NCBI GenBank assembly: GCA_963790305.1
Contig: CAWBOC010000010.1
Span: 352,001-416,000 of the forward strand
Direction: 5' to 3'
Length of the DNA stretch: 64,000 bases
Origin: an uncultured Gemmatimonadaceae bacterium
GTDB taxonomy: Bacteria > Gemmatimonadota > Gemmatimonadetes > Gemmatimonadales > Gemmatimonadaceae
Shown: piece after piece, positions 1-64,000 of the stretch
How positions within the stretch are numbered: position 1 is the first letter of the stretch
How the letters are laid out: each line of letters opens with the position of its first letter
Program-made: the position numbers and the translations under genes
The notes under the pieces: generated by a model
Seen by the model: only the letters and a program-made list of their open reading frames with translations
Told to the model about the DNA's origin: nothing
Database searches by the model: none

Positions 1-213
1 AATCGGCTCGAGGACGCGATCACCCTCGGCCGAGGTGAGGAGGCGTTCGAAACCGGCCAGCGCCGTGGGATAATCGCCGCGCTGCCAGGCGTAGAACGCG
101 GTGTCATAGCGAGCACGCACGCTCGCAGGAAGGGAGTCGCGAGCCCCCTGCGCGGCAGCCGAGCCGATGAACGAAAGGCCGATCACGAGCGACGCGAAAC
201 GCAGGAGCGGCAT
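1..213 (-). CDS. 5' part of a secreted protein running off the window edge (possibly an S9 peptidase-type protein)
   Basis: Manual translation from ATG at 213: MPLLRFASLVIGLSFIGSAAAQGARDSLP...AWQRGDYPTALAGFERLL. Signal-peptide-like N-terminus; frame open to position 1. Family is a guess. Confidence 0.6.
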   Translation of the reverse strand, partial: MPLLRFASLVIGLSFIGSAAAQGARDSLPASVRARYDTAFYAWQRGDYPTALAGFERLLTSAEGDRVLEPI

Positions 214-289
214 TGATGTTCGTCCGGAGAGAGTCGGTGCGGGAAGCTAACGCTCTCGCACGATCCCTGCACATTGCGCATGTTCACGT

Positions 290-2167
290 ATGCGCCGCAC
301 CGGATCATTGTCGCTCGAGCACAAGTTGCCGCTGCTGATGACGGCGGTGTTGCTCGTGGTGCTGGCCGCATCGCTCGTCCTGACGTACCGCACGTTGTCC
401 CAAAGCAGCGCGGCGGATGCACGCGAGCGGCTCACCGAAGCCGTGGAACAAGTCGCGGCAAGCGCGGAGGTTTCAATTCGGCGGCGGGCGGCCCTTCTCG
501 CCGATCTTGCGCGCGACCCCTCCCTCCTGGCCGCGCTCGAGGCCTCCGACACTGGAGCGTACGCATCGGCTCGTCGGGTCCTGAGTCGCCTCACGGCTCC
601 CGCGGATTCGGGGCTTCCCATTGAGCTGTGGAACTCACGGGGCGAGCGTCTCGTCTCGACCAACCCCGATTCCGATTCATTACGCGGCGAGGTGCCTGAG
701 GCTGTCCGCTCGGACGTGCTGCGAGCGCTAACGGAACGCCGCACCTCGGACTCGGTGCGCTTGAGCATCCTCTATCCGACCGGCGATCGCATCGCGTTCT
801 GGATCGTCGCGCCGGTCGTTCGTGGCCAAACCACCTACGGGTACGCCGCGCAACTCCTCCGAGTCGCCGGGGCTCGTAATGCATCACAAACCCTTCGAGA
901 GCTCACGGGCGAGGATGTGACGCTCTTCGTACGCAACGCGGCCGGCGACGTGTGGGCGCGCCTTCCGGGCGCTCGAGTCGCCGCGCCAGCGGCGCGCGAT
1001 TCGGCGGAGAGGGAGCTGACCTACACGCGTGGGGGCGGACGCTTGATGGCGTCGGAGGCCTCGGTCGCCGGAACGCCGTGGGTGTTCGTGCTCGAGGCGC
1101 CGCTGGAATCGGTGCAGGCAGGGCCTCGTCGAACGGTGATGAGGCTTGCGCTGCTCAGCATTGCGCTGATGGCGCTCGGCGCAGCGCTGTCGTGGCTCAT
1201 CAGCCGCAGGATCACGCGTCCGCTGGGCGCACTCACCGTCGCGGCCGAGGCGATCGCGAATGGCGAGTACACCCGTCGCGTGCAGGTAACGGGGCGCGAT
1301 GAGATCGGGCGCCTGGCCGAAAGCTTCAATCAGATGGCGAGCCAGATCGATGCCTCACGACGCGAGCTCGAGGCCGGCGTGCAGGACGCGCGTCGCGCGC
1401 GCGAGGAAGCCGAGGCGGCCAACCGCGCCAAGAGCGACTTTTTGGCGGTCATGAGTCACGAGCTGCGGACCCCGTTGAACGCCATCGGCGGGTACGCGCA
1501 GCTGCTGGAGATGGGCATTCACGGTCCCGTCACGGACGAGCAGCGGGATGCGCTGGGGCGTATCAACCGCAGTCAGGCGCATCTCCTGTCGCTGATCAAC
1601 GACGTGCTGAACTTCGCGAAGATCGACGCTGGTCAGATCGAGTTCCACATGACCGACGTACCGCTGGACGACGTGATGTCGGAGCTGGAGGCGATCGTCG
1701 CGCCGCAGGTTCGCGCCAAGGCGCAGCGGCTCGAGATGCCCGAGTGCGACGGCGACCTGTGGGTGCGCGCCGATCGCGACAAGCTCCGCCAGATCCTGCT
1801 CAACCTCGTCTCCAACGCCGTGAAGTTCACACCGGAAGGGGGCCGCATCGTGCTGGACTGCGCGCGCGCCGGCGATCTCCTCCGGCTGCGCGTGAGCGAC
1901 ACGGGAATCGGGATTCCCGAGGATCGCGCGCGATTGATCTTCGAGCCGTTCGTGCAGGCGGGACGCGCGCTGAACCGCACGCACGAAGGCGTGGGGCTCG
2001 GGCTGGCCATCAGTCGCGACCTCGCCCGCGCGATGGGCGGCGACATCACCGTCGAGAGCGACGTCGGGCACGGCTCGGTGTTCACAGTGACGTTGCCGAA
2101 GGCGGAAGGCGACGGTGCTCGAGGTGCTCGGGGTGCTTCAGACCGCCTGCGCTCGAATGTCCTGTAG
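290..2167 (+). CDS. Membrane sensor histidine kinase (TM-periplasmic-TM-HAMP-HisKA-HATPase)
   Basis: Two TM segments, HAMP (DEIGRLAESFNQM), H-box SHELRTPLN, N-box NLVSNAVKFT, G1 DTGIGIP, G2 GVGLGLAIS. Confidence 0.95.
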   Translation: MRRTGSLSLEHKLPLLMTAVLLVVLAASLVLTYRTLSQSSAADARERLTEAVEQVAASAEVSIRRRAALLADLARDPSLLAALEASDTGAYASARRVLSRLTAPADSGLPIELWNSRGERLVSTNPDSDSLRGEVPEAVRSDVLRALTERRTSDSVRLSILYPTGDRIAFWIVAPVVRGQTTYGYAAQLLRVAGARNASQTLRELTGEDVTLFVRNAAGDVWARLPGARVAAPAARDSAERELTYTRGGGRLMASEASVAGTPWVFVLEAPLESVQAGPRRTVMRLALLSIALMALGAALSWLISRRITRPLGALTVAAEAIANGEYTRRVQVTGRDEIGRLAESFNQMASQIDASRRELEAGVQDARRAREEAEAANRAKSDFLAVMSHELRTPLNAIGGYAQLLEMGIHGPVTDEQRDALGRINRSQAHLLSLINDVLNFAKIDAGQIEFHMTDVPLDDVMSELEAIVAPQVRAKAQRLEMPECDGDLWVRADRDKLRQILLNLVSNAVKFTPEGGRIVLDCARAGDLLRLRVSDTGIGIPEDRARLIFEPFVQAGRALNRTHEGVGLGLAISRDLARAMGGDITVESDVGHGSVFTVTLPKAEGDGARGARGASDRLRSNVL

Positions 2168-3136
2168 CGCGCGCTGCACGTGGACGCGCACCATCTCCTT
2201 TCGCCAGGCGAGCGTGAAGTCGGTGTTGTCCATCGGCTTCGCGGGACGGTAGGCGGCGTCGGCGGCGGCCCCGATCGCGCTTTCATCCAGCCGCGTTCCC
2301 ACGATCGCCTCCGCGGCGGCGGGAATCTCCTGCGGGTAGGAAGCGATGGCGCCGAGCACGATGCGGGCACTGCTGACGCTGCCATCGCGCGCGAAGTCGA
2401 CGCGCACGGCGACACCCAGCACCGGAAAATCGAACGCGTCGCGTCGCCGAAGCTTCCGATAGGTGGCGCGCCAGCCGCCGTTCACCAGAGGCGGCAGGTG
2501 ATACGCGACGAGCAGCTCGTCAGGCGCCTTCTCCAGGTATTGAATGCCGTCGTTCCGGTAGAGACTCGCCGCGGGCAACCGCCGCGTGCCGCGCACCGAC
2601 ACGACCGTCACCTCGGCGCCTAACGCCACGGCGACTGGAACGCCGTCCGAGGACTGCACGGCCCAGCATCGTGGACTGGACGGGGCGACCCAGCAGATCT
2701 CGCCGTCGCGCTTCATGCAGAAGTTGATCGCCTTCCGCCACTCGTAGTTCTGGTCGTAGTAGTTGCACCGCGTGTCGAGCAGCAGGTTCCCGCCGATCGT
2801 GCCCATGTTGCGAAGAATGGGCGTCGACACGACGTGGGCGGCGTGCGAGACTGACGGGTAGCGGGCGCGAATGACCTCGTGCGTGGCGAGCTCGGTCAGC
2901 GTAACGCAGGCGCCGATCGTGAGGCCGCTCTCCGGCGCGCCGGTGATCGCGCGCAGCTCCCCGATGCGGTGCAGGGCGATCACGGTCGCCGGCGTCTGCT
3001 GCCGGCGCTTCATGTTCGGATAGAGATCCGTTCCGCCGGCCACGTAGGCGACGTCGGGCATTGCCTCCGTGAAGAGGCGGACCGCTTCGCCGACCGTGGC
3101 CGGCTCGTGGTATGTGAAGCGGGGGAGGCGAAGCAT
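2138..3136 (-). CDS. hcrB: FAD-binding subunit, xanthine dehydrogenase family (4-hydroxybenzoyl-CoA reductase beta-like, with [4Fe-4S] insert)
   Basis: AGGTDL and RNMGTIGGN FAD motifs; four-Cys insert RCNYYDQ...FCMK...ICW...RCWA typical of HcrB/PaoB. Confidence 0.85.
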   Translation of the reverse strand: MLRLPRFTYHEPATVGEAVRLFTEAMPDVAYVAGGTDLYPNMKRRQQTPATVIALHRIGELRAITGAPESGLTIGACVTLTELATHEVIRARYPSVSHAAHVVSTPILRNMGTIGGNLLLDTRCNYYDQNYEWRKAINFCMKRDGEICWVAPSSPRCWAVQSSDGVPVAVALGAEVTVVSVRGTRRLPAASLYRNDGIQYLEKAPDELLVAYHLPPLVNGGWRATYRKLRRRDAFDFPVLGVAVRVDFARDGSVSSARIVLGAIASYPQEIPAAAEAIVGTRLDESAIGAAADAAYRPAKPMDNTDFTLAWRKEMVRVHVQRALQDIRAQAV

Positions 3137-5688
3137 CAGCCGTTCCTGCGTGGAGCGGGGCCGGCCGCGGCGGTCGTCTCACCCGCCTGCTCGACGGGGC
3201 CGCCAACCTCGCTATGCGTGCGTCCATCTTCTTCCCGGCCAGTGCCGCCCTGCGCGGGTGTCCGCACGCGCGCGACCTCCGGGAACGCGTAGGTAGGCAT
3301 GGCGCTCGGTCCGAAGCGGCCGACGTTGCCTTTCATCTTGTCCTTGAGCGCCTTGAGCACTTTGTGCGGAGAGCAGGGGATCTCGTCGATGCGAACGCCG
3401 ACGGCGTCGTAGATCGCGTTCGCCACGGCTGGCATCACCGGTAGTAGCGGACCCTGGCCGGCCTCCTTCGCGCCGAAGGGTCCACTCGGATCGGGATCGT
3501 GAACCAGGATCGTCTCGACATCGCACATCTCGAATGTCGTCGGGCTCTTGTACTCCAGCATGCTCGGATGGTGATGCACGACGTTCCGCACGCGATCGCG
3601 ATAGGTCATCTCTTCCATGAGCGCTTCGCCGAGACCCATGTACACGGAGCCCTCGACCTGTCCGATGACGAGCAGCGGATTGATCGACTGCCCGACGTCG
3701 TGCGCGATCCAGATCTTCGGCACCCGAACGATGCCCGTCTCAGGATCGACCTCGACCTCCGCCACCGCCGCCGTATACGAGTACGCGGGCGAAGGGCCTA
3801 CGCCGGCACCCTTGTATCGCCCTGGCGAGCGGGGTGGCGTGTAGGATCCAGTCGTCCCAACGGTTCCGAACATTCCTTCGGCGATCTGCACGGCCTCGGC
3901 GAACGTCACTCCCCGGTCGGGGGACTCGGCGTCGAACACGCGCCGCTCGGCGAACACGAGTCGCGACCTCGGGACGTTGAGCTTCCGCGATACGGCATCG
4001 GCGAGAGTGTCGCGGGCGCGCTCCGCGGCCTGCACCGCGGCATTACCGGTCATCAGCGTCACCCGCGATGAGTAGGAGCCGAGGTCGACGGGGGTGAGAT
4101 CGGTGTCACCGGTGATGATGCGGATGTCCTCCGGCTCGATGCCTAACACATCGGCCACGCAGTAGGCGAGCACCGAGTCCGAGCCCTGGCCGATGTCGGT
4201 GGAGCCGCAGAACGCGGCGACGCCACCGGAGCGGTCGAGCTTGAGCTGCACGCCGGAGTGCGGCATGCTGTTCCAGTAGATCGGCAGCCCGGCGCCGGAG
4301 ATGTAGGAGGAGCACGCCAGACCGACGCCGCGGCCGAAGGGCAGCTGGCGGTACTTCGTCTGCCACCCGCTCCGCTCGACCACCGCGTCGATGCACTCGC
4401 CAAGCCCCATCGAGCCGATGCGAAGCCAGTTCGCGGTCACGGAGTTCGCCGGCTGGAGGATGCGCTTTCGCAACACTGCCGGGTCGATCGAAAGATCCTC
4501 GGCGATCTTGTCGAGCTGACATTCGAGCGCGAAGCGCGGCTGCGGCGTGCCGTGGCCGCGCTTGGGGCCGCACGGAGGCTTGTTGGTGAAGACGCGAGCG
4601 CCCTGAAAGCGGTAGTGCGGCACCTCGTACGTCACGGTCTGCAGCGCACCCGTGTAATACGTGCTGGCGACCCCGTACGAGCCGTACGCCCCGCCGTCGA
4701 GGAACGAGGTGAAGTCCATCGCCACGATGCGACCGTCCCGCTTCACACCGGTCTTGATGCGCATGAGGGTCGGGTGGCGCCCGCGGTGGCAGTAGAACAC
4801 CTCTTCGCGGGTGAGCGAGATTTTCACTGGGCGCCCGGTGCGTCGCGCGAGTGCCGCGACCACGATCTCGTGGCTGAACGGATCGGACTTTCCGCCGAAG
4901 CCGCCGCCGTTCGGCGTGGCAATCACGCGCACGTGCGCCGCGGGCATCTCGAGCACCTTCGCCAGCGCGCGGTGCAGGTAATGGGGCGTCTGCGTGCTCG
5001 ACCAGACGGTCACCTTCCCATCGGGAAACCACTGTGCGAGGGAAGCGTGCTGCTCCATCGGCAGGTGCGTGTTTCCTTCGAAGAAGAACAGGTCCTCGCG
5101 GACATGATCCGCGGTCGCCATCTCGGCGTCGACGTTCCCGAACTCCAGGGCGATGTGCTTGTGGACGTTGCCGGCGTCGCCGTAGTCGTGGATGAGCGCG
5201 TTCGGCGTGTCGGCACTCCCCAACGCATCCTCGACGGACTCGATAGGCGGGAGCTTCTCGTACTCGATCTCGATGAGCTCGCAGGCGTCGGCGGCGGTGT
5301 CTTCATCGATCGCGGCGACCGCGGCCACCGGATCTCCGACGAAGCGCACGTGATCGGGGCAGAGCGCGTGCTCGTCCTGCGAAATGGGAAGAATCCCGAA
5401 TGGAATCGGCAGGTCGCGTCCGGTGAGCACGGCGACGACGCCGGGGTGCTGCTCCGCGCGTGAAACATCGATGCGAATGATGCGGGCATGCGGCTCGCGC
5501 GACCGCAGCAGCTTGCACCACAGCATCCGTGGCAGCGAGAGGTCGTCGGCGAATTTCGTCTCGCCCGTCACCTTGGCGGTGGCGTCGACCTTGCGGCGCG
5601 CGGTGCCAACAACCGAATGCGGAATGCGGATTGCGGAATTTGAATGACCGGCCGGCGCCTCTGACTGTTCCTTCGCCACGTCAGCCAT
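3136..5688 (-). CDS. hcrA: Molybdopterin-binding subunit, xanthine dehydrogenase family (HcrA-like)
   Basis: GGGFGGK, RGHGTPQ, GSYSSR, GQVEG and GPFGAKEAGQG Moco motifs. Start taken at ATG 5688, overlapping the stop of the 2Fe-2S gene. Confidence 0.85.
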   Translation of the reverse strand: MADVAKEQSEAPAGHSNSAIRIPHSVVGTARRKVDATAKVTGETKFADDLSLPRMLWCKLLRSREPHARIIRIDVSRAEQHPGVVAVLTGRDLPIPFGILPISQDEHALCPDHVRFVGDPVAAVAAIDEDTAADACELIEIEYEKLPPIESVEDALGSADTPNALIHDYGDAGNVHKHIALEFGNVDAEMATADHVREDLFFFEGNTHLPMEQHASLAQWFPDGKVTVWSSTQTPHYLHRALAKVLEMPAAHVRVIATPNGGGFGGKSDPFSHEIVVAALARRTGRPVKISLTREEVFYCHRGRHPTLMRIKTGVKRDGRIVAMDFTSFLDGGAYGSYGVASTYYTGALQTVTYEVPHYRFQGARVFTNKPPCGPKRGHGTPQPRFALECQLDKIAEDLSIDPAVLRKRILQPANSVTANWLRIGSMGLGECIDAVVERSGWQTKYRQLPFGRGVGLACSSYISGAGLPIYWNSMPHSGVQLKLDRSGGVAAFCGSTDIGQGSDSVLAYCVADVLGIEPEDIRIITGDTDLTPVDLGSYSSRVTLMTGNAAVQAAERARDTLADAVSRKLNVPRSRLVFAERRVFDAESPDRGVTFAEAVQIAEGMFGTVGTTGSYTPPRSPGRYKGAGVGPSPAYSYTAAVAEVEVDPETGIVRVPKIWIAHDVGQSINPLLVIGQVEGSVYMGLGEALMEEMTYRDRVRNVVHHHPSMLEYKSPTTFEMCDVETILVHDPDPSGPFGAKEAGQGPLLPVMPAVANAIYDAVGVRIDEIPCSPHKVLKALKDKMKGNVGRFGPSAMPTYAFPEVARVRTPAQGGTGREEDGRTHSEVGGPVEQAGETTAAAGPAPRRNG

Positions 5689-5728
5689 TTGCCCTTGCCA
5701 GCGTTCCGCGTTCCGCATTCCGCATTCG
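5614..5728. repeat. Inverted heptamer-repeat hairpin, family B (AATGCGG)n, spanning the hcrC/hcrA junction
   Basis: Left arm cgaatgcggaatgcggattgcggaa (5614-5638); right arm ttccgcgttccgcattccgcattcg (5704-5728). Confidence 0.85.
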
Positions 5729-6223
5729 CCCTGCTGCCATCTCTACCGCCTCATAGATCTTCAGGTACCCCGTGCATCGACAGAGATTGCCGCTCAACGA
5801 TTCCTTGATCTCATCGCGCGTCGGCGCCGGATTACTGTCGAGGAGCGCGCGGGCAGCGAGGAGAAACCCGGGGGTGCAGTATCCGCACTGGGCGGCGCCG
5901 AGCTCAGCGAACGCATCCTGGAGCGGATGCAGCGTCGCGCCTCGAGCCATGCCCTCGACCGTTTCGATACGGCGCTCCGCGTACGAGACCGCCAAGGCGA
6001 GACAGGAGAGGATCGGCGTCCCATCCACGAGCACGGTACAGGTGCCGCATTCGCCCAGCTCGCAGCCGTGCTTGGTTCCCGTGAGCCCGAGCTCCTCGCG
6101 CAGGACCTCGAGCAGCGTTTTTTGAGGCGCGAAGGCAACTTCCGCGCGCTCCCCGTTGACGGTGAAGGCCGCGTGTACCTTTTGCTTCGCGATGGGCTCG
6201 ATTAGGATCGGCTGTCCGGACAT
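5681..6223 (-). CDS. hcrC: (2Fe-2S)-binding subunit, xanthine dehydrogenase family (HcrC/CoxS-like)
   Basis: GCELGECGTC...SC, QCGYCTPG, NLCRCTGY. Confidence 0.9.
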   Translation of the reverse strand: MSGQPILIEPIAKQKVHAAFTVNGERAEVAFAPQKTLLEVLREELGLTGTKHGCELGECGTCTVLVDGTPILSCLALAVSYAERRIETVEGMARGATLHPLQDAFAELGAAQCGYCTPGFLLAARALLDSNPAPTRDEIKESLSGNLCRCTGYLKIYEAVEMAAGRMRNAERGTLARANG

Positions 6224-6352
6224 GACTGAGGATGCCTAGGGAGGCAGATGAGCCGCAAGTCGCTCCCGAACGAGCGAAACTGTGACGCGTCGAGGCCTCG
6301 GAAGGGTGATCAAGTGGGTTCCGTTGCGCGGTCCAAATTGCCGAGAGGAAGT

Positions 6353-7600
6353 ATGTCCCTTCGCCGTCTTTTCCCCTGCCTGCTTCTCGCGGTCACTGCC
6401 TGCGCCGATTCGCCCCTGGGTCTGGGAGGCACCGCGCCCGACTCGCTCACGGTGCTTCCGCGAGCGCTGAGCCAGGATGAGCAGCAGACCATCGCCTCGA
6501 GCAACCGGTTCGCGTTCGACCTCTTCCGCAGCATCAACACCCGGTTTGCGGACACGAACGTCTTCATCTCTCCGCTGAGCGCGTCGTTCGCACTTGGAAT
6601 GACGATGGAGGGCGCCGAGGGAGAGACCTTCCAGGGGATGTCGGACGCGCTGCGCATTCTGGAGAGCGATCGGTCGCGCATCAACGCCGCCTATCGAGAC
6701 CTGATCGAGCTGCTGCTCGACCTCGACCCGTCGGTGGACATGCGCATCGCGAACGCGATCTGGTATCGCAATGGCTTTCCGATCCATCAGACATTCCTCG
6801 ACACGGTGGAACACTACTTCGATGCGCGCGTTGCCGGACTGGATTTCGACGACCCTGCGAGCGTGACGCGCATCAACGCCTGGGCCGACACCGCCACGGC
6901 GGGCAAGATTCCCGAAGTGCTCGACAATATCGGCGCCGAGATCGTGATGCTCCTCATGAACGCCATCTACTTCAAGGGAAGCTGGCGCTCGCAGTTCGAT
7001 CCAGGGAATACCCACAACGCGCCGTTCGCGACCGAGCGTGGCACGTCCTACTCAGCGCGGATGATGCACCTCGAGACGCAGGACGTGGCGCTCGCGTCGC
7101 TGAATGGGGTGCAAGCGGTCGATCTTCCTTACGGTCGCGCGGCATTTACCATGACCGCGATCCTTCCCCCAGCCGGCACCGATGTCGATGTCTTCATCGA
7201 ATCGCTCACTCAGCCACGGTGGGACGCGATCGTCGGCGCGCTGCACCAGGCGAAAGCCGACGTCTACCTCCCGAAATTCACCATGAAGTGGGAGGACACG
7301 CTCAATAGCGACTTGATCTCGATGGGGATGGAGAGCGCCTTCTGCGAGGGGTGTGCCGATTTCACGCGCATGTCTCCAGTCGGCGATGCGCTGTTCATCG
7401 ACTTCGTGAAGCAGAACACGTTCGTGAACGTCAACGAGGAGGGGACGGAAGCCGCCGCGGTCACGACGGTCGGCGTTGGCGTCACCAGCCTGCCGCCCTC
7501 GATCCGCTTCGACCGGCCGTTTGTGTTCGTAATTCGTGAGCGTTTGACGGGCACCATTCTGTTCATGGGTAAGGTCGCCGTTCCCATTAGCGAGAGCTAA
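6353..7600 (+). CDS. Serpin family protein, predicted lipoprotein
   Basis: NVFISPLS, NAIYFKGSW, hinge EEGTEAAAVT, FDRPFVFVI..TGTILFMGKV; lipobox VTAC; RBS gagagga before ATG 6353. Confidence 0.93.
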   Translation: MSLRRLFPCLLLAVTACADSPLGLGGTAPDSLTVLPRALSQDEQQTIASSNRFAFDLFRSINTRFADTNVFISPLSASFALGMTMEGAEGETFQGMSDALRILESDRSRINAAYRDLIELLLDLDPSVDMRIANAIWYRNGFPIHQTFLDTVEHYFDARVAGLDFDDPASVTRINAWADTATAGKIPEVLDNIGAEIVMLLMNAIYFKGSWRSQFDPGNTHNAPFATERGTSYSARMMHLETQDVALASLNGVQAVDLPYGRAAFTMTAILPPAGTDVDVFIESLTQPRWDAIVGALHQAKADVYLPKFTMKWEDTLNSDLISMGMESAFCEGCADFTRMSPVGDALFIDFVKQNTFVNVNEEGTEAAAVTTVGVGVTSLPPSIRFDRPFVFVIRERLTGTILFMGKVAVPISES

Positions 7601-7822
7601 ACAGGTGTACCCGAACACGTGCCGTAGCGTCGTACAGAATCGTCTATAGACAACGCTGTTCACGACGCCTCCACGTGGGAGTCGCACATCTCCAGGGTCG
7701 CACCACCCGCTTCCGGCGACATCGCCGAAAGCGCATTACCCGAGCTCGCGCCATTACCGAGCGATTATCTCGACGCGGCCCCTGACCCGGGCTTCGATCG
7801 ATCCGCACGCATCGCCGCCGCG

Positions 7823-9970
7823 ATGGTGCGGGCGCCGCTGGCGTTCCTCGTGCTCGTGCTCGGTGACCGCCACGTGCTCAAGAGCGCGTGGGGACTTCCG
7901 GCGGCGCCGCCTCCGCGCACCGATTTTCCCGCGACTGAGTCCCCATTCGGATTCATTCTCGCGACCACGGCGCCGCGAGTGGTCAATGACTCGTGGGACC
8001 ACGAGGTGCTGCGCGCGCTGCCGATCCTCGCCGCACTCGGCGTCCGCTCCTACCTGACGACGCCGCTCGCTCTCGCCGACGTGATGATCGGCGCACTCGT
8101 CGTCCTCGACCACGCGCCGCGATCCTGGTCGGAGAAGGAGATCGCGCAGATGGGCGACGTCGCCGCATTCGTCACGACGGAGATCGAGCTTCGTCGCGAG
8201 CGATTCGGACACGATCGCGCTGTCGCCGAGCACCGCGAGAGCGAGAGTCTGCTGCGCAGCGTCATCGAGAGCACCGCACTCGCCGTCGCGGTGAAGGACC
8301 TCGACGGTCGATATCGGATGATCAATGAAGCGGGCGCGGCCATCCTGGGCTGGGGCGCCAACGAGATCATCGGCAAGCTCGATCTCGATCTGGTCGATGC
8401 CGATCTCGCTCAGCGCATTCGCGACCGCGACCGGGACATCCTCATGGCGGGTGGGGTGCTCCTGTCCGAGGACGATGCCCCGGGCGCGCCGCACGGCGTA
8501 CGATCATCGACGACCGTCTTCAAGAACGCCGAAGGCGATGCGGCGGGTCTCATCAGCATCTCGCGCGTCATCACCGAGCGGCAGCGAGCCGAAGAAGCGC
8601 TGCGTCTCCTTCACTCGATCGTGGCGCGCATCGCGGAGGCGGAAGACTTCTCCAGCGCGCTGCATCTGGCGCTGTGGCACGTGTGCGACGTCACCGGGTG
8701 GGTGTTCGGTGAAGTCTGGATGCCCACCACCGACGGACGCTCGCTGGAACGCTCCGACATCCGGCACAGCGTGCGAGCGGACCTGCTCTCGCGCGATGTC
8801 GCTCACGTCACCGCGCTTCCGCCCGGAGAAGGACTTGCCGGCCGTGCCTGGTCGACCAAGCAGGCGGTCTGGGTTCCGAACGTCGAGGAAGATCAGGCGT
8901 TCGCGCGCGCAGGCCATGCAACCGCACTCGGGCTCAAGTCGGGGGTGGCCATTCCGGTGCTTGCCGCCGAGGAAGCGGTGGCCGTGCTCGTCTTTTACAT
9001 GTACGAAGTCCGCGAGCAGGATGAGCGCCTCGTCCACCTCATCTCGGTGGTGAGCGCGCAGCTGGGCGCATTCATTCGGCGCAAGCGCGCCGAGGACGCA
9101 CTCCGGCACAGCGAGGAGAATGCGCGCCGGCTGATCGAGAATCTCAATGACGTCATCATGGTGCTCGATGCCGAGGGCAGGCTCACCTACGTCAGCCCGT
9201 CAGTCGAGCGCACCCTTGGCCGTAGTCCGGACGACGAGCTCGGCCGATCGATCTTCGACTTCGTCCATACCGACGATGTCGCGCGCGCCCAGGACATGAT
9301 TGCCGACGCGCTCGGCGCTCCCGGCTTCTCGCGCTCGATCGAGATCCGGCTTCAACATCGGAATGGTCACTGGCGATACATGGAGGTCATCGGAAACGCC
9401 GTGCTCGACCCGCACGGCGTGCCGACGATCATCGTCAATGCGCGCGATCTCACCGAGCGTCAGCGGCTGCAAGCCGAGCTGCGTCGCATGTCGGTGACCG
9501 ACGATCTGACCGGCCTGAACAATCGCCGCGGCTTCTTCATGCTCGCCGAGCAGGAGATGAAGCTCGCGCGGCGGCTGAAGAAGGATCTACTGCTCGTGTT
9601 CGTCGACCTCGATGACTTCAAGTCGATCAATGACACGCACGGTCACCAGGTCGGCGACCAGGCGCTGGCGGAGACGGCGGAAATCCTGCGCACGACCTTC
9701 CGCGAATCCGACGTGCTCGCGCGTCTTGGCGGCGACGAGTTCGTGGCGCTGGCGATGTTCTCGCCCGAGGAGACCGACGACATCATCGAGACACGCCTGC
9801 ACCAGACGCTGGCCGAGCACAACGCGCGGCCCTCGCGGAAGTACGCGCTCTCGATCAGCACGGGCGTCGCCAGGTTCGATGCGAGAAACGTGCAGTCGCT
9901 CGCCGAGCTCATGGCGATCGCGGACGATGCGCTTTATGAGCAGAAGAGGGCGCGGAAGCAGCGCCACTAG
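7823..9970 (+). CDS. Diguanylate cyclase (GAF-PAS-GAF-PAS-GGDEF); true start probably upstream
   Basis: TDDLTGLNNRRGF, DLDDFKSINDTHGHQVGD, I-site RESD, GGDEF. The frame stays open upstream (LDAAPDPGFDRSARIAA, GAF-like) to about 7628 with no canonical start. Confidence 0.92.
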   Translation: MVRAPLAFLVLVLGDRHVLKSAWGLPAAPPPRTDFPATESPFGFILATTAPRVVNDSWDHEVLRALPILAALGVRSYLTTPLALADVMIGALVVLDHAPRSWSEKEIAQMGDVAAFVTTEIELRRERFGHDRAVAEHRESESLLRSVIESTALAVAVKDLDGRYRMINEAGAAILGWGANEIIGKLDLDLVDADLAQRIRDRDRDILMAGGVLLSEDDAPGAPHGVRSSTTVFKNAEGDAAGLISISRVITERQRAEEALRLLHSIVARIAEAEDFSSALHLALWHVCDVTGWVFGEVWMPTTDGRSLERSDIRHSVRADLLSRDVAHVTALPPGEGLAGRAWSTKQAVWVPNVEEDQAFARAGHATALGLKSGVAIPVLAAEEAVAVLVFYMYEVREQDERLVHLISVVSAQLGAFIRRKRAEDALRHSEENARRLIENLNDVIMVLDAEGRLTYVSPSVERTLGRSPDDELGRSIFDFVHTDDVARAQDMIADALGAPGFSRSIEIRLQHRNGHWRYMEVIGNAVLDPHGVPTIIVNARDLTERQRLQAELRRMSVTDDLTGLNNRRGFFMLAEQEMKLARRLKKDLLLVFVDLDDFKSINDTHGHQVGDQALAETAEILRTTFRESDVLARLGGDEFVALAMFSPEETDDIIETRLHQTLAEHNARPSRKYALSISTGVARFDARNVQSLAELMAIADDALYEQKRARKQRH

Positions 9971-10085
9971 GGGTCAGGAGTCAGGGGTCAGAGATCAGGG
10001 GGTGCCAGGGCGAGGTCAGGGACTCTCGCGCAGCTCCTGATCCCTTCGCCCTGACACCTGACCTGACCCCTGACTCCTGACCCCT
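9968..10085. repeat. Inverted heptamer-repeat hairpin, family A (GGAGTCA-like)
   Basis: taggggtcaggagtcaggggtcag ... ctgacccctgactcctgacccct, between convergent genes. Confidence 0.85.
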
Positions 10086-10089
10086 GGTC

Positions 10090-11457
10090 TCAGACGGCGT
10101 CAGAAAGGGAAGTGAAATTCCAATCGCGCACGCGCAACGACGGCACAACGCGCCCCGCCTCCACCCTCTCAGCCCGCCCGAGCTCATCGATCTTGTTCAG
10201 CATGAACAGCGGGCTCTCGTTCCAGCGGAAGTTCTTGAGCGGGCGAGTGATCTTGCCGTTCTCGATCAGGAAGGTGCCATCGCGGGTCAGACCGGTCACC
10301 ATCACCGTGCGCTGATCGAGGAAGCGGATATACCAGAAGCGCGTCACGAGAATGCCGCGCTGCGTGCCCGCGACCAGCTCGTCGACGCTCTTCGTGCCGC
10401 CCACCATCTTGAGCCCTCCCGGCATTCCGCCTCCACCCCCACCGCCGCCTCCGCCGCCGCCGCCACCACCACCCGTCGGCTGCACCCCCTTCTTGTCGGC
10501 CCAGAACCGGGAGTACGCGAGATTCTTCAGGACCCCGCTCTCGATCCATGTGGTACGCCGCAGTGGGAGTCCCTCGGTGTCGAAGGGGCGCATCAGCAGG
10601 TCTCGGTCGGCCGGATCCGAATAGATCGTCACGCGCTCGTCAGCGATCTTCTCGCCGAGCTTCGTGCCCCCCGGTTTCGCGAACGCGCTACGACCCTCGT
10701 CGGTGCTGCGCGCGTTGAATGACCCCGCGAGCAGTGGCAGCACATCCGACACGGCCTGCGGCTCGAGCACCACCGTGTACATCCCCGGCTCGATCGCCTG
10801 AGGATTGCGCGACGCCAGTGCCTTGTCCGCCGCTCGGCGGCCGAGTGACGCGGCATTGATGTCGCCCCAATCGCGCGATCCCGCGACGGCATAACCGGAA
10901 CCCGTTCCGTCCGGGGTACGAGCCGTGGTCGACATCAATGTGTCGGTGCTGGCATGATACGCGAACAGTCCCGAGTTCGTGGCGACCGCGCTCGCGCCCG
11001 CGTTGGCCTCGATGAATCCCGCGATCGCCAGCTTGTTGGTGCGGGCCTGCTCGGCATCGATCACCTGTTGAGCGGCCAGGGCGCGCGCCTCGGGGCCGAG
11101 GTCGGCGGTGCGCTCGACGAACGCGTCCACCGACCCGTGCTGCTGCGGACCGAGCTCGGGCATGATCTCGGGATCTTCCGGCGCGAGGCGAGCAAGTCGC
11201 TCGGACAGCTCGACCGTACGCTTGAGCAATGCGTCATCGAGCACGTTCGTCGACGTCGACGCGCGCCGTCGTCCAATGGTGCTGGTGATGGTGACATCGG
11301 TGTCGCTGATGCCGCCGGCGGTCGTGATCTCACTCGCCGCGAACCGCGTATTGCCACTCCAGCCTGAGCCGACGGTGACGCGGGTCTGTTCCGCCGTCGC
11401 GAACCCGAGAACACGGGCTGTCAGGGCGCGGGCTTCATCTCTCGTCAGGATTGCCAT
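10090..11457 (-). CDS. tldE: TldE/PmbA family protein
   Basis: PGMYTVVLEPQAV, FDTEG, TGLTRDGTFLIENGKI; directly downstream of tldD; 16-Gly insert. Confidence 0.88.
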   Translation of the reverse strand: MAILTRDEARALTARVLGFATAEQTRVTVGSGWSGNTRFAASEITTAGGISDTDVTITSTIGRRRASTSTNVLDDALLKRTVELSERLARLAPEDPEIMPELGPQQHGSVDAFVERTADLGPEARALAAQQVIDAEQARTNKLAIAGFIEANAGASAVATNSGLFAYHASTDTLMSTTARTPDGTGSGYAVAGSRDWGDINAASLGRRAADKALASRNPQAIEPGMYTVVLEPQAVSDVLPLLAGSFNARSTDEGRSAFAKPGGTKLGEKIADERVTIYSDPADRDLLMRPFDTEGLPLRRTTWIESGVLKNLAYSRFWADKKGVQPTGGGGGGGGGGGGGGGGMPGGLKMVGGTKSVDELVAGTQRGILVTRFWYIRFLDQRTVMVTGLTRDGTFLIENGKITRPLKNFRWNESPLFMLNKIDELGRAERVEAGRVVPSLRVRDWNFTSLSDAV

Positions 11458-11466
11458 GGCTCGATA

Positions 11467-11592
11467 AGGGATCAGGAGTCGGGAGTCAGGGATCAGGGGG
11501 GTTCAGGGTCGGGGTATCAGGGATGCGCGAGCCGTTCGCCTCGCACCATTCCCTGAAACCCCCTGATCCCTGACTCCTGACTCCTGCCCCCT
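11467..11592. repeat. Family A inverted heptamer-repeat hairpin
   Basis: gggatcaggagtcgggagtcagggatcagggg ... ccccctgatccctgactcctgactcctg. Confidence 0.85.
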
Positions 11593-11598
11593 CGTTCG

Positions 11599-13212
11599 TT
11601 AGGCCGTACGTCCCGTATTCACGATATTGACATTCTGAAACCTCGCGGGGGGGCACCCGTGACTCACCGAGTTCGACTGGCTCGGTTCCCCCTTGCCATC
11701 GCCGAACGACCCGCCAAGCCAGTACGAGCGCTGCCCACCGATCATGTCCATCGAGTTCCAGAACTCCGGCGTGCGACTCTGGTATGCCACATCCTTGAGC
11801 ATGCCGACGATCTTGCCGCCGCGCACTTCGTAGGCGAGCTGGCCGGAGAACTGGAAGTTGTAGCGCTGCTGATCGATCGACCACGATCCACGATTGCGAA
11901 TGACAATGCCGCGGTCGGTGGCGGCGATGATGTCGTCGATCGTGATGTCGCGCTCCCCGGGCATGAGCGAGACGTTCGGCATTCGCTGGAACTGGACGCT
12001 CGACCAGGAGTCGGCGAACGAGCAGCCGTGCGAGCGCCGGACGCCGGTAAGATTCGAGATCCACGCCGCCTGGTCGCGCGTCGTCTGGTAGTCCTTGAAC
12101 ATGCCACGCTCGATGAGCAGCCACTGATCGGCGGGGACGCCCTCGTCGTCCCATGCCGTGCGTGAGAGCGATTCCGCCTGGGTGCGATCGGCTTGCACGT
12201 TCATGAAGTCGGGCCCGTACTTGAGCTTCCCAATGGTCGCCTCGGGCGGCGCGATGAAGCTCGTGCCGGCATAGTTCGCCTCGTAGCCCACCGCGCGGTC
12301 GAGCTCCGTGGGATGCCCGATCGACTCGTGAATCGTGAGCCAGAGGTTGGTCGGATCGAGAATCAGCGCATAACGACCCACCTCCACCGACTTCGCCGAC
12401 AGCTTCTGTACCGCGTACGACGCCCACTCCTCGGCGTTCCCCGGCATGTTGAGACCGGTGATGTACTCCCAGCCAGACCCGCGCGGCGCGATCTCGTGGT
12501 TGTAGCTCTGGAAATCACCGGGTGCGACGGCGGTCGCGGTGAACTGCGGCCCGACGCGGACGAAGGTCTGCACGGTGTAGGTGCCGTCGGTGGTGGCGAG
12601 GGTCTTCTCTTCGCGCAGCAACGCCAGCCCCGAGTTCACGAACCGCACGCCCTTGGCGCGTAACGCCGCCTCGTTTGCCCCGAGCAGCAGCGCGACCTTG
12701 TCCTCGATCGGCACGTCGACGGGATCCGTCTGCACCGGCGTCCGCCACGTCCCGACGACGGCCTGCACCGGTGCGAGCTCGACGGGACGCTTCTGTGCGC
12801 TCCGCGCCGCCCGCGCAATGCGCGCCGCCTCGCGCGCGGCCAGCTGCACCGCTTCGCGCGTCATCTGGCTCGTGGCCGCAAACCCCCACGACCCGTTGAC
12901 CAGCGCGCGCACTCCAATGCCATACGACTCGGCGTCGTTCACGGCCGTGACCTGTCGCTCGCGCGTGGCCACGAACTGGCGTCGATACCGCCCGATGCGC
13001 GCGTCGGCATACGACGCTCCCGCATCACGCGCCGCGTTCAGCGCCTCCATCGCGAGATCGCGGATACCTGCATCGCCTGGCAGACTCGCGCGAGCAGGAT
13101 CGGCGATCACCGGCGTCGGCGCCGTCTCCGGAAGCGTGCCACCGGGCGCGCACGCCGCAGCCACCGCCGCGGCGGAGGCGGTCTTCAGAAAGTCGCGTCG
13201 GGAGGGGGACAT
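11599..13212 (-). CDS. tldD: TldD family metalloprotease with Tat signal
   Basis: SRRDFLK twin-arginine motif; HESIGH zinc motif; DDEG; RMPN; C-terminal SHGCP. Confidence 0.92.
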   Translation of the reverse strand: MSPSRRDFLKTASAAAVAAACAPGGTLPETAPTPVIADPARASLPGDAGIRDLAMEALNAARDAGASYADARIGRYRRQFVATRERQVTAVNDAESYGIGVRALVNGSWGFAATSQMTREAVQLAAREAARIARAARSAQKRPVELAPVQAVVGTWRTPVQTDPVDVPIEDKVALLLGANEAALRAKGVRFVNSGLALLREEKTLATTDGTYTVQTFVRVGPQFTATAVAPGDFQSYNHEIAPRGSGWEYITGLNMPGNAEEWASYAVQKLSAKSVEVGRYALILDPTNLWLTIHESIGHPTELDRAVGYEANYAGTSFIAPPEATIGKLKYGPDFMNVQADRTQAESLSRTAWDDEGVPADQWLLIERGMFKDYQTTRDQAAWISNLTGVRRSHGCSFADSWSSVQFQRMPNVSLMPGERDITIDDIIAATDRGIVIRNRGSWSIDQQRYNFQFSGQLAYEVRGGKIVGMLKDVAYQSRTPEFWNSMDMIGGQRSYWLGGSFGDGKGEPSQSNSVSHGCPPARFQNVNIVNTGRTA

Positions 13213-13241
13213 GGGAGAAGGTCAGTGGGACGTTGAAGGAT

Positions 13242-13302
13242 GAATTCGGAACGCGGAATGCGGACCAACTGCATCAAGATCCGCATTCCGTATTCCGCAT
13301 TC
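13242..13302. repeat. Family B inverted heptamer-repeat hairpin
   Basis: gaattcggaacgcggaatgcgga ... tccgcattccgtattccgcattc. Confidence 0.8.
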
Positions 13303-13305
13303 GGC

Positions 13306-14526
13306 TCACTCGTACCTCAAAGCCAAGATCGGATCCAGACTCGCCGCCCGCCGAGCCGGCCAGACGCCAAAGACGATGCCAACCACGGCCGCAAAGAGGA
13401 AGGCGAGGCCCACCGAGATCATCGAGACATCGGTATTCCAGTCCATCGACTCCCGCAAGACTGTGGCCGAGCCCACGCCCAGGATCACGCCGATGAGGCC
13501 GCCGAGCAGACAGAGAACCACCGCCTCGATCAGGAACTGGAGCAGGATGTTGATGCGCGTGGCGCCAAGCGCCTTGCGCACGCCGATCTCCCGCGTTCGC
13601 TCCGTGACGGAGACGAGCATGATGTTCATGATGCCGATCCCGCCCACGAGCAACGACACCGTCGCGATGCCGAGGAGCAGCACGCCGAAGACCTTGGTCG
13701 TTTCTTCGAAGGTCGACAGGAAGTCCGACTGGTTCCGGATCTGGAAATCGTCCTCGCGTCCCGGCCGCAACCAATGCTCCCGGCGGAGAATGCGCTGGAT
13801 CTCCGCCATCGCGTTCGGAATCTGCGCTTCGCTTTGCGCGAGGACGTTGATCGAGCGGAGAAAGTTCGATCCCATCACGCGAAAGCGCGCGGTCTGAAGT
13901 GGAATGAGCACGAGGTCATCGGGGTCCTGGAATCCGCTCCCGGTGCCCTTGCGGTCGAGAACGCCGACGACGTCGAACTGAATGCCGCGAATGCGGATCG
14001 ATTCCCCAATGAGCGCCTCGGCCGACTCGAGTCCGAGATTCTCCACCACCGTGGGGCCGAGCACTGCCACGCGCTTGCGTCCGTCGTCGTCGCTATTGGT
14101 GAACATCTTTCCCGCGGCGAGACGATACTTCCGCACGTCGAGATAGTTCGCCGTCGTTCCGACGATCTGCGTGTTGGTGTTCTTGTTGACGTACTGCACC
14201 TGGAGCTGCCGATTCATCTCCGGCTGCACTGCGGTGAGGAGCGTCGCGCGCTCGGCGACCGCTTCCGCGTCCTCCATCGTCAGGCGAGCCCGAGTGTCCT
14301 GGACGACGACGCCCCGCCCGAACTGCTGGCCGGGCATGATGGTCAGCAGCGTCGTGCCAAGGGCACTGATGCGATCGCGGACCGCCTGCTGCGCGCCGCG
14401 ACCGAGCGCGATCATCGCGATCACGGCCGCGACGCCGATCACGATCCCGAGCATGGTCAGGAACGACCGCATTTTGTTCGCGCGGAGCGCGCCGAGCGCG
14501 ACCCGGAGGATCTCGCCGATCAGCAT
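13306..14526 (-). CDS. ABC transporter permease, MacB/FtsX family
   Basis: RSFLTMLGIVIGVAAV, GGIGIMNIMLVSVTERTREIGVRKALGA, LDPILALRYE; ATG at 14526. Confidence 0.95.
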   Translation of the reverse strand: MLIGEILRVALGALRANKMRSFLTMLGIVIGVAAVIAMIALGRGAQQAVRDRISALGTTLLTIMPGQQFGRGVVVQDTRARLTMEDAEAVAERATLLTAVQPEMNRQLQVQYVNKNTNTQIVGTTANYLDVRKYRLAAGKMFTNSDDDGRKRVAVLGPTVVENLGLESAEALIGESIRIRGIQFDVVGVLDRKGTGSGFQDPDDLVLIPLQTARFRVMGSNFLRSINVLAQSEAQIPNAMAEIQRILRREHWLRPGREDDFQIRNQSDFLSTFEETTKVFGVLLLGIATVSLLVGGIGIMNIMLVSVTERTREIGVRKALGATRINILLQFLIEAVVLCLLGGLIGVILGVGSATVLRESMDWNTDVSMISVGLAFLFAAVVGIVFGVWPARRAASLDPILALRYE

Positions 14527-14527
14527 G

Positions 14528-16195
14528 CTACTGGCCTCCGCCGCGTGGGGCGCCTCCGCCGCCACCGCCACCCCCGCCTCCCGCAGCGCCGCCCTGCTGG
14601 CGTTGCATGCCGGGGACACCGCCACCGGTCATACCGCGAAAGCGCTCGAGCTGCTGCTGGCGGCGCTGCTGCAGCGCCGCGGCGGTGACAATCGCGACCT
14701 GCTCGCCTTCGACCAGGCCGGATCGGACCTCGGTATAGTCATAGTTGGCGATGCCTAACGTGACGATGCGGGGCTCGAAGGTCGACCCCTTGGCGACGAA
14801 CACCAGACCCCTTCGTCCGCCACCGTTGGGACCGCGCGGTGCTTCACCGCTCACCGTAGGCCGCTGAATCCCGGAGCTGTCGGCCGCCCCGCGCTGCGCC
14901 CGCATGCACGCCATGCCAACCCGACCATCCACACCGAGCTCGGCGTAGACGGCGCGCATCTGTTCGCGGATCGGCGCGGGATCGGCGACGGCAGACGTCA
15001 TCCGTGCCATCCGGAGGGAGTCGAGACGCGCGCGAAGCTGAGGCTTCTTCTCCAGCGCCGCGCGAACCTCGGCACACTGGGCCGCCGTTGGGACGGGCAG
15101 CTGTGACAGCTGACCCTGTTGCGGAGCTTGCCCGGCGTCACTCACGATCACGTCGCCGCGCGAAATCGTCGTGACGCGGTCGCCACCATTGGCGCCGCCA
15201 TTCGATGCGCCGGGCGATTGCGATTGCAGTTGCCGGCGCACGCTGTCGGGATCGAGCCCGAGCGCCGCCGCCGCGGTCGTGATGTCACGCGGAGGGCGCA
15301 CCGCGTCGTTCGGCACCGAGATCACGTTCTCACGCCGCTCGACGAGCACTGACACTTCGCCATTCATGCCGGGCATGAGGAGCCCTTCGCGATTGGAAAC
15401 CGCGACGAGCACCGGGAACATGGTCACGTTCTGCTGCACGACCGCCTGCGGCTCGATCTTCTCGACGGAGCCGCGGAATGGCCGGTCCGGATACGCATCG
15501 ACCGTCACCGTGGCCTGCTGGCCCGGCTGGATGTTTCCAATGTCCGTCTCGTTGACGAGCGCGCGAACGCGCACCTGTGAGAGGTCGGCCATCTTGAGGA
15601 GCAAGGTGCCGCCGCCAAACGCGCCGGTCGCCGACGTGATGACCTGTCCCGTGGACACCGCCTTCTCGATGATCGTGCCGGCGAGCGGCGCGCGGACGGT
15701 TGCATCGTCGAGGCGCTGTTGCGCCAAATCGAGCGAGGCGTCGGCGCGAGTCGCCTGCGCCTGCGCATTTGCGTAGTCGAGCTGCGCCGTCTCGAGCTCC
15801 TGCGCGGTGATGATCTGCTGCTTGAACAGGTCCTCGGACCGCTTGCGCTGTGCCGCGGCCACGGCGACGCGCGCCTGCGCGGCCCGAAGATCGGCCAGGG
15901 CCTGGTTGTACTGATTGCGTACGTCGCGCGTGTCGACCTGTACGAGCAGGTCGCCCGGTTTCACGAGCGTTCCCGTCTCGACGGGCATCCGCTCGATCTG
16001 CCCCGAGGCCTTCGACTTCACCTCGATGACGTTGATCGGCTCGACGACTCCCGTCGCCTCGGCGTCGACGACGATGTCGCGCCGCTCGACCGCGACCGTC
16101 TGAATCGTGGATTCCTGTTCCTCATCGCCCTTGCACGCGGTGAGGCTGGCGAGTGCAATGACAACAGCGGCTGTAGCGCGCAAAATGAGCTCCAT
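14528..16195 (-). CDS. Efflux periplasmic adaptor subunit (MacA/HlyD-like)
   Basis: IEVKSKASGQI, VRAPLAGTI, LMPGMNGEV; Gly-rich C-terminal tail. Confidence 0.92.
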   Translation of the reverse strand: MELILRATAAVVIALASLTACKGDEEQESTIQTVAVERRDIVVDAEATGVVEPINVIEVKSKASGQIERMPVETGTLVKPGDLLVQVDTRDVRNQYNQALADLRAAQARVAVAAAQRKRSEDLFKQQIITAQELETAQLDYANAQAQATRADASLDLAQQRLDDATVRAPLAGTIIEKAVSTGQVITSATGAFGGGTLLLKMADLSQVRVRALVNETDIGNIQPGQQATVTVDAYPDRPFRGSVEKIEPQAVVQQNVTMFPVLVAVSNREGLLMPGMNGEVSVLVERRENVISVPNDAVRPPRDITTAAAALGLDPDSVRRQLQSQSPGASNGGANGGDRVTTISRGDVIVSDAGQAPQQGQLSQLPVPTAAQCAEVRAALEKKPQLRARLDSLRMARMTSAVADPAPIREQMRAVYAELGVDGRVGMACMRAQRGAADSSGIQRPTVSGEAPRGPNGGGRRGLVFVAKGSTFEPRIVTLGIANYDYTEVRSGLVEGEQVAIVTAAALQQRRQQQLERFRGMTGGGVPGMQRQQGGAAGGGGGGGGGGAPRGGGQ

Positions 16196-16204
16196 GAGTT
16201 GATT

Positions 16205-17500
16205 CTAGAGTGCTCTCCCTACCAATGCTTCCAACTGCGCCTTCGCAATCCGGTAGTCGTATCGTGCCTGGATCAGCGCCGCGCGGGCGTTGTTCAGCTC
16301 GGTCTGCGAGGTGAGCAGGTCCAGGAGCCTCGAGGCGCCCACCGCATAACGCTGCTGCTGTACCCGTACGTCCTCCTCGGCCGCAGCCACGCTCGCGCTC
16401 TGGATCGCGATGCGCGCTTCAGCGGTGCGCAGAGCGCCCAGGAACTGTGACAGCTGCTGCCGCGCGCCGAATTGCGCGTCGCGGAGGGCGGCAGCGGAAT
16501 TGGCTTCCTGCACATCGGCACCGACACGCTGCTCCTCGCGATTGAGCCGATTGAAGAGGGGATACGACGCGGTGAAGCGGAGATTGCTGGAATAGCGGAA
16601 GGGATCGTTCCATCCGAATCCGAGGTCGTCGCCGTTCGATCCGCGTGAGTACGACATACTGATCGACGGGAAGTACGTCGATCGCGCGGCCTTCTGGCTC
16701 GCGCGCGCGACCTGCCACTGGGCGGCGGCTTCGCGAATGGCCGGCCCATCGAGGGCGAGCCGTTCGAGGCTGGCGCTATCGACCGAGATGCTCTGCGGGC
16801 TCAGCGTGTCTTCGGCTGGAGTGACGGGGAAGGGGGTCGCCACCAGTCGCGTGAGCGTTGCCTCAGCGGTCCGGAGCGCGTTCTGCGCCGTGATGAGTGC
16901 GAGCTGCGCGTTGCCGATCTGGATCACGGTGCGCAACGAGTCACTCTTCGTCGCGGCGCCAGCGGCCATGCGAGCCGTCGCCGTCCGCATCTGCTGCTGC
17001 GCCTCCTCCAGCTGGGTGCGCGCCGCCGCTTCCGACTCTCGCGCCGCCAGCCCGTCGTAGTAGGCCTGCTTCACGTCGAGCGCAATCTGGAAGCGCTGGT
17101 CGATGTCGTTCGCCTCGGCCGCGTCCTGCTGGGCGCGTGCGCGCCGCAGCTCGTAGAATCTCGAGCCGCCATCGAACAGCTGAAGACTCATCGACGCGCC
17201 CGCCGAGCTCGACCACGGGCTGTCGTCGTCAATGGGACGGCCTGCCTGAATCGTGCGCGTTCCACCCTCCCACGCGCGGGACATGTTCAGGTTGACGTCG
17301 GGGAGAAACGCCGCATACGCGCCGCGGACGGTTGCGTCGCTCGAGCGGAGCTGACCGCGCGACTGTACGGCGAGCGGCGCGTTACGCTGCGCCAGCTGCA
17401 CCGCCTCATCGAGCGTGATCGGCCGAGGCGCCTCTTGCCCGGCGGCCATGCCGGCCGTCGCGCAGGCGGCCAGCACAGTAAGCCAGATCCGCGCAATCAC
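16205..17500 (-). CDS. TolC family outer membrane efflux protein
   Basis: ITLDEAVQLA, LFDGG, YAVGASRLLDLLTSQ, ARYDYRIAKAQLEALVG. Confidence 0.92.
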   Translation of the reverse strand: MIARIWLTVLAACATAGMAAGQEAPRPITLDEAVQLAQRNAPLAVQSRGQLRSSDATVRGAYAAFLPDVNLNMSRAWEGGTRTIQAGRPIDDDSPWSSSAGASMSLQLFDGGSRFYELRRARAQQDAAEANDIDQRFQIALDVKQAYYDGLAARESEAAARTQLEEAQQQMRTATARMAAGAATKSDSLRTVIQIGNAQLALITAQNALRTAEATLTRLVATPFPVTPAEDTLSPQSISVDSASLERLALDGPAIREAAAQWQVARASQKAARSTYFPSISMSYSRGSNGDDLGFGWNDPFRYSSNLRFTASYPLFNRLNREEQRVGADVQEANSAAALRDAQFGARQQLSQFLGALRTAEARIAIQSASVAAAEEDVRVQQQRYAVGASRLLDLLTSQTELNNARAALIQARYDYRIAKAQLEALVGRAL

Positions 17501-17868
17501 TTGGACTTCGTCTCCTTCGCCGAGTGCTTCTTCGCGAGCAGCTCATCGAAGTGCGCGCGTTGACTGTCGTTGAGCACGCGCCGGATCTGCTGGCGCGCCG
17601 TGTCGCGCACCGCATCCATTTGCGGACGCACTGGCGCGATGACCGCCCGCATCTCGCGATGCCGGCGCTCGACGATGCTATCGACTGCGGCGGACTGCTC
17701 CGGTGTCAGGTGAAGCTCCTCCGTGAGCCAGGCAAAAGAGCGACGGTTGTCGCCGGTCTTTGCGCACCGGTCACTCGTGAGCACGCGATCGGCCGTGAAG
17801 CCCAGTGCGCCGCCCACGAGGAGGGCGCCCAACAGGAACATCAGCGCGAGACTGCGTGAGCGCTGCAT
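17497..17868 (-). CDS. Small periplasmic helical protein (Spy/CpxP or heavy-metal sensor-like)
   Basis: N-terminal TM; LHLTPEQ and VLNDSQRAHF motifs (LTxxQ-like); lies in the sigma operon. Confidence 0.7.
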   Translation of the reverse strand: MQRSRSLALMFLLGALLVGGALGFTADRVLTSDRCAKTGDNRRSFAWLTEELHLTPEQSAAVDSIVERRHREMRAVIAPVRPQMDAVRDTARQQIRRVLNDSQRAHFDELLAKKHSAKETKSK

Positions 17869-17882
17869 GTCGTACTCCCAGT

Positions 17883-18242
17883 TTAGGGTTCGATGACGTA
17901 GCGGAGGGTTGCCTCACGCCCGTCAGGTTCAGTGACTTCAGTGGCGACCCGTGCTGGGAACGAGACTGGTGTCTCGAGCAGCGTCGCCATCTCCCGCGCC
18001 TCCACGTCGTGCGTGCGGACGAGGGCGGCGCCGGTGATGAGCGCCGCGAGCGCGGCCGCGATCAGCCCCGCGCTCGTCCATCGCGCAAAGGGCGCGGTCC
18101 AGTCCTCGTCTTCCGCGAGACGCGCCAGCATGGAGGCCTCGAGCGCGCCCCAGTACGCGGGATCCTGAGGCGATGCCATCAACGCGCGCAGTGCCGCGGT
18201 GACGCGCGCATCCTCGGGCTCGATATGGTGACCGTCGATCAT
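17883..18242 (-). CDS. Putative membrane anti-sigma factor
   Basis: Overlaps the stop of the ECF sigma gene; one central TM; 119 aa. Confidence 0.6.
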   Translation of the reverse strand: MIDGHHIEPEDARVTAALRALMASPQDPAYWGALEASMLARLAEDEDWTAPFARWTSAGLIAAALAALITGAALVRTHDVEAREMATLLETPVSFPARVATEVTEPDGREATLRYVIEP

Positions 18243-18853
18243 GAGTTGCTCCGTGTGTCGCTCAACAAGCGCCGTAACGTGGCGCGCGCGTGGTGCAGAT
18301 CGGACCGTGCCGTTCCTTCCGGGATGCCGAGCATCTCGCTGATCTCGGCGTGACGAAACCCTTCCACATCGTGCAACACGATCACCGCCCGCTGCCGCTC
18401 CGTCAGCCGCTGCAACGCCGCCGCCAAGCGACGGCGCAGCTCGTCCGATTCCGCCGGATCGCGAAATGGCAGCGCGATCGTCTCCGGCAGCGTTCCCGCC
18501 GTCCGAACCTTTCGGCGCCGCTGCAGGTCGAGCGCCGCGTTCGCGACGATGCGATGCAGCCAGGCACCGAACGGCTCGCCCGGCCGGAACCGGGCCAATG
18601 CCCGATACGCGTGCAGAAATCCGTCCTGCACCGCATCTTCGGCGTCGTGATGATCGAGCACGATCGCTCGCGCCACCGCATAGGCGCGCCGTTGATGCGC
18701 GCGAACGAGCTCCGCGAATGCCTCGTGACTGCCCTCTTGAGCGGACAGTACGAGCTCACGCTCGCGTGTCCGATCATCCGGCACGGTGAACGCGCCGCCC
18801 ACGACGGGGCGCGCGGGTGCCCCTTGGGCAGGGAGAGAGGCGGTCGCGATCAT
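18239..18853 (-). CDS. ECF RNA polymerase sigma-70 factor
   Basis: DAEDAVQDGF, FGAWLHRIVAN, LTERQRAVIVLHDVEG...EISEMLGIPEGTARSDLHHAR. Confidence 0.95.
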   Translation of the reverse strand: MIATASLPAQGAPARPVVGGAFTVPDDRTRERELVLSAQEGSHEAFAELVRAHQRRAYAVARAIVLDHHDAEDAVQDGFLHAYRALARFRPGEPFGAWLHRIVANAALDLQRRRKVRTAGTLPETIALPFRDPAESDELRRRLAAALQRLTERQRAVIVLHDVEGFRHAEISEMLGIPEGTARSDLHHARATLRRLLSDTRSNS

Positions 18854-18910
18854 GTGCCAGACGTCCTGATTCAGGTACGCGGTCCGCGACCAAAACGTTG
18901 AGCGACGACA

Positions 18911-19537
18911 CTACCCGCCGGCCGGCGCGGATGCCCCTTGGACAGGGGGTGTTCCCTCCAGACCCAGGGCAGGCGCCTCGCGCCGCATGGCGTCGATCAC
19001 GAACTGGATGTGCGCGTCCAGCTCCACCCCGAGCTCCTCGGCGCCGTTGATGACGTCCTCGCGACTCACGCCGCGGGCGAAGGCCTTGTCCTTCATCTTC
19101 TTTCGGACGGACTTCGCATCGACCTCATGCACGCTCTTCGATGGCCTCACGAGCGCGGTGGCGGTCACCAGCCCGGTGAGCTCGTCGACGGCGAACAGCG
19201 TCTTCGCCATGCGCGACGTCCGCGGCACGCCGGAGTATTGCGCGTGGCCTAGGATTGCCTCGAGAATGTCCTCGGGCCAGCCACGCTCCCGCAGGAGACG
19301 AACGCCTTCGGCAGGGTGGCCGGTGGTGGGCGAATGCTCCTGATTCGGCCAGCGCTCATAGTCGAAGTCGTGGATGAGCCCCGCGAGCCCCCAGCGCTCC
19401 CGATCCTCCCCGAACCGTTCTGCGTACGCGCGCATGGCCGCCTCGACGGAAAGCATGTGCTTCCGGAGGGAGTCGCTCTGCGTGAATTCATGCAGGATCG
19501 CGAGGGCTTCAGGGCGAGTCGGGAGCGATTGAGTCAT
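18911..19537 (-). CDS. HD-domain (HDIG-type) predicted hydrolase
   Basis: KHMLSVE, GLIHDFDYE, AILGH, FAVDELTG, KDKAFARGVSR. Confidence 0.88.
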   Translation of the reverse strand: MTQSLPTRPEALAILHEFTQSDSLRKHMLSVEAAMRAYAERFGEDRERWGLAGLIHDFDYERWPNQEHSPTTGHPAEGVRLLRERGWPEDILEAILGHAQYSGVPRTSRMAKTLFAVDELTGLVTATALVRPSKSVHEVDAKSVRKKMKDKAFARGVSREDVINGAEELGVELDAHIQFVIDAMRREAPALGLEGTPPVQGASAPAGG

Positions 19538-19559
19538 AAGGAGGATGGGAGGAAAGGCA

Positions 19560-19640
19560 GTCGAGGTCGTCGAGGGTGTCGAGGTGATCGAGGCGACTTC
19601 ACCTCGATCACCTCGACATCCTCGACGACCTCGATCACCT
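19560..19640. repeat. Inverted nonamer-repeat hairpin, family C (TCGAGG-NNN)n
   Basis: tcgaggtcgtcgagggtgtcgaggtgatcgagg ... cctcgatcacctcgacatcctcgacgacctcga. Confidence 0.85.
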
Positions 19641-19642
19641 GT

Positions 19643-20248
19643 TCATTCATTAAGGTAGGCAACACCCCATCTCGAGGCGAGATCGCGGTCCCCCAGCAAT
19701 AGCTCGGTCGTCGCCGGCTCGACGCCATACGGCGCGAGCCAGGCCTGCAAGTGCATCTTCGCATCGGGGATCGTGCAGCTTCGAGGCGCTCCCTGTACAC
19801 CAATGACAATGCGGTCCTTGACCATGGTGATCACGTCGGCAGCGCGTCCTCCGCGGAAGGCGACTCCCACGAAATGCCGAGGCTTCTCACGAGCCGCGAA
19901 GCCGAGCACCGTGACTCGCCGCGACAGCGCGCGCGCGAGCACGCTCAACGCTGGCGGTAGCGCCATCTCCATCCGCGCCGCAGCAGGTAACCCTTCGGCC
20001 AGCTCGAGCGCGGCACCCCACGCCGTGGCATCACTGTAGCCAGCCCACTCGCGGATCACGCTGAGCGCGGGCTGAACGAGATCGACATCGAAGAATCGTG
20101 CCTCGCTGCGCGCGGTCGGCTCCGCCGGCAGAGGCGGCGCTGGATCGGCTCGCGCAAACCCTCGTTCAGCGAGGACGGCGTCGAGCGCCTGTTCTGCCTC
20201 CGCGACGGGGAGCGCCACGAGGAGCGCCTCACGCGTTCTGGTCGCCAT
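19643..20248 (-). CDS. Hypothetical protein
   Basis: Long ORF filling the gap; likely start MATRTREALL at 20248. Confidence 0.6.
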   Translation of the reverse strand: MATRTREALLVALPVAEAEQALDAVLAERGFARADPAPPLPAEPTARSEARFFDVDLVQPALSVIREWAGYSDATAWGAALELAEGLPAAARMEMALPPALSVLARALSRRVTVLGFAAREKPRHFVGVAFRGGRAADVITMVKDRIVIGVQGAPRSCTIPDAKMHLQAWLAPYGVEPATTELLLGDRDLASRWGVAYLNE

Positions 20249-20321
20249 GGCAGGGAAGCGTCGAGTGAAACGAGCGGCGGCGCAAGACCGTAGGTGATGG
20301 CTGTCCCGCTCGGAGGGTGGC

Positions 20322-20761
20322 ATGCGTACCTCGTTTGTCGCCGTCTCACTGCTGCTAGTCACGTTCGGTGTCGCCGCGTGTCGTACCGCCGACGGCGATT
20401 CCATTCCGCGCAGTCTTCCCGGCGTCTACGAGTACGACGCTGCCGGTCGCGCCTTCGGTCACCCCTGGGCGTTCCACGTCGCGCTCGAATTGCGCCGCGA
20501 CGGCCAGTACGAATGACCACCGACTCCGACATCAACGGCGATCGTGATCGCGACATCGACCGCGGACGCTATATTGTCCGCGACAATGTCGTGCTCCTTT
20601 CTCACGACGACGGCGATCGCGTTCGTGAAGACAACGCGCACCGGCTCGAGATCCGTGGCGATTCGCTCCGGGCGAACATGCCCTGGGTCGCAAACGCCGC
20701 GCTTCGCCTGGCTGGTGCCTCGAAGCCGATTCTCGTCCGGCGCGATCGCATCGGAGACTGA
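20322..20761 (+). CDS. Hypothetical lipoprotein (one apparent 1-nt deletion near 20512)
   Basis: MRTSF...GVAAC lipobox ORF joins the frame MTTDSDING...RIGD if one A is added to gaatg. Confidence 0.6.
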
Positions 20762-20874
20762 AAACGACGGCCAGTCGTCATTCCTGGGCGCGCGCGACAG
20801 GCGCGGGTGCCCTTGGGCGGGTCGTGCCGGACGGCCGTCCACCCGCCCCGACCATTCAGATCGAGGTAGGAAAG

Positions 20875-21669
20875 ATGCGGAGCTCATTCGCGCTGCTCGC
20901 GGCGACCCTCGTCGTCGCGGGATGCACGTCGGTCGACACCACCGAGCATTGCGTGCTCACGCGGTACGGGAGGATCATCGAGCCGCGCATGAGCACGGGC
21001 TTGAACTTCACGCCACTGGCCAAGGCGACGTGCTTCTCGATGACGGACAGAAACTTCCCCGATCAAGGCGGGAAGGAGACGATGGAGGCGCAGACGCGTG
21101 ATCCCATCACCGTCGTCGGTGACGTCGGCATCGTCTACGCCTACGATCCGGCGACGATCCTCAAGCTGTTCGAGGACAAGCGCACACCCGAGGCCGCGGA
21201 AGCGGAGATTCTGAACGCCGTGCGGGAGGGCTATCGCAACGCACTGGCGAGCTGGACCGTGTCGCAGATCTTCTCCGCCGACCGCGCCTCCCTTTCCGAT
21301 TCCGTTCGCGCCCACATCCAGCGCAAGCTTGGCGGACGCGCGGTCGTGAAGCAGGTCTTCGTGCGCGACATCAAGGCGCCGGCGGCGATCGAGACGGCGC
21401 GAATCGACGCGGCGAGGCAGGCACAGGTGCTCGACCGCGCGATCAAGCAGTTCCAGATCGATTCAGTGAACGCGCGGGCGACGGTCATTGGCGCCGAGGC
21501 GCAGGCGACCTCGAAGCGTCTCGAGGCGCAGGCGTACTCGCAGAACCGCGAGCTGCTGCAGCTCCGAATTGCCGAGGCGCAGGCGAAGGGACTGGCGGAG
21601 GCGTGCAAGGGAGTGACGACGTGCGTGATCGGGGGCAGCGTGATGGACTCCTGGAAGTTGCCGAAATAG
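20875..21669 (+). CDS. SPFH/band 7 (prohibitin-like) domain protein, possible lipoprotein
   Basis: EAQTRDPITV, QVFVRDIKAP, AEAQA coiled tail; LVVAGC lipobox. Confidence 0.8.
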   Translation: MRSSFALLAATLVVAGCTSVDTTEHCVLTRYGRIIEPRMSTGLNFTPLAKATCFSMTDRNFPDQGGKETMEAQTRDPITVVGDVGIVYAYDPATILKLFEDKRTPEAAEAEILNAVREGYRNALASWTVSQIFSADRASLSDSVRAHIQRKLGGRAVVKQVFVRDIKAPAAIETARIDAARQAQVLDRAIKQFQIDSVNARATVIGAEAQATSKRLEAQAYSQNRELLQLRIAEAQAKGLAEACKGVTTCVIGGSVMDSWKLPK

Positions 21670-21677
21670 GCAGGAGC

Positions 21678-21828
21678 TAGGGGTCAGGAGTCAGGAGTCA
21701 GGGATCAGGGGTGGAAATGCAAACGGCGGCGCTTTCGCGCCGCCGTTTGCTCATCTGATGAGGCGGCTGCGGCGAAGCCGCGCCGCCTTTTCCACCCCTG
21801 ATCCCTGACTCCTGATTCCTGACCCCTA
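21678..21828. repeat. Family A hairpin with internal sub-hairpins
   Basis: taggggtcaggagtcaggagtcagggatcaggggtggaaa ... tttccacccctgatccctgactcctgattcctgaccccta, between convergent genes. Confidence 0.9.
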
Positions 21829-23817
21829 TTCAGGCACCAGCTCCGACTTCGGCTCAATCCGCACGATCCACAAGCCATTATGGTTGTCATTCACATACGC
21901 CAACCCGTCGCGGTAGATGACCCCCCACACGCGCGGTGCGTTCGTCACGTGGCCGACGTCGCTCGCGGTGTGCAGATGCGCGATCTCGCGGTCCTGCGCG
22001 CGCAGGTCGCCGCGCAGCTCGCCTGAAATGTCGAAGGCGCGGAAGCCCGCCTCGTACGCGCCCATGTAGAGCGTGTCGCCGGCAACCCAAATGTTATGGA
22101 CTCCGCCGAACTCGGGCTCGTACCACGCGACCGACTTCGGATTCTTCATGTCGCTCACGTCGATCACCTGCAGGCGTCCATAGGCGCGCTCCGCGGCGAC
22201 CCCCGTTGCGCCGGAGACTCCGTGCAGCGGGAACACCTCGTCGGCGATGAAGACGTAGTTCTTGTGACGCCACGCGGTGTGCGTGCCCCGGATGAAGCCG
22301 CCGCCGGCCGTCTGCGCGACGTCGCGGTAGAGCTCGTCGAGATCGTACTTGTACTGCGTGACCAGCTTGGGATTCGAGGGCGTCCCGCCGTGCGAGCCGT
22401 TGCCAATGTCGAGCACGACCAGGCCGTCGTTCCAGTAGCTCAGGTAGGCGATCCCATCGCGTACGTCAATGTCGTGCAACGAGCGGCCCTCGACGGGACG
22501 GTCCGTGACCCAGCGCGCCACCTCACGAGGCTTGGCCGGATCGTCGAGGTTGAGGATGTGCAGCTCGGCCGTTCCGTCGTTCGTGAGGAGCAAGTGCCGG
22601 CCGAACCGCGGGCTCTCATAGAAGAACAGCGAGTGCACGCCCGATGTCACGCCTTCGGTGAACTCGGCGATCGGGCGCGGGTGCGCCGGATCGCGATTGT
22701 CGCAGATGACGATCCCGTTGCGGCGGTCGGCGGCGCCCTCGCGCGTGAACACGAGAATGGACCCGTCGGCGGTCGTGACGATGTCGTTCACGCGCCGCGT
22801 GTTGGCGACAATGGAGTCGGTGACCACCGGCTTCGCCGGATCGCTGATGTCGATCGCGAACATGACGTCGCCGCCGCGTCCGCTGCCGAGGTAGGCATGC
22901 TTGCCGTCCGGGTGCAGCCAGAGCTCCTCGGTGCGGAACCGCGCGCGCGGGAGCCGGCCGACGACCGTCACCGGGCGACGCACGTCGCGCTCGCCTAACG
23001 TGACGCGGGCGCTGCCGCTCTGGTTGCCGAACGTCGCGATGACCGTGTACTCGCCCGGCTCGTAGCCGACGAAGGCGCCCGTCTCATCGATGACGCCGTT
23101 GCCTGGCGAAACGCTCCAGGTGGGCGAGACGCCCGCGATCGCCGTTCCGCCAGCGGTGCGGGCACTGGCGGTGAAGCGGATGACGTCCCCTTCGCGCGCT
23201 TCGCGGGCGCTGGCGGTGACGCGAACCAATGCGACGCGCGCATTCGCCACTTCAACCGGAACCGAAGCGCGGACGTTACCAACGGAGGCCGTGACCGTTG
23301 CGCGACCTGGAGCAACGGCGGTGACCGCACCGTCTGCGTCGACGCGAGCGATGGCGGGCGCGGAGCTTCGCCAGCTCGGGCGGTCGCGTCGCTCGTCCCC
23401 GATTGCCGATTGCGTGCGCGTGCGGAGGGCGACCGTCTGGCCAATGACGAGGCGACCGGGTGGGGTGAGAATACTCACACGCGCTGCAGGTCCTGGTACG
23501 ACGCGAACGAGCGCGCGCTCCAGCAGCTGTCGCCGTCCTTCGACCAGACCAATGACCGTCACAGGAATGGTGGTGGGCGCGCCGCCCACGACGAGGCCGG
23601 TGGAATCGACGCGCCCCTCGAAGGAGCCGCCACCGGCGCGGAACACCACCCGCGCATTCGGCACGACGTTCCCCGCGCGATCGCGCACCTCGGCTGTCAG
23701 TCGCACCGAGTCACCGACGGCGATCTCGGCGTTCGCGGGCCTGACGACGATGCGGGCGTCGAGCGGCTCGGCCTGCTGCTGAAGCGCTGCGACGAGCAAA
23801 AAAGGGAGAACGTTCAC
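21826..23817 (-). CDS. Secreted protein with Ig-like (Big_2) domains and an LVIVD-repeat beta-propeller
   Basis: Ig-like repeats (WRSSAPAIARVDADGAVTAVAPG); LVIVD-like blades (AIDISDPAKP, LQVIDVSDMKNP); GTG start at 23817. Confidence 0.8.
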   Translation of the reverse strand: MNVLPFLLVAALQQQAEPLDARIVVRPANAEIAVGDSVRLTAEVRDRAGNVVPNARVVFRAGGGSFEGRVDSTGLVVGGAPTTIPVTVIGLVEGRRQLLERALVRVVPGPAARVSILTPPGRLVIGQTVALRTRTQSAIGDERRDRPSWRSSAPAIARVDADGAVTAVAPGRATVTASVGNVRASVPVEVANARVALVRVTASAREAREGDVIRFTASARTAGGTAIAGVSPTWSVSPGNGVIDETGAFVGYEPGEYTVIATFGNQSGSARVTLGERDVRRPVTVVGRLPRARFRTEELWLHPDGKHAYLGSGRGGDVMFAIDISDPAKPVVTDSIVANTRRVNDIVTTADGSILVFTREGAADRRNGIVICDNRDPAHPRPIAEFTEGVTSGVHSLFFYESPRFGRHLLLTNDGTAELHILNLDDPAKPREVARWVTDRPVEGRSLHDIDVRDGIAYLSYWNDGLVVLDIGNGSHGGTPSNPKLVTQYKYDLDELYRDVAQTAGGGFIRGTHTAWRHKNYVFIADEVFPLHGVSGATGVAAERAYGRLQVIDVSDMKNPKSVAWYEPEFGGVHNIWVAGDTLYMGAYEAGFRAFDISGELRGDLRAQDREIAHLHTASDVGHVTNAPRVWGVIYRDGLAYVNDNHNGLWIVRIEPKSELVPE

Positions 23818-23822
23818 GACAC

Positions 23823-24068
23823 TCAGTGTGCGCCGGGTGCGTGCGCGGCGGCGCCGTGTCGCCCGCAGCAGGCGCCGTTGTCTGTCCCGCGCGGCGGTGC
23901 GGCCTGTCCCGCGGGCGCCGCATGACTCTCCTGCGGCGCCGCCGCGTGACCGGCAAAGGCCCGGTTGGTGAGCGCGATAATCGTGGTGACGGCGGCCAGC
24001 AGAAAGAGCACGGAGACCGCCAGGCCAATGAAGCCCGCGCTCATGTCGCCGGGACGGGGAGAGGACAT
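23823..24068 (-). CDS. Small single-TM hypothetical protein with His/Ala-rich tail
   Basis: MSSPRPGDMSAGFIGLAVSVLFLLAAVTTIIALTNRAFAGH... Confidence 0.55.
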   Translation of the reverse strand: MSSPRPGDMSAGFIGLAVSVLFLLAAVTTIIALTNRAFAGHAAAPQESHAAPAGQAAPPRGTDNGACCGRHGAAAHAPGAH

Positions 24069-24092
24069 GGTTTTCGGGATTGAGTTTGGTGT

Positions 24093-24149
24093 CGAACGCG
24101 GAACGCGGAATGCGGAAGCAGTTAATCCGCATTCCGCATTCCGCATTCG
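24093..24149. repeat. Family B inverted heptamer-repeat hairpin
   Basis: cgaacgcggaacgcggaatgcgga ... tccgcattccgcattccgcattcg. Confidence 0.88.
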
Positions 24150-24152
24150 TTA

Positions 24153-24614
24153 CTACGTCACGTTGGCCTTTACGATCTGATCATTTTGCTTGATCTGCTT
24201 CATCACGTCGAGGCCCTTGGTGATGCGGCCGAAGACGGTGTGCACGCCGTCGAGGTGCTTGGCGTTCTGCTCGCTGAGCACCATGAAGAACTGGCTGCCA
24301 CCGGTGTCCTTCCCGGCGTGGGCCATCGACAGTGCGCCAACGACGTGCTTTTGATTCCCGCCCTTGGTCTCGCACTTGATCGTCCATCCGGGACCACCCG
24401 TGCCGACAGGGCCTTTGGCGTGCTCGCCGCCTTTCGAGTAGGGATCGCCGCCCTGGACGACGAAATCCGGAATCACGCGATGGAACTTCGTCCCATCATA
24501 GAACCCGCTGTTGGCGAGCTTCTCGAAGTTCGCCACCGTGCTCGGGGCGTCCTTGTCATACAGTTCCGCGGTGATCGTCCCGCGGTTCGTTTCGATGGTA
24601 GCAGTTTTAGGCAT
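24153..24614 (-). CDS. Cyclophilin-type peptidyl-prolyl cis-trans isomerase
   Basis: [49 protein letters not shown]. Confidence 0.97.
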
Positions 24615-24638
24615 GTCGTGAAGATAGTTGGAGGGCTA

Positions 24639-24717
24639 AGGGTGTCGAGGGTGTCGAGGTCGTCGAGGTGATCGAGGAGAGGCGACGACGTTCCCTCCAT
24701 CACCTCGACGACCTCGG
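24639..24717. repeat. Family C inverted nonamer-repeat hairpin overlapping the nth stop
   Basis: gtgtcgagggtgtcgaggtcgtcgaggtgat ... atcacctcgacgacctcgg. Confidence 0.8.
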
Positions 24718-25438
24718 CGTTTCGACAGGAACCACGAGCGACGACGGACACAAGTCCCACAACGGACACTCTTCGCACAAGCGGACGTCGAGCGACGCAG
24801 ATCGACCGGCCGTGAAAGATCAGCAGGTGCGAGAACAACGTCCACTTCTCTCGCGGCACGATCTTCACCAGATCCTGCTCGATTTTCACTGCGTCGGTCT
24901 GACGCGTGAGGCCCAGACGAAACGACACCCGCGTGACGTGCGTGTCGACCACGATCCCCTCGTTCTGCCCGAATGCGTTGCCGAGGACGACGTTCGCCGT
25001 CTTGCGACCGACGCCCGGGAGATGCGTGAGCTCGTCCATCGTACGCGGGATCTCGCCGCGGTGCTTGTCCACGACCGCCCGAGCCATGCCCACGAGACTC
25101 TTCGTCTTGTTGCGGAAGAACCCCGTGCTCTTGATGCGGTTCTCCAGGTCCTCCGTCTCCGCCTCGGACAACGCGGCCGCGTCGGGGAAGCGCGCGAACA
25201 GCTCCGGCGTCACCATGTTGACGCGCACGTCCGTGCACTGGGCGGACAGAATCGTCGCGACGAGGAGCTCGTAGGGATTCCGGTAGTCGAGCGAGCACTT
25301 CGCGTCCGGGTACGTCTCCTCGAGCCGGCGGATGTACTCGAGCGCGACATCGCGCCCGACCTGCCTCGGCCTCTTGGGAAGCGCCTTACGAGTGACGAAG
25401 GGCGGTTGTGGAGGTGCTGCGCTCGCGCGCGGAGTCAT
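24700..25438 (-). CDS. nth: Endonuclease III (apparent +1 indel near 24779)
   Basis: LLVATILSAQCTD, HhH LPGVGRKTANVV, VDTHV. Removing one base restores the FeS motif C-x6-C-x2-C-x5-C (CVARRPLCEECPLWDLC). ATGA overlap with polX. Confidence 0.93.
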
Positions 25439-27168
25439 GCGCGGGCGCGGCGCGACCTGGCGCGCTCGACGATGGCGTCGGCGTCCCACGTGTTGAGCAC
25501 ATCGGAGGGCTCGAGCCAGCCCTTCCGCGCGATGCCGACGCCGATCTCGGTGACATCCAGCCCCGCCGTCGAGTGCGCATCGGGACCGATTGCGACCGTG
25601 ACGCCTCGCTGCTTGGCGGCCTGACAGGTCTGCCAGTCGATGTCGAGGCGATGCGGGTCGGCATTCAGCTCGACGACGACGCCCAGCTCGGCCGCCTTGT
25701 CGAGCACCGCCTCCATGTCGATCGCGTACGGCTCACGCGTCAGCAGCAAACGCCCGGTCGGGTGGCCGAGAATCGTGAGGTGCGGGTTGTCGAGCGCCTT
25801 GAGGACGCGATCGGTCATTGCCGCCCGATCCATCCCGAATCGCGAGTGCACCGACCCGATGACGAAGTCGAAGCGCTCGAGGATCTCGTCGTCGTAATCG
25901 ACGCGCCCGTCGGCGAGAATGTCGGCCTCGATGCCTTTGAGGATCTTGATTCCATCGAGCGTCTCGTTGATGCGATCGATCTCCTCGTGCTGCGCGACGA
26001 GCGCTTCGCGCGACACCCCGCCGGCGTAGAACGCCGACTCGGAGTGATCGGAGATGCCGATGTAGCTCCACCCGCGCGCCTTCGCCGCCGCCGCCATCTC
26101 GGCGATCGTCGCCTTGCCGTCCGAGTACTGCGAGTGGCAGTGGAGGACACCCTTGATGTCGGCATAGGCGATGAGCGACGGGAGCGCGCGTCGTGAGGCG
26201 GCGTCCAGCTCACCCCGGCCTTCGCGCAGCTCCGGCTCGATGTAGGGCAGCCCGAGCGCGTCGTAGAACGCGACTTCGTCGGGAATCGGAAGGACGTTGC
26301 CGCTGGCGTCCCGCAGCTCATCCTCGGCGAGTGTGAAGCCGCGCTCCGACGCGTGCGCGCGAAGCTCGGTCGTGTGCGACTCGCTTCCCGTGGCGCGCCA
26401 GAGTGCGATGCCGAAGCGCTGCGGCTCCACGCAATGCAGATCGAGTACGGTCCCGTCCACATAACGAATGCAGAGTGATCGTCCCCCCGCGCCGACCACA
26501 TCGCGCACGCCGCCGGCGCGGGCGAACGAGGCGGCGACCGAGGCCGGCGTCTCGCGGCAGGCAGCGACGATGTCGACGTCGCGGACGGTCTCGCGGCGCC
26601 GACGAATCGAGCCCGCGACGAGCGCGCGCTCGACCTCGGGGTGGGCTTCGACCATCGCGAGGAGGCGTCGCGCCTCGATGACCGCGTGCGGGTAGAGGAT
26701 GTAGGCGTTCGTCGACCGCAGGTATCCGATCCCCTTGAGGAGCTTCTCGGCGGTCTTGGGTCCGAAGCCCTTGAGCTTCGCCAGGCGCCCGTCGCGCGCG
26801 GCTTCCTCGAGCTCCTGAACGGTCGAGATGCCGAGCCCTTCGTGGAGCGTGTGGATCTTCGAGATGCCGAGTCCGGGGACGCGGAGCATCTCGAGGAGGC
26901 CTTCCGGCGTCTGCTCGCGGAGCTGGTCGAAGTAGCGCGACTCGCCCGTCTCGCACAGGTCGGCGAGGACGCCGAGCGTGGCCGGCCCGATCCCTTTGAG
27001 CTTGGCGAGGGAGCCATCGCGGTGCATGGGGCAGAGGTCGTCGGTGACGACCTCGAGGACGGCCGAGGCCGCCGAGCGGTATGCGCGCGCCTTGAAGCGG
27101 TTCTCCCCGCTGAGCTCGAGGAGGTCGCTGATCTGGGTGAGGACGTGGGCGGCGGTGCGGGGATCCAT
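25435..27168 (-). CDS. polX: DNA polymerase X / PHP 3'-5' exonuclease
   Basis: ENRFKARAY, GSIRRRRETVRDVD, ATGS, PELREG; PHP motifs HCHSQYSDG, DHS, HPTGR, DAH. Confidence 0.95.
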   Translation of the reverse strand: MDPRTAAHVLTQISDLLELSGENRFKARAYRSAASAVLEVVTDDLCPMHRDGSLAKLKGIGPATLGVLADLCETGESRYFDQLREQTPEGLLEMLRVPGLGISKIHTLHEGLGISTVQELEEAARDGRLAKLKGFGPKTAEKLLKGIGYLRSTNAYILYPHAVIEARRLLAMVEAHPEVERALVAGSIRRRRETVRDVDIVAACRETPASVAASFARAGGVRDVVGAGGRSLCIRYVDGTVLDLHCVEPQRFGIALWRATGSESHTTELRAHASERGFTLAEDELRDASGNVLPIPDEVAFYDALGLPYIEPELREGRGELDAASRRALPSLIAYADIKGVLHCHSQYSDGKATIAEMAAAAKARGWSYIGISDHSESAFYAGGVSREALVAQHEEIDRINETLDGIKILKGIEADILADGRVDYDDEILERFDFVIGSVHSRFGMDRAAMTDRVLKALDNPHLTILGHPTGRLLLTREPYAIDMEAVLDKAAELGVVVELNADPHRLDIDWQTCQAAKQRGVTVAIGPDAHSTAGLDVTEIGVGIARKGWLEPSDVLNTWDADAIVERARSRRARA

Positions 27169-27175
27169 GGCCGGA

Positions 27176-27218
27176 AATATAGCCCTCCTTGACTTCGGTG
27201 ATTTCTTCGGGCTACTCT
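27176..27218. promoter_or_regulatory. Putative divergent sigma70 promoters between polX and the Rad52-like gene
   Basis: Plus strand TTGACT (27189) -18 nt- TACTCT (27213); minus strand TATATT (27181-27176) ending 7 nt before the polX ATG. Confidence 0.45.
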
Positions 27219-27243
27219 CGGAGCCCGGCTTGAGGAGGTGCAC

Positions 27244-27822
27244 GTGCCAAAATCAGACCTGCCGATCGGCGGGGAGTACGCACCCGTGGCCGATCGGATC
27301 GCGCTCTTCTACGAGCGCTTCCCGGCGGGACGGATCATCACCCAGCTCACCATGCACAACCAGCGCGAGGTGGTGTTCCGCGCCAGCGTGTATCGGACGG
27401 AGAAGTCGCGCACTCCGGCGGCGACGGGGTGGGCGAGCGAGCGGATCGGCGATGGGGACATCAACACCGTCGCCTGCCTCGAGAATACGGAGACGTCGGC
27501 GATCGGGCGGGCGCTGGCGAATCTGGGGTTCACGGCGTCGAAGAACCGGCCGAGCCTCGAGGAGATGGAGAAGGCGGCGAGGGCCCGTACGCGGATGGTG
27601 CTCGCCGATCGGTATCAGGGGCCAGCGAGCGATACGCTCGAGGACGTGCTGACGCTGGTTCGAAGCGCTGAGCGATATGGTCTCCGCACTCGCAGGGCGA
27701 CCTGGCTTCGGACCCGGATCCGGCGTGGCCTGTTCACACCCGCTCAGTTGGAGCGCCTCTCCCGCACACTCCGTCGCTGGGTTCGAGCTGACATGGTTCA
27801 GGTCGTCCAATCGCGCTCGTAG
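27244..27822 (+). CDS. Rad52/Rad22-like (phage-type) single-strand annealing protein, putative
   Basis: YAPVADRIALFYERFPAGRI...ENTETSAIGRALANLGF resembles the conserved ETSA(I/V)GRAL...G helix of Rad52-fold phage proteins; RBS gaggagg before GTG. Confidence 0.65.
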   Translation: MPKSDLPIGGEYAPVADRIALFYERFPAGRIITQLTMHNQREVVFRASVYRTEKSRTPAATGWASERIGDGDINTVACLENTETSAIGRALANLGFTASKNRPSLEEMEKAARARTRMVLADRYQGPASDTLEDVLTLVRSAERYGLRTRRATWLRTRIRRGLFTPAQLERLSRTLRRWVRADMVQVVQSRS

Positions 27823-27960
27823 ACGAGTACGCGTGGTCGCCGGCGGGGCGTGTCACCACCTCGCATCTAACAGGCGTCCCGCGGATGCGTAGCCAGACGA
27901 GCCAGTCGACGCCGACAAAGCACGACACGGGGATGAGGATGACGAACGGGAGGCGGTGGG

Positions 27961-28732
27961 GTGCTGCGAGCGTACAGAGAGGCGAGCGACGACGCGGTGG
28001 TTCGCGCGATGCGCGCCGGTGAGGAGCCAGCGATGCGCGAGTTCATCGAGAGGTATCAAACTCTCGTGTTGGTGCAGGCGCGCCGTTTTCGAGTTCCGGA
28101 CGACGAGCGTCAACACTGGACGGCCGAGGCGCTGTACGATGTGGCGCTCTCGCTGATCCGTTCAACGCGTCCGGTGCCGACATCGCTGCCCGGATATCTG
28201 ATCGCGGCCTGTCGTCGAAAAGCCATGATGAGTCAGCGCGCTCGCCGTTCCCGCATGGTGCGAGAGGCGGCCGTTGCGGGCAACGTGGGCGGAGAGCGGG
28301 TCATTGTTGGGACGTGTTCCGAAGACAGCCTTCGCCAGGCGCGCGGTCCAGCGCGCGAGGAGTCGTCGCTGCCCTTGGTCCTCGAGCGCTTGGTGGACGC
28401 GCTCGACGATCGGCTGGATACGAGCGAGAGAACGCTACTCTCGTGGATCGGGGCAACGGGTTCCCTATAGCACCATGGCCACCTGGCTCGAGATCAGCCG
28501 CTCGGCCGTGATCAAGCGCGCCATGCGACTGCGAGTTCGATTGCTTGGCGTGGCGATGGAGTTCGGCCAGACACTCGATACGGCGGACCGGCAGGAGTTG
28601 GTGCGGTTCTTTCGGCGCACCGGCGCGCTCGACGCCATTGCCCTGGCCCGCCTGGAGAACAGTGAGCACGCGGTGGATTCCCGCCGATCGTCGACAGTTT
28701 CCGTACGGGGCGTACCTCAGGAGGACGGCTAG
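27961..28732 (+). CDS. Divergent ECF-type sigma factor with C-terminal extension (apparent +1 G at 28450-28453)
   Basis: Region 2-like SDDAVVRAMRAGEEPAMREFIERYQ...SLPGYLIAACRR; after correction, region 4-like LDTSERTLLSWIGQRVPYSTMATWLEISRSAVIKRAMRLRVRL; RBS gggagg. Confidence 0.7.
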
Positions 28733-28734
28733 CC

Positions 28735-29466
28735 ATGGACGACCGCGATGCAGTGTTTCAGCGCGAGCAGCTCGACAGACTGGAATCCGCGAGCGACCCA
28801 TTGATCGACGTCATCGGATATCTGGAATCCCTTCGACCGATCTCACCCGCGTTTACCGATGAGCGGTTCGTCACCTGGGTCGCGCAAGAAGGGCGCATGC
28901 CTGCAAGCGCCGCTGAGGCGCTTCCACCTGAGGCGGTCGCCACCCTCGCGAGAAGGATCCGCCTGACGGCGGCGGCCGAGCAATCGGGCATGTACCTGGT
29001 GGATCAGCTTCCCGAGCAGGTGGCTGTGCGCGCTGGGTGGCCGGTGAGCTCCGCCATTGTCGAGCTCGCGAGAAATCGTCAGGCAGCTGTGGTCGACCTC
29101 GCCATCGCGGCCGGCACGGGACGCGAGCTCTGGGATGCGGAGTGCGAGAGTGCAGTGGCGGTGCCGGAGGTGCTTCCGCGAGGTGAGTACGTCGCGCTCA
29201 CCGTGAGCGGTGACAGCATGGAGCCGCTGCTGCACTCCGGAGATCTCGTGCTCGTCAAGCGCAGTGGAGAGCTCAAGTCCGGCGCCATTGTCGTGATGCG
29301 GGACACCGATGCGGGATACGTCGTGAAGAAGGTGGGTCGAATCGAGACCCGTTCGGTGGAATTGCTCTCGCTGAATCCGGCCTACGGCCGCCGGCGGGTT
29401 CGACGGACGCGCAGCTCGGTGCTTGGAACGGTCTTGTTACGATGGTGCCAACACGGTGGGACCTGA
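28735..29466 (+). CDS. S24 family (LexA/UmuD/CI-type) autopeptidase-domain protein with a non-HTH N-terminus
   Basis: Cleavage-site-like IAAG, catalytic Ser in VSGDSMEP, Lys in YVVKKV, LLSLNPAY; ATG 2 nt after the sigma stop, with ggagg RBS. Confidence 0.88.
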   Translation: MDDRDAVFQREQLDRLESASDPLIDVIGYLESLRPISPAFTDERFVTWVAQEGRMPASAAEALPPEAVATLARRIRLTAAAEQSGMYLVDQLPEQVAVRAGWPVSSAIVELARNRQAAVVDLAIAAGTGRELWDAECESAVAVPEVLPRGEYVALTVSGDSMEPLLHSGDLVLVKRSGELKSGAIVVMRDTDAGYVVKKVGRIETRSVELLSLNPAYGRRRVRRTRSSVLGTVLLRWCQHGGT

Positions 29467-29509
29467 CGGAGTCACCAGGCCGCATTCTCTGAAGGCAGGA
29501 GGTGCCCTT

Positions 29510-30043
29510 GTGATCCAGCAGAGCATACCAAGCACTTCGTTCTTCACGAATGATGTTGCCGGCCTCATCAAGGTTCTGGTGACCATCGTTGTCCCGACCA
29601 CGGCCGCTATTGTCGCCAGTGTGTGGAAGTTCATGCGCGGGGACCTGCAGGCGGCTGATGCTCGTCTCCATGAGGCTGTCGAGCGCGGAGACGCAGGAAT
29701 CCGTCGTGACATCGACGGGCTCGGGACGCGCGTCGGCGCGTTCGAAACCCGCCAGACCGAGCTCGAGGGCCAGGTACGAGGGATGAGCGATCTCGTTCAG
29801 GCCCAGGCACGCGAGCTCGCGCTGGTCGCGTCGGCTCATGGGACGATCGATCGCCGGCTCATGGAATTGCGAGACGTGAACGAAGGCTTGAGGGCGTCGC
29901 TCACGGCCGCGATCCACTCTGCCGGGCGCGAGTCGACGCATGAAATCGCGCAAGTGCGTGAGCGCCTGGCGATGATCGAAAAGGTGGCGGCGCTAGTCGA
30001 GCGTGGCGTCATGAGGCATGGCACGCGCGATCGGTCGCGATGA
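29510..30043 (+). CDS. Hypothetical protein with N-terminal TM and long coiled coil
   Basis: RBS aggagg before GTG 29510; hydrophobic LIKVLVTIVVPTTAAIVASVW followed by heptad-rich helix. Confidence 0.7.
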   Translation: MIQQSIPSTSFFTNDVAGLIKVLVTIVVPTTAAIVASVWKFMRGDLQAADARLHEAVERGDAGIRRDIDGLGTRVGAFETRQTELEGQVRGMSDLVQAQARELALVASAHGTIDRRLMELRDVNEGLRASLTAAIHSAGRESTHEIAQVRERLAMIEKVAALVERGVMRHGTRDRSR

Positions 30044-30057
30044 TGTCGCGTGCGGGA

Positions 30058-30841
30058 CTATCCGTGCTCGACGACGGTGTGCGCCAGGTGCGTCTGCCCC
30101 TCGGCGCTCGACCCATCGGCGGCGCGCAGCGAATCGTGATGGACATCAAGGTGATGGAGAGCCCGAATGACGAGCGCCTCGAGCTCGCTCGTCGTCGCGA
30201 GCGTGCGATACCCCTTCTTCTCTCCACCGGGAATTGCGCTCGCGAACGGATGCCCTTCGTCTCGCCACGGCCGATGCGCGATCTCGTGCACCTCCGTCGG
30301 CGTGAGATCGGTGCGATAGGACACGAGCGACACACCCGGCCGATCCGCCCGCAAGCCTAACACCAGCTGCAATCCTGAGATGGGCGCCGGCGCCTGGCGC
30401 CGGCTCCGTGTCATCGACGACAACGAAGCACCCATCGACCGGCTCGTAAGGCGACTCCGCCGTCACCCGCGACCACAGGCGCTGATACGGAAACTGGAGA
30501 TAGCACGCGGGCGGTCCCGCGAACGTCCAGTTGCCGACGTCGTACTCCTGCCTCCGTCAGCTCGCTTCGTCACCGATCTCCGAGAAGGAATACAGGCGAC
30601 AACCAAACTCCCAGAACTGATAGCCCTGATACACGAACTCGGCGTACTCCTCCATCGCGTCGGGATCGGCGTCATCGCTCACGAAGTGCTCGAGCGCCGC
30701 ACCCACGTGGCCGAGCAGCACGAACTGATCGCGCCGACGCGTGTCGGTGCCACGCTGCGTCGCCTCGGCGCGGATCGCGGGGAAGGCGACCGCCTCGAGC
30801 GACTCGAGAAACATTTCGTATGGGGTGATTCGCGCGCTCAT
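30058..30841 (-). CDS. Hypothetical protein broken by several apparent indels
   Basis: Three ORF pieces (30557-30847, 30146-30466, 30058-30435) join into one reading MSARITPYE...YLQFPYQRLW...QLVLGLRADRPG...VVEHG. Confidence 0.6.
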
Positions 30842-30863
30842 GATCATTGAGCGCGGGCAGGGT

Positions 30864-31328
30864 TCATGCCTGCGGCGCTTCGACTCCGGCGGCGGCTCTG
30901 AGCCGGCGCACCAGCTGGTGGAGCTGCTGCTCCGTGAAGTCGATCTCCTGTGCGGCCCCTTCGAGATCGAGCAATCCTGCGCGCATCGAGACCGAGAGCT
31001 GATTGAGGTAGCGAACCTTCGCCAGGATCTCTTCCGTCACCTTCCGCAACATGGGGAAGCGCCGCTTGTTCGACAGCGCGCGACGGCACCGGGCATTCAG
31101 CTCATGCTGCGAGTACCCACGCGCAATGGCGATGACGTCTTCCTTCGTTCGGCCGGTCAGATACCCACGATCCGGCGTTCCTGCGTCATCCCAATCATCT
31201 TCGGCGAACCAGAGGCGACCGACGAACTCGAGGCCGTCGTACGCGATGCGTACGGCGACGTTGTACCGCTTGCCGTTCACCTCAATGGTGCCGACGTGCG
31301 GCTGAATGGCCTCGTTCATCGTACGCAT
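30864..31328 (-). CDS. Hypothetical protein
   Basis: 154-aa ORF with normal composition, adjacent to the hydrolase stop. Confidence 0.75.
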   Translation of the reverse strand: MRTMNEAIQPHVGTIEVNGKRYNVAVRIAYDGLEFVGRLWFAEDDWDDAGTPDRGYLTGRTKEDVIAIARGYSQHELNARCRRALSNKRRFPMLRKVTEEILAKVRYLNQLSVSMRAGLLDLEGAAQEIDFTEQQLHQLVRRLRAAAGVEAPQA

Positions 31329-31329
31329 C

Positions 31330-32226
31330 TCACCTCACCTGGACCGGCGCCGTCTCGAGAAAGCGCTCGATCTCGCGGAATAACGTCTCTGGCTCCTCCA
31401 CATATGGCACGTGACCGCTCTGCTCGAGCACCACGAGGCGCGCATCGGGAAGCGCGCTGGCAAGCGCCTCGGAAGCCTCGAGCGGAATGGGGTCGTGCCG
31501 CCCATGCAAAATCAGCACGGGAATTTCTACCTGTTCGACGCGCTGCAAGAGGTCGAAGTCACCAAGACTTTCCCACACTTGCTGTTGGACGCGGCCGATC
31601 ACGCGGAACGGGGTGAGGTCCCGAGCGCGCGCGGGGTCGGCGAAGTAGCCGGCGACTGACAGCTCGAAGGCGCGTTGGCGATAGGCATCTGGATCACGCT
31701 CGCGGAGCCCTGATTGCGCCAGCTCCTCCCTGAGCCGCAGAACGGATGCGCCCGATTGCCGCTCGCTGAAATTGGCCTCGAATTGGGCGCGATAAGCACG
31801 GGTCACCGGAGCGGGATCGATCAGGATGAGACGCGCTGGAACGGGGGTGGCCTCGTCTCGCCGCTCGAATGCCTCCACCGTGTAGAGCGTGGCGAGCAGC
31901 CCGCCCCACGAGTAGCCAACGAGCGACAACGGCTCCCCGACAAGCTCTCGTATGACGAGGCCGAGATCGGCGACGTGGGTCTCCCAGGTGATCGGGGAGC
32001 GATCCTCTGTCTTCGACTGTCCGCCGCCCCGCTGATCATAGAAAATCAGCTCGTGCTTCTCGGCCAGTGCCAGCATCTGCGGAAGCAGATAATCGTGATG
32101 CGCGCCCGGCCCTCCATGGAGAACGAGCAAGCGCGGGGCACCCTCGCGTCCGTACGCGGCCCAATAGAGAGGAACGGGCGTGGTTTTCGTGAGGCCGGAA
32201 GCGCGAGGCCGGGGGATTGGCGCCAT
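31330..32226 (-). CDS. Alpha/beta hydrolase (proline iminopeptidase-like)
   Basis: HGGPG, YDQRGGG, nucleophile GYSWGG, D in GRHDP, H in SGHVP. Confidence 0.9.
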   Translation of the reverse strand: MAPIPRPRASGLTKTTPVPLYWAAYGREGAPRLLVLHGGPGAHHDYLLPQMLALAEKHELIFYDQRGGGQSKTEDRSPITWETHVADLGLVIRELVGEPLSLVGYSWGGLLATLYTVEAFERRDEATPVPARLILIDPAPVTRAYRAQFEANFSERQSGASVLRLREELAQSGLRERDPDAYRQRAFELSVAGYFADPARARDLTPFRVIGRVQQQVWESLGDFDLLQRVEQVEIPVLILHGRHDPIPLEASEALASALPDARLVVLEQSGHVPYVEEPETLFREIERFLETAPVQVR

Positions 32227-32240
32227 GGCGAAGGATACCA

Positions 32241-32348
32241 TGAGGACTGAGGGGTGAGGAGTGAGGAATTCGATGGAGTGGCGTTTTCATCAATGATTTC
32301 CCACTCCCCACTCCCCACTCCCCACTCCTCACTCCTCACTCCTCACTC
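32241..32348. repeat. Inverted heptamer-repeat element, family E (TGAGGAG / CTCCYCA)n
   Basis: tgaggactgaggggtgaggagtgagga ... tcccactccccactccccactccccactcctcactcctcactcctcactc, between divergent genes. Confidence 0.85.
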
Positions 32349-32421
32349 TCCGTTCCTCATTGCCGAGGTCGTGAAAGGGGTCTATAATCGACGCCCCCCA
32401 GATGTCTGGAATGAGGTAACG

Positions 32422-32940
32422 ATGACCACAGCCACCGCGAACGCCACCAAGAGTCAAAAGCAGCAATTTCTGGAAGGATTCGAGCGTGAGACGGCGACGA
32501 CGCTGAAGGTCCTCAAGGCGTATCCCGCGGATCAAAGCGAGCTTCGCCCACAGGAGCGAATGAAGACGGCTCGTGAGCTTGCCGCAATGTTCACCATGGA
32601 GATGGCGGCCATCGACGCCGTGGTACGCGGGACGTTTACCTTCCCACCGAAGCCACCACCGATGCCTCAGAACTGGCAGGAGGTCGTCGATGCCTTCGAG
32701 AAGACTCGCGCGCGCACCCTCGAGGGACTGCACGACGTGACCGACGAATCGCTGGCGTCGGGCACGGTCACCTTTCCCACCGCTCCCAAAAAGGTGAGCG
32801 AGTGGCAGAAGCTGCCGTTCGCGTGGTTCCTCTTGTTCGACCAGATCCATCACCGCGGGCAGCTCTCGGTGTATCTGCGCCTGGCGGGCGGCAAGCTTCC
32901 GTCGATCTACGGGCCCACCGCCGACGAGCCCTGGACCTAA
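32422..32940 (+). CDS. DinB family protein
   Basis: RETATTLKVLKAYP, TARELA, IHHRGQLSVYLRLAGGKLPSIYGP. Confidence 0.9.
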   Translation: MTTATANATKSQKQQFLEGFERETATTLKVLKAYPADQSELRPQERMKTARELAAMFTMEMAAIDAVVRGTFTFPPKPPPMPQNWQEVVDAFEKTRARTLEGLHDVTDESLASGTVTFPTAPKKVSEWQKLPFAWFLLFDQIHHRGQLSVYLRLAGGKLPSIYGPTADEPWT

Positions 32941-32969
32941 CGAACGCTCACTTTCAGCCTCAACGCCTC

Positions 32970-33608
32970 ATGATTCGCTTCTCGCTTCTCGCAGCCGCGG
33001 CGTTCGCGCTTCCGCTCGCCGCTCAGCAACCCAATGCCAAGCCTGCGTCGCGTCCGACCCTCCCCGAGGGATGGCAGGTACGGCTCGACCGCGCGAATGC
33101 CAACGCCACGGCCATCAAGTTCGCGACGATGCCCCCCGGATGGCACGTCACCGCCGGGCCCTCGGCGATCTACTGGAATACGCAGAACATGGGAAGCGGC
33201 CAGTACGAGGTGCGCTCGTCGATCATCCTGATGAGGCCCTCCGCCCACCCGGAAGCGTACGGACTTTTCTTCGGCGGCAAGAATCTCGATACCGATGAAC
33301 AGCGCTATAACTATTTTCTCGTCAGGCAGGATGGGAAATACCTGATCAAGCATCGCGACGGCACCGAGACGCATACGATCGTCGACTGGACGGCCCATCC
33401 CGCGGTGAAAGTGCCCGAGGGGCAGGGCGAGGCCAGCAACGATCTCACCGTGCGCGTCGGGAGCGACTCGGTCGCGTTCCTCGTCAACGGGCAGCAGGTG
33501 AACGCCTTCCCGCGCAGCGCGATCGCGGATATTGACGGGCAGGCGGGGCTGCGCATCAATCACAATCTGGATGTGCACGTGGCGAAGCTGGAGGTCGGAA
33601 AGCCTTAG
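32970..33608 (+). CDS. Secreted beta-sandwich protein (DUF1080/concanavalin-like, tentative)
   Basis: Signal peptide; HPEAYGLFFGG, YFLVRQDGKYLIK, GLRINHNLDV. Confidence 0.7.
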   Translation: MIRFSLLAAAAFALPLAAQQPNAKPASRPTLPEGWQVRLDRANANATAIKFATMPPGWHVTAGPSAIYWNTQNMGSGQYEVRSSIILMRPSAHPEAYGLFFGGKNLDTDEQRYNYFLVRQDGKYLIKHRDGTETHTIVDWTAHPAVKVPEGQGEASNDLTVRVGSDSVAFLVNGQQVNAFPRSAIADIDGQAGLRINHNLDVHVAKLEVGKP

Positions 33609-33626
33609 TCTCGCGCGCAAGGTACG

Positions 33627-33732
33627 ACTGCAATAACCACAGAGGCACAGAGGGCACAGAGGAACGGCGAACTGCTCGTTCGAGCAGTTCGCCGTTCCTC
33701 TGTGCCCTCTGTGCCTCTGTGGTTATTGCAGT
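33627..33732. repeat. Perfect 52-bp-arm palindrome with nonamer repeats, family D (CACAGAGGG-like)
   Basis: actgcaataaccacagaggcacagagggcacagaggaacggcgaactgctcg-tt-exact reverse complement; between convergent genes. Confidence 0.97.
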
Positions 33733-33736
33733 GTGT

Positions 33737-34642
33737 TCACGCGCAAAACTGGCCCGCGATCCTCGCCGTCGCGACATGAATCGCGACGGTCTCCCGCACA
33801 TCAACGCCATATCCTCCCGCGATCGCGATCGCCACCGGGATCCCGACCTCCCGGCACGCCTCCAGCACCATCGCGTCGCGGCGCTCCAGTCCATCGAAGG
33901 TCAGCTTCAGTCGTCCCAGACGGTCGCGCTCGTGCGGGTCGGCGCCGGCGAGGTACACGACCAGATCCGGTCTGCCTTCGTTGAGCACGTGGGGTAATGC
34001 GTTGGCGAGGAGCGCGAGATACTCATCGTCGCCCGTGCCGTCGCCAAGCTCGATGTCGAGCGTTCCCGGCACCTTGTGAAAGGGATAATTCCGGCCGCCA
34101 TGCATGCTGAACGTGAACGTCTCGGTGTCACCGGCGAAGATCGCGTGCGTACCGTTGCCCTGGTGCACGTCGAGATCGACGATCGCCGCTCTGCGAATGA
34201 GCCCTTCCGCGCGCAAACTGCGAATCGCGATCGCGACATCGTTGAAGACGCAGAAGCCCTCGCCGCGGTCGGGAAAGGCATGGTGCGTTCCGCCGGCGAG
34301 GTTCATCGCCACGCCGTCCTCGAGCGCGCGACGCGCGGCGCCGAGCGTGCCTCCAACCGCTCGATAGGATCGCTCGACGAGCGCCGGGGACCAGGGGAAG
34401 CCGAGTAGACGCAGCTCGGCCTCGCTCAGCGTGCCATTCGTGAGGCGCTCGACGTAATCGCGGGTGTGCACGCGCTCCAGCTCCTCGACGGTCGCGCGTG
34501 CAGGCTCGTGGACGTTCGACGCGGCAACCAGCCCCTCCGCGATGACCGCGTCGCGGAGGAGCGCGTACTTCTCGATCGGAAAGCGATGGCCCGCGGGAAG
34601 CGGGAAAGTGTAGGCGGCCGAGCTCCAGGCGTGGAGCGGCAC
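33737..34642 (-). CDS. Histone deacetylase family protein
   Basis: HRFP, GGTHHA, GFCVFNDVA, DLDVHQGNGT, AGADP, GGY. Confidence 0.95.
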   Translation of the reverse strand: MPLHAWSSAAYTFPLPAGHRFPIEKYALLRDAVIAEGLVAASNVHEPARATVEELERVHTRDYVERLTNGTLSEAELRLLGFPWSPALVERSYRAVGGTLGAARRALEDGVAMNLAGGTHHAFPDRGEGFCVFNDVAIAIRSLRAEGLIRRAAIVDLDVHQGNGTHAIFAGDTETFTFSMHGGRNYPFHKVPGTLDIELGDGTGDDEYLALLANALPHVLNEGRPDLVVYLAGADPHERDRLGRLKLTFDGLERRDAMVLEACREVGIPVAIAIAGGYGVDVRETVAIHVATARIAGQFCA

Positions 34643-34648
34643 GCGCTG

Positions 34649-35989
34649 TCAGGGAAGGGCGGCGGTCGTCGGCGTCCCTGGCTGCTTGTACACCACGCCA
34701 TCCTTCATCACGAAGATCACACGCTCGGCGGCCGTGATGTCCCGCGTGATGTCGCCCGGCACCGCCACGATGTCGGCGAGCTTGTTGGCGGCGAGCGTGC
34801 CGAGGCGGTCGTCCCAGCCTAACAGCTTCGCGGCGCTGCTCGTCCCCGCGACGATGGCTTCCATCGGCGTGAGCCCGCCCCACTCGACCATGAGGCGCAT
34901 CTCGCGGGCGTTCGTCCCATGCTGAATGACACCGGCGTCAGTACCGAGCGCGAGCTTCACGTTGTTGCTCTTCGCGATCTTGATGGCGTTGCGCATGGCC
35001 GCTGCCGCCGCGAGCGCCTTCTCGGCGCGCAGCCCCTTGAGCGTTCCGTCTCTCGCCGCGCGCTCGACTGCCTCGCCCGCCATCAACGTGGGGACGAGAT
35101 AGGTTCCCTGCTGGGCCATCAACCGCGCTCCTTCCACGTCGAGAAAGGAGCCATGCTCGATCGAGGCGACGCCGGCGCGCGTCGCGATCTTGATGCCCTC
35201 GGTCCCATGAGCGTGCGCGGCGACCTTGCGATCGTGCTTCGCCGCCTCGTCCACCATCGCGCGCATCTCCTCCAGACCGTACTGCACGTTCCCGACGGCA
35301 TCGCCCTCCGACAAAACACCGCCCGTGGCGCAGGTCTTGATGAGGTCGGCGCCGTACTTGATCTGGTAGCGAACGGCGGCGCGCACCTGCTCGGGACCGT
35401 CGGCGATGCCGGTGGTGGGATCGCCATCCATGAGGCCGGGCTTGAAGGCGTTGTTGTCGCAATGTCCGCCGGTGATGCCTAGCGAGTAGGAGGCTCCCTG
35501 CATCCGGGGGCCGCGAACCTTCCCCTCACCGATCGCCTTCTTGAGGGCGAGGTCGGCCCAATGCTCGGCGCCGACGTTGCGGATCGTCGTGAAGCCGGCC
35601 ATGAGCGTGCGCTCGGCGTGCACGACGGAGACCACAGCCCCGTAGGTGTTGAAGTCCTTCACGCTCTCAAGGTCATTTCCCGGGTCACCGAGGACGCGAC
35701 CGCTGATGTGCGTGTGCGCATCGATGAAGCCGGGAAGGAGAGTCGCGTCGCCGAGATCGATCGTTTGCGCGCCGGCGGGTACGGTCACCGAGCCGCTGCG
35801 GCCGACCGCGGTGATGCGGTTTCCGCTTACCACGACCACGCCATTGGCGATCGGGGCGCCTCCCGACCCGTCGATGACGCGTGCGGCTCGCAGCACGATC
35901 GTTGTCGGGGCCTGGGCCGGCTGTTGGGCCTGGGTGACGCCAGCGAAGGCGAGTGCGGTGAGCGCGGTCGAGAGTCGGGTGTGGCTCAT
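34649..35989 (-). CDS. Secreted amidohydrolase (Xaa-Pro dipeptidase-like)
   Basis: PGFIDAHTH, IKTCATGGVLS, AAHAHG, SIEHG, GTDAG; signal peptide. Confidence 0.92.
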   Translation of the reverse strand: MSHTRLSTALTALAFAGVTQAQQPAQAPTTIVLRAARVIDGSGGAPIANGVVVVSGNRITAVGRSGSVTVPAGAQTIDLGDATLLPGFIDAHTHISGRVLGDPGNDLESVKDFNTYGAVVSVVHAERTLMAGFTTIRNVGAEHWADLALKKAIGEGKVRGPRMQGASYSLGITGGHCDNNAFKPGLMDGDPTTGIADGPEQVRAAVRYQIKYGADLIKTCATGGVLSEGDAVGNVQYGLEEMRAMVDEAAKHDRKVAAHAHGTEGIKIATRAGVASIEHGSFLDVEGARLMAQQGTYLVPTLMAGEAVERAARDGTLKGLRAEKALAAAAAMRNAIKIAKSNNVKLALGTDAGVIQHGTNAREMRLMVEWGGLTPMEAIVAGTSSAAKLLGWDDRLGTLAANKLADIVAVPGDITRDITAAERVIFVMKDGVVYKQPGTPTTAALP

Positions 35990-36068
35990 GGAAGGCTGGA
36001 CTAAGTGGTGAAACCGCAGATGGCCGCAGAAGGCCGCAATCACTGCAACCGCAACGTCACAACCGGGC

Positions 36069-37400
36069 TCAGCTCCGCCTGCCTAACGTTGCCGTCAGCT
36101 CGACGCGCGTGCCCTCGCGCAACACCACGATCTTTACGGTGTCCCCGGGCTTCCGGGCCTGGAGCGCATCGGTGTACTCGTACAGGTCCTTCACCGTCTT
36201 GCCGTCGAACTCGACGATGATGTCGCCTGCCTTGAGCCCCGCCTTGTCGGCAGGACTGTCGGTGCGGACGCCGGTCAGGCGCACGCCCGGAGTCTCCGGC
36301 GCGCTCATGTCGGGGATCGATCCCAGGTAGACCTCGCGGCCGCGCCCCGTGCCCGCCACCGGCGCCGGACGGCTCACGCGTACCAGCGTCAGGCGCTCAC
36401 CACGGTCCGCAATCGTGCGAACGACCCGTTCGGCCAACCCCACTACGCGACCCACGCCGGCCGCGCTCACCTTGTCTGCATCATCGGTGGCACGATGGTA
36501 GTCCTCGTGCAGGTCGGTGAAGAAGTGCAGCACCGGAATCCCTCGCGCGTAGAACGACGAGTGGTCCGACGGGCCATAGCCATCGCCGACGCCGCGCACG
36601 TCGAGGCCCGTGCCTGTCGCCGCGCTGTCCACCAGCGCGCGCATCTCCGTCGCCGTCTCCACGCCGTACACGATCACGCGGTCGTTCCGCAGGCGACCGA
36701 CCATGTCGAAGTTGAGCATCGCCACGACGCGATCGATCGGCACCGGCGACCGATCGACGAACCGCTGCGAGCCGAGGAGCCCGAGCTCCTCGCCGCTGAA
36801 GGTGACGAAGATGACGGAGCGACGCGGGGTCTGACGCGCCAGCAGGCGCGCCAGCTCCATCACCGCGGCGGTACCAGACGCGTTGTCATCCGCTCCGTTG
36901 CGGACGGCCTCGGCCGAATCGGGATCCAGAGCGCTTGCGCCGGAGCGGCCGAGGTGGTCGAAGTGAGCGCCGATGACGACGTATTCGTTCGCGAGGGCGG
37001 GGTCGGTCCCACGCAACAGCGCGACGACATTCTGCGACGGCAGCTCGGATGGCAGGCCTGCGTGGGCTGCTGCTGCCGAGCGCGCGACGAATGGCTGGAA
37101 GTACTTCCGCTCGCATCGCGCATGCAGCGTGGCATCTGAGCTCTGGCATCCGCTGGCGACCGTCGTGAGACGAAGCGATTCGAAGCGACGGGCGATGTAC
37201 GCGGCGGCGCTGTCGTTGCCGGCGGTCCCGGTGCCACGCCCTTCGAATGCCGCGCTCGCGAGGTGCTCGACATCGCGCCGAATCGCCATCGTGTCGGGGG
37301 CGTCCCGGGCGTCGCGGCTCGTCGTCGTCGATGGCGGCGATGGTTGGCAGGCGCTGAGCGCGAGGAATGAGAGGGCGAGCGAAGAAACTGGCCGAAACAT
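36069..37400 (-). CDS. M28 family peptidase with C-terminal PDZ domain, lipoprotein
   Basis: GAHFDHLG, GADDNASG, GEELGLLGS, NFDMVG, SDH, YH; PDZ YLGSIPD...SPADKAGLKAGD; lipobox LSAC. Confidence 0.95.
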   Translation of the reverse strand: MFRPVSSLALSFLALSACQPSPPSTTTSRDARDAPDTMAIRRDVEHLASAAFEGRGTGTAGNDSAAAYIARRFESLRLTTVASGCQSSDATLHARCERKYFQPFVARSAAAAHAGLPSELPSQNVVALLRGTDPALANEYVVIGAHFDHLGRSGASALDPDSAEAVRNGADDNASGTAAVMELARLLARQTPRRSVIFVTFSGEELGLLGSQRFVDRSPVPIDRVVAMLNFDMVGRLRNDRVIVYGVETATEMRALVDSAATGTGLDVRGVGDGYGPSDHSSFYARGIPVLHFFTDLHEDYHRATDDADKVSAAGVGRVVGLAERVVRTIADRGERLTLVRVSRPAPVAGTGRGREVYLGSIPDMSAPETPGVRLTGVRTDSPADKAGLKAGDIIVEFDGKTVKDLYEYTDALQARKPGDTVKIVVLREGTRVELTATLGRRS

Positions 37401-37471
37401 GCGGAGGCGTGTTGGAGGGTGCGTGGTCCTCCGTATCTTACGCGCGGGTCACGCCCCTCGCCAAGAACTAC

Positions 37472-38035
37472 GTGTCCACGATCGCCCTCGCCCTCATCCC
37501 CCGCGCCGTCGCCCTCAATCTCGCCATTGGCGCGATCGTGGCGGCGCTGAAGCTTCCCGTCTATCTGGACTCGGTCGGAACCATACTGGTCGCGGCGCTC
37601 GCCGGACCGCTGGCGGGCATCATCACCGGTGTGACGTCGAATCTCGTGCTGGGCATGCTTTCCAGCCCGACGTTCATCGCGTTCATCCCGGTGACGGCGG
37701 TGATCGGCGCGACCGCCGGAATAGCCTCACGAGTAGGCGCCTTTCGCACCGTGCCGCGTGCCCTCGCGGCCGGCGTGGTGATCGGGCTGCTCGCCGGCGC
37801 CGCTTCCGTTCCGATCGTGCTGGCTCTGTTCGGCGGCGTGACGGCGGGGGGGACGGGAATCATCACGATCATCCTGCGAGCGCTCGATCTGCCGCTCGAG
37901 TCGGCCGCGCTGATCTCGAGCATCAGCGTGGACGTGCTCGACAAGGCGGTCTCCTGCGTCATCGTCGCCGCGGTGTTGGCGAGGCTGCCGCGTCGCATCG
38001 GAGCGCGCTTCGGCCTTCCGCATCCCGCTGCGTGA
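37472..38035 (+). CDS. ECF transporter S component (QrtT-like)
   Basis: Very hydrophobic; LKLPVYLDSVGTILVAALAGP..G..TG motif; followed by T and A components. Confidence 0.8.
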   Translation: MSTIALALIPRAVALNLAIGAIVAALKLPVYLDSVGTILVAALAGPLAGIITGVTSNLVLGMLSSPTFIAFIPVTAVIGATAGIASRVGAFRTVPRALAAGVVIGLLAGAASVPIVLALFGGVTAGGTGIITIILRALDLPLESAALISSISVDVLDKAVSCVIVAAVLARLPRRIGARFGLPHPAA

Positions 38036-38769
38036 TCGCGCGACTTCGCAGCGTCAACCCGCTCACCGCACTCGCGGCCGCCGTACTGCTCGTCGTCGTG
38101 ACCTACGTCATCCCGGCGCCAGTTGGACCGCTGGCCGCCCTGGCGCTGGCATTCACGTTGGCGGCGATGACCAGCGTCGCCCGTCGTGTCGCGATTCTCG
38201 CCGCCGCCGTCGCGATACCGACCTGGATCTTCCTCGCCGTGATGAATGCGATCGTGGCTCCGGAGGGGGATATCGTCCGCGTCGCCGGCGTGAACATCGC
38301 CGCGCATGCACTGCTCCCCGCGGCCTGGATTGCCCTCCGCCTTGGCGCCGCGGTCGCGGCGCTCGCCTGGGTGGTAATGACGACGCCGCCACAGCGTCTC
38401 GTTCGCGCCCTCGCCCAACGCGGGCTGCCGGCGTGGTCGCAGTACTTGCTCGCGGCGTCCCTCGCCGCCGTTCCCGAGGCTCGGCGACGCGCGCGCGAGG
38501 TGCTCGATGCGCAGCGGTGTCGCGGACTCGCCGTTGGCGGCGGTCCGCTCGCGCGCCTTCGCGCGACGCTCCCACTCGCGGGGCCGCTGATGGTGTCGCT
38601 CGTCACCGAGGCCGAGCGGCGCGCTCTCGCGCTCGATGCGCGAGCATTCGACGCGCGCGGTGCGAGGACCTCACTCACGGAAGTCGCGGACCCTAACGGG
38701 GAACGCACGCTGCGGACGGTGATGTGGGGCCTGGCGATCGCCCTCATTGTGCTGGGGCTGATTCGATGA
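38032..38769 (+). CDS. ECF transporter transmembrane component T (CbiQ family)
   Basis: AQRCRG and ALALDARAF coupling motifs; GTGA overlap with the S gene. Confidence 0.85.
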   Translation: MIARLRSVNPLTALAAAVLLVVVTYVIPAPVGPLAALALAFTLAAMTSVARRVAILAAAVAIPTWIFLAVMNAIVAPEGDIVRVAGVNIAAHALLPAAWIALRLGAAVAALAWVVMTTPPQRLVRALAQRGLPAWSQYLLAASLAAVPEARRRAREVLDAQRCRGLAVGGGPLARLRATLPLAGPLMVSLVTEAERRALALDARAFDARGARTSLTEVADPNGERTLRTVMWGLAIALIVLGLIR

Positions 38770-40157
38770 GCTCGGTCGTGCGCGCCGAGCTGTCGAGCGT
38801 GTCCTACGGCGAAGTCACCGTGCTGCGCGATGTGTTTCTCGAGATTGGCCGGGGGGAGATCGTCGGCCTCACCGGGCCCGTTGGATCGGGAAAGACGACA
38901 CTCGCGCTCGCGTGCGCCGGTTTGCTCGGTCATGCCGTCGCGGCGCGGATCGAAGGGAAGATCCATCATGCGAGCCTTGCTCAGCCCCTGGCCGGGTACG
39001 TGTTCGACGATCCGCTGGCGCAGCTCACCGGGTTGGGGGGCACGGTCGAAGAGGAAGTCGCCGTTGGCCCGGAGAATCTTGCCATCCCGCGCGATGCGAT
39101 TCGCGTCCGCGTCGATCGCGCGCTCGCGGCCGCCGATGTCACCCACCTCGCGCGGCGAGTGCCCGACGAGCTCTCAGGCGGTGAGCGTCAACGTGTTGCG
39201 CTGGCATGCGCGCTGGCACTCGAGGCGCCGCTGCTCGTGCTCGACGAGCCGACCGCGCAGCTCGATCCCGAAGCGACGCAGCGGTTCGGCGAGCGCCTGC
39301 GTGCGCTCGCCGCGAACGGGACGAGCGTTCTGCTCGTCTCTCAGGACAACCACCTGCTCAGGTCGCTGGCGACGCGGGTGCTCGTGCTGGGTGACGGTGT
39401 ACCGCGCGCATCTGGAGCTCCGGCGGACGTTCTCGCGATCCCTGAGCATGCCGTCGCACCGGTGAGTACTGCTGATCGCACCGAGCCTCTCTTCGAGGCG
39501 CGCGAGGTGGTGGCTTCATACGCCGACCGTGTCGTCCTGCACGGCCTGACGCTGGACGTGCCGCGCGGCTCGACGACCGCGATTCTGGGGGACAACGGAG
39601 CGGGGAAAACGACGCTGGCCCGGGCGATCATGGGACTCGTTCCAGTTCGGCAGGGATCGATCGCCGTGGGCGACCAGCGCCTCGATTCGCTGCCCGTCCA
39701 TCAGCGGGCACGCTACGTGGGACTCGTCTTCCAGGATCCGTCGCGCCAGCTCTTCGCACGCACGGTGCTCGAGGAGGTCGCGTTCGGTCCGCGTGTGCTC
39801 GGCGCCTCGCATCGTCAGGCGCACGATCGGGCCCGGGAGGCGCTGGCCACCGTCGATCTCGCCGGGCTGGAGGCCGTCCACCCCGGCGATCTGGCGCCGC
39901 AAACGCAGCGTCTCGTCGCGATCGCGGCGGCCATGGCTTCCGGGCCCCCGGTGCTCATCCTCGATGAGCCGACGGCGGGGCAGGACGAGGCGGGAAAGCG
40001 TCGCATTGCCGCGGCCATCTCCCGTCAGCGCGAGCGTGGCTGCGCCATGGTCATCACCCATGATCTGGCCTTCGCCCGCCGGGTGTGTGACCATGCCGTC
40101 GTGCTGCGTAACGGCCGTGCCGCCTCGCGCGTCCTCCATAGTGCAGGTATCAGCTAG
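38766..40157 (+). CDS. ECF transporter ATPase with two fused ABC domains
   Basis: Walker A GPVGSGKT and GDNGAGKT; LSGGE; two LDEPT motifs. Confidence 0.9.
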   Translation: MSSVVRAELSSVSYGEVTVLRDVFLEIGRGEIVGLTGPVGSGKTTLALACAGLLGHAVAARIEGKIHHASLAQPLAGYVFDDPLAQLTGLGGTVEEEVAVGPENLAIPRDAIRVRVDRALAAADVTHLARRVPDELSGGERQRVALACALALEAPLLVLDEPTAQLDPEATQRFGERLRALAANGTSVLLVSQDNHLLRSLATRVLVLGDGVPRASGAPADVLAIPEHAVAPVSTADRTEPLFEAREVVASYADRVVLHGLTLDVPRGSTTAILGDNGAGKTTLARAIMGLVPVRQGSIAVGDQRLDSLPVHQRARYVGLVFQDPSRQLFARTVLEEVAFGPRVLGASHRQAHDRAREALATVDLAGLEAVHPGDLAPQTQRLVAIAAAMASGPPVLILDEPTAGQDEAGKRRIAAAISRQRERGCAMVITHDLAFARRVCDHAVVLRNGRAASRVLHSAGIS

Positions 40158-40210
40158 GGCGGCATCCCGCCACTGCACTCTCCGGCCGACGCAGGCCGCT
40201 TCGCCACGAC

Positions 40211-41857
40211 ATGGATCATTCGACGACCTTCGCCCGGCATTTCGCGCGACTCGTGCATCTTCTGCTGCACGAGCCGAAGAACATTGCGAACCAGAAGGCG
40301 GCCCTCCGCCTCCTCGTCGCGATGGCGAAAGAGGGCGAGGTCACGCTGGCGGTTCGCGATTGGCAGGTGGTGGCGAACGGGTCGCTCCTTCCTCCGCAAC
40401 TCGAAGGCGCAGAAGACCTTGGCGCCCAGCTCATCGGCCATGCCGTCACCGAGCTGGTCGCCGAGCAGAACGCATCGGCCGCTGACCTTCTCGGGATCGC
40501 GCGCACCCTCGCGACCGAGCCCATTCCCGGCGACGGCGGTCGCAACGTCGCCGACAAGCTCGCTGCCCTGGGCGCGAAGACGGTGCGGGTGACGCTCTCC
40601 GGCAACGCCCCGCTGCCGCGCGTCGCGACCATCTCGATGCCGACCCACGGCTCCGACGTTCCGGGTGTGGTGCAGAAGCCGGCCACGAACGGAGGCAGTC
40701 GCAACACGGGCGATGTCGCCATCGTGGCTCAGGCGCCGGCGGCGCCCATGCCGGCGGCCCCAACGTCCGCGGCGCCGACGCATCGTCCCTCGGTCGAGAT
40801 GGGCGTCATGCGCGGGATCACCGACAGCTACCTCTCACAGTTCGCTGCGCCCGACACGTCCCGCGGCTCCATCTCGACCGGGTTCACACAACTCGACGCG
40901 ACGACGAGCGTGAACGACACCACGAAGCTGCTCGATGGCGTGGCCGGTGCTGCCGAGGCAGCATTTCGCGAGGGTGATTCGGAGACACTCGCGGTCGCGC
41001 TCGCGGGCATCGTCAAGCGCGAGACCGCCGCCGCCGACCCCAACCTGCGACGGGCGTACGGGATGGCGGTGCGCCGTCTCGCCAAGAAGCCGATGCTGGC
41101 CGTGGTCGCGCCGCTTCTCGCCTCGCAACGCGAGATGTACGAGGAGCTTCTCGCGATCTTCGCGCGTACCGCGGACAATGGCGCTGAAGCGCTGATCGAG
41201 CAGCTCAACGCGGCGCAATCGCTCGCCGAGCGTCGTGTGTACTTCGATTCGCTTCGCAAGCTGAACGCTGGCGTTCAGGTGCTCATTCACATGCTCGGCG
41301 ACTCGCGGTGGTACGTCGTGCGCAACGCGGCCGATCTGCTGGGTGAGATGTCGGTCAATGACGCTGAGCCGAAGCTCTCGGAGCTACTCCAGCACGAGGA
41401 CGATCGCGTCCGAAAGGCGGCGGTTTCGGCGCTCTCGAAGATGACGGGTGCGGGCGCGGTGAAGGGCCTCGCCGCATCGCTCGAGGATGGAGCGCCGGGT
41501 GTGCGAGTGCGAGCCGCGGCCGCGCTCGGTGCCTCGAAGACGCCCGCGGCGGCGAACGCGCTGATCAAGCACCTCGAGCGTGAAGAGATCGCCGAGGTAC
41601 AGCACGCGTGCCTCTCGTCGTTAGGAAAGATCGCGACCGGGGATGCGATCCGTTTTCTGACGAAGGCCGCCCAGCCCGCGACCGGGCTCTTCAAGAAGAA
41701 GGCGACCGCCTTCCGTGTCGCCGCGGTGCGGGCGTTAGGCGAGGCGCGCACCCCCGCCGCGATGGGCGCCCTCCAGAATCTCCTGCACGACAAGGAGAAG
41801 GACGTGCGAGAGGCGGTGTTCTGGGCGGTCCGGGCTGGGAAGGGAGAGACCGAATAG
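40211..41857 (+). CDS. HEAT repeat domain protein
   Basis: Repeats such as DSRWYVVRNAADLLG, EDDRVRKAAVSAL, VRVRAAAALG. Confidence 0.85.
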   Translation: MDHSTTFARHFARLVHLLLHEPKNIANQKAALRLLVAMAKEGEVTLAVRDWQVVANGSLLPPQLEGAEDLGAQLIGHAVTELVAEQNASAADLLGIARTLATEPIPGDGGRNVADKLAALGAKTVRVTLSGNAPLPRVATISMPTHGSDVPGVVQKPATNGGSRNTGDVAIVAQAPAAPMPAAPTSAAPTHRPSVEMGVMRGITDSYLSQFAAPDTSRGSISTGFTQLDATTSVNDTTKLLDGVAGAAEAAFREGDSETLAVALAGIVKRETAAADPNLRRAYGMAVRRLAKKPMLAVVAPLLASQREMYEELLAIFARTADNGAEALIEQLNAAQSLAERRVYFDSLRKLNAGVQVLIHMLGDSRWYVVRNAADLLGEMSVNDAEPKLSELLQHEDDRVRKAAVSALSKMTGAGAVKGLAASLEDGAPGVRVRAAAALGASKTPAAANALIKHLEREEIAEVQHACLSSLGKIATGDAIRFLTKAAQPATGLFKKKATAFRVAAVRALGEARTPAAMGALQNLLHDKEKDVREAVFWAVRAGKGETE

Positions 41858-41911
41858 AATGCGGAATGCGGAATTCGGATCATGACTTTCCGCATTCCGC
41901 CTTCCGTATTC
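41857..41911. repeat. Family B inverted heptamer-repeat hairpin
   Basis: gaatgcggaatgcggaattcgga ... ttccgcattccgccttccgtattc, between convergent genes. Confidence 0.8.
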
Positions 41912-41916
41912 CGACT

Positions 41917-42988
41917 TCACCTCGCCGTAAAGTCAGTCTTCTCTCCGATCTCTCGACAGACTTCAGCAATCAACTCCGCCGTCCGCTCGACATCCTCCAG
42001 CGAGACCATCTCCGTTGGGGGAGTGCATGTAGCGGTTCGGGATCGATACCAGCGCCGTCGCCACGCCTTCGCGCGCGATGTGGATCGCGTCGGCGTTCGT
42101 GCTCGTGTCGCGGCCGGCGGCGTTGACCGTGAACGGGATCTTCTTCTTCTCGGCGGCCTTGCGCAGGAGATTGAAGACGACGGGGTTGATCAGTGCGCCC
42201 CGCGTGAGGACGGGGCCGGAGCCGAGCTTGTGGTCGCCGAGCTCCTTCTTCTCCATGCCCGGCGAATCGCTGGCGTGAGTCACGTCAATGACGATGGCCA
42301 CCTTCGGATTGAGGCAGGCAGCGCAGATTAGCGCGCCGCCCCCGTGCCATGCGATCTCCTCCTGCGTCGTAGCGACGGCGACGACGCGGGCCTTCCCCGG
42401 ATTCTTCGCGTAGCGGCGAAGCGCTTCGAGCGCCGTGAACGCGCCGATGCGGTCGTCGATGGAGCGTGACACCAGTCGCTTGTTCGGGAAGTCCATCGCG
42501 CGCGAATCGATGACGCCCGGATCCCCGACCTGAAGGCGCTCTTCCGCCTCTGACTTGTTGGCCGCCCCGATGTCGACCCACAGATCGGACATCTTCGAGG
42601 CCTTCTCCCGGTCATCGTTTTTCATCAGGTGGATCGGCTTCTTTCCGATGACGCCGAACACGTCGCCGTCCCGACCGAGGAACCGGATGCGCTGGCCGAC
42701 GAGCACCTGGGGGTCCCAGCCTCCGATCGGCCCCACGTGGGCGAAGCCCTCATCGTCGATGTACTGTACGATCAGCCCGATCTCGTCGATGTGGCCGTCG
42801 AGCATGATCGTCGGCGAGCCCTTCGGATTGATCTCGGCGAGGCTGTTGCCGGCGACGTCGCCGCGAACGTCGGTGGCGAACGTCTTCGCTTCTTCGCGCC
42901 AAACCCGCGCGGGAATGGACTCGAACCCCGATGGACCGGGTGAATCGAGCAGACGCTTGAGGAAAGTGAGTGAGGACTCTGGGAGCAT
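41917..42988 (-). CDS. M42 family metallopeptidase (apparent +1 indel near 42012)
   Basis: GHIDEIG, IGGWDP, DDRIG, QEE, DVTH, RYMHSP; correction gives NEMVSLEDVERTAELIA...FTAR*. Confidence 0.93.
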
Positions 42989-43090
42989 GGATGTGAGTAG
43001 CGGGCCGCTCTTGATGCAGCCGCCGGCTCCCTACGTCAAGAGCACGGCGGGGGGACTATGCCATTGCATAATCCCCCCACCGTCAACGCT

Positions 43091-43303
43091 TTACAGGGAC
43101 TCGTCGAGCTCTTCGACCTCTCCCTGCGCCTTGCCCAGGTTCTTCTGGGCCTTGCCCTTGAGCTCGTCCTTCTTGCCCTTGAACTGTTCGCTCTTGTCGT
43201 CGGTAATGTCGCCGAACTTTCCGCGAACCTTGCCGCCGACTTCCTTGAGACCGCCCTCGATCTCGTTCTGTGCACCGCTCTTGCGAGTCGTGTCGTCAGC
43301 CAT
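43091..43303 (-). CDS. csbD: CsbD family stress protein
   Basis: IEGGLKEVGGKVRGKFGDITDD...KGKKDELKGKAQKNLG; RBS caggagga. Confidence 0.88.
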   Translation of the reverse strand: MADDTTRKSGAQNEIEGGLKEVGGKVRGKFGDITDDKSEQFKGKKDELKGKAQKNLGKAQGEVEELDESL

Positions 43304-43350
43304 GATTTCCTCCTGATTCGGTGAAGCCATTGGGAACCGCTGACAGAGCA

Positions 43351-45392
43351 ATGGATGTGCCCGAAGAGCGTGCGACGCCGCGTGCCACGACGGTCGATTT
43401 AGCGCGATTGGCCGTCGATGAAATGATCGAGCACGGGTTCGAGCCCGAGTACCCGCCGGAAGCGCATCGTGAAATCAAGCAACTGGAGCGACATGCGACG
43501 CCGACGATGGAGGACGGCCGGCGCGACCTGCGCGCCGTCCTCTGGTCGTCCGTCGACAACCGAACCTCGCGCGATCTCGATCAGGTCGAGGTAGCCGAGC
43601 GGCTCCCCGATGGCTCGATTCGGCTGATGATCGGCATCGCTGATGTCGATGCGCTGGTCGAGCGGGGAACGGCAACCGACGAGCATGCGGCGACGAACAC
43701 CACGTCGGTCTACACTGGCGTGCGCGTCTTTCACATGTTGCCGACGCAGCTGTCGACGGACCTCACGTCGCTCAACGAAGGCGAGGACCGCAGCGCGATC
43801 GTCATCGAGATGCGGATCGCGCCCGACGGAACGACCGCGTCGGCGGATGCCTATCGAGCGGTCGTGCGCAACCACGCGAAGCTGGACTACGAGAGCGTGG
43901 GAGCGTGGTTGGAGGGTGACGGTCCCGCGCCGCCGGCGCTTGCCACGAATGCCGCGCTCACGGCACAGCTCGAGCTGCAGCACGAGTGTGCAATTCGCCT
44001 GCGGACCCTGCGGCGCTCGACGGGGGCGATCAACATTCGAATCGTCGGAGCCGCAGGCCGTCGTTGTCGGAGGACGCGTCGTCGATCTCGCGGTGGCGCG
44101 GCGCAATCTCGCCCGTGATCTCATCGAGGACTTCATGATCGCGGCGAATCGCGCGGCGGCGATGATTCTCCTCGAGCGGGGCTCGATGTCGATCCGTCGC
44201 GTGGTGCGCGAACCACTGCGCTGGGACCGACTGGTGCAGCTCGCCGGCGATCTGGGCGAGACGCTTCCCGAGGCGCCCGACAGCGGGGCACTGGGGATGT
44301 TTCTCGCGCGGCGCCGCGCGGCGGACCCCGCCCATTTTGCCGATCTCTCACTCACCGTCGTGAAGCTCCTCGGTCCCGGAGAGTACGTGCTCGAGCGACG
44401 GCTCGGAGATCGCCGCGAGAGCGGCCATTTCGGGCTCGGCGTCGCGGACTACGTCCATTCGACGGCGCCGAATCGGCGATTCGTCGATCTGGTGACGCAG
44501 CGGCTGCTCAAGGCCACCGAGCAGCGCGCCAACATGCCGTATGCAGAAGCAGAGCTGCACGACATCGCGCGGCGGTGCACGGAGCGCGAGCGTGAGGCGA
44601 AGAAGGTCGAGCGCGCGATGCGGAAGCGCATCGCGGCGCATTTCATCCGCGACCGCGTCGGCGAGTCCTTCGTCGCGACCATCACCGGAAAAACGTCCGG
44701 TGGAATGTGGGTGCGTCTGCTGTCGCCCCCGATCGAGGGCCGCCTCATCCGGGGCGGTGAAGGCGCGGACGTGGGCGACACGATCCGCGTGCGCCTCGCG
44801 CGGGTCGATGTGCGGCGCGGCTTCATCGATTTCGATCCGGAGACGACGGCGGCCGAGCTGCCCCGCAAGATCGAGCGCCAGCGTCGCAAGCGACACGCGG
44901 CCGACGCGCTGCGCAACCGGTTGGGCGAGCGCTTCGAGGGCATCATCTCGGGCGTATCGGACCATGGCGTTTGGGTGCGGCTCGACGAGAAGCTCCCCGA
45001 CGGCACGCCCATTCGAAGGCAAGGTCGTCGCCGGCTACAAGGCGCTCACGGAGGCGAGCGGCACGCGCCTGTCCGTCACGCTCGTCGGCGTCAACACGGC
45101 GCTCGGATTCATCGACTTCGAGTACACCGAGGGCGTGGAATCGAGAAAGCGCGAGCGACTGGAGCGAAAGCGTGAAGCGGCGCGACGGCTGGTTGCGCGG
45201 ATTGGAGAACGATTCGAGGCCGAGGTCACGGGAGTGACATCGAAGGCGGTCTGGGTGAGGACCGCGGGAGAGGAGCGGATCGAGGGGCGGCTGGTCCGGG
45301 GCCTTCAGGGGCTTCAGACCGGGGACCGGGCTTCGGTGACGCTGCTCGCGGCCGATGTGGAGAAGGGGTTCATCGATTTTGCGCGAGAATAG
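43351..45392 (+). CDS. RNB (RNase II/R) domain ribonuclease with three C-terminal S1-like modules (two apparent +1 indels)
   Basis: SVDNRTSRDLDQ, IGIADV, IEDFMIAAN, HFGLG...YVHSTAPNRRFVDL; indels at 44036 and 45012. Confidence 0.88.
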
Positions 45393-45420
45393 AGTTTGAG
45401 GCGCAGGGGCCAACTGCACT

Positions 45421-45509
45421 AACCACAGAGGCACGGAGGGCACAGAGGAACGGCGAACTGCTGCTGCAGCAGTTCGCCGTTCCTCTGTGCCCTCCGTGCC
45501 TCTGTGGTT
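45421..45509. repeat. Family D perfect 44-bp-arm palindrome, with imperfect extension to about 45392-45542
   Basis: aaccacagaggcacggagggcacagaggaacggcgaactgctgc-t-exact reverse complement; between convergent genes. Confidence 0.97.
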
Positions 45510-45531
45510 GATGCAGTTTCGGCCCCCGCGC

Positions 45532-46438
45532 CTAAGGGACTCGCCTTGCGCGATCGAATGCCGGCGTCCCGAATATCGGTGCATGCATCACCTTCGCCAG
45601 CGTCTCGACCCCATCGATGACCCTCGGCCCCGGACGGCTCGCCAGCGCGTTCGCGTCGATCGCCCAGACTTCCAGGTCTCGCGCCCAACTCCAGGCATCG
45701 CGCGGAAAGAACCGAAGCTCGCCTCACGAGTCGCGCGCTCGAGCCCGTACCCGCACGGAGCGAACACCAGTACCTCCGGGGCCCGAGCCTCGACGGCGGC
45801 GACCTCGACGGCCCGCGAATGCTCCCCCGGCTTGGCAAGCACGTCGATCCCGCCGGCGCGGTGGACCATTCTCAGGGACCCAGTGACCGGCCGTGTACAC
45901 CGGATCGGTCCATTCGAGCACCGCCGTCCGCGGGCGCGGGGCTCGCGCGGCGCTCAGACGGTCATGCACAGACCGAAGTCGCGCGCGAAGTCCGAGGACG
46001 AGCTCCTCCGCCTCGTCAGGCGCATCGATCGCGGCGCCGACCCGCTGGATGTCCGCGAAGATCCCATCGATCGATGTTCCGGCGAGGGTTACGATGGATG
46101 GCGCGGGGGACATACGCCCGGCAATCGCGCGCACGTCCGTCTCGCGCACGGCGCACACGTCGCACAGCGCCTGCGTGACGATCACGTCGGGGCGCAGCGA
46201 GGCCAGCCGCGCCTCGTTCACCGTATACAGCGGCGCGCCGCGCTGCGCTGCCTCACGGACGTCACGATCGATGGCCTCGGGGGAGGCCGCGGAATCGACG
46301 TGAGTGCTCGTCAGGCGGGGGAGACGGGTGACCTGCGGCGGATAGTCGCAGGCGTGCGTGACGCCGACGAGTTGATCCGAGCGCCCCGAGCGCGGCGACG
46401 ATTTCCGTCGCCGACGGAAGGAGCGAGACGATCCGCAC
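45532..46438 (-). CDS. Cobalamin/Fe-siderophore-type ABC substrate-binding protein (several apparent indels)
   Basis: MRIVSLLPSATEIVAALG, VGVTHACDYP, PDVIVTQALCDVCAV, EWTDP..AGHWVPE, PCGY, RPGPRVIDGVE spread over shifted frames. Confidence 0.8.
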
Positions 46439-46439
46439 C

Positions 46440-46835
46440 CTACTCGCGCGTCAGCGGGAACAGAATGAAGGTGGCGAGCATGAAGCACATGCCGGCGACG
46501 TACCACCGCGAGTCGCCGTGGAGATACCACACCACGCCCCCGAACAGCGCCAGCGTCTCCGCGGCAGCCCAGGAAGTGATCAGAAGCATGGTGCGCCGGG
46601 TTGGGTCCGTCGCCTTGCCGAACAGCCCGCGCAGGAACGCGAGCACGACCAGGACGCTCACCCACAGCGCGTAGCCGACGAAGCGCAGCGGGCCCATGTC
46701 CATCGCCATCGGCGGTGGCGTTTCGCGGCGCAGCCACCAGGTCACGATTCCGAACAGTAGCGCCCCGCCGAAAATCGACAGGCGGATGAGATGCAGCGTC
46801 CGGAGCGACGCGGTCGGCCGGTTCGGCGCGGTCAT
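46440..46835 (-). CDS. Hypothetical membrane protein (about 4 TM)
   Basis: 131-aa hydrophobic ORF; ATGA overlap with the upstream gene. Confidence 0.75.
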   Translation of the reverse strand: MTAPNRPTASLRTLHLIRLSIFGGALLFGIVTWWLRRETPPPMAMDMGPLRFVGYALWVSVLVVLAFLRGLFGKATDPTRRTMLLITSWAAAETLALFGGVVWYLHGDSRWYVAGMCFMLATFILFPLTRE

Positions 46836-48544
46836 GGCTCGCCTAACCCGGCGCGAGTGGCGGCAGGCGTCGTGGATCGCTCGTAGACCGGCCGCCCGCC
46901 CAGATAGGTTGCGAGCACGCGCGTGGCGAGGATGCGCTCTGGAGCGACACTCATGATGTCCTGATCGAGTACCACGAAGTCAGCGAGCTTGCCAGGTGCC
47001 AGCGAGCCGAGCTCCGCTTCCTGAAAGGCCGCAATCGCCGGCCAAAGCGTCATCGACTTGAGCGCCTCGTCGCGCGTCATCTTCTGCTCGGCGAACCACC
47101 CTCCGGTCGGCCAGTTGTTCTCATCCTGCCGCGATACCGAGGCGTGGAACGAGATGAGTGGATTCACCTGCTCCACCGGAAAATCGCTTCCATTGGGAAT
47201 GATCACGCCCGACTGAAGCAGTGCTCGCCATGCGTAGGCACCAAGAAGCCGTGTGGGGCCGAGTCGATTCCCAGCCCAGTACATATCGCTCGTTTGATGG
47301 CTTGCCTGCATCGAGGGGATCACATCGAGCTCCGCGAAGCGCGGGATGTCCGCATAGTGCAGAATCTGTGCGTGCTCGATGCGGAATCGGTGGTCCGCGG
47401 CGGGGACGGTGCCTAACGCCGCCTCGAAGGCATCGAGCACCGTACGATTGGCCCGGTCCCCGATCGCGTGCACGTTGAGCTGAAAGCCCGATCGCAGCGC
47501 ACGCACCGCTACCTGCTCGATGCGCTCGCGCGGGGTCGTGATGAGCCCGGAATGCTCCGGTGAATCGCTGTACGGCTCGAGCAGCGCGGCACCGCGAGAC
47601 CCGAGCGCCCCGTCAGCGCTGATCTTGATCGCGCGGATCCACACCCGTCCATCGTGCAGCGCGCTTTGCGGCCCGCGCTTGAAGTAGTGATCGAGCGTCG
47701 CGTCATCGCTCGCGATCATGACGTAGTTGCGCAGATCGTACCGTCCCTCGCGCGCAAGCTCTTCGTAGACATCGATCGTCGACCGGCCGACGCCGGCGTC
47801 GTGGATTCCCGTCAGCCCCCAGCGATTGGCCTCCTTCACCGCCGCGAGAACCGCCGCCCGCACCTCGTCGCGCGCGGCAGGCGGTATCGAACGCTGCACG
47901 AGCCCCATGGCGCGATCGACGAGGACGCCCGAGGGCGCACCGTTCGCGAGGCGCTCGATTCGCCCGCCCTCCGGGTTGGTCGCCGCCGCGGTGAGATTCG
48001 CCGCTGTCATCGCCCGCGCGTTCACCAGCGCCGCGTGACCATCCACGCGCGTCAGATAGACGGGATGCTCCGGAACGGCGCGCGAGAGCGCCTCGTGCGA
48101 CGGAAAGCGCGTGTCCCCCCAATCGTTCTGGTCCCAGCCCCGCCCGAGGATCCAGGTGCCGGCGGGGACGTCACGGGCGCGAGCGGCGACGCGGGCGACC
48201 ACCTCGTCGTACGATTTCGTGCCGGTGAGGTCGACCGTCCGCAACGCCATGCCCAGGCCGAGGAGATGCGCGTGCGCGTCGACCATGCCGGGGATGATGG
48301 TGCGCCCCTCGAGATCGATCACGCGCGTCCGCGGACCCCGCAATGCCAGCGCGCCGCGATCGGACCCGACGAACCGCACGCGTCCCCCGCCGATCGCCAT
48401 CGCTTCGCCGAATGGTCGGCGCTCGTCAACCGTGTAGATGCGCGCATTGGTGACGATGAGCTCGGCGGGTTGCTGCTGCGCCGGGAGCACCGCCGGCAGG
48501 GTGACGAAGAGCGCGACGCGCAACGCGGTCTGATGTAGTGTCAT
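46832..48544 (-). CDS. Amidohydrolase 3 family (YtcJ-like), secreted
   Basis: PGMVDAHAH, RVDGHAA, KISADGALGSRGA, HAIGDRAN, RIEHAQ, GSDFPVE. Confidence 0.93.
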   Translation of the reverse strand: MTLHQTALRVALFVTLPAVLPAQQQPAELIVTNARIYTVDERRPFGEAMAIGGGRVRFVGSDRGALALRGPRTRVIDLEGRTIIPGMVDAHAHLLGLGMALRTVDLTGTKSYDEVVARVAARARDVPAGTWILGRGWDQNDWGDTRFPSHEALSRAVPEHPVYLTRVDGHAALVNARAMTAANLTAAATNPEGGRIERLANGAPSGVLVDRAMGLVQRSIPPAARDEVRAAVLAAVKEANRWGLTGIHDAGVGRSTIDVYEELAREGRYDLRNYVMIASDDATLDHYFKRGPQSALHDGRVWIRAIKISADGALGSRGAALLEPYSDSPEHSGLITTPRERIEQVAVRALRSGFQLNVHAIGDRANRTVLDAFEAALGTVPAADHRFRIEHAQILHYADIPRFAELDVIPSMQASHQTSDMYWAGNRLGPTRLLGAYAWRALLQSGVIIPNGSDFPVEQVNPLISFHASVSRQDENNWPTGGWFAEQKMTRDEALKSMTLWPAIAAFQEAELGSLAPGKLADFVVLDQDIMSVAPERILATRVLATYLGGRPVYERSTTPAATRAGLGEP

Positions 48545-48651
48545 GAGAGAACGCGAACGGAATCCTTACGAGTGGGCTGGCGGCGAGCTCTGGCCGGCAA
48601 TGAGTGGCGCCGATACTATCGCCCCCACGTCCCCCACTCGCAACCCGCTAA

Positions 48652-49995
48652 ATGAACCCGCTTCGCGCCTCGCGCTTCGCGCTTTCCATCGTGGTCTTGA
48701 CGCCGGCGGCGTCGGCGCAGTCAGCCGCCACGACAACCGCTCCTGATCTCGCGTCGGCCAGTGCGTCACAGCTGCTGCGACTCCTTCCTGACGGAGAGGA
48801 GAAGCGCCGATTCGTACTCGACTGCACCGGCTGCCATGCCTTCGATGCGCGTATCGCCGCGCCCAGCGGGCGGGCACGCACGACCGCCCAGTGGGATTCG
48901 GCAACGCACCGCATGCTGAGCTACGCGGGGGCGAGGACGAACTTTCCCGTCATCTCTGCCGCGCGGGAGCCGGCCTCGACGGCCCGGTGGCTGACCCGCT
49001 GGATCACCGACTCGTCGCTGGCCACCGTCGGCCCGTCCGCAGCGCGCAGCTCGGCAAAGGTGCGCGAATACATGATGCCCATGGCGCAGGACCTCCCGCA
49101 CGACGTCGCGGTGGACGCGGACGGAAAGGTCGTGATTACCGGGATGTTCTCCCACCAAATGTACCGGCTCGATCCGGCGAGCGGCGCGCTCGAGTCGTTC
49201 GACATTCCGGTGGAGCGCGCGAATCCCCGCGCTGTCGTCATCGATGATCGCGGCGCGTGGTGGGTGCTGCTCGGCGGCCCCCGTCGCATCGCGCGACGCG
49301 ACCCCGCGTTGGGCGTGTGGAAGATGCACGACATCGGGATGTATCCCCACAGCATCGGTGTCAATGGCGCCGGTCGCGTATGGTTCAATGGCCACTTCAC
49401 GCGCGATCCCGAGCAGATGGGGTTCGTGGATCCCGTCTCCGGATCGGTTACGCTGCGTGACGTCCCTCCGCACCCGGTGCTCGCGAAGGTCGACGGTGGA
49501 CCGATCCCCTACGAGCTGCGCGTCGCACCTGACGGCTCCGTCTGGATCTCCGAGCTCGGCGGCAACCGTCTCGTGAGGCACGACCCGACCGCGAATGCCT
49601 TCCGCACATTCGACATGCCGACTGCGCATTCAGGGCCTCGGCGATTCGACTTCGACGCGGCCGGGACGTTGTGGATCCCGGAATACGCTGGCGGAAAGCT
49701 CGCGCGACTCGACCCGGCCACGGGGCGGTTCACCCAGTGGGATCTTCCGGTGAAGGACGCCGCGCCCTACGTCGTGCGCGTCGACCGCCAGCGGGGCGAT
49801 GTGTGGATCGGGACCGGCGCCGCCGACGCGGTGTTCCGTTTCGATCCTCGAACGGCGCGCTTCACGACGTACGAGCTGCCAACGCGCGGCGCGCTCGTGA
49901 GGCACCTCGACATCGACCCGCGCACGGGGGTGGTGTGGGCGGCATACGGGGCGAGCCCAGGTGTAGCGGCTCGGATCGCGCGTATCGAGCCGTAG
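48652..49995 (+). CDS. Secreted c-type cytochrome fused to a Vgb (virginiamycin B lyase)-like beta-propeller
   Basis: Signal peptide; CTGCH haem motif; blades PHDVAVD, PYELRVAPDGSVW, SGPRRFDFD, PYVVRVD. Confidence 0.8.
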   Translation: MNPLRASRFALSIVVLTPAASAQSAATTTAPDLASASASQLLRLLPDGEEKRRFVLDCTGCHAFDARIAAPSGRARTTAQWDSATHRMLSYAGARTNFPVISAAREPASTARWLTRWITDSSLATVGPSAARSSAKVREYMMPMAQDLPHDVAVDADGKVVITGMFSHQMYRLDPASGALESFDIPVERANPRAVVIDDRGAWWVLLGGPRRIARRDPALGVWKMHDIGMYPHSIGVNGAGRVWFNGHFTRDPEQMGFVDPVSGSVTLRDVPPHPVLAKVDGGPIPYELRVAPDGSVWISELGGNRLVRHDPTANAFRTFDMPTAHSGPRRFDFDAAGTLWIPEYAGGKLARLDPATGRFTQWDLPVKDAAPYVVRVDRQRGDVWIGTGAADAVFRFDPRTARFTTYELPTRGALVRHLDIDPRTGVVWAAYGASPGVAARIARIEP

Positions 49996-50019
49996 GATTG
50001 GTGCGAAGGGCCACGATCC

Positions 50020-50844
50020 CTATTGCCGCGTGTACCGCTCCTCCCGAATCCCGGAGAGGAACGGTGAGCGTCGAACCAGGGTGTCGCTTGCGATTGACAG
50101 CGAGTCGCGCGCCGGGACGCTCGACCCGGGGGGTACCGCGTAGTGCAGCAGCACCACCGCGGCCGGCCGGGACTCGTATGTGCCCCACGTCGTCCACTCC
50201 GACTCACTGACCAATGTGACCTGTCCATTCGTATACCCGACAGCCGATTCGGATCGGTGCCGGCGGAAGAACACACCGTCGCTGAATAACAGCGAGTCGA
50301 AGGTCACGTATGCCACCAATCGATGATCGCCGATCGTCGAATCGTACGCGACGAGGGGCTCGGCGGTTCGTCCGTCGATCGATCTCAGGCGATAATCGTC
50401 CGACGGAACGGAGCTCGCCTCGAGCGACACACGCCGATAGACGAGCGTTATCGGATTACCGGCAAAGTCGGGATAGGCCAACGTGATCGAGTCTCCCGAC
50501 ATCCGAGCGGCCAGGTGATCGGTTGGCGCGGCTCCGTGGAGCACAACTTCTCGCCCCGACTGGTGATACGTACCATCTGCCACCTGGCCGGAAACCAAAT
50601 TGCCAGCAAGGGCATGCCGGAAGGTGCCATTTGGGCGAAGCAGGAGATCTCCGCGGCTGATTATCACCGTGAGCCCCAAGCTGGGGGGAAAGTAGGGAAG
50701 CGGCTGGCCGTTGACAGAAACGAGCCGGTAGTGGCCGGCGGCCGAAGGCAATGGAGCGACTCCATCACCGCAGGCTATTGCAACGGCGATGACGAAGATG
50801 ACCGCGAGCCCGAATGGGCGACGTGTGAATAGCGAGTGCATCAT
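50020..50844 (-). CDS. Hypothetical lipoprotein with two lipocalin-like beta repeats
   Basis: Lipobox IAC; repeated YRLVSVNG / YRLRSIDG and DGTY / WGTY. Confidence 0.65.
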   Translation of the reverse strand: MMHSLFTRRPFGLAVIFVIAVAIACGDGVAPLPSAAGHYRLVSVNGQPLPYFPPSLGLTVIISRGDLLLRPNGTFRHALAGNLVSGQVADGTYHQSGREVVLHGAAPTDHLAARMSGDSITLAYPDFAGNPITLVYRRVSLEASSVPSDDYRLRSIDGRTAEPLVAYDSTIGDHRLVAYVTFDSLLFSDGVFFRRHRSESAVGYTNGQVTLVSESEWTTWGTYESRPAAVVLLHYAVPPGSSVPARDSLSIASDTLVRRSPFLSGIREERYTRQ

Positions 50845-50925
50845 GAGGGCGGGAGTGAGCGCCAGCTAAGGTCGCAAGCGGTCATGCAGTCGTCAACGCT
50901 CCTGCGACGGCAACTCGCGTTGGAA

Positions 50926-51405
50926 TCAGAGCCACCGTCGCACGCGCGCTCGGTATGCGGCGTACTCGGCACCGAACGCCTGGCCGAGGTAACGCTCTTC
51001 CCGGCGAATGACGAGCGCGTACAACGACAGCAGAACCATCGGCAGCAACAGAAGCGGCCACGCCATGCTCATGAGCAGCGACAGCCCGACGTATATCGCG
51101 GAGAATCCGACGTACATCGGGTTGCGCGAGAATCGAAAGGGGCCGGTCGCGACGATCGTGCGCGCGGCGCGCGACGGAAGAATCGCCGTGCGCGCCCGCA
51201 CGAAGGTCAGCATCGCCCAGAGCATGAGAAGCGCCCCCACCACGATGAGCGCCCACCCGGCGACGAGGAGCCCGGTGCGGCTGATCCCGCCGAGTGTAAG
51301 AGCGAGCACCCAGCGATGAAGTGCGATCCCTATGAGAAAGCCCACCACGAACAGCGTTGGTGGAGGAAAGCGGACGCCTGGATTCGTCGGACCTTGATCG
51401 CTCAC
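50926..51405 (-). CDS. Isoprenylcysteine carboxylmethyltransferase family membrane protein
   Basis: TGPFRFSRNPMY, IRREERYL, FGAEYAAYRARVRRWL; GTGA overlap with the SDR gene. Confidence 0.92.
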   Translation of the reverse strand: MSDQGPTNPGVRFPPPTLFVVGFLIGIALHRWVLALTLGGISRTGLLVAGWALIVVGALLMLWAMLTFVRARTAILPSRAARTIVATGPFRFSRNPMYVGFSAIYVGLSLLMSMAWPLLLLPMVLLSLYALVIRREERYLGQAFGAEYAAYRARVRRWL

Positions 51406-52448
51406 GTCACACCTGCGGTCGCGTGCGTCTCCGTCGGATGTCGAGCCTCGACGTCCGTGTCTCCGAGGTACCGCTTCACGCGTCGTACGTGACGCTCGAG
51501 CTGTCGCAGGTGACGCTCGACGCCTGCGCGCATTCCGGGCATGCCCGGCACGACGACAGTGGCGAAGTGCGCACCCCAATCGGGACGACTACCGTCTTCG
51601 TCGACAAAGCCATAGTCGCGGGCGAGCTCCCAGGAGCTGTAGACATCCCCTGAGCGAGCCAGCACGTCGGGATCCCGAGCGAGCGCCGCGACCGCGCGGC
51701 CGACGAAGAGCGGGGATTCGGAGTGGAGGAAGTGCGGATCCTTCTTTCCCGCCTTTCGCCACGTCGTCTCCGTGACGCCGAAGTACTGGAGCATCATCTC
51801 CGATCGCAGAAACCCCGGGGTGATGGCGACCGACGCAATGCCATGCGTTCGCAGCGATTCGGCGAAGCTCATCGCCAGGGATTTCTGTCCCGCCTTGGAG
51901 AGATCGCGCATGATGTTGCCGCTGCCGCTCACCAAAAAATCCCCCTCGGTCACTTCGACGATGAGCCCGCGCCGTTTCTTCATCATGAGGGGCGCAGCAT
52001 GCTTGGCCGTGATGAGGTGGGACACTACCGACTGTCGCAGTCCCTCGGCGAGATACGAGAGGTCGGACTTCCAGAACTGCTCCCACCCGCCCATGCGCGG
52101 GTCTTCGCCGGCAACGCTGTTGACGAGGATGTCGAGCCGTTTCTGTTCGCCCTGTACGCGGGCGAACAGGCTCTGGACCTGGGCCTCCTCGGTGTGATCG
52201 ACCCGAACGGCAATCGCCGTTCCACCGGCGGCAGCGATCATCTCCGCGGTCTGGTCGATTGTCTCCGGGCGCGCGTACGGCGAAGGATCTCCGCGCACGC
52301 TCCGGCCGGTGCAGTAGACGGTGGCGCCCGCTTCGCCGAGCGCGCGGGCAATGCCGCGGCCCGCGCCGCGGGTCGCTCCGGCCACGACAGCGACTCGGCC
52401 GGCCAGCGGTTTCCCAGCGGCGCCGGGCTGGGTTGAACGGCGGCTCAT
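51402..52448 (-). CDS. SDR family oxidoreductase
   Basis: AGATRGAGRGIA, LDILVN, DLSK, ITPGFLRSE. Confidence 0.92.
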   Translation of the reverse strand: MSRRSTQPGAAGKPLAGRVAVVAGATRGAGRGIARALGEAGATVYCTGRSVRGDPSPYARPETIDQTAEMIAAAGGTAIAVRVDHTEEAQVQSLFARVQGEQKRLDILVNSVAGEDPRMGGWEQFWKSDLSYLAEGLRQSVVSHLITAKHAAPLMMKKRRGLIVEVTEGDFLVSGSGNIMRDLSKAGQKSLAMSFAESLRTHGIASVAITPGFLRSEMMLQYFGVTETTWRKAGKKDPHFLHSESPLFVGRAVAALARDPDVLARSGDVYSSWELARDYGFVDEDGSRPDWGAHFATVVVPGMPGMRAGVERHLRQLERHVRRVKRYLGDTDVEARHPTETHATAGVT

Positions 52449-52472
52449 GGTGTCCTCCGAGGCAGGCGTTTA

Positions 52473-52526
52473 TGAATGGTCATTCACTTACCCTGGCATT
52501 ATGAATGGCCATTCATTATCTGTCAA
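52473..52526 (-). promoter_or_regulatory. sigma70 promoter for the SDR operon with two palindromic TetR operators
   Basis: Minus strand TTGACA (52526-52521) -17 nt- CATAAT (52503-52498); palindromes TGAATGGTCATTCA (52473-52486) and ATGAATGGCCATTCAT (52501-52516). Confidence 0.85.
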
Positions 52527-52528
52527 GA

Positions 52529-53119
52529 GTGACTCCCCGCCCGCGCACCGTCTCCGACGATGAGATCCTCGCCGCGACCGCGCGCGCGATGTCGAGAGTG
52601 CCTCCCACACGCTTCACGCTCGCTGAGGTGGCGCGCGAGGTGGGGCTCGCGCCGGCGACGCTGGTGCAGCGCTTCGGCTCGAAGCGCGGACTCCTCCTGG
52701 CGTTGTCTGCCCAGTCGGCGGGCAGCATGGACGCCTCCTTCGAGATGGTGCGCCACGCACACGCGTCGCCCCTCGAGGCCCTGCTCACGGCGGCTACGGA
52801 GATGGCGCGGTTCAGCCCGACGCCCGAGGAGTTGGCGAACTCGATTGCGTACCTCCACATCGACCTCAGCGACGCCGAGTTTCACACGCACATTCTGGAG
52901 AGCTCGCGGGCAATGCAGCGAGGGTATCGCACGCTGCTCGACGACGCCATCGAGGCGCGCGAGCTCGTGCAGTGTGATACCGAGCGCCTCGCGCGGGCGG
53001 TCGAGGCAGTGGCGGCCGGGTCGCTCATTGGCTGGGCGATTCACCGGAAGGGAAAAGCCGAAGCCTGGGTTCGCAAGGACCTCGAGACGCTGCTGGTTCC
53101 CTATCGTCGCGGCTCCTAA
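52529..53119 (+). CDS. TetR/AcrR family transcriptional regulator
   Basis: PRPRTVSDDEILAA...TLAEVAREVGLAPATLVQRFGSKRGLL. Confidence 0.92.
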   Translation: MTPRPRTVSDDEILAATARAMSRVPPTRFTLAEVAREVGLAPATLVQRFGSKRGLLLALSAQSAGSMDASFEMVRHAHASPLEALLTAATEMARFSPTPEELANSIAYLHIDLSDAEFHTHILESSRAMQRGYRTLLDDAIEARELVQCDTERLARAVEAVAAGSLIGWAIHRKGKAEAWVRKDLETLLVPYRRGS

Positions 53120-53994
53120 CGCCTCGCCTCGGGCCGCGCGATCCGAAACGACACATCGAGCTCCTTGCCTCCCGCAACCGCCATTATCGCGAGGGCGCCA
53201 GTCACCTGTGCGTTCTGATCATCGAGACGCTCGGCGCGGTAGAGGACGATCCCTTCCGCTTGCACCGGCGCGCTCACCGTCCACCCAGCGCGTCGAATCT
53301 GATCGGCGTAATGCGCGCCGACGGATGCCACACTTTGTGTCGTCTCGAGCCGTGTGAATGCCTCGCGCGAATCTCGCCCGCCTCCGCTGGATCCGGAGCC
53401 GGTCATGCGTGCATTGGGCGGCGTTTCCAGCAATGGCATGATCGGGTAGTCGAGCCCCCTCATCGTACGCCGCACGTCGGCTTCTTCCGCCTCCCTCGTG
53501 CACGAGAACCGCGGTTCGGGGTACGCCACGCTCACGTAGAGAAGACTCCCGCTCCGGTCGGGGCGCGCCCGGGCGGTGTACGAGAGAATCGCATTCCCCC
53601 GACAGAGTCTCGCGGGCATCGTGGACGTGCTCGGGACGAAGCCCCCGAATTGTCGGGGCATATCGGCGTTGCGCCAGCCGGCTCGGTCGAGCTGTGCCGC
53701 CAGCCGAGCCCGCGCGCTATCGGGCGACTCGGGGACCTCGGCGATCACCGAGGCCCCGCCTGCGTCGCGCTCCGAGCCGCCGAGTATTCTGATCCGCTCA
53801 CGGGGAAGGGCGTCGGCCGGAAAGCTTTCCGGCCGGCGGCCAACCACGATCTCGACCGAGGTCGCCGACATCCCCCAGCGGTCGAGCAGGGCGACCGCGA
53901 GCTCGCGAGGGATGGCGTCAGACGTCTGCTGCTGTGCGGGAAGCTCCGTCAGGGCTACGCTCGCCCAGGCGAGCGTGATGCCAATGGCTCGCAT
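53116..53994 (-). CDS. Hypothetical secreted protein
   Basis: Signal peptide; RBS ggagg; 292 aa. Confidence 0.7.
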   Translation of the reverse strand: MRAIGITLAWASVALTELPAQQQTSDAIPRELAVALLDRWGMSATSVEIVVGRRPESFPADALPRERIRILGGSERDAGGASVIAEVPESPDSARARLAAQLDRAGWRNADMPRQFGGFVPSTSTMPARLCRGNAILSYTARARPDRSGSLLYVSVAYPEPRFSCTREAEEADVRRTMRGLDYPIMPLLETPPNARMTGSGSSGGGRDSREAFTRLETTQSVASVGAHYADQIRRAGWTVSAPVQAEGIVLYRAERLDDQNAQVTGALAIMAVAGGKELDVSFRIARPEARR

Positions 53995-54045
53995 ACTATT
54001 CCTCCGCCGCTTTGACTAGCAGACCGCGCGAAAGGCGTGCCTATC

Positions 54046-54603
54046 CTAGAGTCTGCGAATCACCTTGCAGGGGTTGCCTGCCGCCACCACGCCTGATGGG
54101 ATGTCGCGGGAGACCACGCTCCCCGCGCCGATGGTCGTGTCATCGCCGATGGTCACGCCCGGGAGCACGATCGCGCCCCCGCCGATCCACACCCGCTTAC
54201 CGATGGTAATGGGCTTTCCGAGCTCTGGTCCAGCGACGCGCGCCGCTGCCTCACGAGGGTGATCGGCGGTGTAGAGCTGGACGTAGGGGCCGAGCTGGGT
54301 TTGTGCGCCGATCCGAATAGGAGCGGGATCGAGCAGGACGCAGCCGAAATTGAGGAACACGTCTTCGTCGAGCTCGATCTGGGTTCCGTAGTCGCAATAG
54401 AATGGCGGCTCTATCCACGCTCCTGGCCCCACCTTGCCGAGGAGATCCATGAGGATCGCGAGGCGCTCCGCGCTGTTCTCAGGTGAAGACGCGTTGAAGT
54501 GCATCCAGAGCAGCCGCGCCCGTTGTCGCGCGCCGACGAGCACCGGATCCGACGCCAGGTACAGCTCGCCGCGCAGCATCTTCGCCCGCTCGGTATCTGT
54601 CAT
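54046..54603 (-). CDS. maa: Sugar (maltose) O-acetyltransferase
   Basis: KMLRGELY, IEPPFYCDYG, WIGGGAIVLPGVTIG, GAGSVV, GNPCKVIR. Confidence 0.93.
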   Translation of the reverse strand: MTDTERAKMLRGELYLASDPVLVGARQRARLLWMHFNASSPENSAERLAILMDLLGKVGPGAWIEPPFYCDYGTQIELDEDVFLNFGCVLLDPAPIRIGAQTQLGPYVQLYTADHPREAAARVAGPELGKPITIGKRVWIGGGAIVLPGVTIGDDTTIGAGSVVSRDIPSGVVAAGNPCKVIRRL

Positions 54604-54624
54604 CTCGGTGCGGTGGAGAGTTGT

Positions 54625-54754
54625 TAGGGGTCAGGAGTCAGGAGTCAGAGGTCAGGGGGTGTCAGGGAATAGGTTGGAGGAGAACGGCTCGCGCACTCCT
54701 GTGAACCTCATTCCCTGACACCCCCTGATCCCTGACTCCTGACTCCTGACCCCT
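54625..54754. repeat. Family A inverted heptamer-repeat hairpin
   Basis: taggggtcaggagtcaggagtcagaggtcagggggtgtcagggaat ... attccctgacaccccctgatccctgactcctgactcctgacccct. Confidence 0.9.
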
Positions 54755-54774
54755 CGGGAATCAACAGCCCGACA

Positions 54775-55395
54775 TCACGATACCAGCCGAGCCAATTCCG
54801 CGAAGTACTCCGGCTTCCGCGTCGAGAACAGCCCGTACCACGCCTCGAGCACCTCGGGGTCGTAGAGATCCAATCGCCGATAGATGTGATACGCGAACTC
54901 GAGCGGCGCCATCGACGCGGCGGTGATGAGGTCGCCGTCGGTCACCGCGGGCTCGTCCTCGTAGTGCGCACCGCCGCGATAGCCGGTTGCCGCGATGTAT
55001 TCGCGCGCGTTACTGGTGTGACGGCGCTCGTCGAGGAGCCCGCCGCGCGCGAGACCCGCCGTCGCGCCGCAGATCGCCGCGACGGGAACTCCGCTCGCGA
55101 GAAACTCCCGAGCCTTCTCGACAGCTTCGGTGTTTCCCCCTTCGTCCCACACATCGCCTCCGGGCAGGAGCAGCATCCGGCTGTCCGCAGGTGCGAGCTC
55201 ATCGAGCGTGAGGTCGGGGACGATGCGCACTCCGCCAGACGTGACGATGGGATCGCGTCGCAATGCAACGGTGCGGACCTGCCACTGATTGGGCACGCGG
55301 TGAAATTGCGTGTTGTGGACGCCCGCGATCGCGAAGCCATGCTCCCAGTCGGCCAGCGTGTCGAAGACGTAGCAGTGGACGGTGGATTTAGACAT
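54775..55395 (-). CDS. DJ-1/PfpI family protein
   Basis: ADWE, LLLPGG, VAAICGA, HTSN, DGDLITA. Confidence 0.92.
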   Translation of the reverse strand: MSKSTVHCYVFDTLADWEHGFAIAGVHNTQFHRVPNQWQVRTVALRRDPIVTSGGVRIVPDLTLDELAPADSRMLLLPGGDVWDEGGNTEAVEKAREFLASGVPVAAICGATAGLARGGLLDERRHTSNAREYIAATGYRGGAHYEDEPAVTDGDLITAASMAPLEFAYHIYRRLDLYDPEVLEAWYGLFSTRKPEYFAELARLVS

Positions 55396-55417
55396 AAGGC
55401 TCCTCTAGCGGCGACGA

Positions 55418-55501
55418 CGAATGCGGAATGCGGACCGCGGAATTCGTTCGACTGAGAAACACGTTATCGACTTCCGCAGTCCGCATTCCGCATTCCGCAT
55501 T
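55418..55501. repeat. Family B inverted heptamer-repeat hairpin
   Basis: cgaatgcggaatgcggaccgcggaa ... ttccgcagtccgcattccgcattccgcatt. Confidence 0.85.
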
Positions 55502-55505
55502 GCAG

Positions 55506-56075
55506 TCAACTGCATCCCTCCACCAACTGCACGGCCGGCACCCGGCCGGCGCGATAGGTGGTAACGCGACCCTTCAAGGTCTCGAAGATGATGCGGTGCA
55601 GGCTGTCGCCCGGAGGGGTCACCACGACATAGTGGCCGTCAGGATAGGTGTACTTGTGCGGCTCGATCCGCGCCCGGGCGCCGTACAGCTCGAGCACGCG
55701 CGACTCACTGTCGCCCACCTGCGCTCCCTCGGCAGTCCGAATGCCGGCCGAGTCGATCTCGACACGCGCAACGGTGTCGTCGATGACCATCAGGAGAACT
55801 CCCTCGGGCAGCGACGCGGGGTTCACATGATCACACCCGGCCTGTGTCACGCGCAGCGTCTCGCCTAACGTCCGCGAGGCGGCCGCGAGCGACACCCCCA
55901 CGCGGAGGCGACCGATTCCATCGGCGCGAACGATCCATTGTGGCGGAGCCGTGTCGGCGGCCACCGCGGAATCACGCGTCGTATCGGCGGTGACCGACGC
56001 GGTGTCGACGCTGTCGCGTGCTGCAGGGGAGCAGGCGAGCAGCGCGATGAGAAGCAGCCGCCTCGCGTCAATCAC
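55506..56075 (-). CDS. Hypothetical lipoprotein
   Basis: RRLLLIALLAC lipobox; GIGRLRVG, EPHKY, C-terminal VEGCS. Confidence 0.7.
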   Translation of the reverse strand: MIDARRLLLIALLACSPAARDSVDTASVTADTTRDSAVAADTAPPQWIVRADGIGRLRVGVSLAAASRTLGETLRVTQAGCDHVNPASLPEGVLLMVIDDTVARVEIDSAGIRTAEGAQVGDSESRVLELYGARARIEPHKYTYPDGHYVVVTPPGDSLHRIIFETLKGRVTTYRAGRVPAVQLVEGCS

Positions 56076-56132
56076 GGTCACGTGTGTACACGGTTTTCGA
56101 TCACTCGAGCCTCCAATATCGACCACCGCACG

Positions 56133-56590
56133 TTACCCCCGCTCGCGCCCTTTGGCGAGGTGTTTCTGCTCGCCCACCGCATACGCTTCGGCCAGCCACC
56201 CCCGAAATTCGGCGTCGATCTCCTCCAGGGTCATGATGCGGAAAGCGTGGAGGTGATTGCGCGGCGAAAACGTCTGGACGCTCCGAAAGCGCGGACTCTC
56301 GAGTCGTCGCGCGAGCACGACGTGTCCATCGAGCCACGCTCGACGCGGCGTCACCTGGGCAAATGACATGCGAACGTGGAAGGCGATGCGCGTTTTCTCG
56401 GGAAGAACTTCCACCGGCCCGATGTCGCGGATGGCCGCCACCACGGCATCGAACATCTTGCGGATGCGCGCGGGCTTGCCGGCGAAGTGGTGCTCCAGAT
56501 CGTGCTTGCCGCAGGCGTGCGTCTGATTGCGATTGGCGAATTCGCGGCCGCACTGCTCGCATCGCCACAGCGGCGCCTGGCTCAGGGCAT
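56133..56590 (-). CDS. DUF5655-like protein with N-terminal Cys motif (start affected by an apparent 1-nt deletion)
   Basis: The frame extends upstream of the listed ORF as WRCEQCGREFANRNQTHAC; C-terminal EIDAEFRGWLAEAY. Confidence 0.65.
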
Positions 56591-56727
56591 GACTCGCGAA
56601 CGGCTCATGCCCGATGATACGACGACCGCGGCGGCGGCACCACGCTCACGCCAGCCATCGCCTCGATACTATTGTGTCGGCGGGGTGTTCGGCGTAGCAT
56701 GTCTGCTCCGCAACAGTGGGATTCGCA

Positions 56728-58626
56728 ATGCCGCAGTCCCTGACCATCCTCGCGCTGGGGGTGGTGGCGATGATGGGCCCGTCGACGTTCGACGACGTCA
56801 CCACGCCCGTTTCCCCTCAAAAGCCAGCGCGGGTCGTTTTCAACGACAATCGCACCCCCGCGGGTGCGCTGCGTTCTGGCGTGCTGACGCTGCGCCTCGT
56901 CGCCCAACCGGCGATCTGGCGACCAGAGGGTCCCAGCGCTCCCGATCTGTCGGTGTACGCATTCGCCGAAGAGGGGAAGCCGCCGCGCATTCCTGGCCCA
57001 CTCATTCGCGTACCTGTCGGGACGGAGATCCAGGTCAACGTCCGAAACGCGCTCCCCGACACGCTGCGCGTCTACGGGCTCCAGGACCGTCCGGCGGAAC
57101 GAACGGACAGCCTCGACCTCGCTCCGGGGAAGAGCACGCTGCTCAAGATCCGCGCGGCCGCGGCAGGAACGTACTTCTACTACGCGCGCACGTCGCGCGA
57201 CACCTTTCCGTTCGGGCACATGGCCGACGGTCAGCTGAGCGGGGCGATCATCGTCGACACCCTGGGCGCTCCGCAACCCGCCACCGACCGCGTGTTCGTG
57301 GTTGGGTTGTGGCGGGGTAACGAAACGCCGTTCGGAACGCCGGTCGAGAAGCGACAAGAGGTGCTCGTGTTCAACGGGCGCGCCTGGCCCAACACCGAGC
57401 GGCTGTCCTATAGCGTCGGTGACACGCTCCATTGGCGATTCATCAATGCGACGCGACGCGGTCATCCCCTCCATCTGCATGGGTTCTACTACCGCGTCGA
57501 CGCGCGCGGCAACGCGACGCGCGACACGCTCTTCGCCGAACCCGACCGACGAACGGTCGTCACCGAGCTCGTGGTGCGTGGAACGACCATGGGGATGACG
57601 TGGTCACCCCACACGGCGGGGAACTGGCTTTTCCACTGCCACGTCGTTGAGCACATCTCGGGGCACTCGCGACCCTCGGGCCTGTTTCCCGCGGAGCACC
57701 GCTCGCACGGCTCGGCCCCGGGCGGTGTCCACGAGATGTCCGGCCTGGTGATGGGGATTCACGTCCGGCCGAGACCTAACGATCCGGCCCGTCTACCCGA
57801 CCCGCCGCAGCGCGAGCTCCGGCTCTTCGTGACCCAACGCCCCGCCTTCTACGGCGGCCGCAGCGCCTTCGCGTTCGTGCTTCAGGAGGGCGATCGCGAG
57901 CCCACGTCCGACTCGCTCCGACTCCCGGGCTCGACGATTACGCTGGTGCGCGGGGAGCCGGCGGCGATCACGGTCGTCAATCGCGCACGGGAGCCGGTCA
58001 GCGTGCATTGGCACGGGATCGAGCTCGACAGCTACTTCAATGGTGTCGGTCACTGGAGCGGCATTGGCGAGCGTCTGGCACCGACGATCGCACCGGGCGA
58101 TTCCTTCGTCGCGCGCATGACGCCGCCGCGGGCCGGTACCTTCATGTATCACACCCACGCCCATGAGGTCGAGCAGATGATCGGCGGCTTGTATGGCCCG
58201 CTCATCGTCCTCGAGCCGGGTCAGCCGCGAGACCCGATGACCGATCGCATTCTCATGCTCAGCACGAGTGGGTCCGCCGCGCAGTCGCCGAACGTGAACG
58301 GGGACACGACGGTCGTGCCGCTCGAGCTCCGCAAAGGCACGACGTACCGGCTGCGCTTTCTCGCATTAGCACCTAACGAGGGCAGGCTGGTGCGACTTCT
58401 GGCTGACACCGTGGTACAGCGATGGCGCCCGCTCGCCAAAGACGGGGCGACCCTGCCCGCGAACCAGGCGGTCGCGCGCCCCGCGCGCTTGGCGATGGGC
58501 ACGGGAGAGACGTGGGATGTCGAGCTGACGCCGTCCGAGACACGGGAGCTGACGCTCGAAATCCTGACGGTGGGCCGTGGGTTGCCGCCGGTGCGAACGC
58601 GGATTCCGGTGCGCGTGCGGGACTAG
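56728..58626 (+). CDS. Multicopper oxidase domain protein (four cupredoxin domains)
   Basis: IPGPLIRV, HPLHLHG, WLFHCHVVEH, SVHWHG, GTFMYHTH, GLYGPLIV. Confidence 0.88.
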   Translation: MPQSLTILALGVVAMMGPSTFDDVTTPVSPQKPARVVFNDNRTPAGALRSGVLTLRLVAQPAIWRPEGPSAPDLSVYAFAEEGKPPRIPGPLIRVPVGTEIQVNVRNALPDTLRVYGLQDRPAERTDSLDLAPGKSTLLKIRAAAAGTYFYYARTSRDTFPFGHMADGQLSGAIIVDTLGAPQPATDRVFVVGLWRGNETPFGTPVEKRQEVLVFNGRAWPNTERLSYSVGDTLHWRFINATRRGHPLHLHGFYYRVDARGNATRDTLFAEPDRRTVVTELVVRGTTMGMTWSPHTAGNWLFHCHVVEHISGHSRPSGLFPAEHRSHGSAPGGVHEMSGLVMGIHVRPRPNDPARLPDPPQRELRLFVTQRPAFYGGRSAFAFVLQEGDREPTSDSLRLPGSTITLVRGEPAAITVVNRAREPVSVHWHGIELDSYFNGVGHWSGIGERLAPTIAPGDSFVARMTPPRAGTFMYHTHAHEVEQMIGGLYGPLIVLEPGQPRDPMTDRILMLSTSGSAAQSPNVNGDTTVVPLELRKGTTYRLRFLALAPNEGRLVRLLADTVVQRWRPLAKDGATLPANQAVARPARLAMGTGETWDVELTPSETRELTLEILTVGRGLPPVRTRIPVRVRD

Positions 58627-58991
58627 TCCGGCCCTAACGCCGCCGCCAGCTTTTTCGGCGCCGCCAGGCGGTATGCCTCGCGGAGGATGTCGCCCAGCTC
58701 CGCCCAGTCGCACTTCCCGTCGAGGTAGACGCCCACCCATCCGCTCGGGCCCACGTACGGCGGCTTGAAGAACCGGTTGGGTGCCTCGCGGATGAGAAAC
58801 TCCTGATTGACGTGCACCGACTTGCACCACACCGACGAGCGTCCACCGCCGTGGTGGGTCGACGCGTCCGCGTACATCGCGAAGATCTTGTTGCGCACGC
58901 GGAACGTTGGCTCGCCCCACGCCTCGACTTCGTGCGCCTCGGGAAGGGCGAGGCACATCTTGCGAAGGCGGGTCAGCGGCCGGGGCGGCAT
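58623..58991 (-). CDS. MmcQ/YjbR family DNA-binding protein
   Basis: CLALPEA, WGEPTFRVRNKIFA, FFKPPYVGPSGWVG, EAYRL. Confidence 0.9.
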   Translation of the reverse strand: MPPRPLTRLRKMCLALPEAHEVEAWGEPTFRVRNKIFAMYADASTHHGGGRSSVWCKSVHVNQEFLIREAPNRFFKPPYVGPSGWVGVYLDGKCDWAELGDILREAYRLAAPKKLAAALGPD

Positions 58992-59200
58992 CCTACCGGG
59001 CGCGCTTCGACGCCCCGCGCTTTCGCGCTGCTCCCCTCGCATTGGCGCGCCGCCAGCAGATCTCACATCGCGCGCCACGATACTTGTGTCCGCGCGAGCA
59101 GGTCTTCCATCCTGATTTGCGAGCCTTCGGCATCCGTCACTCCTCTAGGGTGATGATGTGGCGGCGAGCGCAACCAGACAGGCCCAGCGCGCGCGCGGCG

Positions 59201-59602
59201 TCACAGGCGCCGTTGTCCCTGGGCATCGCAGGCGAAGGCGCGGCCGTTGGCATCGTAGCACGTGCCGTACGGACTCCGTCCATCGCCGGTAAAGGCCGCG
59301 AGACCAATACCGACAATGGCGAGAACCACCAGCCCGGCCGCGGCCGCGGCAACAACGCCCAGCGTGAGTCGGTTACGCAGCGACCGCGGGTGGCGGTCGA
59401 GAAGTCCCCAGCTCGCGTAGCTCGCGGCGGCGCCGAGCATCGCCGCGACCGGCCACCAGCCAGGCGCGAAAACCAGCGTCGCCGCGGCGGCGACCGAGGA
59501 GGCCATCGCCTGCTCGACCAACGATCGGCGCGATCGCTGGCGCGCACGTGCGGCGAACATCTGGAATACCGTTTCCCCGCCGTCAGTACGGTCGACGACC
59601 AT
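59201..59602 (-). CDS. Hypothetical membrane protein
   Basis: Three hydrophobic segments. Confidence 0.55.
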   Translation of the reverse strand: MVVDRTDGGETVFQMFAARARQRSRRSLVEQAMASSVAAAATLVFAPGWWPVAAMLGAAASYASWGLLDRHPRSLRNRLTLGVVAAAAAGLVVLAIVGIGLAAFTGDGRSPYGTCYDANGRAFACDAQGQRRL

Positions 59603-59638
59603 GGCCACTCCGCCTAGACTCCAAACGCCCACTTCGAA

Positions 59639-60163
59639 CTACAGGAGCATCTCAAAATACACCAGGGGAACGCCGCGATAGGTCGCATCCCCGACGTGGC
59701 GGAACCCGGCTCGCGAATAGAAGCCGCCAGCCCCGGCCGGACTGTCGTAGGCGTCGAGACGGATCGCGTCCGCCGGCCAGGCGCGGGCAATGGCAACGAT
59801 CTCGTCGATGCACACCCGCCCGACGCCACGTCGCTGATAATCCGGACGCACCGCCATGTTGGTGAGATAGAGCGGCCGCTCGCAGCGGGTGAAATACGAT
59901 TTGTCGATTGCCCACGGCTTTCGTGTGCCGAGCGCGAACGTCGCAACCTCGGCTCGCCCGCTTCGCGCCAGCCACACCCTCGAGATGCGCAAGTCGTACA
60001 TCGTGCCTCGCTCAGTCGGCTCGCCCGACCAATGGCCCCGGCCGAATCGTTCCGTCAGATCCCGCGCGGTCGCGGTGCGAAGTGCGACGACCGCTTTGAC
60101 GTCCTCCTTCGAGCGTGCCTCGCGAAAACTCAGGCGCGTACCGGCTCCCGAAGGCTGCCTCAG
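59639..60163 (-). CDS. GNAT family N-acetyltransferase (start uncertain)
   Basis: YLTNMAVRPDYQRRGVGR, IRLDA, FYSRAGF. Confidence 0.85.
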   Translation of the reverse strand: MRQPSGAGTRLSFREARSKEDVKAVVALRTATARDLTERFGRGHWSGEPTERGTMYDLRISRVWLARSGRAEVATFALGTRKPWAIDKSYFTRCERPLYLTNMAVRPDYQRRGVGRVCIDEIVAIARAWPADAIRLDAYDSPAGAGGFYSRAGFRHVGDATYRGVPLVYFEMLL

Positions 60164-60558
60164 AGCGGAACCAGCTCGGTCGTCGTTCCCCGTGATTTCG
60201 CGCGGCCGAGGTCGCGCGCGTATTTCGACGAGCCGGGCGTATGGTATTTCTCGAGGTACGCGCGAGACACGGCATCCTTCAAGCGCTCGCTCTTCGTGAA
60301 CACGGCGCGAACACGGATCTCCCGTCCCTTCACGCTCACTGCGCCGCGTGGCTCCTCGAGGAACGTGCGATACCAGCTTCGTGGCTTGAGGCTCCACGAT
60401 CTGACGAAGACGCGATCGCCGACCATCACGAACCGAATGCCAATGAACCGGTGCGGTTCGGTGCCGGCGCGGATGCCGATCACGTTGTCGTCGCGCAATG
60501 CCGCAAGAATCTTCGCCGGGAACTTGCGGCGCGCGCGCGCCTTCGTGCTCGGACTCAC
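60160..60558 (-). CDS. DUF2255-like protein
   Basis: IGIRAG, VGDRVFVRSW, WYR, AYLEKY. Confidence 0.7.
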   Translation of the reverse strand: MSPSTKARARRKFPAKILAALRDDNVIGIRAGTEPHRFIGIRFVMVGDRVFVRSWSLKPRSWYRTFLEEPRGAVSVKGREIRVRAVFTKSERLKDAVSRAYLEKYHTPGSSKYARDLGRAKSRGTTTELVPL

Positions 60559-60709
60559 CGATCGGCCACCACGAACGCTCGCAGAGTGAGTGACAATGCG
60601 CCGTGTCGAACGGAACAGAGAGTCATCGTTGAACTCCAGGTCCGTAGAAGTCCCATGGGCGAACGGGACGGTACGAGGGCGGGCAGTAGGATAGTGCCGT
60701 GTTCGTCCG

Positions 60710-61387
60710 CTAGCCAGACACCTCGGCGATAAAAAGAGCGGAGGCGGGCTTCTGCGTGTTCGGATGGAGCGGCTCGCGCACCTCGAGAAGCCGGAATCCA
60801 CTCTCGCTGAAGAGCTTTATCCAGGTCTCGAGGGTGCGGAAGTACCAGGGTGCGGGATCGGTGAACTCGGTGCCGAACCCCGCCCACGAGCCGGTGCGCC
60901 ACCCATCCATGTAAGGCTGATCGCCGCTGGCGATCAGCGGGTGCAGCGTCTGCACGATGAGCGCGCCACCCTCGTTGAGCAGGGCGGGCGCGTGATGGAT
61001 CAGGTCGTTGACGGAATCCTTACCGAGCAGCGCGAAGTTCGCCACGGCGACGTCGACTCTGATCCGGAGCTCGCCTTCCGCGAGCGCCTCGTACGAGGCG
61101 ACATGAAACTCCCCGCCGCCGGCGCGGGCGGCCTGCTCGACGAGGGCAGGCACCACGTCGACGCCGATGGCGCGGATGCCCTGTGTCGCGAGAGCGCGTA
61201 CCAGCCACCCCTCTCCGCACCCAATGTCGAGCACGACGTTAGGCGACCGGCCGAGGACGGCGTCAATGATCGCCTGATTGGTGACGAGCGTGCGGCTCTC
61301 GATCTGGCTCTCGCGCACGGCATTCGTCCACGGCGCGGCGTTCTTGCGCCAGGAGTCGACGATCTTGGCGTCTGATAGCGGATCCAT
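60710..61387 (-). CDS. Class I SAM-dependent methyltransferase
   Basis: VLDIGCGEG, GVD, QTLHP, PWYFRTL. Confidence 0.9.
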   Translation of the reverse strand: MDPLSDAKIVDSWRKNAAPWTNAVRESQIESRTLVTNQAIIDAVLGRSPNVVLDIGCGEGWLVRALATQGIRAIGVDVVPALVEQAARAGGGEFHVASYEALAEGELRIRVDVAVANFALLGKDSVNDLIHHAPALLNEGGALIVQTLHPLIASGDQPYMDGWRTGSWAGFGTEFTDPAPWYFRTLETWIKLFSESGFRLLEVREPLHPNTQKPASALFIAEVSG

Positions 61388-61953
61388 CACGGGGGAGAGT
61401 CCGGTGTCGGATTGCAATCGCCATTCAGTGTCTTCCGCATACGAATCACGCGCAGCCCGAGCCCGTCAGGCATCCCGATCACGAGCTCCTCGACGGAGGC
61501 GAAGGCGAGGGCGCGATACAGCGGCTCGCCGGGCAAGGTGGATACGAGCTCCAACTCTCGGAAGCCGGCAGCCAGAGCGGCGTCGGCGCAGGCCTGGTAC
61601 AGCTGACGGGCGAGGCCTCGCCGAGTCCACAGGGGGTGAACGAAGAACGCCCTGATCCTTGCCGGTTCTCGCTCGGGATCGAGTACTGGGTCGGCAGCCC
61701 CTTTCATCTGGTCGCCACCATACAGCGTGGCGCGGCGGCTCCATCCCCCCGCGGCGACGATTGCTCCTTCTGCCTCGATGACGAAATACGTGCCGTCCGC
61801 GATCAGCTGCGAGTCGGGGCCAAAGACCCAGCGCAACGAGCTCGCGATCTGTTCTTCGGAATAGTATCCGGCACTCAGTACGCGAACCGAGGCATCAATG
61901 AGCGCCCGGATTGCCGGGACGTCGTCGACCGTTGCGACACGGAGGTCGGGCAT
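61387..61953 (-). CDS. GNAT family N-acetyltransferase
   Basis: DSQLIADGTYFV, ARIRAFFVHP..TRRGLA, TLPGEPLY. Confidence 0.9.
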   Translation of the reverse strand: MPDLRVATVDDVPAIRALIDASVRVLSAGYYSEEQIASSLRWVFGPDSQLIADGTYFVIEAEGAIVAAGGWSRRATLYGGDQMKGAADPVLDPEREPARIRAFFVHPLWTRRGLARQLYQACADAALAAGFRELELVSTLPGEPLYRALAFASVEELVIGMPDGLGLRVIRMRKTLNGDCNPTPDSPP

Positions 61954-62092
61954 GGGAGGCGCGCGACACAGAGTGACCCCATAGTAGAACCGCCGCTGCG
62001 TCACGGGAAGTAGCCAACGCGATGCTTGACGCTGTGCGCCAGGCGCCGTATCCCATTCTCCATCACGGTCGATCCATATTGACGGAGGGACT

Positions 62093-64000
62093 ATGCGGGG
62101 CATTCTGAAGCTGGTGGCGCTGGCGATGGCGATGACCACGCTCGTACCCGTCACGGCGCTCGCGCAGGGTGGCGCCATCCGCGGGCGCGTCGCAGACACG
62201 ACCGGAGCTCCAGTTGCGGACGCAGTCGTGTGGGTGGAGGCGACGGCGCTGCGCGCGATGACCGGTGCCACTGGTGAATACGTCATCAGCGCGGTTCCCG
62301 CAGGCCCGGCGATCGTGCGCGTCCGCCGCATCGGTTACGTCGACATCGCACCGGCGCCACGCGTCATCGTCGTCGCGGGCGGAACCGTCCAGCAGGATTT
62401 CACCCTTCGCAACGTCGCCAACACCCTCGCGCCAATCGTAGTCGGGTCACGCGCCACGCATACCGCCGCCGATGAGCTGGCGGTTCCCGTCGACGTGTTC
62501 ACGCCGGAGATGATCCGCTCGCAGGGCACGACCGAGACCGCTCAGATTCTCGCCCAGCTTGCACCGTCGGTGAATTTTCCGAGGCAGAGCGTGTCCGACG
62601 CGTCGGAGATCGTCAGGCCGTTCACCATGCGCGGCTTGAGTCCCGATCACACGCTGGTGCTGCTCAATGGAAAGCGCCGGCATCACACCGCGCTCATTCA
62701 TTATTACGGGGCAGGGCAGGGGGCCGGCTCGAGCGGCGTGGACATGAACGCGTTCCCGGCGAGCGCCATCGAGCGGCTCGAGGTGCTGCGCGACGGCGCC
62801 GCGGCGCAATATGGCTCCGACGCGATCGCCGGCGTCGTCAACGTCGTCCTCAAGGAAGGCGCATTCGCTCCCTTCTTCAGCGTCGACCTCGGCGAATACA
62901 TGACCAGTGAGGAGAACCCGGCCGCGCTGCCCGTCAATGGCGAGCGTCCGAGCTTCCCGCGCGATGGTCGGACGCTCGACATCAACGGTGGCTGGGGCGT
63001 CCCCCTCGGAGGCGGCTCACTCAGCCTGTTCGCTGAATACCGCGATCGCGACCCGACGAACCGGGCCGGACCGGACTCCGAGCCGCAGTTCGGGGGCGAT
63101 GCGGACGACGTGGTCAACGGCGACCTCGTCGCGAAGAACAATCCGATTCCGATGCCGAATCATCACTGGGGGGACGGGGCGTCGAAGGATCTCATGACGT
63201 TCGCGACGCTTCGCCTGCCGCTCGGTGCCGCCGGCGCCGCGGGCCTCTATGCGTTCGGCGGGTACAGCAAGCGCGAAGGTACCGGCTTCGGCTACTTCCG
63301 CCCGCCGTCGAGCGAGCGCAACTGGACGGAGATCTACGAGAACGGTTTCCTTCCCCGGTTCGCGCCGGACGTCGTCGATCTGTCGGCCGTGGTGGGGGCG
63401 AGAGGTATCGGGGCAGGCTGGGGATACGATTTCAGCATTACCTACGGGCGCAACGCATTCGAGTACAACCTCGACAACACGCTCAACACGTCGTTAGGTC
63501 CGTGTCTCGATGCGCCCTGCGCGCCCGGCCAGGATGGCGTGCTTGGAACGACGGACGATCCGGGCATCCCCAATCAAACGAGCTTTTTCGCCGGTGAGCT
63601 GGGGCTCTCGGAAGGGATCTTCAGCGTGGACCTGAACCGGGAGTTCGAGCTTGGGCTCGCCTCGCCGATTCACATTGCGATCGGCGCTGCTTACCGGCGG
63701 GAGAACTATGAGATCACGGCCGGCGAGCGGGCATCGTACATCAATGGCTTCCATCCAGCGTCGGACAATAGTATTGCACCGTCGGGCTCGCAGGTCTTCC
63801 CCGGATTTCGTCCGGAGGACGCCGCGGACGCCGACCGCAGCAACATTGGCGCGTACGTCGATCTGGAAGGAGACCTGGTGCCGAGACTGCTCGCGAACGT
63901 CGCGGCGCGATTCGAGAACTACAGCGACTTCGGCTCGAAGGTCACCGGCAAGCTCGCCATGCGCTTTCAGCCGTCTACGAAGGTCACCTTTCGGTCCGCG
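62093..64000 (+). CDS. TonB-dependent receptor (5' part; runs off the window)
   Basis: Manual translation: signal peptide, carboxypeptidase-regulatory-like domain, plug motifs RGLSPDHTLVLLNGKRRH and IERLEVLRDGAAAQYGSDAIAGVVN; RBS ggaggg. Confidence 0.93.
   Translation, partial: MRGILKLVALAMAMTTLVPVTALAQGGAIRGRVADTTGAPVADAVVWVEATALRAMTGATGEYVISAVPAGPAIVRVRRIGYVDIAPAPRVIVVAGGTVQQDFTLRNVANTLAPIVVGSRATHTAADELAVPVDVFTPEMIRSQGTTETAQILAQLAPSVNFPRQSVSDASEIVRPFTMRGLSPDHTLVLLNGKRRHHTALIHYYGAGQGAGSSGVDMNAFPASAIERLEVLRDGAAAQYGSDAIAGVVNVVLKEGAFAPFFSVDLGEYMTSEENPAALPVNGERPSFPRDGRTLDINGGWGVPLGGGSLSLFAEYRDRDPTNRAGPDSEPQFGGDADDVVNGDLVAKNNPIPMPNHHWGDGASKDLMTFATLRLPLGAAGAAGLYAFGGYSKREGTGFGYFRPPSSERNWTEIYENGFLPRFAPDVVDLSAVVGARGIGAGWGYDFSITYGRNAFEYNLDNTLNTSLGPCLDAPCAPGQDGVLGTTDDPGIPNQTSFFAGELGLSEGIFSVDLNREFELGLASPIHIAIGAAYRRENYEITAGERASYINGFHPASDNSIAPSGSQVFPGFRPEDAADADRSNIGAYVDLEGDLVPRLLANVAARFENYSDFGSKVTGKLAMRFQPSTKVTFRSA

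Follow-up and report, generated by a model that had tools for sequence, protein, structure and literature searches.

We describe a three-gene operon of Gemmatimonadota, coding for a protein of the Rad52 fold, a predicted ECF-type sigma factor of divergent sequence and a protein with an S24 peptidase domain, which on balance probably encodes an SOS-induced sigma factor held by a LexA-type self-cleaving anti-sigma factor and expressed from behind a LexA operator. All evidence is computational, combining sequence comparison with structure and complex prediction, and centres on one locus in a stretch of 64,000 nucleotides (the window, meaning the whole DNA that was analysed) and on its relatives in genome and viral contigs. 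As judged from the comparison of these loci, the conserved unit is this trio and not the six genes initially grouped together.

A conserved three-gene unit beside polX and nth

In the window, the Rad52-like gene (27244..27822, plus strand) begins with a GTG at 27244 and is followed on the same strand by the sigma gene (27961..28732) and the S24 gene (28735..29466; PF00717, E 5.4e-21). A locus-specific element (GTGTCACCAnnnCGCATCT..., element 1, 27850..27880, plus strand) lies between the Rad52-like and sigma genes, and a copy of it (GAGTCACCAnnnCGCATTCT..., element 2, 29469..29499, plus strand) directly 3' of the S24 stop, ahead of a cargo gene (29510..30043, plus strand) that reads as an ORF for a membrane-anchored coiled-coil protein of 177 aa. 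Divergent from the module are polX (25435..27168, minus strand), which codes for a PolX core and a PHP domain (Pfam pol-beta thumb, PHP and HhH domains), and nth (endonuclease III; 24700..25438, minus strand; Pfam HhH-GPD, E 1.4e-23). The layout given in the first-pass annotation agrees with these coordinates: the nth ATG (25438-25436) overlaps the polX stop TGA (25437-25435), so that the two genes are ATGA-coupled at 25435-25438, a gap of 75 bp (27169-27243) separates polX from the plus-strand cluster, and the LexA-type peptidase gene follows the sigma stop (28730-28732) at a distance of 2 nt.

The Rad52-like family has 206 relatives in genome contigs, and among the best 80 of these 206 loci, nearly all from Gemmatimonadota, the sigma gene is next in 76 and the S24 gene is present in 69, with ten of the eleven incomplete loci breaking off at most 274 nt from the last gene. 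Neighbourhood conservation across Gemmatimonadota had been set as a test of the cluster, and the order of the trio is kept in 69 of the 70 Gemmatimonadota loci with enough sequence; given this recurrence, we regard the clustering as far beyond chance. The module occurs in 20 of 301 genomes of the phylum and in 14 of 69 of the family, with several copies in some genomes, and this patchy distribution leads us to classify the trio as an accessory module rather than a core repair circuit.

The inclusion of polX and nth in the module was not borne out. polX lies 5' of the trio in only six of 80 loci, all close relatives, none of the 20 loci outside the window's genus carries a LexA box before polX, and the adjacency of polX-nth to the trio is confined to that genus, all of which marks the pair as genus-specific neighbours outside the module. 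The membrane coiled-coil gene likewise exists as a TM/coiled-coil ORF at 29510-30043 but is not a conserved member, being one of several alternative cargoes: it is found only in the window genome and its closest relatives, G004 and G005, whereas in other lineages RHS operons lie behind element 2. RHS-repeat operons were found downstream in at least ten loci of several clades, and for most loci there is no toxin close by. The cargo protein matched no family in Pfam, NCBIfam or PADLOC, and the Atlas clusters nearest to it (score 0.90) consist of small phage proteins, a lead only.

Comparison of the two elements within and between loci showed that cognate copies (before sigma and after S24) share at least 19 of 26 identities in 25 of 63 loci, versus eight of 189 non-cognate pairs. 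The genome of G003 has two, and only two, copies of one 24-mer, the first ahead of the sigma gene and the other ahead of the RHS operon. Element 1 is a putative sigma-dependent autoregulatory promoter; its blocks fit the textbook -35/-10 pattern imperfectly, and GTmAC-N17-18-TGAGAG is our own reading of them. No second element is seen in about half of the loci, nor in the M1-peptidase clade.

The operon promoter carries a putative LexA operator

Motif search placed the operon promoter of the window at 27189..27221 (plus strand), with a -35 TTGACT (27189-27194), a TTCGG-N7-TTCGG repeat (27194-27210), a -10 TACTCT (27213-27218) and a third, imperfect repeat CTCGG at 27217-27221. An exact TTCGG-N6-TTCGG lies at most 250 nt upstream of the operon in 77 of the 80 loci, while in the remaining three the motif is inverted (two) or has a single mismatch (one); in random windows of the same loci it was not found (0/1451). 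In the operon promoters the motif is placed between TTG and TAnnnT, and on these sequences the promoter is sigma-A-like with the group's putative LexA operator as its spacer.

The same motif precedes lexA (twice), imuA, a radical-SAM gene, ruvB and gyrB in genome G000 and, with one mismatch, recA, which is present there. The true lexA is a separate gene (G000:C6:334283-334888) whose product is 95-100% conserved within the genus, and two exact motif copies precede lexA in all 25 loci with a located lexA start (five more had no located start, and 14 of the 25 genomes are without the trio). Judged by its operator, from which LexA binding is also read, the operon appears to belong to the LexA regulon. 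The circuit had at first been proposed to be LexA-independent, a view that we abandon since the operon stands behind an operator common to lexA, imuA, ruvB and recA. The LexA box of alphaproteobacteria, GTTC-N7-GTTC, is likewise a direct repeat with an 11-bp period but differs in sequence, and our literature search found no description of TTCGG-N6-TTCGG for Gemmatimonadota.

Integrity of the copy in the window

The window's own copy carries three one-base insertions inside 3.7 kb, passed over in the first-pass annotation and none of them in a long homopolymer. As a three-frame reading shows, an extra base in nth near 24779-24781, absent in four of four aligned relatives, puts the Fe-S motif C-x6-C-x2-C-x5-C and the stop (24702-24700) in another frame. 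An extra C at 28449 splits the sigma gene into 27961-28448 in one frame and 28450-28732 in another, whereas all six same-genus relatives read through it uninterrupted and have an intact sigma factor of about 256 aa. Finally, an extra A at 27201 gives the operator its N7 spacing instead of the N6 of relatives and is missing from four of four covering contigs of relatives; the same search for reads and contigs returned none over the nth and sigma frameshift sites, which were judged by alignment to relatives. With its broken sigma frame and N7 operator, the window copy may be inactive or mis-assembled.

That the insertions are real, having broken sigma, nth and operator in a decaying pseudogene cluster so that the proposed system is inoperative in this genome, is a reading that we take seriously without quite adopting it. 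When 69 relatives' proteins were aligned to G000, the sigma gene alone was split, and a crude genome-wide count of frame switches (60 per Mb vs 37 per Mb in relatives) speaks against a very noisy assembly. However, a radical-SAM gene elsewhere in G000 is split too, so assembly indels do occur in this genome, and the S24, Rad52-like and cargo genes are intact and 82-92% identical to those of relatives.

A Rad52-fold protein with a hypervariable C-terminal domain

The first protein had been described as Rad52-like, and structure prediction agrees in giving it the beta-beta-beta-alpha core fold of the Rad52 superfamily. Its AF2 model (pLDDT 80.8) has Mgm101, RAD52 and Sak as top matches in Foldseek (E 6.8e-3) and VIA (Z 8.0, 7.8 and 7.3), all middling scores, and the protein matches phrog_11717 (E 8.4e-26), while a Pfam Rad52 match to it was not found. 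The N-domain (residues 1-115) is of the phage single-strand-annealing type and conserved in the alignment, and its phage homologues reside in recombination modules. The C-terminal domain, three helices at about residues 127-191, is hypervariable. The protein thus resembles the Rad52, Mgm101 and phage Sak annealing proteins in its N-domain, whose fold ranks these families first, and differs from them by the extra hypervariable domain and by being encoded at the head of a regulatory operon on the chromosome. We take it for a putative ssDNA-binding protein.

Within one genus the flanks of the module are 88-96% identical, whereas the C-domain (RadC) is 23%, the sigma factor 44% and the S24 N-domain (S24N) 40% identical. 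Between two copies in one genome, the N-domain (RadN) is 87% identical, but RadC 31% and sigma 29%. The C-domain correlates weakly with its partners (Spearman 0.27-0.34).

This divergence, together with the patchy distribution and multiple copies, also favours a conflict module for phage defence or interbacterial competition, in which the phage-derived Rad52-like protein, and not RecA, would sense ssDNA and trigger cleavage of the cognate anti-sigma via its C-domain, switching on toxins such as RHS. The downstream RHS-repeat operons, the occurrence of the N-domain family in phage recombination modules and, among the fold matches, a solved structure in which a phage Sak protein is complexed with a repressor point the same way. 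We nevertheless consider it rather unlikely, with the LexA box pointing toward ordinary SOS control, a toxin absent nearby in most loci and no match to any of the four proteins in PADLOC 2.0 (2023 library) at E up to 0.01. Slightly more doubtful still is that the protein serves its own locus as an allele-specific ssDNA sensor which, when loaded on ssDNA from damage or from a phage, uses its hypervariable C-domain as co-protease for its own anti-sigma, forming an insulated RecA-independent switch for a private sigma regulon made up of RHS toxins or membrane effectors; if true, several such switches could coexist in one genome.

A predicted divergent ECF-type sigma factor and its predicted S24 partner

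Under the reading that we prefer, a sigma factor restrained by a self-cleaving partner, the second protein is a predicted divergent ECF-type sigma. The profile of 70 homologues matches the ECF sigma CnrH (4cxf) over regions 2-4 (E 1.9e-7), but the family model TIGR02937 gives the protein 24.5 bits, under its curated cut-off of 42.9, and no Pfam sigma domain was found in it. The type assigned by the first-pass annotation is supported by the CnrH match; in the window the frame is broken.

The S24 protein consists of a helical N-domain (residues about 3-83), an Ala125-Ala126-Gly127 site and an S24 domain with Ser161 and Lys198, and none of these five residues varies among the 66 sequences compared. 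It carries the Ser nucleophile, the Lys general base and the Ala-Gly site of peptidase S24 (LexA/UmuD/CI type). Residues 114-240 of the model match LexA (VIA, Z 14.2, rmsd 2.6, 122 aligned), and residues 113-237 align with a lambda CI fragment containing the cleavage region (Z 11.5). The protein shares with LexA, UmuD and lambda CI the catalytic fold, the Ser-Lys dyad and the Ala-preceded Ala-Gly site, and probably also the trigger, whereas its N-domain is helical and predicted to hold sigma, unlike the winged-helix DNA binder of LexA. We rejected the assignment as LexA proper: the model TIGR00498 covers only residues 123-234 at 28.2 bits (cut-off 110.95), the predicted structure has three long helices at its N-terminus, and the true lexA lies elsewhere.

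Of 68 loci, 40 show a 4-nt overlap between the sigma stop and the S24 start, and in 55 the two genes are at most 2 nt apart. In the complex model, the helical N-domain of the S24 protein lies between sigma regions 2 and 4 with a score of 0.79, compared with 0.03 for the best of three controls; among solved complexes 116 of 157 attain that mark, as do two of 215 mismatched pairs, counts which are rough since our own alignments were used. At least 62% of the contacts are shared between runs, the partner has a pLDDT of 77 or more, and the predicted interface joins residues 21-81 of the S24 protein with residues 17-67 and 137-223 of sigma. Since sigma/anti-sigma complexes have already been solved, part of this pass may reflect likeness to them. 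On these models, the S24 protein is a predicted co-transcribed partner that would bind sigma regions 2 and 4, which fits the early idea that its cleavage frees the sigma factor. The zinc-binding anti-sigma motif H-x3-C-x2-C was not found in residues 1-122 of the window protein, and a literature search returned no description of an S24-type anti-sigma.

S24 repressors usually act from operators at two promoters, and the S24 protein could be a CI/LexA-like repressor with an unusual helical DNA-binding domain, sitting on the elements before sigma and cargo and derepressing by self-cleavage, with sigma as a downstream activator only, as in PrtR/PrtN. The elements do differ locus by locus, as does the S24 N-domain, and their conserved blocks are nearer each other than a typical ECF -35/-10 pair. 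The N-domain is, however, modelled without a helix-turn-helix and has no match to a DNA-binding family, the complex model puts it on sigma regions 2 and 4, and the overlapping stop and start codons are the classic sigma/anti-sigma layout, so that we hold this arrangement to be improbable.

Genomic flanks and phage relatives

The genomic context of the trio is chromosomal. Its flanks are housekeeping genes in every lineage sampled (HtrA, M1 peptidase, OtsAB, SDR, kinases and similar), with cyclophilin, alpha/beta hydrolase, DinB and deacetylase genes in the window, and no integrase, structural or packaging genes were found in the flanks of the module in the window or at related loci, in line with the earlier remark that no phage genes adjoin. 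Neither a sigma nor an S24 partner stands beside the Rad52-like gene in any of 80 viral contigs, where the lone S24-type match is unrelated, 3 kb away and on the opposite strand; homologues confined to prophages, named beforehand as a refutation, are thus not what the data show. The first-pass alternative of a domesticated prophage fragment without its own function is very improbable, for although relatives of the N-domain in viral contigs number at least 591 and S24 domains are frequent in phage repressors, the partners are missing from the viral loci, the flanks are housekeeping, and catalytic and cleavage-site residues invariant in 66 sequences indicate selection.

Proposed mechanism and relation to known systems

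In the SOS-induced system that we propose, DNA damage would produce RecA filaments on which LexA cuts itself, so that the operon, sharing its operator with lexA, would be transcribed. With overlapping stop and start codons, the sigma factor and its anti-sigma would be co-produced, and the helical N-domain of the latter would clamp sigma regions 2 and 4. A lasting RecA/ssDNA signal, possibly presented by the Rad52-like protein via its allele-specific C-domain, would then cause self-cleavage at the invariant Ala-Ala|Gly. Since this cut leaves everything that would contact sigma on a single fragment, release calls for a further, degradative step: cleaved LexA and RseA fragments are degraded by ClpXP, and by analogy the sigma-bound fragment, now ending in ...AA, may be degraded likewise and set sigma free. 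The freed sigma factor would read the locus-specific, promoter-like element ahead of the sigma gene and also its second copy behind the anti-sigma gene, which precedes the cargo.

The layout resembles the RseA-sigmaE, FecR and RsgI pairs, with a sigma gene followed by an overlapping partner gene, a partner predicted between regions 2 and 4 and, as proposed here, proteolytic release. Autoproteolytic anti-sigmas exist (FecR and RsgI), but RseA, FecR and RsgI reside in the membrane and are cleaved there or on its extracytoplasmic side, whereas the anti-sigma described here would be cytoplasmic, with an S24 domain and without the zinc-binding motif. SOS activator cascades are known, such as LexA, the UviA sigma and bacteriocin in Clostridium, or PrtR/PrtN control of pyocins, and they too lead from DNA damage through a dedicated transcription factor to toxin or release genes. 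Our proposal differs from them in stacking two damage-sensitive steps, a LexA operator and a self-cleaving anti-sigma, and in having a Rad52-fold protein as the first gene.

Overall, the LexA-like self-cutting sigma inhibitor proposed here would be of a kind for which we found no description in the literature, and the trio seems to tie DNA damage to its own transcription factor in many soil Gemmatimonadota.

Gene layout and distribution of the conserved unit

The genes lie where the first-pass annotation, which had joined six of them into one DNA-damage module, had placed them. On the minus strand, the ATG start of nth (24700-25438) overlaps the stop of polX (25435-27168), and beyond a 75-bp gap the plus strand encodes a Rad52-like protein of 192 aa (27244-27822), a sigma-like protein (27961-28732), an S24 protein (28735-29466) starting 2 nt past the sigma stop, and a membrane coiled-coil protein of 177 aa (29510-30043). 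A cyclophilin gene (24153-24614, minus strand) neighbors nth, three small minus-strand ORFs (30058-31328; 125, 96 and 154 aa) converge on the module, and further convergent genes downstream encode an alpha/beta hydrolase, a DinB-family protein and a deacetylase. The three small ORFs are 88-97% identical genus-wide and have no family match in Pfam or NCBIfam, and the DinB-family protein (damage-inducible fold; 32380-32940, plus strand; Pfam E 3.3e-11), 2.3 kb downstream of the module, is likewise kept across the genus. An Rfam search of 24000-31000 returned only a chance-level miRNA match (E 0.49) and PADLOC zero matches, while in the ESM Atlas the membrane protein reached a top score of 0.90 with small phage proteins, a lead only, and the N-domain of the S24 protein gave uninformative scores, every one below 0.8.

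Comparison across relatives retains a smaller unit, the trio of Rad52-like, sigma and S24 genes in that order. An alignment search of genome contigs with the Rad52-like protein recovered 206 relatives, and among the best 80 of these 206 loci, almost all from Gemmatimonadota assemblies, the sigma gene comes next in 76 and the S24 gene is present in 69. Ten of the 11 incomplete loci run into a contig end; the remaining one, L071 (Rad52-like gene 1044-1700, with a LexA-type box), has neither sigma nor S24 gene within 3.8 kb downstream, profile searches included. The trio order is thus the part of the proposed six-gene module that stands, and the polX-nth pair is the part that falls: it lies upstream of the trio in only six of the 80 loci, all from close relatives, and is also ruled out as an SOS partner, as none of 20 loci outside the genus (0/19 without the unpublished genome G015) has a box before polX. 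Elsewhere the trio is flanked by HtrA, M1 peptidase, OtsAB, dehydrogenases, kinases and similar genes.

Searching 41 related genomes for the S24 protein gave full-length homologues in all eight other same-genus genomes and in three other genera. Within the genus the trio keeps a constant position, with polX on one side and the convergent small ORFs on the other; there, flanking proteins are 88-97% identical and the trio just 40-55% in the genomes G002, G003, G006 and G007. Between the window and G002 this divergence is uneven, with identities of 95% for the N-domain and 23% for the C-domain of the Rad52-like protein, 44-45% for sigma, and 40% for the N-domain and 61% for the catalytic domain of the S24 protein. 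Since an even phylum sample gave matches in 20 of 301 genomes (14/69 in the family, 3/125 in a second family), the trio is an accessory, patchy unit, present in two or three copies in some genomes.

A motif shared with lexA and SOS genes

An exact TTCGG-N6-TTCGG, a direct repeat of 11-bp period whose centre is rich in T, lies upstream of the Rad52-like gene in 77 of the 80 loci, with two more carrying it inverted and one with a single mismatch; none of 1451 random windows drawn from these loci has it. It occupies the spacer between TTG and TAnnnT. In the source genome (G000) the motif recurs in the same promoter register before lexA (twice, C6:334195-334236), ruvB, gyrB, a radical-SAM gene and imuA, which heads an imuA-imuB-dnaE2 cassette, and recA has a copy with one mismatch. 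Apart from those of lexA, the sites of this set lie at C7:247072, C7:249652, C9:681153 and C9:462043 and on C13 upstream of 174586. lexA was found in 41 of 41 relatives, and two exact boxes precede it in all 25 loci with a placed start (24/24 without G015; five further loci had no start located). Because the motif is common to the promoters of the trio, lexA and SOS genes, we infer that it is a candidate LexA operator of Gemmatimonadota and the trio probably an SOS operon. This speaks against the LexA-independent circuit suggested earlier, as the trio stands behind the same motif as lexA itself.

We ruled out that the motif is the sigma factor's own promoter, given that 14 of the 25 genomes with boxes before lexA have no trio, and that the second lexA copy lies downstream of the -10. 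The part of the literature accessible to us held no description of a Gemmatimonadota LexA motif. As side observations, the box is inverted in both L039 and L096, two trio loci of one genome, and G000 encodes a second LexA-like paralogue (C9:139131-139724), which shares 36% identity with LexA along its whole length and which many relatives in the family also have.

A probable ECF-type sigma factor and its predicted S24 anti-sigma factor

A divergent ECF-type sigma factor coupled to a LexA-type protein, as read from the sequence initially, is supported. A profile of 70 sigma homologues matches the ECF sigma factor CnrH across both regions (E 1.9e-7), and the single intact sigma sequence scores under the curated ECF cut-off. 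In 40 of 68 loci the sigma stop and the S24 start share 4 nt. In the S24 protein, Ala125-Ala126-Gly127, Ser161 and Lys198 are invariant over 66 sequences and residues 114-240 superpose on LexA (Z 14.2), while residues 3-83, modelled as three long helices, match no DNA-binding family.

To model the complex, an intact sigma from G005 and the S24 protein belonging to it were each entered as an alignment; the score was 0.79, against 0.03 for the best of three controls. In the benchmark, 116 of 157 solved complexes reach this mark, as do two of 215 mismatched pairs; these counts apply only roughly here, own alignments having been used. Across runs, contact agreement was at least 62% and partner pLDDT at least 77. 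The predicted contacts join S24 residues 21-81 to sigma residues 17-67 and 137-223. This is the pattern of an anti-sigma factor; solved sigma/anti-sigma complexes exist, and likeness to them may add to the model's pass. The modelling supports binding of sigma by the S24 protein as an anti-sigma factor, through a predicted interface.

The Rad52-like protein and its viral relatives

The Rad52-like protein has no Pfam family and matches phrog_11717 (E 8.4e-26), and a PDB profile search with its alignment gave no match. In its model (pLDDT 80.8), three helices come after an alpha-beta-beta-beta-alpha core. Foldseek ranked Mgm101, phage 80-alpha Sak and human RAD52 at the top (best E 6.8e-3), and an independent structural aligner run over 48,161 chains placed Mgm101 (Z 8.0, rmsd 3.6, 91 aligned) and RAD52 (Z 7.8) at the head of the list and Sak seventh. 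These scores are middling and agree with the original Rad52-like assignment of this gene, for which a Rad52 fold is predicted.

The first-pass annotation had set a domesticated prophage fragment against its circuit and named homologues confined to prophages as the case that would refute the latter. The N-domain is also viral, being encoded on at least 591 viral contigs beside RusA, replication initiators, DnaB or integrase genes. Among 80 viral loci the trio itself finds no counterpart: none has a sigma or S24 partner, the sole S24-type match being unrelated, 3 kb off and on the opposite strand.

The C-domain is hypervariable and changes along with the alleles of sigma and anti-sigma; at L039 and L096 the Rad52 N-domains are 87% identical and the C-domain, sigma and anti-sigma N-domain just 26-31%. 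Since the C-domain goes with these alleles, a sensor role of the Rad52-like protein is allowed; covariation of the C-domain with the partners is weak.

A duplicated element and the cargo downstream

At or just past the Rad52-like stop, ahead of the sigma gene, lies a locus-specific element (GTmAC ... GGTG/GCATCT ...), of which a cognate copy directly follows the S24 stop. Cognate pairs share at least 19 of 26 identical bases in 25 of 63 loci (non-cognate pairs, 8/189) and at least 20 of 26 in 15 of 63 (2/189). The window's two copies begin at 27850 and 29469, and the membrane protein gene comes after the second. The genome of G003 has two identical copies of a 24-mer and no more, one before sigma and the other before an operon of secreted-protein and RHS genes. 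A search across G000 for further copies of the first element found one exact site, and sites with one mismatch were uninterpretable. We read the element as a putative promoter of the sigma factor, serving autoregulation and the cargo, with a tentative -35/-10 assignment; a hairpin or terminator was ruled out by eye, the stems being too short and inconsistent.

RHS-repeat proteins of 1100-1900 aa are encoded on the same strand past S24 at L039, L055, L065, L069, L082, L094, L096, L101, L021 and L022, and other same-strand genes there include an M1-peptidase-like gene in one clade and small ORFs at other loci. The giant genes directly follow the trio, on its strand, at L069:8453-12553, L101:3219-6870, L055:8185-12594, L021:2196-7709 and L022:381-6056. 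They occur in several divergent clades, often with a familyless secreted protein of about 180 aa coming first, those of G003 come after the copy of the sigma-upstream element, and in two genomes with two trio copies each (L039 with L096; L094 with L101) an RHS gene follows each copy.

Single-base insertions in the window

Relative to all relatives compared, the window carries three one-base insertions within 3.7 kb, none in a long homopolymer. An extra base near 24779-24781, absent in four of four aligned relatives, puts the C-x6-C-x2-C-x5-C loop of nth in a different frame; an extra A at 27201, absent in four of four covering contigs of relatives, gives the operator an N7 spacing; and an extra C at 28449 interrupts the sigma frame, which is uninterrupted in all six same-genus relatives covering that part. 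Contigs from soil sequencing runs containing relatives (shares of at most 0.13) cover 27201 and neither 24779-24781 nor 28449.

A radical-SAM gene of G000 (C7:247116-248203, equal to L107:317-1404) is likewise split, its 154-aa and 208-aa ORFs matching consecutive portions of the Radical_SAM profile, which makes it another frame break in the assembly; this gene is preceded by a LexA box. When 69 proteins of relatives were mapped onto G000, sigma alone was split, and in a crude genome-wide junction count frame switches numbered 60 per Mb, compared with 37 in relatives. These figures suggest a moderate error rate of the assembly without settling it. Decay and assembly error are both possible origins of the insertions.

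Discussion

Sequence and comparison document the conserved gene order, the common candidate operator motif, a catalytic set that is intact and the duplication of the element. The trio is best read as an operon induced by the SOS response, whose ECF-type sigma factor would be held by an anti-sigma factor that self-cleaves like LexA. LexA would bind the trio operator and DNA damage would induce the operon, RecA would trigger self-cleavage of the anti-sigma factor, ClpXP would degrade the fragment ending in ...AA, by analogy with the cleaved LexA and RseA fragments that are the precedent for such degradation, and the freed sigma would drive sigma-dependent transcription.

SOS autoproteolysis and ECF sigma release are the two best-studied bacterial signalling devices, and if this reading is true, they would be joined in one protein, a new class of anti-sigma factor that is cytoplasmic and destroys itself by the LexA mechanism; no description of an S24-type anti-sigma factor was found in the portion of the literature available. 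A LexA operator stacked on a self-cleaving anti-sigma factor would amount to a filter in two steps, the sigma regulon coming on only when damage is sustained. The many alleles, which have diverged naturally and seem to be insulated, could be used as orthogonal switches triggered by damage. For Gemmatimonadota, a poorly studied soil phylum, we propose a LexA operator and a first SOS regulon, and the cargo suggests that RHS toxin operons may be under the control of DNA damage.

Follow-up and report, generated by a model that had tools for sequence, protein, structure and literature searches.

A gene for a LexA-type S24 autopeptidase directly follows a gene for an ECF-like sigma factor in the genome of an uncultured soil Gemmatimonadaceae bacterium, which raises the question of whether the S24 protein is an anti-sigma factor that frees its sigma factor by self-cleavage. 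An earlier note, made without database searches, had proposed such a role. The source genome comprises 4.3 Mb in 13 contigs, and the operon lies in a window of 64,000 nucleotides (assembly GCA_963790305.1, contig CAWBOC010000010.1, positions 352,001 to 416,000) to which all coordinates refer unless another locus is named.

Organization of the operon

The operon is a plus-strand unit that consists of a promoter with an embedded box, a 192-aa gene, the sigma-like gene, the S24 gene, and a 177-aa gene (Table 1). The box, the 192-aa gene, and a second promoter-like element before the sigma-like gene had escaped the earlier note. The 192-aa gene is common in related loci yet optional, and where it is missing the box stands directly before the sigma factor gene (L048, L052, L066, L075, L085, and L148). 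Its product matches a phage-associated family (PHROGs, E 8e-26; Atlas PF27148, score 0.97) and has no Pfam or PDB match. A resemblance to Rad52/Sak single-strand annealing proteins is tentative: the gene's profile aligns with the Rad52-family protein of this genome at E 0.68 over 14 columns. The 177-aa gene contains no Pfam family above cut-off and recurs only in L021 and L022 among the loci listed.

A PolX-PHP DNA repair gene (25435–27168, minus strand) is transcribed divergently, its start being 26 bases away from the box, such that it may share an operator with the operon; this neighbor is present in only 4 loci. A RES-domain gene is located upstream of the operon in 8 loci (L061:2957–3772 and relatives).

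Table 1. Coordinates of the operon and its sequence elements in the window.
Feature	Coordinates	Strand	Remarks
Operon promoter, sigma70-type: TTGACT 27189–27194 ... TACTCT 27213–27218	27189–27218	+	Likely SOS/LexA box in spacer
First gene, 192 aa, phage-associated family Slr1353_N / PHROG 11717, optional	27244–27822	+	PHROGs, Atlas
Second element, TGTCAC-N6-GCATCT type, likely the sigma factor's own promoter	27851–27880	+	Family element
ECF-like sigma factor of ~256 aa: sigma2, sigma4, and a helical C-terminal extension	27961–28732	+	Frame broken at 28449
Extra C, most likely an assembly error	28449	+	Run X2 contig; insertion relative to L016, L022
S24 protein, N-terminal fragment, residues 1–126; predicted anti-sigma domain ~17–81	28735–29112	+	Ends Ile-Ala-Ala at predicted cut site
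S24 protein, LexA-type autopeptidase domain, from Gly127	29113–29466	+	Ser161 codon 29215, Lys198 codon 29326
Second copy of sigma-linked element, before cargo gene	29470–29490	+	One extra base at 29485; paired copies in relatives
Cargo gene, 177 aa, N-terminal hydrophobic stretch + coiled-coil-like body	29510–30043	+	Variable position in family

Conservation of the gene pair

A search with an alignment of the S24 protein, using a selection pattern that includes the cut site, yields 80 loci, 79 of them with Gemmatimonadota titles and one unidentified. The sigma factor gene is directly upstream of the S24 gene in 72 of these, and the remaining eight S24 loci begin within ~120 bases of a contig end. 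When family loci are selected by the sigma factor, the next gene is the S24 gene in 19 of 21; the exceptions are a divergent sigma factor (L151) and a third copy in a genome that has two complete cassettes (L162). Seven weaker matches in the sigma search are other ECF sigma factors without an S24 gene. The pairing is thus conserved when approached from either gene. The two genes overlap in 50 of 63 pairs, 20 of them by four bases, with start codons chosen by rule.

Across 300 genomes drawn from the phylum, 19 contain a family-level sigma match, always with the same gene order (8 candidates scored per genome). Close relatives keep the same chromosomal neighborhood, and the 44 viral loci recovered with the S24 profile include generic S24 matches only and no member of the family.

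The sigma factor and its interrupted reading frame

A profile of 66 intact relatives of the sigma factor matches ECF sigma factors across sigma2 and sigma4 (CnrH, E 3e-7; RpoE, SigE, and SigH), and the domain layout is that of ECF (group 4) sigma factors, with sigma2 and sigma4 and without sigma1.1 and sigma3. Sigma70_r4_2 is matched by 26 members and Sigma70_r2 by 8. The modeled fold matches region 2 of sigmaE (Z 11.2, rmsd 3.8, 103 aligned); a Foldseek search gives nothing with E < 0.001, its top rows nonetheless being sigma factors. The family is large, with 380 clusters at 50% identity (E < 1e-30).

The sigma factor had been described as lacking the usual DAED motif, and this is true of the family, with only the third-position Asp kept (82% of the 66 relatives; consensus at the site D 59%, V 50%, L 94%, D 24%, D 82%). 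It had also been credited with a C-terminal extension of ~60 aa; the extension is present and its two helices at 207–233 are confidently modeled, but its length is closer to 50 aa.

Among the 68 relatives whose sigma factor gene is not truncated at a contig end, 66 encode it in a single open frame, while L063 and L091 also have split genes; a tblastn search with an intact relative joins the two halves in the window at residue 169. Run X2 supplies a 413-base contig that agrees with the region at 0 mismatches and does not contain base 28449; its overlap to the left of this base is 29 bases, below the 31-base bridging rule of the tool, and the run contigs match the operon only in pieces. Runs X1 and X3, which come from one sample, have contigs that similarly lack base 29485. 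Private single-base insertions relative to the nearest relatives are found in the window at ~24780, 27172, 27200, 28448, 30370, 30550–30576, and 30845. Because relatives read through, a contig without the base exists, and such insertions are numerous, an error of assembly is the most likely source of the frameshift. The earlier note had pointed to the G-run at 28450; an extra base is indeed located there, but it is the C at 28449 preceding the run and not a G. Caution is warranted for other frameshifts found in this assembly. An Endonuclease III-like gene (24473–25489; named by eye) appears to be frameshifted by private insertions of this kind, and a 259-aa gene (30058–30847) is likewise split by them.

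The S24 protein

The S24 open reading frame (28735–29466) encodes a 243-aa protein that matches Pfam Peptidase_S24 (E 5e-21) over residues 123–233, and its model resembles the C-domain of Thermotoga LexA (Z 14.6, rmsd 2.4, 123 aligned). The Ala-Gly, Ser, and Lys elements are intact, as had been read from the translation, and correspond to Ala126-Gly127, Ser161 (in GDSM), and Lys198 (in VVKK). All are invariant in 15 of 15 sequences of a genome search. Invariance of the cut site in the 80-locus set is built into the search pattern and is not used as evidence; conservation was rechecked in two sets chosen without the cut-site motif, consisting of 103 proteins selected by the N-domain and 17 selected by the sigma factor. 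Every one of the 103 proteins found by the N-domain profile alone contains [VIA]AA-G and the Ser, as well as the Lys of the dyad (101 by pattern and 2 by eye), and the cut site and dyad are kept in all 17 proteins adjoining sigma matches, some of whose loci recur from the earlier sets. PF00717 is present in 71 of 71 family members and in all 103 N-domain-selected proteins, and the N-domain occurs on no scaffold other than S24 among 8000 candidates scored. By analogy with characterized S24 proteins, RecA*-stimulated self-cleavage at Ala126-Gly127 is likely.

The protein scores 28 bits against the NCBIfam lexA model (cut-off 111) and 28 bits against NF007621 (UmuD; cut-off 110), and the sources label these proteins as LexA or phage repressor. 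Two canonical LexA genes are present elsewhere in this genome (G000:C9:139122 and C6:334283), as are recA and clpX.

The earlier description of the N-terminus as a helical segment of ~120 aa without an HTH agrees with the model, in which the N-terminal ~115 aa form helices at residues 3–33, 43–54, and 64–83 followed by three short strands; modeled alone, this domain has low confidence (pLDDT 55–74). No HTH or other Pfam family is found in the N-domain of any of 71 members, and it has no PHROG match, no PDB sequence match below E 1.2, and no sequence match to the class I anti-sigma domain (ASDI) of RseA, ChrR, and RsiW or to solved anti-sigma domains in Pfam and PDB. Hits to the protease domain filled the fold searches made with the whole S24 model, so that these inform on that domain and not on the N-domain. 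The leader of 126 residues is, as had been remarked, much longer than that of UmuD (~24), and no umuC is nearby, the single IMS-family (UmuC/DinB) match of the genome being on another contig.

A predicted complex of the sigma factor and the N-domain

The complex was modeled with sigma factor residues 1–236 and partner residues 1–124 of an intact relative (L022, S24 protein 83% identical), using our own alignments. It scores 0.67 (runs 0.72, 0.66, and 0.67) with a best control of 0.01. Of 157 solved complexes 116 attain the mark applied, as do 2 of 215 mismatched pairs; both counts are rough given the use of our own alignments. Contacts are shared between the runs to at least 78%, and the pLDDT of the partner is at least 62. 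In the predicted L022 complex, partner residues 17–81 contact sigma2 (17–92), sigma4 (137–198), and the extension (216–223), and the conserved partner residues Leu23, Phe45, Trp48, Ala50, and Arg54 are in or beside the listed interface.

The model supports binding of the sigma factor by the N-domain. Because many sigma/anti-sigma complexes have been solved, the pose may partly reflect likeness to these; the N-domain itself has no sequence relative among solved sigma/anti-sigma structures. With the predicted complex passing against clean controls, no HTH found, and the gene pair conserved with a frameshift that is most likely artefactual, each of the three refuting conditions named in the earlier note turns out in favor, and the proposal that the N-domain is an anti-sigma factor and that self-cleavage frees the sigma factor gains support.

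A likely SOS box

The spacer of the operon promoter contains the box TTCGG-N6-TTCGG (27194–27210). The window's copy has one extra base (N7) and is missed by a profile scan; the extra base is a window-specific insertion at ~27200 relative to L022 and L024 and is probably a further assembly error. Of 51 loci, 49 have the box before their first gene, flanked by a TTG on one side and a TAnnnT hexamer on the other; the two misses are a reversed box (L036) and a variant.

A genome-wide scan with the box profile gives 16 sites, of which the top five and eight in all precede repair or topology genes. The top five are upstream of imuA-like, radical-SAM (same cluster), Rad52-family, gyrB, and ruvB genes (the latter two named by eye), and three further sites precede recA and lexA (two); the other eight are before unrelated genes. 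The lexA gene at C6 has two copies of the box upstream, and that at C9 has no profile match. The box is also upstream of recA in five of five genomes without a detected cassette, and a doubled box precedes canonical lexA in another family (L017, L018, L020, and L103). It is thus a probable operator common to lexA and recA and overlaps the promoter, as expected of an SOS regulon. Because the same box precedes lexA, recA, and other repair genes, it is likely the SOS/LexA box; the alternative that it is an element of the cassette itself was rejected on account of its presence before recA in the genomes without a detected cassette. Its position ahead of the operon lends indirect support to the link with RecA, which the earlier note had only assumed.

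The box resembles the GTTC-N7-GTTC repeat described for Alphaproteobacteria (PMC3323433). A literature search on Gemmatimonadota returned no published LexA box for the phylum, for which a candidate is now available. The genome's two strongest boxes are in a cluster (L164; G000:C7:246900–252500) of radical SAM, radical SAM-HhH, imuA-like, imuB-like, and PHP (dnaE2-like) genes.

A sigma-linked element and its cargo genes

A profile trained on the regions upstream of the sigma factor gene places a second element, TGTMAC-N6-GGYGTC, in 58 of 65 of them with scores exceeding the 99th percentile of shuffles. Applied to the regions downstream of the S24 gene, on which it was not trained, it exceeds the 95th percentile in 26 of 68. 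In 21 of 54 loci, a downstream 20-mer is identical to the locus's own upstream one at 15 or more of its 20 positions, compared with a cross-locus rate of 2.7%, or ~1% where the sigma factors are <40% identical (kin are not independent); no clear downstream copy is evident in the other 33. Free motif discovery behind the S24 gene did not converge at first; the downstream copy came to light only through the upstream profile. In L162 the sigma factor without an S24 neighbor has the element on both sides and keeps its cargo.

The element before the sigma factor gene of the window is the best match in the whole genome, and a scan with a genus profile gives one strong site, the sigma factor's own, with the others mostly inside genes. 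Six of nine extra pattern matches in five genomes were similarly inside genes and were dropped as chance. The element shows no consistent palindrome or repeat. Its two conserved blocks are 6–8 bases apart, with no conservation further upstream, a geometry unlike the normal -35/-10 layout (about 16–17 bases). In the window, the ribosome site of the cargo gene begins at position 28 of the element. The element is a likely candidate for the sigma factor's own promoter. A role as a recombination site is hinted at by the direct repeats flanking the pair and by a fibre-like gene gained or lost together with the element; it ranks low because the copies are inexact and one-directional and are followed by ribosome sites.

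Among the frequent followers of the element, a small secreted protein accounts for 14 loci and a large protein family for 11; RHS repeats are found in five of five members tested of the latter. Orphan proteins of 800–1340 aa, one with pectate-lyase-like and LamG matches, likewise have the element before them in three genomes of the genus; these proteins are absent at the same site in the window's genome. Large orphan fibre-like genes (L130:6298–10305, L131:10620–14645, and L132) are gained or lost with the element at their 5′ edge. An unannotated secreted protein of ~180 aa with no Pfam match usually stands before the RHS proteins (L044:3093–3656 and relatives).

A proposed regulatory circuit

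We consider it rather probable that the operon is LexA-repressed and that the S24 N-domain is an anti-sigma factor cut on RecA* such that the sigma factor is freed. For LexA control, RecA*-stimulated cleavage, degradation, and release we infer the following course, built around a binding step that is predicted by modeling. As suggested by the box, DNA damage would lift LexA and the sigma factor and its partner would be made together. The helices of partner residues 17–81 are predicted to insert between sigma2 and sigma4 and would hold the sigma factor inactive. RecA* would then stimulate the cut at Ala126-Gly127 by Ser161/Lys198, in keeping with the chemistry of the family and the intact residues. 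Since the sigma-binding half would survive the cut as such, a further step is required, in which the sigma-bound fragment, now ending with Ile/Val-Ala-Ala as a ClpXP-type tail, would be degraded by analogy with IrvR, LexA, and RseA. The free sigma factor would transcribe its own gene in a positive feedback, together with a few surface or competition cargo genes. The outcome would be a double lock like that of umuDC, with LexA acting transcriptionally and RecA* post-translationally, so that only lasting damage would fire the sigma factor.

LexA and RseA have such degrons, that of RseA being a VAA tail. The new Ile/Val-Ala-Ala end also resembles the ALAA tail of SsrA (PMC8767453), and ClpXP performs the final step of RseA removal (PMC7593790). 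The borrowed step is that of IrvR of Streptococcus mutans and HdiR of Lactococcus lactis, in which the N-fragment survives the S24 cut and stays active until ClpXP removes it via an exposed C-terminal degron (PMC7101444); these differ in being DNA-binding repressors, and IrvR is RecA-independent. Conservation of the xAA tail need not mean a degron and could equally be kept for the cut alone, since xAA is the LexA-type cut site and is also found in both LexAs of this genome.

Alternative readings

Several other readings accommodate part of these observations. The partner could bind the sigma factor as a helper or off-switch, with the intact form or the product needed in the manner of UmuD′, or be cleaved without release of the sigma factor. 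The sigma factor is atypical (no DAED, a C-terminal extension, and an odd element geometry), the complex model gives contact and not its sign, and the activation of UmuC by UmuD′ is a precedent; we nonetheless regard this as unlikely, as the predicted interface spans sigma2 and sigma4 in the way that anti-sigma factors trap ECF sigma factors, and as L162 keeps its element and cargo without an S24 neighbor, albeit in a genome with two complete cassettes. It is slightly less likely again that the N-domain is an anti-sigma factor whose cleavage is RecA-independent, either as a constitutive timer or by another signal, leaving LexA as the sole damage input. S24 proteins can cleave without RecA, and IrvR has the Ala-Gly site and dyad and does so, but it is described as an exception among LexA-like proteins (PMC7101444), and the gene here belongs to a likely SOS operon at almost all loci, with RecA* present when the protein is made.

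Nearly all characterized S24 proteins except UmuD are repressors, the database labels are those of repressors, and the second element is short and operator-like, all of which would suit an unrecognized DNA-binding N-domain that represses the second element in the manner of CI or PrtR while the sigma factor is an activator kept off. Against this, no HTH family is seen in 71 members or in PDB, the sigma complex passes, and the element lacks a consistent palindromic or repeated form and is present at L162 without an S24 gene, making a repressor improbable. The window copy could finally be a decaying pseudo-operon with a real frameshift, or a prophage remnant, given the frameshift in the assembly, the phage relatives of the first gene, and the split sigma factor genes of L063 and L091. 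This is very improbable in view of the matching contig without the extra base, the private insertions in neighboring ordinary genes, the lack of family members among the 44 viral loci, and the chromosomal neighborhood shared by close relatives. The LexA-repressed operon with a RecA*-cut anti-sigma factor is thus the reading that we retain.

Relationship to known regulators

The RecA*-cleaved regulators known to us are DNA-binding repressors or UmuD-type polymerase subunits, and the proteolysed anti-sigma factors known to us depend on separate proteases. LexA and lambda CI (MEROPS S24) share the C-domain fold, the Ala-Gly site, the Ser-Lys dyad, and the xAA tail after cleavage; in contrast to these, the S24 partner has no detected winged helix or HTH, and its N-domain is predicted to bind a sigma factor. 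UmuD (umuDC, mucAB) is likewise an S24 protein without a DNA-binding domain, encoded with the protein that it controls (here in a likely LexA-repressed operon) and subject to the double lock, but the partner here is a sigma factor instead of a Y-family polymerase, and the gene order is sigma factor, then S24. RseA and MucA, the partners of sigmaE and AlgU, are encoded directly after the sigma factor gene and resemble the predicted wedge between sigma2 and sigma4. Unlike them, the S24 partner is soluble, with no membrane helix, and contains its own protease instead of relying on DegS/RseP, and its signal would be RecA* and not envelope stress. RsgI and FecR are self-cleaving anti-sigma factors as well, but are membrane proteins cut in an extracytoplasmic domain, and no S24 or SOS link is apparent from titles and abstracts on them.

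The nearest known circuit, as far as its description extends, is that of SigN (ZpdN) on plasmid pBS32 of Bacillus subtilis, which has a LexA-repressed housekeeping promoter and an autoregulatory promoter, as proposed here; it is plasmid-borne and from a different phylum, and its abstract names neither an anti-sigma factor nor an S24 partner (bioRxiv 10.1101/624585). A sigma factor with an S24 anti-sigma factor was not found in literature searches of titles and abstracts, with most subscription papers and preprint supplements lying outside these. By term search, the main text of the ECF re-classification does not mention S24, LexA, or RecA, and its supplement, among the text searched, names S24 only in the context of ECF02 (PMC7826278). 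A 2022 review on non-canonical ECF sigma factors is also without these three terms and lists conformational change, partner switch, and mechanosensing as the mechanisms of soluble anti-sigma factors (PMC8999054).

The new components here are the predicted sigma/N-domain complex, the likely SOS box, and the second, locus-specific element; the system as a whole is built from known parts. If the proposal is true, DNA damage is wired straight to sigma factor switching, a mechanism is added for soluble anti-sigma factors, and a compact damage-gated expression part becomes available. The pair consists of two small soluble proteins, the cut site is defined, and a promoter candidate exists, so that direct tests in E. 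coli are feasible. The chances are about even for the fuller picture, in which a soluble anti-sigma factor with an autopeptidase reads the RecA filament directly, the sigma factor drives a second SOS tier of horizontally gained surface or competition genes (RHS, fibre-like), and a short non-canonical element co-evolves with the sigma factor.

Variant loci

Additional features are seen around some copies of the cassette. A second S24 match is close to the cassette in G011:C138, and short CPxCW-motif genes are located behind the S24 gene in several loci (L030–L033). In L081, a second open reading frame after the S24 gene (6385–6906; same place as in L015) matches sigma2 and, continuing in the same frame, the beginning of the N-domain, and is either a partial duplicate or a natural sigma2/anti-sigma fusion.
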